31,723 nucleotides of DNA, taken from positions 1 through 31,723 of the forward strand of contig JALOPT010000012.1 in NCBI GenBank assembly GCA_025453715.1, given 5' to 3'. The notes under the pieces are model-generated. The model was not told the DNA's origin, searched no databases, and saw only the letters and a program-made list of their open reading frames with translations. Both the position numbers and the translations under genes were made by a program. The stretch is from Methanoregulaceae archaeon (GTDB taxonomy: Archaea > Halobacteriota > Methanomicrobia > Methanomicrobiales > Methanospirillaceae). Positions 1 through 31,723 of this stretch are shown here, piece by piece. The first letter of the stretch is position 1. Each line of letters starts with the position of its first letter.

Positions 1-91
1 CCTTATAATGTTCGCAGGGATCCAAAAATGGTGTTTATCTCCCTTCAATAAATCCAGTTTTTTGGTGTATCCAGTTTTTTTGATTTGCAGA

Positions 92-682
92 TTACTTAGA
101 AATGCCTGCACCTGAATAGGCATTATAAAAGTACTCAACTGGTGAGTCTTTCGTAATGGTCAGGGTGTATATTCCATTCTCCAGATTGATCTCTCTCCTT
201 TTTATCCCGGGGTCTCCGAACATCATTCCCACTTGGGCTTTATGCAATACAAAAAGATCTTCCGGCAGAATGATTTCATCAACCAGTAGTGTTTTACTGA
301 TATTTTTTTCATTCCATGGATACATCCTATACTCCTGGTCTTCATATTCGAAATAAAACTGGGATTGATTATTCTTTACCGCTATTACCCAGTTTTTTGC
401 GTTTCCCGAAGTGTCAATGTCCTCACCGTGAATATAGTGAATAGTGTAGTTACCTGCCCGTGCCATTCTTCCGAAATCATCTGACCTAAGTGCCATAATG
501 GCCTCTTCGAGACTAATCCGATCCCGGTACTCGTTATCTGAATTATTAAGCAGTGTAAACTGTGGTTTATCTGATGACTGCCCCAGAATCAACCCGTATG
601 CAAAAAAAATACCAACCATGATTCCCAGAAATACAAGGATAACAACGATAATCATGAAATTAGGAGCCAGTCTGGATTTCAT
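92..682 (-). CDS. Hypothetical membrane-anchored/secreted protein
   Basis: 196-aa ORF with ATG start; N-terminal hydrophobic helix (MIIVVILVFLGIMVGIFFAYGLILG) followed by a polar domain with N-x-S/T sequons (NNS, NYT, NQS, NIS); AT-rich. No family recognised. Confidence 0.75.
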   Translation of the reverse strand: MKSRLAPNFMIIVVILVFLGIMVGIFFAYGLILGQSSDKPQFTLLNNSDNEYRDRISLEEAIMALRSDDFGRMARAGNYTIHYIHGEDIDTSGNAKNWVIAVKNNQSQFYFEYEDQEYRMYPWNEKNISKTLLVDEIILPEDLFVLHKAQVGMMFGDPGIKRREINLENGIYTLTITKDSPVEYFYNAYSGAGISK

Positions 683-773
683 AACAATATAGCCTCTATG
701 GGCGATGCATTACCATAATGCTAACGATCATAAGACCGAGCCAGTTATAACACACGGAAAAACAATTATCTTT

Positions 774-1229
774 ATGCCCTCCAACCCCAACGAAACCCCC
801 CCTCTAACCCGCGAGCTTACCGTTCCCGAATTCCCGCTTGTCAAAGAAGTGTGGTACCATTACCACCAGCAGGAGCCCAACCCCGCTGAAGACCGCATAT
901 TCGGCACCTTTATTGACGGAAAACTGGCCGCTGTTGCAAGGTGCCGGCTTCACCCGGACGGTCACGAAGTCGACGGGGTCTTCACCCTTGATGAATTCCG
1001 TGGGCGAGGCCTCGCCCGGCTCGTAGTACAGGCCCTTATCGATGCGTGCGGGCACGATGTGCTGTACATGCACTCGACACTGCAGCTCATCAGTTTCTAC
1101 AAAACATTCGGGTTTGTCCCCATCCCCGAGGACCAGCTCCCGAAAATGATAAGGGACCGGTTCCTCTTCTGCTTCGGTGAAATGGCCGGATGTAATGTCT
1201 GCCCGATGCGGAGGGAAGCTGGTGGGTGA
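774..1229 (+). CDS. GNAT family N-acetyltransferase
   Basis: Acetyl-CoA motif A VDGVFTLDEFRGRGLAR and FYKTFGF motif B. ATG 774 preferred over 705 because the extension overlaps the AT-rich promoter region shared with the divergent upstream gene. Confidence 0.85.
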   Translation: MPSNPNETPPLTRELTVPEFPLVKEVWYHYHQQEPNPAEDRIFGTFIDGKLAAVARCRLHPDGHEVDGVFTLDEFRGRGLARLVVQALIDACGHDVLYMHSTLQLISFYKTFGFVPIPEDQLPKMIRDRFLFCFGEMAGCNVCPMRREAGG

Positions 1230-1398
1230 ATGGTATTAGTGCGGCATCTTAATTCCAGTCGGTATTGGGCGGGGTCATGCAGTGATTGAAATCAAGATAA
1301 TAACATCTGTGCCGGATAAGGGAAGATCCCAATAAAAATCCTTTTTGCAAAAGAATTATCGCTCCTCGTGTAGCACTGTACATTACCATGGCCCGGAT

Positions 1399-1632
1399 GT
1401 GTTTACCCTGCTCGTAAAATTTGAAATTTATTCTGATGGCAAATACTGGTGCGGCCGGGGCATCGGCGTCGATATTTTCACCCAGGGGAAAACTCTCGAT
1501 GATCTGATGGTAAATATCCGAGAAGCAGTCGAGCTCCACTTTGAAGAAGAACTGGGAAAAGGGGAGAGTATCCGGATCCTCTCAATATCTGAGACCGAGG
1601 TAGGAACTGTTGCCCGGGCTTCCGGTTGTTAG
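1399..1632 (+). CDS. hicB: HicB family antitoxin (short form, no C-terminal DNA-binding domain)
   Basis: IFTQGKTLDDLMVNIREAVELHFE matches the HicB N-terminal TQGxTxxExxxNxxEA signature; overlaps hicA by 23 nt. Start uncertain (GTG 1399 or CTG 1408; ORF track begins at 1345). Confidence 0.85.
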   Translation: MFTLLVKFEIYSDGKYWCGRGIGVDIFTQGKTLDDLMVNIREAVELHFEEELGKGESIRILSISETEVGTVARASGC

Positions 1633-1849
1633 TGGAAAAGACCTAATCAAAGTCTTTTCAAGACTTGGTTATCATGTTGTTCGGCAGCGGGGCAGCCATG
1701 CCCAACTCAAATGTATCACACCTGCCGGAGAACATACAATAACCATTCCCCTTCATGATGAGATCGCGCCCGGTACATTGAACGATATACTTTCGAAAGT
1801 TGCGATCTGGAAAGGAATATCCAAAGATGAATTGATCCGGATGCTTTAG
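1610..1849 (+). CDS. hicA: HicA family mRNA interferase toxin
   Basis: LPVVSGKDLIKVFSRLGYHVVRQRGSH with the conserved GSH His, then ITIPLHDEIAPGTLNDIL; TTG start with GAGGT upstream. Confidence 0.92.
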   Translation: MPGLPVVSGKDLIKVFSRLGYHVVRQRGSHAQLKCITPAGEHTITIPLHDEIAPGTLNDILSKVAIWKGISKDELIRML

Positions 1850-1994
1850 TAGCAGATAAATCAATGAAACAAAGATTACCTCATGGAACGGGTCCTCTTT
1901 AGTTTCGGTGAAATGACCGGGTGCAAACGATCTGCCCGATGCAACCCCTGATATGAATGGATGTTATATATTCTGAAGAAATTGAGTTGTTGCT

Positions 1995-2393
1995 ATGAGC
2001 CCTAACTTTTTATCTCCTTTATCAAGCCAAAATGGAAGAAAGCCCCTCTATTACCGGTTACTAATCCTGCTCATGTTCATAGCCGTCCTGACCAGTACGA
2101 TCCTCGTTTCCGGCTGTTCCGCACCGGCAAAGGATCCTGTTATCGGCACATGGACCTGGTCGGACGAAAAAGGGTACTTAGAGAGCTATACATTCAACCC
2201 GGACCATACATTTTCCGCACAGGCACTCGGTTCGGAATTTAACGGTACATGGGAGATGGTCTCATCCGGTCATTACCAGGTGACCTATCATAACCTCAAT
2301 GACCCGTTACAGAATGAGACGCTTAATGAAAAGGTCCTCTACGATAGCAAAACAGACGAGATTTATTTCCCCGGGCATCAGAGGGTGGTTTGA
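1995..2393 (+). CDS. Putative lipoprotein, small beta-rich domain
   Basis: Hydrophobic stretch ending in a lipobox-like LVSGC, then IGTWTW and NGTWE beta motifs; TATA-like GTTATATA about 25-30 nt upstream of the ATG. Confidence 0.75.
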   Translation: MSPNFLSPLSSQNGRKPLYYRLLILLMFIAVLTSTILVSGCSAPAKDPVIGTWTWSDEKGYLESYTFNPDHTFSAQALGSEFNGTWEMVSSGHYQVTYHNLNDPLQNETLNEKVLYDSKTDEIYFPGHQRVV

Positions 2394-2492
2394 AGGGATG
2401 TGTGGATAACAATAAGGGTGAAACTCCCATCGAGGCCTTTCTGTATCCCATCCAATCTCACCTTTCAAGTCCTTTGAAGGAAATAATTCACT

Positions 2493-3107
2493 ATGGTACA
2501 TTTCCCCGCCACAATACCCTCATTTTCTGATGCTGTCAGGTTTCATGGTCATACCTGCCCTGGCCTCGCGCTCGGCTACCGGGCAGCCCTTATCGCCCTT
2601 GAAGAGCTCAGGAGCGACCCGTCACATGACGAGGAACTGGTAGCAATCGTAGAGAACGACGCCTGCGGGATCGACGCCCTCCAGGTCGTTACCGGATGTA
2701 CTGCGGGAAAGGGGAACCTCCTCTTCCTTGACTATGGAAAACATGTCTATACCATTATCAACAGGCGGAACGGGAAGGCGGTCAGGGTAGCTACCAGGCC
2801 CACCTTCTCAACGGCAGCTATCGACCCTGCATTTGGGGATCTTAGGGCGAAGGTCATGTCGGGAGACGCGACGGATGAAGAACACGAACAGTTTGAGAAA
2901 CATCGCGATGCCGTTTGTCATGCAATTCTGACAATCCCCTACCAGGATATATTTTCAGTCCGGCGTGTTGATTCACAGGTCCCGGTCCCGGCAAAAATAT
3001 ACAAGTCGGTACCTTGTGACCGCTGTGGGGAGATGGTCTCGGAACACCGCGTAGTAATCTCCGGTGGAAAATCGCTCTGCATCCCGTGTTCTGAAAGAAA
3101 AGAGTAA
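2493..3107 (+). CDS. fmdE: FmdE family protein with C-terminal zinc finger
   Basis: FHGHTCPGLALG, CGIDALQ and GKGNL motifs; C-terminal CDRCGE...CIPC TraR/DksA-like finger. Family membership does not prove a role in formylmethanofuran dehydrogenase. Confidence 0.9.
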   Translation: MVHFPATIPSFSDAVRFHGHTCPGLALGYRAALIALEELRSDPSHDEELVAIVENDACGIDALQVVTGCTAGKGNLLFLDYGKHVYTIINRRNGKAVRVATRPTFSTAAIDPAFGDLRAKVMSGDATDEEHEQFEKHRDAVCHAILTIPYQDIFSVRRVDSQVPVPAKIYKSVPCDRCGEMVSEHRVVISGGKSLCIPCSERKE

Positions 3108-3263
3108 TTTTTTTCGGGATCCATCATGAAATCGGATCCCCTTCAGTCTCTCTACAAATCATTCTTCAAACCAGACTATTCCCTGTAAGATCAGGTAGAA
3201 TTGTAAGAAATCAGGGATTCCCACGATAAATTCCGGTTTAACAGAATAACGGTAAAACCCGGG

Positions 3264-3779
3264 TCAGAACTCAAGCATGTCCATCGCGATGAGAGGGTCC
3301 TCGCACATACCCGGGCGGGCCTTCAGTAACCTCATCACCTTTCTTAACCGGGCTTTCAACCGGCTGTTCTCTGCTTCAAGCCTCTTCATACGCTGGTACA
3401 TCGGCTCCCTGCCCCCAGCACCACAGAGGCTTGCGACGTACTGCTTGAGAAGGCGGTCTGCGGTGTTATGCCGTCGTGGGATCCACTGGATCTCGATGGT
3501 CAGTTCCTTTCCGTGGATGAGGTCCTGTATCTCGACCGACTTTTTAACAAATGCCGGTGATTTTGACCTCCCTTCACCGGTCAGGTGCCAGACCACCGTC
3601 TGACTGTCGGTACGTATCCGGGCGTGTGACCGTGGAGGCAGGTTTTCAAGCGCGAGGATGACCGCGTTAAACTCTGCCTCGTTATTCGAGATCCCTTTCT
3701 CGTACATAAAATAGACCTCATCGTCGGGGAATAGGGCCACGCTATGGCCATCCCCGCTCCCGTCAACGGTAATGTCCAT
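3264..3779 (-). CDS. RNase HI-fold protein with C-terminal coiled coil
   Basis: From ATG 3779: VDG (D6), SNNEAEF (E36), TDSQ (D58), WIPRRHNTAD (D108) give the full D-E-D-D RNase H catalytic set; C-terminal RMKRLEAENSRLKARLRKVMRLL heptad helix. Confidence 0.85.
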   Translation of the reverse strand: MDITVDGSGDGHSVALFPDDEVYFMYEKGISNNEAEFNAVILALENLPPRSHARIRTDSQTVVWHLTGEGRSKSPAFVKKSVEIQDLIHGKELTIEIQWIPRRHNTADRLLKQYVASLCGAGGREPMYQRMKRLEAENSRLKARLRKVMRLLKARPGMCEDPLIAMDMLEF

Positions 3780-3871
3780 GCGCCCATGCACCTGCGTATC
3801 ATCATGTAACGGCACTCCCTGGAACCTGCGTTTCAGGGGAAAACAGGGGTGAACAAGGGTGGTTCCATCTG

Positions 3872-3968
3872 AAAAAAGAGAGAGTATGGGGGGAGAGGGG
3901 TTCCCGTCAGGGAATTGAACCAGTGGGACATGTTCCCGTGGCAGCAGGTGGTTTCCTCCGCTTAACCT
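3872..3968 (-). ncRNA. Candidate small RNA or structured leader
   Basis: Minus-strand TATA at 3991-3999, three hairpins (3944-3961, 3920-3941, 3901-3914), a pyrimidine tract and a U6 run (3872-3877); no ATG-started ORF covers it. Ends are inferred; no family recognised. Confidence 0.35.
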
Positions 3969-3990
3969 TGATAGATGGATATATTCCCCA

Positions 3991-3999
3991 TATATTTAA
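3991..3999 (-). promoter_or_regulatory. Archaeal TATA box with purine-rich BRE-like upstream sequence
   Basis: Minus strand reads GAAAATAA-TTAAATATA. Confidence 0.5.
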
Positions 4000-4188
4000 T
4001 TATTTTCTAAAAGTGCCAGCGTTACCGTCCCATTTTTGCAATATGGTGGTTGGACACAGGCCTTGCGAGAAATTAACCGAAAAACGTGGAATTCTGAATT
4101 AGCTTCATGTATCAACGTTTTAAAAAAAAGGAGATGATTATTGTTCAATTCTAACCCGGGATTCTTGAATATTCACTATGAACACCAG

Positions 4189-5061
4189 TCAACGCACGAT
4201 CTTCGTAATAGGGATCTCAAGGATATCTTCTGCGCCTGATGCCTTGAGCTTCGGTATGAGGGTGTTCACGAGATTTTTATGGACAACCGTCTCAATACTG
4301 AAAAAGTCAATACCATGGAGCCTGGAGACCGTTGGTTTCTTCAGTGCCGGCAGGGTGGAGACGACCGTTTCGAGCATTGCCGCAGGGACGTTCATCGTTA
4401 ACAGCACCTTGTTACGGGCCTCGATCACGCCCATCAGGAGCGTCACGATCTCTTCCATCTCCCTCCGTTTGACAGGGTCGTTGAAGATCTCCCTGTTCGC
4501 GATGATGACCGTATACGATTCCATGATCTGGCCGATAATCTTAAGACCGTTCTTACGGAGCGTTGTCCCGGTTTCAGTCAGGTCGACCACCACGTCCATC
4601 AGGTCAGGGACCTTTGCCTCGCTGGCACCATAGGATGGGAACAGGCGCACAGGTATACCAAGACGACCAAAGAACTCCCGGGTCATCTCGGGGTACTCGG
4701 TTGTTACCCTGCTGTCCGGGCGGATCTCGTTCACGGTTGAGACAGGCTCATCCCTGTGGACAGCGACCACGATCTTTACATTACCCTGCCCGGTCTTGCT
4801 GTAATTGAGTTTTGCAATTTCCTTGACTTTTGCACCCGATTCACAGACCCAGTCAAGGCCCGAAATCCCCATGTCGAAATATCCCATCTCGATGTAGGTC
4901 GGAATTTCCTGTGGCCTGAGGATCTTGACCTTTCCTATCCGCTCGTCATTAATCTGCGGGTTATAATCGCGGTCCGTCCTCCGGACCTCGAGATCAGCCT
5001 CCTTAAAGAGCTGGAGGGTCTGTTCCTCAAGGCTCCCTTTTGGGAGTGCAATATTGATCAT
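4189..5061 (-). CDS. hisG: ATP phosphoribosyltransferase (long form)
   Basis: IALPKGSL, RPQEIP, GISGLDW, VVDLTETGTTL motifs plus the C-terminal regulatory domain (PTVS...GAEDIL). Confidence 0.97.
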   Translation of the reverse strand: MINIALPKGSLEEQTLQLFKEADLEVRRTDRDYNPQINDERIGKVKILRPQEIPTYIEMGYFDMGISGLDWVCESGAKVKEIAKLNYSKTGQGNVKIVVAVHRDEPVSTVNEIRPDSRVTTEYPEMTREFFGRLGIPVRLFPSYGASEAKVPDLMDVVVDLTETGTTLRKNGLKIIGQIMESYTVIIANREIFNDPVKRREMEEIVTLLMGVIEARNKVLLTMNVPAAMLETVVSTLPALKKPTVSRLHGIDFFSIETVVHKNLVNTLIPKLKASGAEDILEIPITKIVR

Positions 5062-5102
5062 AGGAAATAGAAATAGCAGGGAATGGATTAAACCCTGACG
5101 GT

Positions 5103-6362
5103 TCAGTTAAGCAGGTGGACAAGGAGCCCCGAGAGGAGTTTCGGTTCGAACCATGTCGATTTCGGGGGCATAATGCACCCTGCATCGGCAATGGCAAGCA
5201 CGGTATCCACGTCCACCGGCTGCATGGAGAAGGCTGCCATAAACTCCCCGCGGTCAACCAGTGCTTCGAGGTCCCCGACAGGCCTCGCACCACCAAGGTA
5301 CTGGAGCCGCATGTCCCCCCGCGGGTCGGTGATCCCGAGGAGTTTTTCAAGTACCAGTTTCTGGAGGACTGATACGTCCAGGGACTCGATCGGCCCTGCG
5401 CCCTCCTCGTATGGGAGTGAGCACTCGTACCAGATACCGTTCAGGTACATGTGGAAGACATGGTGCGGGGTGAAGTAGAGGTCTCTCGCCAGGACCTGGT
5501 ATGCAGAGGGGTCAACCCCGGCTATCGAGGTCACCTGGAAGGTCTGGCTGATCTTACCCAGCAGTGTTTCCGGCGGGACCTTTTTCTGTTGCGTGACAAG
5601 CCGGCTGTACCCGTGGATCGTGACCCGCCGGTGCGAGAACAGTACACCTATGAAATGTCCCGCTTCTTCTCCCTTGTCGCCGTTCGCCCGTCTTTTTTCC
5701 GCGACATTTACGGCGGACTTTGCACGGTGATGGCCATCGGCAATATATGCATTGACCCCCCTGAACATTTCCTGTATCCGGGAATATGCTGTATCATCGG
5801 TCACCCGGAAGATCTCATGAAGCGCCCCGAGTTCGCTCGTTACCGATGTAACCGGCTTCTGCCCGTTTGTTACAAGCGACTCGATATATGTGTAGATTTC
5901 ACCCGGGTCATTGTACAGGAGGACAACAGGCCCCGTGTGGGCGTTGACCGTTTCGATATGCCGGGTCCTGTCCTCCTCCTTGTCATAGCGTGTTGCCTCG
6001 TGTCGCCTGATCTGGTTTGACAGGTAATCATCCACGTCGAGGCAGCAGGCAAGGCCCAGGTAACATGAGTCCCCCTCCGTTACCCGGTAGAGATAGAGGG
6101 CCGGACTTTCGTCCTGCACCATCTGCCCTTCCCGGATCATGTTCTGGAAGTTTTCCCTTGCCAGTTCGTACACCTGCGGGTCATAGGGAGAACCATCCGG
6201 CAGCAGTGCATCTGAACGGCTGACCCGGAGGAAGCTCTCGTGATTTTTTCTGATACACTCTCGCGCCTCTTCTGCACTGACGACATCATAGGGTACGGCG
6301 GCTATCCCCTGTGCATGTGCTGGTGCAGGACGCACCGCGGAAAAACGAAAGATCCTTACCAT
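5103..6362 (-). CDS. DUF1015 family protein
   Basis: VPYDVVS, HEATRYDKEEDR, YIADGHHRAKSA and MPPKSTWFEPKLLSGL motifs. Start set at MVRIFRF (6362) to avoid overlap with divergent rimI. Confidence 0.92.
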   Translation of the reverse strand: MVRIFRFSAVRPAPAHAQGIAAVPYDVVSAEEARECIRKNHESFLRVSRSDALLPDGSPYDPQVYELARENFQNMIREGQMVQDESPALYLYRVTEGDSCYLGLACCLDVDDYLSNQIRRHEATRYDKEEDRTRHIETVNAHTGPVVLLYNDPGEIYTYIESLVTNGQKPVTSVTSELGALHEIFRVTDDTAYSRIQEMFRGVNAYIADGHHRAKSAVNVAEKRRANGDKGEEAGHFIGVLFSHRRVTIHGYSRLVTQQKKVPPETLLGKISQTFQVTSIAGVDPSAYQVLARDLYFTPHHVFHMYLNGIWYECSLPYEEGAGPIESLDVSVLQKLVLEKLLGITDPRGDMRLQYLGGARPVGDLEALVDRGEFMAAFSMQPVDVDTVLAIADAGCIMPPKSTWFEPKLLSGLLVHLLN

Positions 6363-6448
6363 GGAAACCGGCACTCGCGTTCTCATATAATTGCGCCCTG
6401 ATTCTATATGATAGATATTATAGCAGTGACAAACGGTGATCGGGAGCA

Positions 6449-6913
6449 ATGGCTGACGACCATGTACAGATCCGGAGGGCACGGTTCACCGATGTCGATG
6501 CAATCGCAGCAATAGAGGCGGAATCGTTCCCTGATCCATGGGGTGGTGATATTTTCTCGGAGTCCGTTTCATGTTTTCCGAGCACGTTTTTTGTCGCATC
6601 TTCAGGAAACCAGTTGGCCGGGTTCGTTGTCGGTGGACTCGAGGATACTGGTGACGAGGTGTATGGCCATATCTGTAACATCGCGGTATCGAAGGCGTTC
6701 CGGAATGCAGGCATCGGGAGACAACTCGTAAGGCGTATTGAGCACCAGTTTGCGCTTGAATCTGCATCAGGCGTCCAGCTTGAAGTCCGTGTCTCGAATA
6801 TGAAAGCCCAGCAGTTTTACCAGAAGCTCGGGTACCAGGACGTGTTCCGGATCGTGCAGTATTACGCAAACGGAGAGGACGCGCTCGTCATGATGAAGTG
6901 GTTCAGGTTTTAA
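6449..6913 (+). CDS. rimI: Ribosomal-protein/N-terminal acetyltransferase RimI-like
   Basis: IEAESFPDPW, GHICNIAV, FRNAGIG, LEVRVSN, YYANGEDA motifs. Confidence 0.93.
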   Translation: MADDHVQIRRARFTDVDAIAAIEAESFPDPWGGDIFSESVSCFPSTFFVASSGNQLAGFVVGGLEDTGDEVYGHICNIAVSKAFRNAGIGRQLVRRIEHQFALESASGVQLEVRVSNMKAQQFYQKLGYQDVFRIVQYYANGEDALVMMKWFRF

Positions 6914-6921
6914 AAAAAAGA

Positions 6922-7539
6922 TTACGTTTTAAGGGCCTCTGCAAGCCGCTTATTCACAATGTCCCAGTTCACGATATTCCAGAAGTTTTCGACGTATTTC
7001 GCCCGGTCATTCTTATAATCCACATAGTACGCATGCTCCCAGACATCGAGCACCATGATGATCCGGAACGGGTAGGTATTGACCCCGTGCTTTTCCACCT
7101 GCATGATCAGCGGGCGCATCGTAGTAAGGCAGATCGTAAGTGCTGCCCAGCCGGATCCCTCTGTGCTGTTTGCGGCCTGGGTAAACTCTTTTTTGAACCG
7201 CTCGAATGATCCGAATTCTGCTGTGATCATCTCTCCAGCTTTTCCGGCAGGTATACCGCCGCCACCCTTTCCGGCAGGTGCCATGTTCTCCCAGAACAGC
7301 GTGTGCATCCTGTTCCCGCCGAGATGGAACGCGAGTTCCTTTAAGGTCGCCTTGATATCGAGGTCAAGATTTGCCGATCTTGCGTTGTCGAGTTTTTCAA
7401 GGACTGCATTCGCGCCATTGACGTAGGCCTGGTGGTGCTTACTGTGGTGCAGCCTGAGCTGTTCCTCGGATATGGCGGGTGCAAGGCCTGCGTAGTCATA
7501 GGGCAGTGCAGGAAGGGAATAGCGTTTAGGTTCGGTCAT
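6922..7539 (-). CDS. sod: Fe/Mn superoxide dismutase
   Basis: [16 protein letters not shown] and DVWEHAYY provide all four metal ligands; QVEKH is of the archaeal His-type. Confidence 0.98.
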
Positions 7540-7639
7540 AGTGTGGAAGTGGTCGTGTAGTGATATAATTGTTGGGGGTGCGGTAGATTAGTAAGAAGTC
7601 TGCAAAATAGTGAGGGATCTCTTCTGATAACTTCAGGGC

Positions 7640-8848
7640 TCACCCGCGCCCGAGCTGCTGGTGGGCACGGGCGAGGTGCTGGGCACCCAGTGCACCGAGC
7701 AGCGATAACTCCCCGGCAAGGACACCCGATGCCACGATCTCGGCAAACTTTCGTGCATGTGAACCAGGGGGGTCCCCGCCGCCGGAAACGCCAAGGAGCG
7801 AGAGGCATTCTGCCTGGGTGGCGATGCCGGTACCCCCACCAACCGTCCCTACGTTGAGCGAGGGCAGGGTCACGGCAACATAGATCCCACCCTCTGCGGG
7901 GTCAACGGTGGTAATACAACTGCTACCCTCAACGACATGGGCAGGGTCCTGGCCGCAGGCGATGAACATGGCCGCAATCACGTTTGCCGCGTGGGCGTTG
8001 AACCCGAGCGAGCCGGCGCGGGCTGAACCGACGAGGTTCTTCCGGAGGTTCACTTCGGCAAGTGTTGCAGCATCTGTCTTTAACACCTCGGTAATTAGCC
8101 CGTCCGGGAGAAACACTCCCGCAACCACGCTTTTACCCCGGCCACGGACCAGGTTAATTGCGGCCGGCTTTTTATCAGTGCACATATTCCCCGAGAGTGC
8201 AATCAGCCTGGCGCCCGTTGAATCACCAATGAGGTCTGCCACTTTTGCGCTTGCAATCGTCACCATGTTCATACCCATCGCGTCCTTGGTATCAAACTCC
8301 AGCCGGACATATACGCTGGTGCCTGTCACCGAGGTCGTGACATCAAGGAACTTCCCATGCGAGGTCGTGCTCTCTGCTACGTTACGGATCTCCTCGCGGT
8401 GGGAGGAGACCCAGTCTGCTATCTCCTTTGCATGGGCAATACCCCGTGCCGCGAATACTGGTGCGCGGGTCATTCCATCCCTTAGGATCCTGACTTCTGC
8501 ACCACCCGCCCTGCTGATTGCCCCGCAACCCCGGTTAACAGATGCGACGAGCGCCCCCTCAGTCGTCGCGAGAGGGAGAAAAAAATCCCCGTCCGCATAT
8601 TCCCCGTGAACGGGTAGCGGGCCGGCAACACCCACCGGCACCTGCACCGCCCCAACCATATTTTCGCAGTTTTTCCTGACAACAGCATCGATCCCGATGG
8701 TATAAGACCCGAGGTTCCGGAGTTCAGCACCCGTTACCTGCTCGATATACGTTCTCCTGACACGTACTGCTTCGGGCGGAGGAAGTTCCTTTTCAAGAGC
8801 ATATAATTTAAGAGACCCGGACTTAAGTCTCTCAAGGTAGTCCTGCAT
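7640..8848 (-). CDS. hmgA: HMG-CoA reductase, class I (NADPH)
   Basis: CENMVG, ATTEGALVAS, DAMGMNM, GTVGGGT and C-terminal HLARAH motifs. Start MQDYLERL at 8848; the longer ORF would overlap trm5. Confidence 0.98.
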   Translation of the reverse strand: MQDYLERLKSGSLKLYALEKELPPPEAVRVRRTYIEQVTGAELRNLGSYTIGIDAVVRKNCENMVGAVQVPVGVAGPLPVHGEYADGDFFLPLATTEGALVASVNRGCGAISRAGGAEVRILRDGMTRAPVFAARGIAHAKEIADWVSSHREEIRNVAESTTSHGKFLDVTTSVTGTSVYVRLEFDTKDAMGMNMVTIASAKVADLIGDSTGARLIALSGNMCTDKKPAAINLVRGRGKSVVAGVFLPDGLITEVLKTDAATLAEVNLRKNLVGSARAGSLGFNAHAANVIAAMFIACGQDPAHVVEGSSCITTVDPAEGGIYVAVTLPSLNVGTVGGGTGIATQAECLSLLGVSGGGDPPGSHARKFAEIVASGVLAGELSLLGALGAQHLARAHQQLGRG

Positions 8849-8890
8849 GAGATAATGTTTTGTCCGCGGGGTAAATGATTTAATGGTGGA

Positions 8891-9817
8891 GTGTACCTGG
8901 TGAACGTCGAACAGTGGGCAGTACGGGTGCCGAAAAAAAACGGGGAACAACGCAGGCAGCAGCTTATAGCAAACGGGCTTCTGGACACCGCTCTGAAACC
9001 ATTCACCGAAGGTGAAGATATTCTGTTCCCGGTGACTGGTGGCATCGATGGAGGGTTGCGGGCTTCGTTTGAGGCCCATGAAAAACGACTGGCAACGACT
9101 GTACGCCATGAGCTGATCGGTGGTATCGCGGTACTCCAGGAACGAGACTATGCGGCTGCCGGGTCCCTTATGGGTTCACGGCCCGGTATCCACACGGTAC
9201 TCGCCACAACCAGTGATGTCCAGGGGGAGTACCGCACACGGGAATTTGAAGTACTGGCCGGAGTTCCGACAACACGGACACAGATCATTGAGTACGGGCA
9301 CCGTTTTACCGTTGACCTTTCGGAGGCCTACTTTTCCCCGCGACTAGCCACAGAGCGCCAGCGGGTTCTCCACCAGATGGCGGAAGGTGAGACGGTGCTT
9401 GATATGTTTGCCGGGGTCGGCCCGTTTGCCATTACGATGAGTAAATCAGCCTGCCTCGTGATATCTTCTGATATTAATCCCGCGGCAGTAATCATGATGA
9501 AAGAAAACTGCCTCGATAACCGCTGTACCAATGTCATGCCCGTACTGGCAGACTCGGGACGGCTTTCAAAGATCCTACCCTGGAAATTCGACCGCGTGGT
9601 GATGAACCTCCCTCTCCTTGCTCATCAGTTCCTTGAGGAAGCATTCCTGTTATGCAGGCCGGGTGGGACCATTCATTGTTACGCGCTCGTATCATCCGAT
9701 GGGGAGTACCTTGAAAAAATCCGCTCGTTTCAGCCATCGGGAGTCCGGGAACACGTGGTGAGATCGTATTCGCCGGGAAAATGGCATACCGTGTACGATA
9801 TCACAGCGGGAAAATAA
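8891..9817 (+). CDS. trm5: Trm5-family tRNA (G37-N1) SAM-dependent methyltransferase
   Basis: YFSPRLATER, LDMFAGVGPFA, DINP and RVVMNLP motifs. Start GTG 8891 or 8900. Confidence 0.88.
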   Translation: MYLVNVEQWAVRVPKKNGEQRRQQLIANGLLDTALKPFTEGEDILFPVTGGIDGGLRASFEAHEKRLATTVRHELIGGIAVLQERDYAAAGSLMGSRPGIHTVLATTSDVQGEYRTREFEVLAGVPTTRTQIIEYGHRFTVDLSEAYFSPRLATERQRVLHQMAEGETVLDMFAGVGPFAITMSKSACLVISSDINPAAVIMMKENCLDNRCTNVMPVLADSGRLSKILPWKFDRVVMNLPLLAHQFLEEAFLLCRPGGTIHCYALVSSDGEYLEKIRSFQPSGVREHVVRSYSPGKWHTVYDITAGK

Positions 9818-9833
9818 GTGAAATTGGGAGGTC

Positions 9834-10226
9834 TTACTCATCCGGCACATACTTCGTGCCGTAGTAAATGACCCCGCTTGCGCCGTCTGCTGCGATGCGG
9901 CGGAACGTTCCCTTCACGCGCATCCCGATTTTCACATCTTCGGGAGGGCAGACGATCTGGGCAGTAATCCGGGGCCCTTCATCGAGCTGGACGATTGCCA
10001 GGGCATAGGGTGTGAGGTCTTCAAACTGGTCACTTGCCGTCCTGATGATCGTGTGAGTGACCACCACCCCTGTTCCTTTGAACTTGTACTCGACGACGTC
10101 ACCGCTGCGGCGGCAGTCGGGACAGAACGAACGTGGCGGGAAGAAATGTCTCCCGCAGGTCTTACAGACCGTCCCTATCAGGTTATACCGCTGTGGGATC
10201 TTTCTCCAGAACCGTGCTACTGACAT
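9834..10226 (-). CDS. DUF35 Zn-ribbon/OB-fold scaffold protein of the thiolase-HMG-CoA synthase complex
   Basis: CKTC...FPPR..CPDC ribbon plus OB fold; 5 nt downstream of the thiolase. Confidence 0.93.
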   Translation of the reverse strand: MSVARFWRKIPQRYNLIGTVCKTCGRHFFPPRSFCPDCRRSGDVVEYKFKGTGVVVTHTIIRTASDQFEDLTPYALAIVQLDEGPRITAQIVCPPEDVKIGMRVKGTFRRIAADGASGVIYYGTKYVPDE

Positions 10227-10231
10227 GAAGG

Positions 10232-11395
10232 TTACACCCCCAGGATATGCACGGCAACCGTCGCACCGGTACCACCGACATTATGGGTCATTCCAATTTT
10301 TGCACCATCGATCTGGCGGCCTTTTGCTTCGCCACGGAGCTGGGTCACAATTTCGTAGACCTGCTTGATACCTGTAGCCCCAACCGGGTGCCCGCAGGCC
10401 TTGAGACCCCCGCTGGTATTGACCGGCAGGTCCCCGTTCAATGCCGTTACACCATCGGCGGTCAGCTTTCCTGCCTCTCCCTTTTTACAGAAACCGAGGT
10501 CCTCGATTGCACAGATCTCGGCAATAGTAAAGCAGTCGTGAACCTCCACGAGGTCTATCTCTTTCGGGGTAATCCTGGCGGTTTTAAACGCACGTTGTCC
10601 TGCTGCCACCGTTGCATCCAGCGTCGAAATATCTCTCCTGTCATGAAGGGTGATGGTGTCGCTTGCCTGTTCACTCGCGAGTACCCGTATTGGCGTGTCG
10701 GTGAACTCACGGGCACGGTCAAGGGGTGCCACGATTACTGCAGCTGCCCCGTCAGTGATTGGAGAGCAGTCAAAGAGTCGCAACGGGTCGGCGACAAGTG
10801 ATGACCTGAGCACGGTGTCGATCGTAATCTCCTGCTGGAACTGGGCAATTGGATTCCTGGCGCCATTATAGTGGTTTTTCACCGCGACCTGCGCCAGCTG
10901 CTCCCGTGTCAGCGGATAGCGGCTCATGTAGTCAGTCGCGATCATCGCGTACAGGCCGGGAAATGTCGCTCCGACAAACCCTTCCCATTCACGGTCTGCT
11001 GCACCGGCAAGGGCATCCACGCTCGCACCGGTACCGACATCGGTCATCTTCTCGACCCCCGCCGCAACAACGATATCTTCCATCCCGCTGGCGACCGCGA
11101 TCACGGCCTGGCGGAACGAAAGCCCGCCTGATGCACAGGCTGCTTCCACCCGTGTCGACGGGATATGCCTTGTTGAAAGGCCGGAGTAATCTGCGATCAG
11201 TGCGCCGATATGTTCCTGTTCGATAAACCGGCCGGCACTCATATTTCCGACGTACATGGCATCGATATCCTCGCCAGACAGGTTTGCATCATCAAGTGCG
11301 AGGGAGCCGGCCTCGACAAAGAGGTCGCGGAATGAACATCCCCATTTCTCTCCAAAGGGAGTACAACTGATCCCGATAACTGCTACTTCTCTCAT
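10232..11395 (-). CDS. Acetoacetyl-CoA thiolase (archaeal type)
   Basis: EAACASGG (catalytic Cys), VEVHDCF and GHPVGATG motifs; start MREVAVIG overlaps the HMG-CoA synthase stop (ATGA). Confidence 0.96.
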
Positions 11396-12444
11396 TCCTG
11401 CATCACGATTTTCCCTTTGTGTTTCGCATACTGGGCGTACTGGACATAGACCGGGTTTTTCAGAAGGTGTTCCACCGTCGGGGCGGAAGTCCGGCAAAAG
11501 TCCTTCGATTCGATGATATCGGTGACCGAGATATCAAAAGCATCGCTTCCTGCACCGGAACCGAAAGAGCAGACGAATATCCTGTCCCCTGCCTTTGCGA
11601 TATCAAGGGTGGCTGCCAGCCCGATCATGCTGGAGCCACTGTAGGTGTTCCCAAGTCTTGGGACTACAAGCCCCGGCTTGATCTGGTCATGCGAGAACCC
11701 GAGTGTTTTTGCGACTTTCTGCGGGAACTTCGCATTCGGCTGGTGAAAGACTGCATAATCATAATCCTTTGCCGATTTACCGAGCTCTTCAAGCATGAGA
11801 CGGCTTGCACCCTCGACATGTTTGAAATAACCCGGGTCTCCGGTGAAACGGCCCCCGTGCCGGGGGTAGTCCTGCCCCTCCCGCCGCCAGAAATCCGGGG
11901 TGTCGGTAGTAAACGAGCACGTGTGATTGATCCGGGCAATGGGGTCCTGCCGTCCGATAAGGAATGCGGCACCCCCTGCTGCCGCGGTGTACTCGAGCGC
12001 ATCGCTTGGAGCGCCCTGCGCAACATCGGAGCCGATCGCAAAGCCGTATTCTATCATGTTACTCTTTGCCAGGCCCATGCAGGTCTGGATACCGGCCGTT
12101 CCGGCTTTACACGCAAACTCGTAATCGGCCGCCATCATCCTCGGCGTTGCCCCGATTGCCTCCCCCACCGTGCATGCAGTCGGTTTGACTGCATAAGGAT
12201 GTGATTCGCTCCCTACATAGACTGCCCCGATTTTCTCCGGGTCAATATTCCGCCGTAACAGCGAATTCCTTGCAGCTTCCACCGCGATTGTTGCCGTATC
12301 CTCATCGAGGTCGGGCACCGATTTCTCAAAAACTCCGAGGCCGCCAGTAATGTCACTGGCATTTGCGCCCCATACTTTCGCGATTTCTTCAACCTTAATG
12401 CGGTATCGCGGTATGTATACACCGTAGGTGATAATTCCTACCAT
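11392..12444 (-). CDS. mvaS: Hydroxymethylglutaryl-CoA synthase
   Basis: [19 protein letters not shown] (catalytic Cys), FHQPN and GNTYSGS motifs. Confidence 0.97.
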
Positions 12445-13148
12445 TTTTCTTCCCTCAATGCGCTTACGATTTTATCAATGCTCATTTCTGTACAGAGTAC
12501 CGTGATCCGGTCCTTTTCTGCCATCTTCGACACCAGCGGGTGGACTTCCGATGCTTCGATCCCCTGCAGCACCACGCATCTCGGTTTGAACGGCGTCACC
12601 CTTATCGCGACCATCGGGGATTTCCCGGTGGAAACGTTGGTGAATATCAGCGCACGTTCAGTACTCCAGCCATAGATACGGTTGAACTCGTTGGAGGAGA
12701 GGTTCAGGATCGCGTTTAAGCTGTTAACGACCGTGTATCCGAAGATCGTCTGGTCCATTGACCCGCAAATTGGTGTGCAGGCGATTGCGCTGGAAAGCAA
12801 CCCGAGCGGGACGGGGTTGGCATAGTCGTGCATGTCATAGATGACATCCTCGTCAAAGTCGCTGTACAGCATCTTTGCAAATTTCTGAATGTTTTTTCCG
12901 CCATTCGCCTCATCAATCGAGAGAATTGTGTCGACAATTTTTCCGACAACGGCAGTTCCGGGGCTCTTTCTCCGGCCACTCTCGTAGTCGCTGATGACCG
13001 AAGGCGAAACCTCCAGGTGGTCGGAGAGGACACCCTGGGGAATGTCAAAACTCATTCTCCACTTCTTCAGGGCCTTCCCCGGAGAGTCCGAGAGCGTGAT
13101 CTCACCGGCCATTTTTTCGGCCAGCTGATTCCGCAGTCCGGATTTCAT
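12438..13148 (-). CDS. XRE-type HTH transcriptional regulator (COG1709-like)
   Basis: LKKWR...[28 protein letters not shown] helix-turn-helix; stop overlaps the HMG-CoA synthase start by 7 nt. ATG at 13148. Confidence 0.9.
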
Positions 13149-13358
13149 GGTCAAGTACGTAAAACTCAAAAGATATTATAATTAACGAATGTGACTTCGA
13201 CATTTCACGAATTACATTTTCAAGAAAATATTGAAAAAACCGGCTGTATATATCTACATAAACACATTTTTTGAGTAAACGTAAAAAAATTCCATAACAA
13301 TATGAGGAGACTAGGGCAGGTTTGATGAAATATGGCAACTCCCAATTATCGAAAAAAA

Positions 13359-13898
13359 TTAAGTGAATTTAAAGGAAGAAATGATTGCATCCACAGTTTC
13401 TTTCTGGGTATCCCAATTACCTGTATCTGTATCTTTTTGTGATACAATTATCCAGTACCCAGTCCCGTTTCTGACCGAATAGATGATTTCACGTACTGAT
13501 AATTTCGACGAATCCCTCGGCAAATATTCATCAGTAACAGCACTTAAACCTCCAAGAGTAGTATTATCAGTTTTAATAAGCGTCCCTGTAGTTACTCCAC
13601 TCAAGATCATCATCATCTTCATAAGTGATTCAAATCCGGCTGCAGTTTTTTCAGGAGTACGGTATGAATTCACTGATATTGAAACATTATTTGCCAAAGA
13701 AGGAGAAAAGATAACTCCAGGTTGAACAAATCCATTTTTTTCTACAGCAACTTCTTTAAACTCCCAATTTTCGGGATAATTTATTGAAAAACCCATTGAT
13801 GAATTGGTATAATGTCGAGGCAGGTTGTTTTGTTGTGTGCAGCCAATAACGAGGAGAAAGCCTAACAATAAAACGATTAAAATAATAACTTTTTTCAT
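13359..13898 (-). CDS. PsbP-like domain lipoprotein
   Basis: MKK + hydrophobic core + lipobox VIGC; YTNSSMGFSINYPENWE is the typical PsbP/DcrB-like opening and IISSFKF the typical end; strongly AT-rich. Confidence 0.8.
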   Translation of the reverse strand: MKKVIILIVLLLGFLLVIGCTQQNNLPRHYTNSSMGFSINYPENWEFKEVAVEKNGFVQPGVIFSPSLANNVSISVNSYRTPEKTAAGFESLMKMMMILSGVTTGTLIKTDNTTLGGLSAVTDEYLPRDSSKLSVREIIYSVRNGTGYWIIVSQKDTDTGNWDTQKETVDAIISSFKFT

Positions 13899-14378
13899 AC
13901 TTTTCTATTAAAAATTTATCTTATATCAATAATTAACAATTGAATTGAAACAAATCTAAACTTAACCCGAATTTAACCGTCTGCATGTATAATGCAGGTT
14001 TTACAGAAGGGAATGATCAATTGCCAACGCATTACAATGCAGAGGATGGTCGGTTGTGCAGGCATTTATAAACGTGTTTAAGGTGGTAATATGGAGTTTA
14101 TTGCTCTATTGAAATCCGATTTAAAGCTCTTTGCACAATGTTTTTTTACCCCTTCTCCCCTTTGAGGACTCCTTTTGGAGTAAAAATAACAACAAGATAG
14201 ATTACCGGTATTTCAAGGGTTGCGGAAGCCCTGCCTCAAAAGTATAAGAGTAAGATACATTGTATTCAAATTCAGAAAAATCCGAAAAAACCTCTGATCT
14301 CCATAGTACGGATTGTATCCTATGACATTTTCACTATATGCTAACTCATAAATAATATGCATCTCAATTTTGATAAGC

Positions 14379-15041
14379 ATGATACCACCTGAAGACCTCC
14401 AGTGTCTCAAGGCAATAGCACTGCGGGGTGGTTGTAAAGGACCGGTCTTTGTTTCATCCCAGACGATGGGTGAGATGCTTGGGATAAGCCAGCAAACGGC
14501 ATCCAGGCGGTTGAAAGGGCTGGAGACTCGTGGGTTCCTGACAAGGACGATCGTACCGGATGGCCAGCATGTAGCCCTTACCGGGACCGGGGAAGCAGAA
14601 CTGCGGAAGGAATACCAGGAATATAACCGGATATTTTCCGAGCATAACAAGGGCTATGTCCTGAACGGTGCCGTGGTCAGTGGTATCGGGGAGGGCAAAT
14701 ATTACATGAGCCTCGTCCCCTACAAGGAGCAGTTCAAGACCCACCTTGGGTTCGAGCCGTATCCCGGCACCCTGAATATCCGCCTGTCCTCTTCGAGCAT
14801 ACCCGTGCGGAAGAAGATCGAGGCGCTTGAATGGATCCGTATCAAGGGCTTTTCAACTGACGGGAGGACCTTTGGTGATGCAAAGTGTCTCCCATGTCGT
14901 ATCGGGACTATTAGCTGCGGTATTGTAATGCCGGGAAGGACTCACTACCCCGAGGATATCATTGAAGTCATCGCACCAGTTGCACTCCGCAGGAAACTTG
15001 GCGTCGAAGATACGGACACTGTTACCGTAGAGGTGGATTAG
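14379..15041 (+). CDS. ribK: CTP-dependent riboflavin kinase with N-terminal winged HTH (RbkR-type)
   Basis: SQQTASRRL HTH; VVSGIGEGKYY, PYPGTLN and IEVIAP kinase motifs; upstream of ribB. Confidence 0.95.
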   Translation: MIPPEDLQCLKAIALRGGCKGPVFVSSQTMGEMLGISQQTASRRLKGLETRGFLTRTIVPDGQHVALTGTGEAELRKEYQEYNRIFSEHNKGYVLNGAVVSGIGEGKYYMSLVPYKEQFKTHLGFEPYPGTLNIRLSSSSIPVRKKIEALEWIRIKGFSTDGRTFGDAKCLPCRIGTISCGIVMPGRTHYPEDIIEVIAPVALRRKLGVEDTDTVTVEVD

Positions 15042-15649
15042 TGATTGATGAGGCGCTGGCCGCATTGCGTGACGGGAAGTTCATCCTTCTCTACGATTTT
15101 GATGACAGGGAAGGAGAAAGCCTGATTTGTACGGCTGTGCATCCGGTTGCAGCCATCCGTCTCGGACTGCCGTTCGCAAGTGACGCGCTCAGGGCGATTG
15201 CCGTTGCAGAACGTGAAGGGGATATCCCGTATGACCGGAAAAACCACTCCTCTTTCTCGCTCTGGGTTAACCACCGCGACACGTTCACGGGTATTACCGA
15301 CCGTGACCGTGCGCTTACGGTCAATGCGATTGCCGAGCAGGTGAAACAGGCGTTGAACGGAGGAGGCCTGAGTTTCCACGAGGTCTTCCGCACCCCCGGT
15401 CACATGGCGCTCCTGCGGGCAGCAGAAGGGCTTCTCGACCGGCGTAAAGGACAGACCGAACTCTCGATTGCCATGGCAGAAATGGCGGGTATCACCCCGG
15501 CAATTACAATCTGCGAGATGCTGGATGATGAATCAGGCAATGCGCTTTCAAAGGCAGACGCAAAGCTCTACGCAATGAAACACGGACTAGAATTTGTCGA
15601 AGGTCCCGAAGTGATGGAGCGTTGGGAAGCAGAAAAAAGATCCCAATAA
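15041..15649 (+). CDS. ribB: 3,4-dihydroxy-2-butanone-4-phosphate synthase with an internal in-frame deletion (possibly inactive)
   Basis: YDFDDREGE, LICTA, TFTGITDRDRA, FRTPGH and ICEM motifs present, but REGE joins LICTA through a single Ser where homologues have about 24 residues starting TD. Confidence 0.92.
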   Translation: MIDEALAALRDGKFILLYDFDDREGESLICTAVHPVAAIRLGLPFASDALRAIAVAEREGDIPYDRKNHSSFSLWVNHRDTFTGITDRDRALTVNAIAEQVKQALNGGGLSFHEVFRTPGHMALLRAAEGLLDRRKGQTELSIAMAEMAGITPAITICEMLDDESGNALSKADAKLYAMKHGLEFVEGPEVMERWEAEKRSQ

Positions 15650-15895
15650 CCCAAAAAATCCTCTTTATTCATACTATCAAGGCTTTCAGAAGTCCTTGTT
15701 ATCACGTTCCTTAAAGAATAAATAACCGGAAATCCGGGTTTTAAGACTACTTTTCCGGCAGCCTTTTTACAAGCCCGTTTACCCCGGTGATTCCTGAAAC
15801 ATGACTGCAATATTGATTATACCGTATGATGTGTGATCCGGTCCATTCATTTAGGATTCACAAAGATCAAATGTCCCCGGCACTAACGGTATAGC

Positions 15896-17497
15896 ATGCA
15901 AGATGTCACCCGGGCGCTCCATAACCTTGGATACCCGGCGTTCCGCCCGTTCCAGGAGGAGATTGTACGGGACGTTCTTGAACGGCGGGACGTATTAGGC
16001 CTTTTCGCCACGGGTGCCGGAAAATCCCTCTGCTACCAGCTTCCTGCCGTATTACTTGACGGTGTGACGGTTGTTGTTTCACCACTTATCTCACTGATGA
16101 AGGAGCAGGTAGGCACATTGCAGCAGAAGGGGATCGCTGCCGCCTCGCTCAACAGCACCCAGACGTACCGGGAGACAAAAGAGATATCAGATGCGATTAT
16201 TTCAGGAAATATCAGGATCCTGTTTGTATCCCCGGAAAAAGTTGCAACAAAATCTTTTTTTTCCCTGATGCAGAAGGCACGGATCAGTTTTTTTGCTATC
16301 GACGAGGCCCACTGCATCTCCACGTGGGGCCACCAGTTCAGGCCTGAATACAGGAACCTCGCTGTCCTGAAAGAAAAATACCCCGGTACACCTATTATTG
16401 CCCTCACGGCCACTGCCGTACCCGAGGTACGAAGGGATATTATAAACCAGCTGCACCTCGTGAACCCAAAGGTCTACGTCGGCAGTTTTAACCGCCCGAA
16501 CCTGTTTTACGAAGTAAGGGTGACCCCTCACATATACCGGTACATCACCACCTATATCTCATCGCGAAGGAATGTGACGGGTATTATTTACTGCCATACC
16601 AGGAAAGAAACGGAAAAACTTGCAAAGAATCTTCGGAATGACGGATTTTCAGCCGCGGCATACCATGCAGGCCTTTCCGATGCGACCCGCACCCGTGTCC
16701 AGAATGCGTTTAACAAAGGGACAACGAAGGTGATCTGTGCTACAGTGGCGTTTGGAATGGGCATTGACCGGCCGGACCTCCGGTTTGTTATTCATTACGG
16801 GATGCCAAAATGTATCGAATCGTATTACCAGGAGAGCGGACGGGCCGGGAGGGACGGGGGACCCGCGGACTGTATCCTGTTTTACAGGAAGTCCGACCGC
16901 CCCCGTTTATCCGCACTCATTACGAAAGATACATCCTCGTATGACCTCCGGAAAAATGCACTGGACAAACTTGATCAGATGGCCAGGTATTGCGAGACAA
17001 CCGGTTGCCGGAGGGCAGCACTGCTCCGGTACTTCGAAGAGGACTACCGTGGTAAGGTGGAACACTGCTGCGATACCTGCAATCCATCAGAACACCCTGC
17101 CACTGAATCCCCGGGAGAGGAACGCCCTGTCCCGCGGCGGAGCAGGCGGCGTCCTGTCCGCCAGTCCGTTGAAGTAACGCCGGTTGCCCAGCTCATTGTG
17201 CAGTGTATCATTGACCTTGAAACCCCGTATCCTGCGTCCTATGTTGCCGGGGTACTGGCCGGGGCTGCGAATAAAAAAATCCTGGACAATGGCCATGACC
17301 GACTGAAGAGCTACCGGACAGCCAGGGGATGGACCGGGAAAAACCTCGCTGCCCTTATTCGTCACCTCGCAGATCAGGGAATACTCCGGGAAATTGACGG
17401 TACTCCGAAGAAGGTCACCCTGAACGAACGGAGCGGGGAGGTATTCCGGTCAGGGGCAAAGATACTCTATAAAATTCCCGTGCCTGAAACGGGATAA
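15896..17497 (+). CDS. recQ: RecQ family DNA helicase (helicase core, Zn site and RQC; no HRDC)
   Basis: TGAGKS, DEAHC, WGHQFRPEY, LTATA, ATVAFGMGID, QESGRAGRDG; Zn ligands C..CRR...CCDTC; winged-helix C-terminus. Confidence 0.96.
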   Translation: MQDVTRALHNLGYPAFRPFQEEIVRDVLERRDVLGLFATGAGKSLCYQLPAVLLDGVTVVVSPLISLMKEQVGTLQQKGIAAASLNSTQTYRETKEISDAIISGNIRILFVSPEKVATKSFFSLMQKARISFFAIDEAHCISTWGHQFRPEYRNLAVLKEKYPGTPIIALTATAVPEVRRDIINQLHLVNPKVYVGSFNRPNLFYEVRVTPHIYRYITTYISSRRNVTGIIYCHTRKETEKLAKNLRNDGFSAAAYHAGLSDATRTRVQNAFNKGTTKVICATVAFGMGIDRPDLRFVIHYGMPKCIESYYQESGRAGRDGGPADCILFYRKSDRPRLSALITKDTSSYDLRKNALDKLDQMARYCETTGCRRAALLRYFEEDYRGKVEHCCDTCNPSEHPATESPGEERPVPRRSRRRPVRQSVEVTPVAQLIVQCIIDLETPYPASYVAGVLAGAANKKILDNGHDRLKSYRTARGWTGKNLAALIRHLADQGILREIDGTPKKVTLNERSGEVFRSGAKILYKIPVPETG

Positions 17498-17592
17498 TAA
17501 AAAAAGGTGATTAGCCAACAAAAGCCACACAATTTTTTTCTGACTCATAACCAATTTAAAAAATGTAGTTAGAATTGGAAAATAAGACGCTC

Positions 17593-17629
17593 TTGGGGGC
17601 ATTGCCCCCGCCGCTGCGGCAGCCCCCAA
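17593..17629. repeat. GC-rich REP-like palindromic element
   Basis: TTGGGGGC...GCCCCCAA perfect 8-bp arms enclosing GGGGC-ATT-GCCCC and GCCGC-T-GCGGC, inside an otherwise AT-rich spacer between convergent genes. Confidence 0.6.
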
Positions 17630-17769
17630 CTGGGATCGTTCCTGGACTGTTGAAATGTCTCAAAATGACAGGAATTACCTAAACCTGATACACTTCTTTC
17701 CTGATTTAGCGAACAATAATGTATTGCAGTGGTTAAAACTGATGAATCACCAAAAAAAAAGGATATTGT

Positions 17770-18363
17770 TCAGAATTTTAATTGTGACAATGCATGGTAG
17801 ACCATCTTCCGGTATGCAACCGGGTCAATATGGTATTTTTCGATTGCATGCGCTGAATCGGGGCCCGGAGTTGGATTATCCAGGCGATCTAACGTGGCCT
17901 TTGCCGTGTCGAGGACCCAGCAGTCCCTGATCTCGCGGTCGACAATCGTGATGGACTCTGCCCTGACCGAAACGAGGACCGTGCCATCCGGGGTCTCGTA
18001 TATCGTCGGTTTCCCAACAACTGCGACGAATGCAGGTGGTTCTATCCGGGCCATCTGCTGCATCGCCTCAGGCTGGTAACTTCCGGCAACAACGAAGAAG
18101 GTACCGGTCGGGTCAACAATCCGTGCCCGGTAAAACATGTTCTGTTCCCCCTGGCGTTTCTTTTCCGTCATTGATCCGACAAGGAATACCCTGTTACACC
18201 TCTCCCCGGTAGGCAGGAGGACATAGGAAGGACTCTTTTCATCAGTCCCGTCACGGAACTGCTCCCTGATCTCGCGGAGCTCACCAGCGAATACCCTCTT
18301 GGCCGGTTCACGTTCGAACATGGTCTCCCGTTTTGGAAAACCTCCGGCTGATGGCGTACTCAT
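17770..18363 (-). CDS. RPA-associated OB-fold protein
   Basis: REPAKRVFAGEL, LPTGERCNRVFLVG, RIVDPTGTF motifs; ATGA overlap with rpa. Confidence 0.88.
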   Translation of the reverse strand: MSTPSAGGFPKRETMFEREPAKRVFAGELREIREQFRDGTDEKSPSYVLLPTGERCNRVFLVGSMTEKKRQGEQNMFYRARIVDPTGTFFVVAGSYQPEAMQQMARIEPPAFVAVVGKPTIYETPDGTVLVSVRAESITIVDREIRDCWVLDTAKATLDRLDNPTPGPDSAHAIEKYHIDPVAYRKMVYHALSQLKF

Positions 18364-19589
18364 GAAACCTCGCCTCCCGTGCGGTTTAATAATTCAGCAA
18401 GCAGCATTGGATCGAAATGGATGCGCTCACAGGAATTGACGATCATTCGCCGGTCGATCTCTCTCCCCTCGCACTTCAGGTAGCGGCCCAGGATCTTTTC
18501 TCTCATGCGCAAAAATACCTCATCCATACCGAGCGGGTTGTTCTCTGCGAGTTCCTTCGATTCTTCAAGGGTCATACCCGTGAGTGACTCCACGACCTCA
18601 CGTTGTACCAGCACCTCTTCCGTGCGGGCCCCGTTATCCAGCCAGCCCTTGATCCGGAGGTCGTAGTTAAATTTCGGTTGCATTTCATGGACCGGGCAGT
18701 AATTCTGCCGGGATAACACCCGGTTACACCCCTCGACCGTGCACCGTTTTATCAGCCCTGAACCTGGTGCAATATGCACCAGTGACCCCTGGAATGCAGC
18801 TGTACCTGAAGAAACGGCAATATCTCCTTCTTCAGCGACAATGTTCGCCGTATTCATGTTCAGGGAGTAACGTCCGTTAAACTCGTCAACCAGGGCGTAA
18901 TAAATATTATACACGCTGCCCGGGGTAAGGCGTTCTTTTCCCTCTTCTTTCCAGGTGACAAATTTTACTGTCCCTGTCTCATCGCCAAGAAGCCCGGACT
19001 GGAGCATCCGGTCATGGGTTACGTCCCATTCCTGGATCATCTTAGCACGGACACTGGCGACACCCGCCGTCAGTTCGGCGATTGGCATCATAACGGGGAT
19101 TAAAACCCCGTCATCTTCAAGTTCTTTCACGGTTGTTCCGGAATGAACTTTAAGGCTGAGAGCACCCTTGAATTCATCTACCACAGCGGACTCAAATCGG
19201 TACCATGAGTCCTTCCTGATCTCCGGGACTGATGCTTTCGACCAGATCACAAACCTGATTGCTCCTGAAGCGTCTGCGATGATCCCGGAATAGGCGATCG
19301 ATGGTGAAGGTGAATGGCCAAGCGCGACGACCTTCCCCTCGATCGTGACCCATTCCTCCGGGCTGACCGAGTTGATCTGTTTCTTATCCACAGGACCGGC
19401 GCCACCACCAAGGGGGATGCCATAATCACGCGCAATATCATACAATACCGTCCGCTCGGCATCGGCCGGCTGGACCCCGAACTCCTCAATAAGGCGGCGC
19501 AGTTTCTGTTCAATCTTTGATTTATCTGCCGCATGTCCTTTTGACTCAATTTTTTGGGAGATTCTGTCAACAATCTGGGAAATATCCAT
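18360..19589 (-). CDS. rpa: Replication protein A (multi-OB with zinc finger)
   Basis: OB folds (GIIADASGAIRF, GLLGDETGTVKF), Zn finger CTVEGC...YCPVH and DLRIKGWLDNG. Confidence 0.93.
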   Translation of the reverse strand: MDISQIVDRISQKIESKGHAADKSKIEQKLRRLIEEFGVQPADAERTVLYDIARDYGIPLGGGAGPVDKKQINSVSPEEWVTIEGKVVALGHSPSPSIAYSGIIADASGAIRFVIWSKASVPEIRKDSWYRFESAVVDEFKGALSLKVHSGTTVKELEDDGVLIPVMMPIAELTAGVASVRAKMIQEWDVTHDRMLQSGLLGDETGTVKFVTWKEEGKERLTPGSVYNIYYALVDEFNGRYSLNMNTANIVAEEGDIAVSSGTAAFQGSLVHIAPGSGLIKRCTVEGCNRVLSRQNYCPVHEMQPKFNYDLRIKGWLDNGARTEEVLVQREVVESLTGMTLEESKELAENNPLGMDEVFLRMREKILGRYLKCEGREIDRRMIVNSCERIHFDPMLLAELLNRTGGEVS

Positions 19590-19733
19590 TTTACATCTCC
19601 AGTTACATGTTCACCCGGAATGGCATATTAATGGTGGTCGGATGCGCAGGGTGAAACTAATCCGTCTAACCATCGTGAAGGTTACCCGGTTACCAAGTAC
19701 AGGTTTAAGTACCGGAATAGTGAATAGTACCCC

Positions 19734-19925
19734 ATGACAATAACAGCAGATAGCACCATCTATGATCTTCTAAAAGCCAAACCAGAATCATCCGAGGTTT
19801 TATTTAAGTTTGGAATGGGGTGCGTGGGATGTGCGATAGCCCGCGGGGAAACGATCCGTGAAGCAGCCGAGGCCCATGGTGTCCCGCTGGACGAGCTCGT
19901 CGCAGCACTCGGGATATCAGCATAA
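19734..19925 (+). CDS. DUF1858 domain protein (hybrid-cluster-associated redox disulfide domain)
   Basis: FGMGCVGC...ETIREAAEAHG..LDEL signature; TTTAAG about 25 nt upstream. Confidence 0.92.
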   Translation: MTITADSTIYDLLKAKPESSEVLFKFGMGCVGCAIARGETIREAAEAHGVPLDELVAALGISA

Positions 19926-19933
19926 ACCCGGTT

Positions 19934-20797
19934 TTATTCTGTTTTTCCGATTTTTTTCAATTCTTCAAGCGAGGCTTCCGGGTGACGCTGAAGGTAATCT
20001 GCATGTTGTGGTGTATGGAGCAGTGTGCACCGGCTGCAGTTCCAGACCGTCCCTCCGTGTGAACCGTTTACCCACTGGCCAAGTGTCTCATCCCTGCAGG
20101 GATAGAACGGGCAATAACAGTAATCACACCTCTGACCGGGAAAATGACACGGGAAATACGGGCACTCCTCCGGACGCCACCGGACAAAATGGCCGCCCCC
20201 GAGCCTGGAGTACACATACAGTGCAGGGCCTGTCCCCTTAACGTTCTGTGCCAGTGCATGAGGAAGGCCGAACAGGACACACTCGGACACCCGCCACCCG
20301 GCTTCTGACTGAAGTCCTGCCTCCTGGTGAGCTGGTACTCCCTCCCCTGCAACAATGACATGGTCTTCTGAAGCAGCCGGGAATGGTAAGCCCGCGTCAA
20401 TAAGGGCCCGGGCTTTTGCACTCGTCACCGTTACGATCATCTGCAGGAGTGCATTCTCTGCAATTCCTTCACCCGAAAAAACAACTACCGTGATATGGTC
20501 AGGCTGAATTTCGTTACCGCTTGATGCGAGGATAAAGACGGTTATATAATCATACTGCAGAATGCAAAGGCGCCGGATATCATTCCCCGAAACGAGACCA
20601 AAAAAATCCCCGGGAAGGCCTTCACGTGCAACATGGAGCGTTATATCTCTGCAGGGGTCCCCGACTGGTTCAGGGGACTTCGCCGGGGAGGAGATCAAAA
20701 CGGTCGAAACAGGACGAAGTCCTCCGCACGGCCCGGTACTTGCAGCAGAAAATGAGCCCCTGATAAAAAGTGTGTCGCTCCTGATATAATATTTCAT
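19934..20797 (-). CDS. CbiZ (adenosylcobinamide amidohydrolase)-like domain, degenerate, fused to a Cys-rich small domain
   Basis: N-terminus (TLFIRG..AASTG..GG, CILQYDYITVF) resembles methanomicrobial CbiZ-like proteins as recalled; C-terminal CPYFPCH...CDYCYCPFYPC...CSRCTLLH Cys-rich domain. Confidence 0.8.
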   Translation of the reverse strand: MKYYIRSDTLFIRGSFSAASTGPCGGLRPVSTVLISSPAKSPEPVGDPCRDITLHVAREGLPGDFFGLVSGNDIRRLCILQYDYITVFILASSGNEIQPDHITVVVFSGEGIAENALLQMIVTVTSAKARALIDAGLPFPAASEDHVIVAGEGVPAHQEAGLQSEAGWRVSECVLFGLPHALAQNVKGTGPALYVYSRLGGGHFVRWRPEECPYFPCHFPGQRCDYCYCPFYPCRDETLGQWVNGSHGGTVWNCSRCTLLHTPQHADYLQRHPEASLEELKKIGKTE

Positions 20798-20815
20798 GAA
20801 AACCAGGTTTTTTGT

Positions 20816-21178
20816 TTATGCCACGGTATAACGGACCCGGTCCTTTAATTCCTGCTGCTTCCCGGCATTCCACCCGGAAACGTCCTGGAGGTACCCGGTG
20901 ACCCTGCTAATCTGGACAACATCATGGGAACCGCATTCCGGACATACGGCGGCATGGCAGAGTGGACAATAATCGATCCCTGAAAGGATCTCGTGGGAGC
21001 AGTGACAATGGTCAAGGGGGCACATAATCTCAAGGTGCTCTTCACCACATTTCGGGCATGGTGTCTCATCGACAATGAGGTGGCAGGTATGGCACTTGTA
21101 CCGCCGTTCGGCACTTGGAATATCTTCAAGGAGCTTGTACTTTTCTGCAATTTTTCTCTGGTCTGCGGTCCAATCCAT
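20816..21178 (-). CDS. Stand-alone NrdD-type glycyl-radical domain with extra zinc ribbons (120 aa)
   Basis: CPLC...[36 protein letters not shown] matches the class III RNR C-terminus; 11 Cys in total; own TATA (TTTAAA, 21202-21207) about 25 nt upstream. Confidence 0.88.
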
Positions 21179-21284
21179 ACTATCAGATAGAATGCCATCC
21201 TTTTAAACTTTTAGACCGTTCAGGGAGAGTTTTCCGCCTCAGTAGACTCATAGGGTTCATCTTTTTGTCAGTCTTCCTTTCTCA

Positions 21285-21920
21285 TCACTGGCGGATCCCT
21301 GCAAACTGCGATGCAGCCTTTTCCGGATCTTCTGCCTCATAAATCGCACGGCCGATAATAACCCCGTCAACAATCCCTGCAATTGTTAAAAGGTCTCCGC
21401 CCTGAGCCCCCACGCCTGGGGAATAAATTTTGAGGTCCCCGATAAGTTCTTTCAGGGTAGCAATGCGCTCGGGCCTTGTTGCAGGGGCAATAATACCATC
21501 CGCGTCGCACTCCTTCGCAAGCACGGCAATTCTCTCGGCGATACCCCCGTGGAAAAAATCTGTGGCCCCGGGATGGCTCATCTCGGTCACCACGAAACAG
21601 TCGCCGCCGTATTCCCTTGCAACATCAACACACGCTGCGACAGAGTCGCGGCCGGTAAACCCCTGGCATATCAGCGCATCATACCCCGATGTAAATACTT
21701 CTTCTGCGATGAGCCTGCTGGTATTCGGGATGTCAGCTACTTTAAAATCTGCGATTAGCGGTAAATCGAAGTCCCCGAGATCGTCGGCTATTGAGATCCC
21801 TGCGGCGAGCACGAGTGGATACCCGATTTTAATCGCGTCAATATGCCGGGCGCATCGGGAAGCAATTGCCAGTGCATTCTCTTTAGTTGTAACATCTAGT
21901 GCGAGTATCAGTGAAGTCAT
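21285..21920 (-). CDS. pyrF: Orotidine-5'-phosphate decarboxylase
   Basis: LILALDV, IKIG, DFKVADIPNT, SPGVGAQGG and IIGRAIY motifs; ATGA overlap with dys. Confidence 0.97.
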   Translation of the reverse strand: MTSLILALDVTTKENALAIASRCARHIDAIKIGYPLVLAAGISIADDLGDFDLPLIADFKVADIPNTSRLIAEEVFTSGYDALICQGFTGRDSVAACVDVAREYGGDCFVVTEMSHPGATDFFHGGIAERIAVLAKECDADGIIAPATRPERIATLKELIGDLKIYSPGVGAQGGDLLTIAGIVDGVIIGRAIYEAEDPEKAASQFAGIRQ

Positions 21921-22852
21921 TGTTCGAGCCTCTCCAGCACTGCTGCGACCATGAAGGGGAGGAGGACTGTCGCATCGCCATAGACCGTCACAGCTGATGC
22001 CTCCTCGGTGATCTTGCCCCACGAGCGGGCCTCGTCAAGCGTGGCCCCCGAAAGGCCGCCAAGGTCCGGCCGGTCACCGGTCAACTGAACCGCATGGGAG
22101 AAACCGTTTTCGGTCATCAGCATGCTCTGCAGGATATAATTCTTCGGCACTCCACCACCGACCAGCACTGCCCCTGCTTTTTTTGCCATGAAACAGCGGT
22201 CGAGCAGCATCGGCATATCCTTAAACGCGTCCACGGTGACATGCCCTGTCTGGGAGAATAACCAGTACTGGAGGCCAATCATGGAGTCCTGGATTGCAGG
22301 GCAGAATACCGGGACTGATTTTTTTGCAGCGGTCGAAAGGATACCTGATCCAAGAGATGATCCGATGCGGGCAAGCAGCTCGCTTATTGAAATCGTGGAT
22401 CTTTCCGGGAGCCCCGAATAGATCCCCTGCATGAACTCTTCGAACTTTATAAACGCGTCATTCGGGAGGAAAACATCATAAATCCGGTTTATCTCCTCAT
22501 GTCTCAGTTCAACATCCGAGCATAGCGCATCACCGTGATAATGGCGGCACCCGATTGCTTCGATAATGTCGTGGGTGAGATTTGCACCGGTCGAGACAAG
22601 GACATCGATATGTCCCGCATCGATGAGGTCCCGTACGATCCCACCCATTCCGGCAGGTACCATCGCACCCGCGAGGCCGAAAAATTTCGTGACTTCGGGG
22701 TCCCGGAGCATCTTTTCGTAAATGCAGATGGCACGGTACAGCGCACCGCCGTTATATGCCCCAGCCCGCCCCATCTGTTCAGCGAGTTCTCCTACGGTCA
22801 TCCCTGCTTTCAGGCGAACCTGGCTGACCGGCACACGGCATTCGTGACTCAT
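21917..22852 (-). CDS. dys: Deoxyhypusine synthase
   Basis: GAMVPAGM, STGANLTHD, GGGVPKN, LSGATLDEARSWGK (active-site Lys); ATG 22852 follows GAGGTG. Confidence 0.95.
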   Translation of the reverse strand: MSHECRVPVSQVRLKAGMTVGELAEQMGRAGAYNGGALYRAICIYEKMLRDPEVTKFFGLAGAMVPAGMGGIVRDLIDAGHIDVLVSTGANLTHDIIEAIGCRHYHGDALCSDVELRHEEINRIYDVFLPNDAFIKFEEFMQGIYSGLPERSTISISELLARIGSSLGSGILSTAAKKSVPVFCPAIQDSMIGLQYWLFSQTGHVTVDAFKDMPMLLDRCFMAKKAGAVLVGGGVPKNYILQSMLMTENGFSHAVQLTGDRPDLGGLSGATLDEARSWGKITEEASAVTVYGDATVLLPFMVAAVLERLEQ

Positions 22853-22930
22853 GGGCACCTCATAAGGATGGTGAATTATTGATCGTGTCCAAGGATAACA
22901 CCTTCCCGGAAATGCCCGGCCTGCACTATA

Positions 22931-24145
22931 TCAGGGGCCCCGGCACAGGGGCTTTGCAAGGTGCCTGCGGGCGACCGGGGGGACTTCATACCATCCAGGC
23001 CGAATCGTCCGGTCGTGAAGGGTAACCTCCGGATCTTTTTGACGTGCCCCGCAGTTCCTGCATTTGTATCCCTTTTCATACCCTGCGCTCGTCATGCGGG
23101 CATTACAGGTAGGGCACAGGGGTGGCCGGATTGTCCTGGCTTCCGCAAGCGAAAGGATGCAGATTTTTTCGAGATTAATACTCCCGCCTTTGTAGCTCCC
23201 GGTTACTGACACCCGGTCGCCAGGCCACAAGGCACGAAGGACATTCCGGAACCCTTTTGTCGGTTCGTATGCCATGCAACGGATTCCCCTCCCCCCTCCA
23301 TCGAGATCTATCGAGACATGCCCGCCTCTTCCGGTTATTGCATGGGAGCATACCGTACAGGAAACCCGGTAGGATCGCCCTTCTGTAAGGGCCCCGGTAT
23401 CCCCCTCAATGAGGTGCGCATCGGTGCCCTGGTTCGTGACGAATATCTGTTCAACACCCGAAGGCTCTGAATTGACCTGCATCCTTGCAAGTGCAACCCA
23501 TGAAGGGCTTTCTCCACGGATCCCGAAAAGGACCGGGTCCGGGGTATGAGGGACACACACCACGGTATTATTTTCGACATCAACGGTGTCCCATGTATGG
23601 GGGAATGTTGACGCCTCTGCCTCAAAAAGGCTTTTCCGGTCGACAAATCTCGCAGTACCGAACGCATTGCCGCACCGGTAGGTCAGGTATTCAAATGTTC
23701 TGTCAGGGAGCACACTGCAGACCGCAGCGGTGGCCCCTATCAGCCCCCTGCCGTTTTTAAAGCCTTTGTAGCGGGCTCCGGCTCCCTCAAGGACTGTAAC
23801 CGCCTCTTTTATTGTACAGAAATCCCGCACTGCCTTCCAGTAGAATTCCGGTCCGGGGCTGTTCTCAACGACCACCACCCCCGGGTTGGTGTTTTCATCT
23901 GAAAAATGGGCAAGTTCAAAGACCAGCTCACAGGCAGTCTCAAACACGCGGTCAATATCCCCGCTGACATCCAGGCAGATCGCTGCGTTTCCCCGTGTCT
24001 TATAGATCACGTTCGGGTTCAGGCGGAGAAGCCTTGCCTCCCGTACCGTCATATGCATTTTTATCAGACGCCTTGCCAGCAGTGCCCCAAGGTAGGTGGT
24101 ACACATTCCGGAAGGTGAATCGGTATCGTCAATGCCGAGAAGCAT
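22931..24145 (-). CDS. tiaS: tRNA(Ile2) agmatinylcytidine synthetase
   Basis: GIDDTDSPSGMCTTY, NPNVIYKTRGN, FVTNQGTD, OB domain and CPTC...CRNC Zn ribbon. Confidence 0.96.
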   Translation of the reverse strand: MLLGIDDTDSPSGMCTTYLGALLARRLIKMHMTVREARLLRLNPNVIYKTRGNAAICLDVSGDIDRVFETACELVFELAHFSDENTNPGVVVVENSPGPEFYWKAVRDFCTIKEAVTVLEGAGARYKGFKNGRGLIGATAAVCSVLPDRTFEYLTYRCGNAFGTARFVDRKSLFEAEASTFPHTWDTVDVENNTVVCVPHTPDPVLFGIRGESPSWVALARMQVNSEPSGVEQIFVTNQGTDAHLIEGDTGALTEGRSYRVSCTVCSHAITGRGGHVSIDLDGGGRGIRCMAYEPTKGFRNVLRALWPGDRVSVTGSYKGGSINLEKICILSLAEARTIRPPLCPTCNARMTSAGYEKGYKCRNCGARQKDPEVTLHDRTIRPGWYEVPPVARRHLAKPLCRGP

Positions 24146-24197
24146 GCAAATAACCTATTATTTATTATATGACGTACTAAATCCATCCTAACGGTAT

Positions 24198-25112
24198 ATG
24201 ACACAGGACCGGCTCCTCCAGATGGTAATCAGCGTGATGATCACGGGAGGATATCTCGTCTCCGAACGGTTCAGCATGCGGCCGAGGAGTTTTGACCTCA
24301 TCGCGAGCAACGGGAAGATGACGCTCGCGATTAAAGTTGTGTCCCATATCGATAGTGTCAGCGAGGAGACCGCCTCTGACCTTGAGCTGGTCGCACGTCA
24401 TCTCAAGGGATCGGCAATAATTATTGGTGAACGTGCAAGGGATGCCGAACTTGAACGCGGGGCCGTATATCTCAGGTACGGGATCTATGCAATCAGCGTA
24501 TCAACTCTCTACGATTATGTGGTCGAGGCCATTCCTCCCCTGATATATGCATCACCCGGTGGCCTGTATGTGGCGATTAACGGCGATGCACTCCGGGAGC
24601 AGAGGGAAAGGCGGAGTATGTCACTCGGGGACCTCGGCCACCTTCTCGGGGTATCCCGGCGGACGATCAGCAAGTATGAAAGCGGGATGGGCACAACGCT
24701 CGAGGTAGCCCAGAAAATAGAGGAACTTTTTGACAGCGGCCTTGTGCAGTCCATTGACCTGCTGCGTCCCCACGCTGAATCAAAAGAACGGGTGGAACAT
24801 CCCGAAGAAGAAGTACCGATGAGCTTCCTTGAGCAGATCGGGATGACGCTGCATACCCTGCACCGGGCACCGTTCCAGGCCCTCATTACCTTCCATGACC
24901 ATACGATCCTGACCGGGTACGGGACTGCCGATCGCGTCGTAAAGCGCGCTGCACTGATCGGTAACATATCACAGGTGACCGGAACACGGGCCATGTGTGT
25001 CCTCACTGATTACTACAAACAGAAAAAAATCGGGAAAACACTTGTTATCGGTGAAGAACGCCTCCATCACATTGCCGACGGCGAAGAATTGATCGAAATG
25101 ATCGATAAGTGA
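24198..25112 (+). CDS. XRE-HTH putative transcriptional regulator (COG1395-like)
   Basis: Central [25 protein letters not shown]; RPRSFDL N-terminal motif; usual position between tiaS and the thermosome in Euryarchaeota. Confidence 0.9.
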
Positions 25113-25117
25113 CAATA

Positions 25118-25128
25118 TTTATATAGAA
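25118..25128 (+). promoter_or_regulatory. Thermosome promoter TATA box (TTTATATAGAA)
   Basis: TTTATATAGAA 38 nt upstream of the ATG; the same core is recalled from predicted euryarchaeal heat-shock promoters. GGTGA RBS at 25157-25161. Confidence 0.65.
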
Positions 25129-25166
25129 CCACAAACCAACTTTTACCGCTCAAAGTGGTGAAAAAT

Positions 25167-26822
25167 ATGTCACAACAGCTTGGAGGACAACCGATTCTGA
25201 TTCTAAAAGAGGGTAGTTCACGTACCCGCGGCCGCGATGCCCAGGGCATGAACATTACTGCTGCCAAGGCAGTAGCAAGTGCAGTACGCACCACTCTCGG
25301 TCCAAAAGGAATGGACAAGATGCTCGTCGATACCATCGGGGATGTCGTCATCACCAATGACGGTGTGACCATTCTCAAAGAGATGGACATCGAGCACCCG
25401 GCAGCAAAGATGATGGTCGAGGTCGCGAAGACCCAGGATGACGAAGTCGGCGATGGGACAACCACCGCTGTCGTTATCGCAGGAGAACTCCTGAAACGTG
25501 CGGAAGACCTCCTTGAACAGGACGTCCACCCAACTGTTATTGCAGCAGGGTACCGCATGGCGGCCGAGAAGGCACAGGAGATCTTAAAAGAGATTGCAAT
25601 CACCATCAAGCCCGGTGACATTGCAATGCTCAAGAAGATCGCCGAGACCGCAATGACCGGAAAAGGCGCAGAGGCGTCGAAAGACAAGCTCTGTGACCTC
25701 GTCGTAAAAGCAGTCACCATGGTTGCAGACGCAGATGGCACGGTCGACACCGATTATATCAAGGTCGAAAAGAAAGTCGGCGGTTCAATCGATGACTCCG
25801 AAATTGTTGAGGGAGTCCTGATTGACAAGGAGAGGGTCCACCCTGCAATGCCAAAGAAGGTAACCAAGGCGAAAATCCTCCTCCTTAATGCAGCAGTCGA
25901 GTTCAAGAAGACCGAAGTCGATGCAGAGATCAATATTACAAGCCCGGACCAGCTCCAGGCATTCCTCGACGAAGAGGAACGGATGATCAAGAACATCGTC
26001 GACAAGATTGCAGCAAGTGGCGCAAATGTGCTCTTCTGCCAGAAGGGTATTGACGACATTGCACAGCACTACCTCTCGAAGGCAGGTATCTTTGCGGTAC
26101 GCCGTGTTAAGAAGAGCGACATGGAGAAGCTCGGCCGTGCAACCGGTGCAAACCTCGTCTCAAGTATCGATGCCATCTCCAAGGAAGAGCTCGGACATGC
26201 CGGTCTCGTCGAGGAGAAGAAGGTATCAGGCGAAGAGATGATCTTTGTCGAGCAGTGCAAGAACCCGAAGGCAGTATCGATCATTATCCGCGGTGGCACT
26301 GAGCATGTCGTCGACGAACTTGACCGTGCCATGGAAGATGCACTCCGCGTTGTCAGCGTCGTCGTTGAGGACGGAAAGTGCGTTGCCGGTGGCGGTGCAC
26401 CCGAGACAGAACTCTCGCTCCGTCTCCGTGAGTATGCAGCAAGCGTCGGTGGCCGTGCACAGCTCGCCATCGAGGCATTTGCAAATGCACTCGAGATCAT
26501 CCCGAGGACCCTTGCAGAGAATGCAGGGCTCGACCCGATCGACATGCTTGTCGAGATCCGTGCAGCCCACGAAAAGGGCAAGAAGACCTTCGGCCTCGAT
26601 GTGTTCGAAGGCAAGACCGTTGACATGCAGAAGGCCGGAGTCGTTGAGCCCCTGCGTGTAAAGACCCAGGCAATTGCCAGTGCTGCAGAAGCAGCCATCA
26701 TGATCCTCAGGATCGATGATGTAATCGCCTCATCCAAGTCTGCAGCCCCTGAAGGCATGCCCCCAGGTGGCATGGGTGGAATGGGCGGTATGGGTGACAT
26801 GGGCGGCATGGGCGACTATTAA
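25167..26822 (+). CDS. ths: Thermosome (group II chaperonin) subunit
   Basis: [24 protein letters not shown] motifs; GGM-repeat C-terminus. Confidence 0.99.
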
Positions 26823-26838
26823 TCCCTTCCCCAATCCG

Positions 26839-26846
26839 TTCTTTTT
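26839..26846 (+). terminator. Oligo-T terminator after the thermosome gene
   Basis: TTCTTTTT about 17 nt after the stop; archaeal terminators are typically oligo-T. Confidence 0.4.
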
Positions 26847-27094
26847 AATCCTGACTGTTACCGGTACAATTCCCGGGCTTTCTATTTTTAAAAATTATCT
26901 CTCTGTATCAATCCAAATGGATTGTCTGAATAGTTTCGCTCTGTTGATATCCTGTGAATATCAAAAAAGTCTGACCTCATTACCCTTTTATATAACACCC
27001 AATGAAGAATAATGGAATAAACTCAGAAACGTGATGCTGTCCGTGATCTCCATCGCAAAAGATATGTGCAGCCATATTGACAATGGGGTGTAAG

Positions 27095-28147
27095 TTGGAT
27101 GCAAAGCAACTAATTTCAGCCGATAATGATCTAAAAAAGTCGGAACTCCAGTACCGTCGCCTTTTTGAAACAGCCCAGGATGGAATCCTGATCCTAAATG
27201 GGGATACGGGTGAAGTTATCGATGCAAACAAATTCATTATTGATTTGCTGGGATATCCGCTAGAGTATTTTATCGGGAAACATCTCTGGGAGCTCGGATT
27301 CATCACGGATAAATCCATTGCTCAACGTGCATTTAGTGAACTGAAGACAAACGACTATATCAGGTATGAAGACATTCCCCTCGAGACAAAATGCGGGCGG
27401 AGTATGGAAGTCGAATTTATCAGCAATCTCTACCTCGTAGGTGATGAGAAAATTATCCAATGTAATATCCGGGACATTACAGAACGAAAACGCACGGAAA
27501 ATGAACTTACCGTATCTCGTAGAAAACTGAATATCTTATCCAGCATCACCCGTCACGATATTAACAACCAGCTGATGTCAGTCAATGGATTTCTTGAGTT
27601 ATTACATGAAAAAATCCCCGATCCCGATCTTGCAGATTATTTCACCCGGATCATGAAAGCCAGTTCCAGGATATCAGCCATGATCCTTTTCGCAAAAGAA
27701 TACGAACAGATCGGTTTAAACAATCCTGTCTGGCAGGGGATTCACTCCCTTGTCAATAGTGCCGCCTTGGAAGCAACACGTGGACAGGTCACGGTCAAAA
27801 ATGATCTCCCCTGCACTGCAGAAGTCCTTGCCGACCCTCTGATCATCAAAGTCTTTTACAACCTGATAGACAATGCAGTCCGGCATGGTGGGAAGATCAC
27901 AACCATAAGGTTCTCTGTTGAGACATCCGGCGATACCTATCTGATAGTATGCGAAGACGATGGGAATGGTGTCCTTGTAGAGGAAAAGGAGAAGATTTTT
28001 GAACGTGGATTCGGGAAGAATACCGGGCTTGGTTTAGCTCTATCACGTGAAATCCTGTTAATCACCGGTATGACGATCCAAGAGACCGGAGAGCCAGGTA
28101 AAGGGGCACGATTTGAGATAATAGTGCCGAAAGGGAGATACAGATAA
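27095..28147 (+). CDS. PAS-domain sensor histidine kinase (cytoplasmic, orphan)
   Basis: PAS (YRRLFETAQDGILIL...CNIRDITERK), H-box RHDINNQL, N-box FYNLIDNA, CEDDGNG and GLGL boxes. Start uncertain: TTG 27095 (GGGGTG upstream), ATG 27083 or TTG 27077. Confidence 0.93.
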   Translation: MDAKQLISADNDLKKSELQYRRLFETAQDGILILNGDTGEVIDANKFIIDLLGYPLEYFIGKHLWELGFITDKSIAQRAFSELKTNDYIRYEDIPLETKCGRSMEVEFISNLYLVGDEKIIQCNIRDITERKRTENELTVSRRKLNILSSITRHDINNQLMSVNGFLELLHEKIPDPDLADYFTRIMKASSRISAMILFAKEYEQIGLNNPVWQGIHSLVNSAALEATRGQVTVKNDLPCTAEVLADPLIIKVFYNLIDNAVRHGGKITTIRFSVETSGDTYLIVCEDDGNGVLVEEKEKIFERGFGKNTGLGLALSREILLITGMTIQETGEPGKGARFEIIVPKGRYR

Positions 28148-28259
28148 TCATTTTTCATGATGAAGTTTTCTGCTCGCCTTGAATTTCAACATTAGTGGAC
28201 GTTTTGCCAAAATAATGCCTCATTCCCAACATTTATTTTCCAGGAAGCAATTCCAATGT

Positions 28260-28448
28260 ATGACATTAACAACTATCTGCCCGTTGAGATTTGCGGGTGA
28301 GGTAGATTTCCAGGGTATCAAAACAAATACCCAATGCATCGGGGATGACTGTGCCTGGTACCTTGAGGGACACTGTGCTGTCAGGGTTATTGCGGCCGAA
28401 TTGTTATCAAAAGAGAAGAGGAGCCACCGGGGTCCATGTGCTGACTGA
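28260..28448 (+). CDS. Small Cys-motif protein (62 aa)
   Basis: ATG 28260 gives MTLTTICPLRF...QCIGDDCAWYLEGHCAVRVIA with a CP-x18-C-x4-CAW-x5-CA pattern. Confidence 0.6.
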   Translation: MTLTTICPLRFAGEVDFQGIKTNTQCIGDDCAWYLEGHCAVRVIAAELLSKEKRSHRGPCAD

Positions 28449-28680
28449 AAGAATTATTGGGAACTTTTTCAAGCAATAATAAAACAGCACCTGATAGTTG
28501 TGGCAATTAGGGGAATTCGTACGTGTTTATTTTGCGATTTTTTACACACACAAAAAGGTTGTACCCGGAGAACAATATTTTGTTCAACGCTAACCTAACT
28601 CCATAAATTTATTTTTTCCATGAGAATCGGTTTATATTCCATTGCATAGCTATGACTACTATGAACCCCTTATATAGTTC

Positions 28681-28941
28681 ATGGAAAAGAGTGAAATCCG
28701 AAGAATACAATGGGAAATCAGCGAATCGCTCTTTTCTTCTCTCAAAAAAGGTAACAAGCTTACAGGCAATGTAGGAACAATCATCCGTATTTGTAATCTC
28801 CGGTTTGGCGGGGTGGTTGTTGCGAAATTTCTTGAACGGGCGAAAAATATGCCCTATTTACCCTTTACGGTAGTGCGTGAAAGGTCCAGTTTTCATGGCT
28901 GCACGTACCGGATTGAAATAAAGAACATACTCACTCACTAA
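28681..28941 (+). CDS. Hypothetical protein (86 aa)
   Basis: ATG-started ORF in otherwise non-coding AT-rich DNA; plausible helix/helix/beta-hairpin composition; no family recognised. Confidence 0.5.
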   Translation: MEKSEIRRIQWEISESLFSSLKKGNKLTGNVGTIIRICNLRFGGVVVAKFLERAKNMPYLPFTVVRERSSFHGCTYRIEIKNILTH

Positions 28942-29021
28942 TATCGCAATTATCGGTTACATTACAAGTCCTTTTTTTTAAAAATGAAAATATATCTCCC
29001 GTATCCCTGGGAAAAAGGTTA

Positions 29022-29267
29022 TTACTTCTCTTCGCGGACCATTTCGATCGCTTTTTTCGGGCACTCATTGGCGCAGATCCCGCACCCTTTACAGAACCCC
29101 AGGTCAACTTCGAGTTCATCGCTGATTGCCTGGTCAGGGCAGTACATCGCACAGAGCCCGCACTGGTTACATTTCTCCTTGTCCACGACCGGGCGGAATA
29201 CCCGCCAGGAGCCCGTCTTTCCACAAGCCCCGGGAACTGGCGAACTCAATGCAAGTCGCTGCCTCAT
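29022..29267 (-). CDS. porD: 2-oxoacid:ferredoxin oxidoreductase delta subunit (2x[4Fe-4S])
   Basis: KTGSWRVFRP; CNQCGLC...CP and CKGCGIC...CP motifs. Confidence 0.93.
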   Translation of the reverse strand: MRQRLALSSPVPGACGKTGSWRVFRPVVDKEKCNQCGLCAMYCPDQAISDELEVDLGFCKGCGICANECPKKAIEMVREEK

Positions 29268-29791
29268 ATGACCAGCTCCTGGTATGCTGCCTCTGCAGCC
29301 TGTACATTCCTGTCATCCGAAAACATTTCAGAAATCGCAAGCTTTGCGGAATCCTTGGATACAATCCCCATCTTTGCCAGGGCACCGATTACCGGGGTAT
29401 TCAGGATCGGGCTTCCCGCCACCACCAGGTTTAACCTGAGTGCAATAGAGGTCAGGTCCACAGAAAGTGTCTTGAAGCCTTTCATATCATGGGGGAGAGT
29501 GCCGTTAAGGAGCACTTTCCCACCTGGTTTTAACCCGTGGAGGACATCGACGACGTCCATGATACTGTTGTCGAGGACGACAATGAGGTCGGGCTTCCTG
29601 ATCTGGCTGTATACCTTAATCGGGCTCTCGCTGATACGGACGAAGGAGACCACGGGTGCTCCCCGGCGCTCCGCCCCGTAAAACGGGAAGGCTGTCGCAT
29701 ACTTATGGTCCCTGAATGCAGCAAGGGCAAGGAGCTTTGCAGCGGTAACACCGCCCTGACCGCCCCGTGAATGGATACGGATTTCATACAT
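29264..29791 (-). CDS. porG: 2-oxoacid:ferredoxin oxidoreductase gamma subunit
   Basis: EIRIHSRGGQGGVT, FPFYGAERRGAPV and NTPVIGAL motifs. Confidence 0.93.
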   Translation of the reverse strand: MYEIRIHSRGGQGGVTAAKLLALAAFRDHKYATAFPFYGAERRGAPVVSFVRISESPIKVYSQIRKPDLIVVLDNSIMDVVDVLHGLKPGGKVLLNGTLPHDMKGFKTLSVDLTSIALRLNLVVAGSPILNTPVIGALAKMGIVSKDSAKLAISEMFSDDRNVQAAEAAYQELVI

Positions 29792-30896
29792 CAGGTTTCA
29801 CCCCGAACCAGTACTCCTCACCGGGACGCCTGTCCCTGACGAAGCCTGCGATATCTTCATACGTGACTTCCTGGCCACCAAGCCCGGCGATCACGCTGTA
29901 TGGTTCTACCCTGCACCTTGACCGGATCGCTTCAGCGAGTATGCCGCCGGAGCCGAAAGAATAGTCACGGTCGATAACGACTATCTCCTTTCCAGCAATA
30001 TCGAGGTCAGGGAACGGGCGGAACCACCTGATACGCATGGAACCTGCTTTTATTCCCTCTTCTCTCAACAGGTCTGTGGCTACCTCAGCCTCTTTTCCGA
30101 GTGTCCCCATCGAGATGATAAGCACATCGGCATCATCGCACCGGTAGTCCTCGGTAAACCCGTAGGGACGCCCGAAGCGTTTTGCAAACTCACCTTGTGT
30201 CTCTTCAATCACCTTTACCGAGTCCCTCATCGATCGCTCGATATCCCAGCGGAATTTGAAATAGTCATCGGGTCCCGTGAGTGTCCCATATCCTCTCGGG
30301 TTGTTGATATCAATGGCATGGGGGAGCTGTATCGGCGGGATAAAATCGCCCACGTCTTCTGTCTGGAGGGACTGGTTGATATGGCTTAAGAGGAACCCGT
30401 CGAGGTTCACCATCACAGGGAGAAGGACGTCGTTATGCTCCGCTATCCGGAACGCCATCAGTGTTGCATCGTATGCTTCCTGGACCGTTCCGACGTAGAC
30501 CTGGAGCCACCCGGTGTCCCGTTCCTGCAGGGCGTCGGTATGTTCTGCCCAGATATTCCATCCCGGTCCAACCGCCCGGTTCACGTTTGCCATCACGACC
30601 GGCAGGCGCCCGCCTGCAGCCCAGTTGACCATCTCGTGCATATAGAGAAGCCCGTGTGAGCTTGTTGCAGTAAATGTCCTGACACCGGTGATACTAGCCC
30701 CGATGCAGGCAGCCATCGCAGAGTGCTCACTCTCAACCATGATGTACCGGCTCATTAGTTCACCCGATGAGACGTACTCTGCGATCTGTTCTACAATCTC
30801 CGTCTGCGGGGTGATCGGGTAGGCCGCAATCACCGAGGGTTTTGCGTCTTTTACAGCAGACGCAACCGCTTTATTGCCGGTTGAAATCATCAGCAT
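29784..30896 (-). CDS. porA: 2-oxoacid:ferredoxin oxidoreductase alpha subunit
   Basis: AYPITPQT, ESEHSAM, TATSSHGL, VNRA and DGFLLSH motifs. Substrate (pyruvate or another 2-oxoacid) cannot be fixed from sequence. Confidence 0.93.
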   Translation of the reverse strand: MLMISTGNKAVASAVKDAKPSVIAAYPITPQTEIVEQIAEYVSSGELMSRYIMVESEHSAMAACIGASITGVRTFTATSSHGLLYMHEMVNWAAGGRLPVVMANVNRAVGPGWNIWAEHTDALQERDTGWLQVYVGTVQEAYDATLMAFRIAEHNDVLLPVMVNLDGFLLSHINQSLQTEDVGDFIPPIQLPHAIDINNPRGYGTLTGPDDYFKFRWDIERSMRDSVKVIEETQGEFAKRFGRPYGFTEDYRCDDADVLIISMGTLGKEAEVATDLLREEGIKAGSMRIRWFRPFPDLDIAGKEIVVIDRDYSFGSGGILAEAIRSRCRVEPYSVIAGLGGQEVTYEDIAGFVRDRRPGEEYWFGVKPDV

Positions 30897-31723
30897 ACGC
30901 CTTTCTCCTCCATCTTCAGGCGTTCAGTATTTTTCCTCACGCTGGAGGTCAGTGCGTCCACTGCCTGCCTGCTGATCCCCTTAAACCGCCCCTGTGGATT
31001 CAGGTAGTCTTCGATTGGCAGTGGCTTTAACATGGCTGCCTTTGACGGGCCGTTGATCGTCAGTTTCCCGTATTCACGCTCATAGAGGACCCATACGCCT
31101 GTTTTCACAGCAAGTTTCCCAATCTCAATCGTCTGCTTGGTCGGGTACCGCCACCCCGGGGGGCAGGGTGCGAGGATATGGATAAATTTTGGCCCTCGGA
31201 TCGAGAGTGCCTTCGTCACTTTTTTGAAAATATCCTGGGGATATGCACTGCATGCGGTCGCCATGTAGGGGGGGTCGTGTGCTTCCACGATCCTGTCGAG
31301 ATCTTTCTTCGTGTCCAGTTTCCCGCCAGGAGTGGTTGTAGTCCGTGCACCTGCAGGGGTTGACCCCGAACGCTGCATTCCGGTATTCCCGTATGCCTCG
31401 TTGTCATAGCAGATATAGAGGAAGTCCGCACCACGTTCGAATGCCCCCGAAAGTGCCTGGATCCCGATGTCAACGGTCCCGCCGTCACCGGCATACACGA
31501 TCACATTAGTCTTCTTCCCGGACGACTGGAACGCAGCACTCATACCCGATGCACATGCTGCGGCAGCGGCAAATGCAACATTATAAACTGGGATATTCAT
31601 CGCGGTATTGGGGTATATACCCTGGATAACAGCCGTGCAGCAGGCCGGTATCACGAGGACGCTGTCAGGACCTGCTGCCTTGAGGATATACCGGAGCACC
31701 AGTGATGAGCTACACCCGGCACA
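30890..31723 (-). CDS. porB: 2-oxoacid:ferredoxin oxidoreductase beta subunit (5' end outside the window)
   Basis: The frame is open to the window edge (CAGCSSSLVLRY); TPP motif GDGG...YDNEAYGNTG and CPPGW. Confidence 0.93.
   Translation of the reverse strand, partial: CAGCSSSLVLRYILKAAGPDSVLVIPACCTAVIQGIYPNTAMNIPVYNVAFAAAAACASGMSAAFQSSGKKTNVIVYAGDGGTVDIGIQALSGAFERGADFLYICYDNEAYGNTGMQRSGSTPAGARTTTTPGGKLDTKKDLDRIVEAHDPPYMATACSAYPQDIFKKVTKALSIRGPKFIHILAPCPPGWRYPTKQTIEIGKLAVKTGVWVLYEREYGKLTINGPSKAAMLKPLPIEDYLNPQGRFKGISRQAVDALTSSVRKNTERLKMEEKGVC

Follow-up and report, generated by a model that had tools for sequence, protein, structure and literature searches.

The window analysed here, a stretch of 31,723 nucleotides from a Methanoregulaceae archaeon (contig JALOPT010000012.1), carries on its minus strand a small gene for a protein of 120 amino acids, which we call the mini-protein. 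When we inspected its translation, we found three groups of potential metal ligands (C29xxC32...C41xxC44; C53-P-L-D-H-C-H-C60-S-H62; C71xxC74-x4-C79xxC82), followed by the sequence R92-V-T-G95-Y and a helix motif that begins with W103. The ligands located between residues 53 and 85 would suffice for two metal sites in addition to the N-terminal ribbon, and with four plus eight ligands in all, three metal sites would be possible. The extents of these regions are summarized in Table 1.

Table 1. Location of the mini gene, of its predicted protein regions and of its putative promoter in the window
Feature	Position	Strand	Basis
Mini gene, 120 aa, putative glycyl-radical small subunit	20816..21178	minus	ORF/translation, Pfam NRDD
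Stop codon of the mini gene	20816-20818	minus	ORF translation
Residues 1-52: N-terminal helix (about 5-13) and first predicted zinc ribbon (C29, C32, C41, C44)	21023..21178	minus	
Residues 53-85: second Cys/His-rich region (C53, C60, H62, C71, C74, C79, C82, H85)	20924..21022	minus	
Residues 86-120: beta strand D-V-V-Q-I-S, R-V-T-G95-Y loop and C-terminal helix	20819..20923	minus	
Gly95 codon	20894-20896	minus	
Putative archaeal promoter	21201..21214	minus	Sequence; A/T-rich box at 24/24 loci

Profile searches assigned the mini-protein to the C-terminal end of class III (anaerobic) ribonucleotide reductases (RNR). The Pfam family NRDD (PF13597) was matched with an E-value of 6.2e-15 and 55 bits (cut-off 26), and here residues 65-117 covered profile positions 517-562 of 562. 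Similarly, TIGR02487 was matched with an E-value of 3.7e-15 at profile positions 540-581 of 581. PF01228 (Gly_radical) was absent among the Pfam matches, and the N-terminus gave weak matches to generic zinc-ribbon families of the Pfam/TIGR profiles, all of which remained under the family cut-offs. The original prediction, which we followed up here, had described the gene product as an autonomous NrdD-derived protein of the glycyl-radical type with the C-terminus of a class III RNR. Motifs and profile matches bear out this putative assignment, since about 45 residues at the C-terminal end match the end of NrdD (Pfam E 6e-15) and since every metal motif, the RVTGY motif with Gly95 and the helix motif that had been quoted were found in the 120-aa translation. 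The additional proposal that the gene has its own TATA box is plausible. A TATA-like box (TTTAAAA, positions 21201-21207, read on the gene strand) is located 22 nt 5' of the ATG, it is preceded by a purine-rich, BRE-like stretch (CTAAAAG, positions 21208-21214), and an A/T-rich box occurs at the same distance from the ATG at all 24 orthologous loci (24/24). This spacing would imply a very short leader or none.

To this small gene the genome adds a set of candidate partners. In the same assembly (1.75 Mb, 224 contigs, 65.6% complete), the only other NRDD match found was a gene on contig C173, which encodes a large NrdD of 727 amino acids and covers profile positions 1-511, so that the coverage of the two genes is complementary. 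In its N-terminal region, the large NrdD aligns with the corresponding part of an NrdD of solved structure, and the catalytic barrel is present. However, the protein ends shortly past the sequence F-T-R-D-L-T-V-S-L, just before the region of the zinc site and of the glycyl radical, and its tail involves neither a CxxC pair nor an RVxGY motif. Thus, the domain of the mini-protein is not the covalent C-terminus of this barrel, whose gene is located on another contig and stops short of the domain. The finger loop of the large NrdD (S-C-Y-Q-C413-C414-A-Y) carries a double cysteine with no preceding Met, and this sequence is invariant in the large-subunit alignment. Directly upstream, an 89-aa glutaredoxin/NrdH-like gene with a CPNC motif abuts the start of the large NrdD gene. 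An activase of the NrdG type (240 aa, CxxxCxxC; TIGR02495 with 160 bits vs. a cut-off of 131) is encoded on a third contig. A search of the genome for nrdD and nrdG had been proposed in the original prediction, and both genes are present, the former without its tail. A second NrdD in one piece might possibly be encoded in the missing part of this 65.6% complete assembly.

To locate the break point, we used a one-piece NrdD of the Methanosarcinales as comparator (P0125, 737 aa). The large NrdD shares 71% identity with this enzyme over residues 19-706 (688 residues), and the alignment extends to the sequence F-T-R-D-M-T-L-C-M-D-D-F-H. The mini-protein shares 66% identity over 41 residues, from C79 to V119, and this stretch corresponds to residues 697-737 of the comparator. 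C79 of the mini-protein is equivalent to C697, and in the zinc site of NrdD, C79xxC82 corresponds to the second CxxC. In fused relatives, this metal site has the form C...H...CxxC and therefore, judged from the end of the large-subunit alignment and from the start of the mini-protein alignment at C79, the fission has cut through the metal site. The large subunits have kept a degenerate first half-site (T-V-[S/C]-L-x-Q-F-[H/R/K]), which is followed by some 20 variable residues. In the mini-protein, the C71/C74 pair is found four residues upstream of C79/C82, and when we compared the four-ligand zinc sites, the complete arrangement C71xxC74-x4-C79xxC82 turned out to be conserved in the mini-protein, but only C79xxC82 aligned with the fused enzyme. 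Judged from its position, the C71xxC74 pair may stand in for the half-site that the large subunit has retained.

For residues 1-78 of the mini-protein, neither a word-based nor an exhaustive search identified a counterpart in fused NrdDs, and the alignments with these enzymes start at about residue 78. Outside the order Methanomicrobiales, the N-terminal module gave only two marginal matches (E 4e-4 and 9e-4) among some 250 genomes of the same phylum. One candidate for a fused protein that carries the N-terminal module (P0122, 612 aa) was rejected, as it consists of a PriA helicase and the last 45 or so residues of the mini-protein. It most likely constitutes an assembly chimera, whose two parts meet at a C-P-E-C-G-S motif that they share, and it was seen on one 3.3-kb contig only.

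A rival explanation for the broken gene is protein trans-splicing, in which a split intein would rejoin the two products to a one-piece NrdD. Inteins are indeed common in this clade of NrdDs. The large subunit of one relative comprises 1678 aa and involves Intein_splicing and LAGLIDADG domains, and a divergent relative carries an intein in its clustered nrdD gene (see below). However, the inteins in the large subunits of relatives are inserted at profile positions of about 53 and 263, away from the break, and the extension of the large subunit by about 20 variable residues is far too short for an N-intein. Moreover, the N-terminus of the mini-protein gave no Pfam intein match and is a conserved, predicted zinc-ribbon module instead, and no junction of the type His-Asn plus Cys/Ser/Thr precedes residue 79. 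We consider trans-splicing the least probable of all explanations, and its chance of being correct is marginal.

Next to the mini gene and in the same orientation we found a CbiZ-like gene, which is separated from it by a gap of 18 nt in the window and overlaps with it in most relatives (ATGA stop/start overlap). From this arrangement, the two genes are predicted to be co-transcribed. A functional link between them is not supported, since the CbiZ-like gene is kept in all five genomes checked (5/5) of a genus that lacks the mini gene (g21, see below), where it shares 44-47% identity and is located in a different context. The CbiZ-like gene is thus no specific part of the proposed enzyme system.

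To explore the distribution of the mini-protein, we collected 340 related small proteins, most of which comprise exactly 120 aa and which share 57-95% identity among the 120 listed. The source names of this family, among them Methanoregula, Methanofollis, Methanolacinia, Methanospirillum, Methanogenium and Methanoculleaceae, place it in the Methanomicrobiales. Its labels in the source records are heterogeneous and include anaerobic RNR, oxidoreductase, RNA polymerase RPABC4/Spt4-like zinc ribbon and hypothetical protein. NRDD matches were present in 106 of 121 Methanomicrobiales genomes and in all 96 genomes (96/96) sampled from five of the six families of the order. In these five families, all large-subunit matches listed end at profile positions of about 510-516, separate small frames span positions 503-562, and each of the 12 large-subunit tails that were read (12/12) is devoid of a radical domain. 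In the 96 genomes, a tail-less large NrdD goes along with one separate mini gene, which is not linked to either nrdD or nrdG in this order. In closed genomes, the large NrdD and the mini gene are located far apart from each other, at 1.13 vs. 1.91 Mb (G032) and at 1.00 vs. 1.77 Mb (G014), and the distance reaches about 0.8 Mb.

When we restricted the analysis to 60 Methanomicrobiales assemblies that were at least 90% complete, we found the mini gene in 55 of them, in a single copy each, and an NrdG orthologue was also present in 55/60. The only group without both genes in this sample was the genus g21 (mini 0/5, NrdG 0/5). Of 16 genomes of this genus only one contains an NRDD match, and this copy is degraded by internal stops. 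Thus, the three unlinked genes for the mini-protein, the large NrdD and NrdG follow one pattern of presence and absence, and their joint absence from g21 represents a single evolutionary event that should not be given too much weight. These data answer the co-occurrence profiling suggested in the original prediction, with the mini-protein accompanied by NrdG and by a tail-less NrdD. Since a class II RNR was found in 57 of 61 Methanomicrobiales genomes, the split enzyme need not be essential; g21 also keeps a class II enzyme.

The distribution bears directly on the function that had originally been suggested for the mini-protein, a spare part of the GrcA/YfiD type that serves as back-up radical domain and rescues full-length NrdD after oxygen damage. 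Like GrcA, the protein is a glycyl-radical domain that stands alone and is of similar, small size, and one relative (G003) possesses, in addition to the usual genes, a fused NrdD of 569 aa. This extra gene is the only complete one-piece NrdD among the NRDD matches listed for the 106 genomes, and it aligns to the mini-protein with just 41% identity over 49 residues. The one match that reaches the C-terminal NRDD positions in another genome (G119) is degraded by internal stops. Moreover, the mini-protein is missing wherever the tail-less large subunit is missing, and in the genome under study we found no NrdD equipped with a radical domain of its own that could be rescued. Because the only NrdD found in this genome (727 aa, profile positions 1-511) lacks its own C-terminus, an outcome that the original prediction itself had named as a refutation of the spare part and as a sign of the second half of a split enzyme, the spare-part function is unsupported and appears very improbable.

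To obtain information on the selective forces acting on the mini gene, we determined its dN/dS ratio, which amounted to about 0.16 overall. The median was 0.22 over codons 1-78 and 0.06 over codons 79-120 (24 ungapped orthologues), and all of these values are rough estimates as synonymous sites are near saturation. Both halves of the gene are under purifying selection. In the close family, C29, C32, C41, C44, C53, C60, H62, C74, C79 and H85 are invariant, and C71 and C82 are conserved in at least 90% of the sequences. The same invariance was observed for the stretch from S91 to Y96 and for K107, E110, K112, D113 and R114, and the motif R92-V-T-G95-Y96 does not vary among 31 family members. In a broader alignment, most of these residues are still invariant or nearly so, the exceptions being H62, S91, V93 and K112; C29, C32, C41 and C44 are invariant in both alignments.

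More distant relatives were identified by an exhaustive search, which yielded about 100 cluster representatives at E-values of 1e-10 or lower, nearly all of them 60-210 aa in length. Many of them align with the mini-protein from the N-terminal helix onwards, with 40-55% identity. On two divergent metagenomic contigs, the mini gene is followed by a glutaredoxin-like gene and by a gene for a tail-less NrdD, and these genes are adjacent or overlap. The clustered NrdDs cover profile positions 1-513, carry a Q-C-C finger loop and end with the tail G-Y-F-A-F-T-[R/K]-[D/E]-[L/I]-T-V-C plus about 10 residues, which is the same break point as that of the large NrdD of the Methanomicrobiales. A radical-SAM gene is located 5 kb downstream of the cluster on one of the two contigs. 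These clusters are context evidence that is independent of the unlinked arrangement. They suggest that the fission is older than the Methanomicrobiales, an order in which the redoxin gene has stayed next to nrdD and the mini gene has been relocated.

The clusters also help to judge whether the mini-protein serves a partner other than NrdD, either as radical carrier, as the original prediction had considered, or as zinc-finger factor of the RPABC4/Spt4 type. The weak generic zinc-ribbon matches of its N-terminus, the RPABC4/Spt4 label in some source records and the predicted co-transcription with the CbiZ-like gene in most relatives are in line with such a role. However, the zinc-ribbon matches stay under their cut-offs and the NRDD match is well over, the phyletic pattern is identical with that of NrdD and NrdG, and the CbiZ-like neighbor persists in the genus that lacks the mini gene. 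A search for a glycyl-radical enzyme of the pyruvate formate-lyase (PFL) type (PF01228, PF02901) gave no match in the genome under study, nor in four relatives with closed genomes, so that no other glycyl-radical barrel was found there which the mini-protein could serve. When the clustering with nrdD in other lineages is added, a partner different from NrdD becomes highly unlikely.

To find out how the two proteins might interact, we modeled their structures. When the mini-protein was modeled alone, pLDDT values of about 75-87 were obtained over residues 1-90 (81-87 in the region of residues 1-52), but values below 50 for residues 94-98. A fold search of the PDB with this stand-alone model gave no match at an E-value of 0.001 or lower, and only generic zinc ribbons appeared. 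For the complex of the large subunit with the mini-protein, we obtained an ipSAE of 0.84 (0.83-0.84 in three runs), compared with 0.00 for the best of three controls. As a rough guide, since our own alignments were supplied, 58 of 80 solved complexes reached this ipSAE mark, and so did 2 of 110 mismatched pairs. The partners showed pLDDT values of 84 or more, and the runs shared no less than 93% of their contacts. In the model, the interface includes residues 413-415 of the finger loop and residues 695-708 of the tail of the large subunit as well as residues 86-120 of the mini-protein, and it also takes in the N-terminal residues of the latter, 28, 33-37, 42-43 and 58-69. The tightest contacts are predicted between the tail residues 698-702 and residues 86-91 of the mini-protein, and the Gly loop is placed beside the finger-loop cysteines. 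Modeling of the mini-protein with a tail-less NrdD had been proposed originally, and the complex passed the controls. However, it may have done so because of its likeness to solved one-piece NrdD structures, and the model shows that the two pieces fit together as in the fused enzyme, which is not proof of binding.

Taken together, these data suggest that the mini-protein is the regular radical-bearing small subunit of a naturally split class III RNR, and we assign a probability of roughly 0.85 to this conclusion. It has a computational basis, which consists of the homology and the split, the co-occurrence and joint absence of the genes, purifying selection, the clustering in other lineages and a complex model that passed its controls; radical formation, enzyme activity and metal content are inferred from these data. 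With its Q-C-C-A finger loop that lacks an upstream Met and with the abutting NrdH/glutaredoxin-like redoxin, the enzyme shows two traits of the NrdD3 subtype. In the proposed mechanism, the radical-SAM activase NrdG, which is encoded elsewhere in the genome, would abstract a hydrogen atom from Gly95, either before or after docking. The last 35 residues of the mini-protein would reach into the large-subunit barrel, where the strand 86-91 would pair with the retained tail (residues 698-702). The glycyl radical could then turn a cysteine of the finger loop into a thiyl radical, with which ribonucleotide reduction would begin, and the neighboring redoxin would re-reduce the active site. The 78 residues added at the N-terminus (helix, Cys4 ribbon, Cys/His ligands) might enlarge the contact area and thus make up for the covalent link that was lost.

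When we compared this putative enzyme with the one-piece NrdD3 of the Methanosarcina type, we found several common features. In both, the finger loop has a double Cys without a preceding Met, a glutaredoxin/NrdH-like gene is located directly upstream of the large gene and an activase of the NrdG type is present. In contrast to the one-piece enzyme, the chain of the split enzyme is broken inside the zinc-binding segment and the radical domain is encoded elsewhere, the mini-protein has gained an N-terminal module of 78 residues with a Cys4 ribbon and more Cys/His ligands, and the large subunit keeps the degenerate half-site T-V-[S/C]-L-x-Q-F-H and a variable tail. For the redox partners of such an enzyme, Wei and co-workers are said to have described in 2015 (in Biochemistry) an NrdD from M. 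barkeri together with an NrdH-like redoxin and a ferredoxin:disulfide reductase.

Two small proteins that serve PFL as autonomous radical cofactors, GrcA/YfiD from E. coli and Y06I from phage T4, resemble the mini-protein in that they are stand-alone polypeptides with a glycyl-radical loop that must dock into a larger barrel. However, GrcA belongs to the PFL type (Pfam Gly_radical) and the mini-protein to the NrdD type. The PFL that occurs together with GrcA carries a radical domain itself, for which GrcA substitutes only after damage, whereas the parent NrdD of the mini-protein has no such domain in any large-subunit match listed, so that the mini-protein would be the primary subunit. Furthermore, the N-terminus of GrcA is disordered and that of the mini-protein is conserved and rich in zinc ligands. 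A second precedent is the split class II RNR of Pseudomonas aeruginosa, NrdJa/NrdJb (Crona et al., 2015, cited in PMC9669993). As far as the citing analysis describes it, this enzyme is similar in that the catalytic chain of an RNR is naturally distributed over two polypeptides that must assemble, but it belongs to class II, employs adenosylcobalamin, is split at another site and has no radical-bearing domain separated. In two analyses from 2022 that deal with insertions and extensions in RNRs (one of them PMC9669993), the class III radical domain appears only as a C-terminal domain, and of split enzymes these analyses cite the class II form but none of class III. In the literature searched, which mostly left out subscription journals, we found no published description of a split class III RNR, and hence none of the putative arrangement with a separate, conserved radical subunit deduced here from the sequences. 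Likewise, no functional study of the mini-protein was found in this literature, which agrees with the original prediction.

The split arrangement may have a further consequence, which refines the conclusion of a split enzyme and does not exclude it. The small subunit might act as an exchangeable cartridge, which is charged by NrdG as free protein and then docks to the large subunit. After cleavage by oxygen at Gly95, the mini-protein would be swapped and the 727-aa barrel reused, and the cell would gain a repair benefit similar to that of GrcA without a separate spare part. Oxygen is known to cleave glycyl-radical enzymes at the radical Gly, and the PFL activase can act on free YfiD before it docks (PMC13450708). 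The low pLDDT values of residues 94-98 would fit a flexible loop that is accessible for the activase, and with its own conserved promoter-like box and its unlinked position the mini gene could be regulated separately. In addition, two divergent minis of the long form were found alone among virus- or mobile-element-like genes, one of them near a gene for the catalytic subunit of a ferredoxin-thioredoxin reductase. On the other hand, gene fission can be fixed neutrally, the mini gene and the large gene share one operon in other lineages with no hint of separate regulation, and the virus-like surroundings of the two minis come from short contigs for which no host was identified. When we balance these arguments, the cartridge function is a tentative suggestion that we regard as rather unlikely. 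Still somewhat more speculative is the extended proposal that the detached radical domain is a consumable, that the N-terminal module serves as a handle for docking or activase recognition and possibly as redox sensor, and that virus-like elements supply minis to their hosts. If the domain were indeed consumable, an oxygen-exposed methanogen would keep the costly 727-aa barrel and would discard only the mini-protein. A 2026 review regards the replacement of radical subunits after oxygen damage as an open question outside of pyruvate formate-lyase and states that whether others exist "is yet to be determined" (PMC13450708).

The preferred conclusion, a class III RNR split into two regular subunits, also has practical implications. 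In databases, the large gene looks truncated and the small gene is variously labelled, and therefore pathway reconstructions for Methanomicrobiales can misjudge the presence of a working class III RNR. Glycyl-radical enzymes are described as single chains, in which the C-terminal radical domain has to swing out to the activase and then back into the barrel. This swing is hard to study as long as the domain is tethered, and a naturally separate domain offers a ready-made system. The split enzyme would be suited for trapping the complex of activase and radical domain, for measuring docking and exchange and for asking about replacement of the domain after oxygen exposure.

The exhaustive search also retrieved stand-alone peptides of 36-90 aa, which align only to residues 77-119 or so of the mini-protein. 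From these peptides the mini-protein differs by its length of 120 aa and by its conserved, zinc-rich N-terminal module of 78 residues.

The mini-NrdD gene, which probably encodes the 120-aa small subunit of a split class III ribonucleotide reductase (RNR), lies within a conserved gene block that comprises deoxyhypusine synthase, OMP decarboxylase, mini-NrdD, a CbiZ-like protein, a DUF1858 protein (opposite strand) and an RPA-like protein. When we compared 24 loci from several families of the order, we found this block to be syntenic in most of them. In the window, 18 nt separate the mini-NrdD stop codon from the start of the CbiZ-like gene, and in most relatives the two genes overlap in an ATGA, with the ATG of the CbiZ-like gene on the TGA of mini-NrdD. 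The C-terminal 'Cysteine-rich small domain' (PF04071) of the CbiZ-like protein is intact. A copy with 44-47% identity persists even in the genus from which the split RNR has been lost; the gene is thus probably co-transcribed with mini-NrdD without being RNR-specific.

Coordinates of the features discussed (window and related genomes or contigs)
Feature	Location	Strand	Remark
CbiZ-like protein gene	window 19934-20797	-	weak PF01955 match, E 2e-9; PF04071, E 5e-29
Part of syntenic block	window 18360-19589	-	
Part of syntenic block	window 19734-19925	+	
Part of syntenic block	window 21285-22858	-	
Intein-bearing large NrdD subunit, relative G004	L055 488-5524	+	
Two large-subunit copies, closed genome G046	C1:285076-286791 and C1:300796-302511		equal score
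One-piece NrdD, 569 aa, relative G003	C1:590703-592373		profile positions 1-560
Mini + glutaredoxin-like + tail-less NrdD cluster	L056 8001-10643		metagenome contig
Mini + glutaredoxin-like + tail-less NrdD cluster	L061 1736-5774		metagenome contig
Divergent long-form mini-NrdD	L059 3765-4133		metagenome contig
Divergent long-form mini-NrdD	L060 5335-5790		metagenome contig

The large subunit of the window's own genome is an intein-free protein of 727 aa. In many relatives it is interrupted by one or two inteins, recognised by their Intein_splicing and LAGLIDADG domains, at about positions 53 and 263 of the Pfam NRDD profile. Besides G004, a profile search of the order's genomes placed the NRDD matches of further such relatives in open frames of 1200-2000 aa. 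The closed genome G046 involves two large-subunit copies, 15 kb apart, and only one mini-NrdD gene. Relative G003 carries a one-piece NrdD in addition to the split enzyme, and the C-terminus of this protein shares only 41% identity with mini-NrdD over 49 residues. A class I/II RNR (PF02867) was present in 57 of the 61 genomes searched across the order and was not found in the assembly of the window's genome. Since this assembly is only 65.6% complete, its absence is probably a gap.

On two metagenome contigs representing divergent lineages (L056, L061), mini-NrdD occupies the first place of a compact cluster. This order differs from what is expected as leftover of a simple in-place fission. 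The long-form minis of L059 and L060 were solitary amid virus- or mobile-element-like genes; their neighbours encode ParB_N, RhuM/ORF6C and an NrS1-1-type primase-polymerase domain as well as a Gly-rich giant protein, and a ferredoxin-thioredoxin-reductase catalytic subunit gene (FeThRed_B) is located 1.6 kb upstream of the L059 mini. Finally, the 612-aa protein P0122, encoded on just one contig of 3.3 kb, combines a PriA helicase with the last ~45 residues of mini-NrdD. The junction falls at C-P-E-C-G-S, a motif common to the Cys-rich region of PriA and mini-NrdD, and therefore this protein is most likely an assembly chimera.
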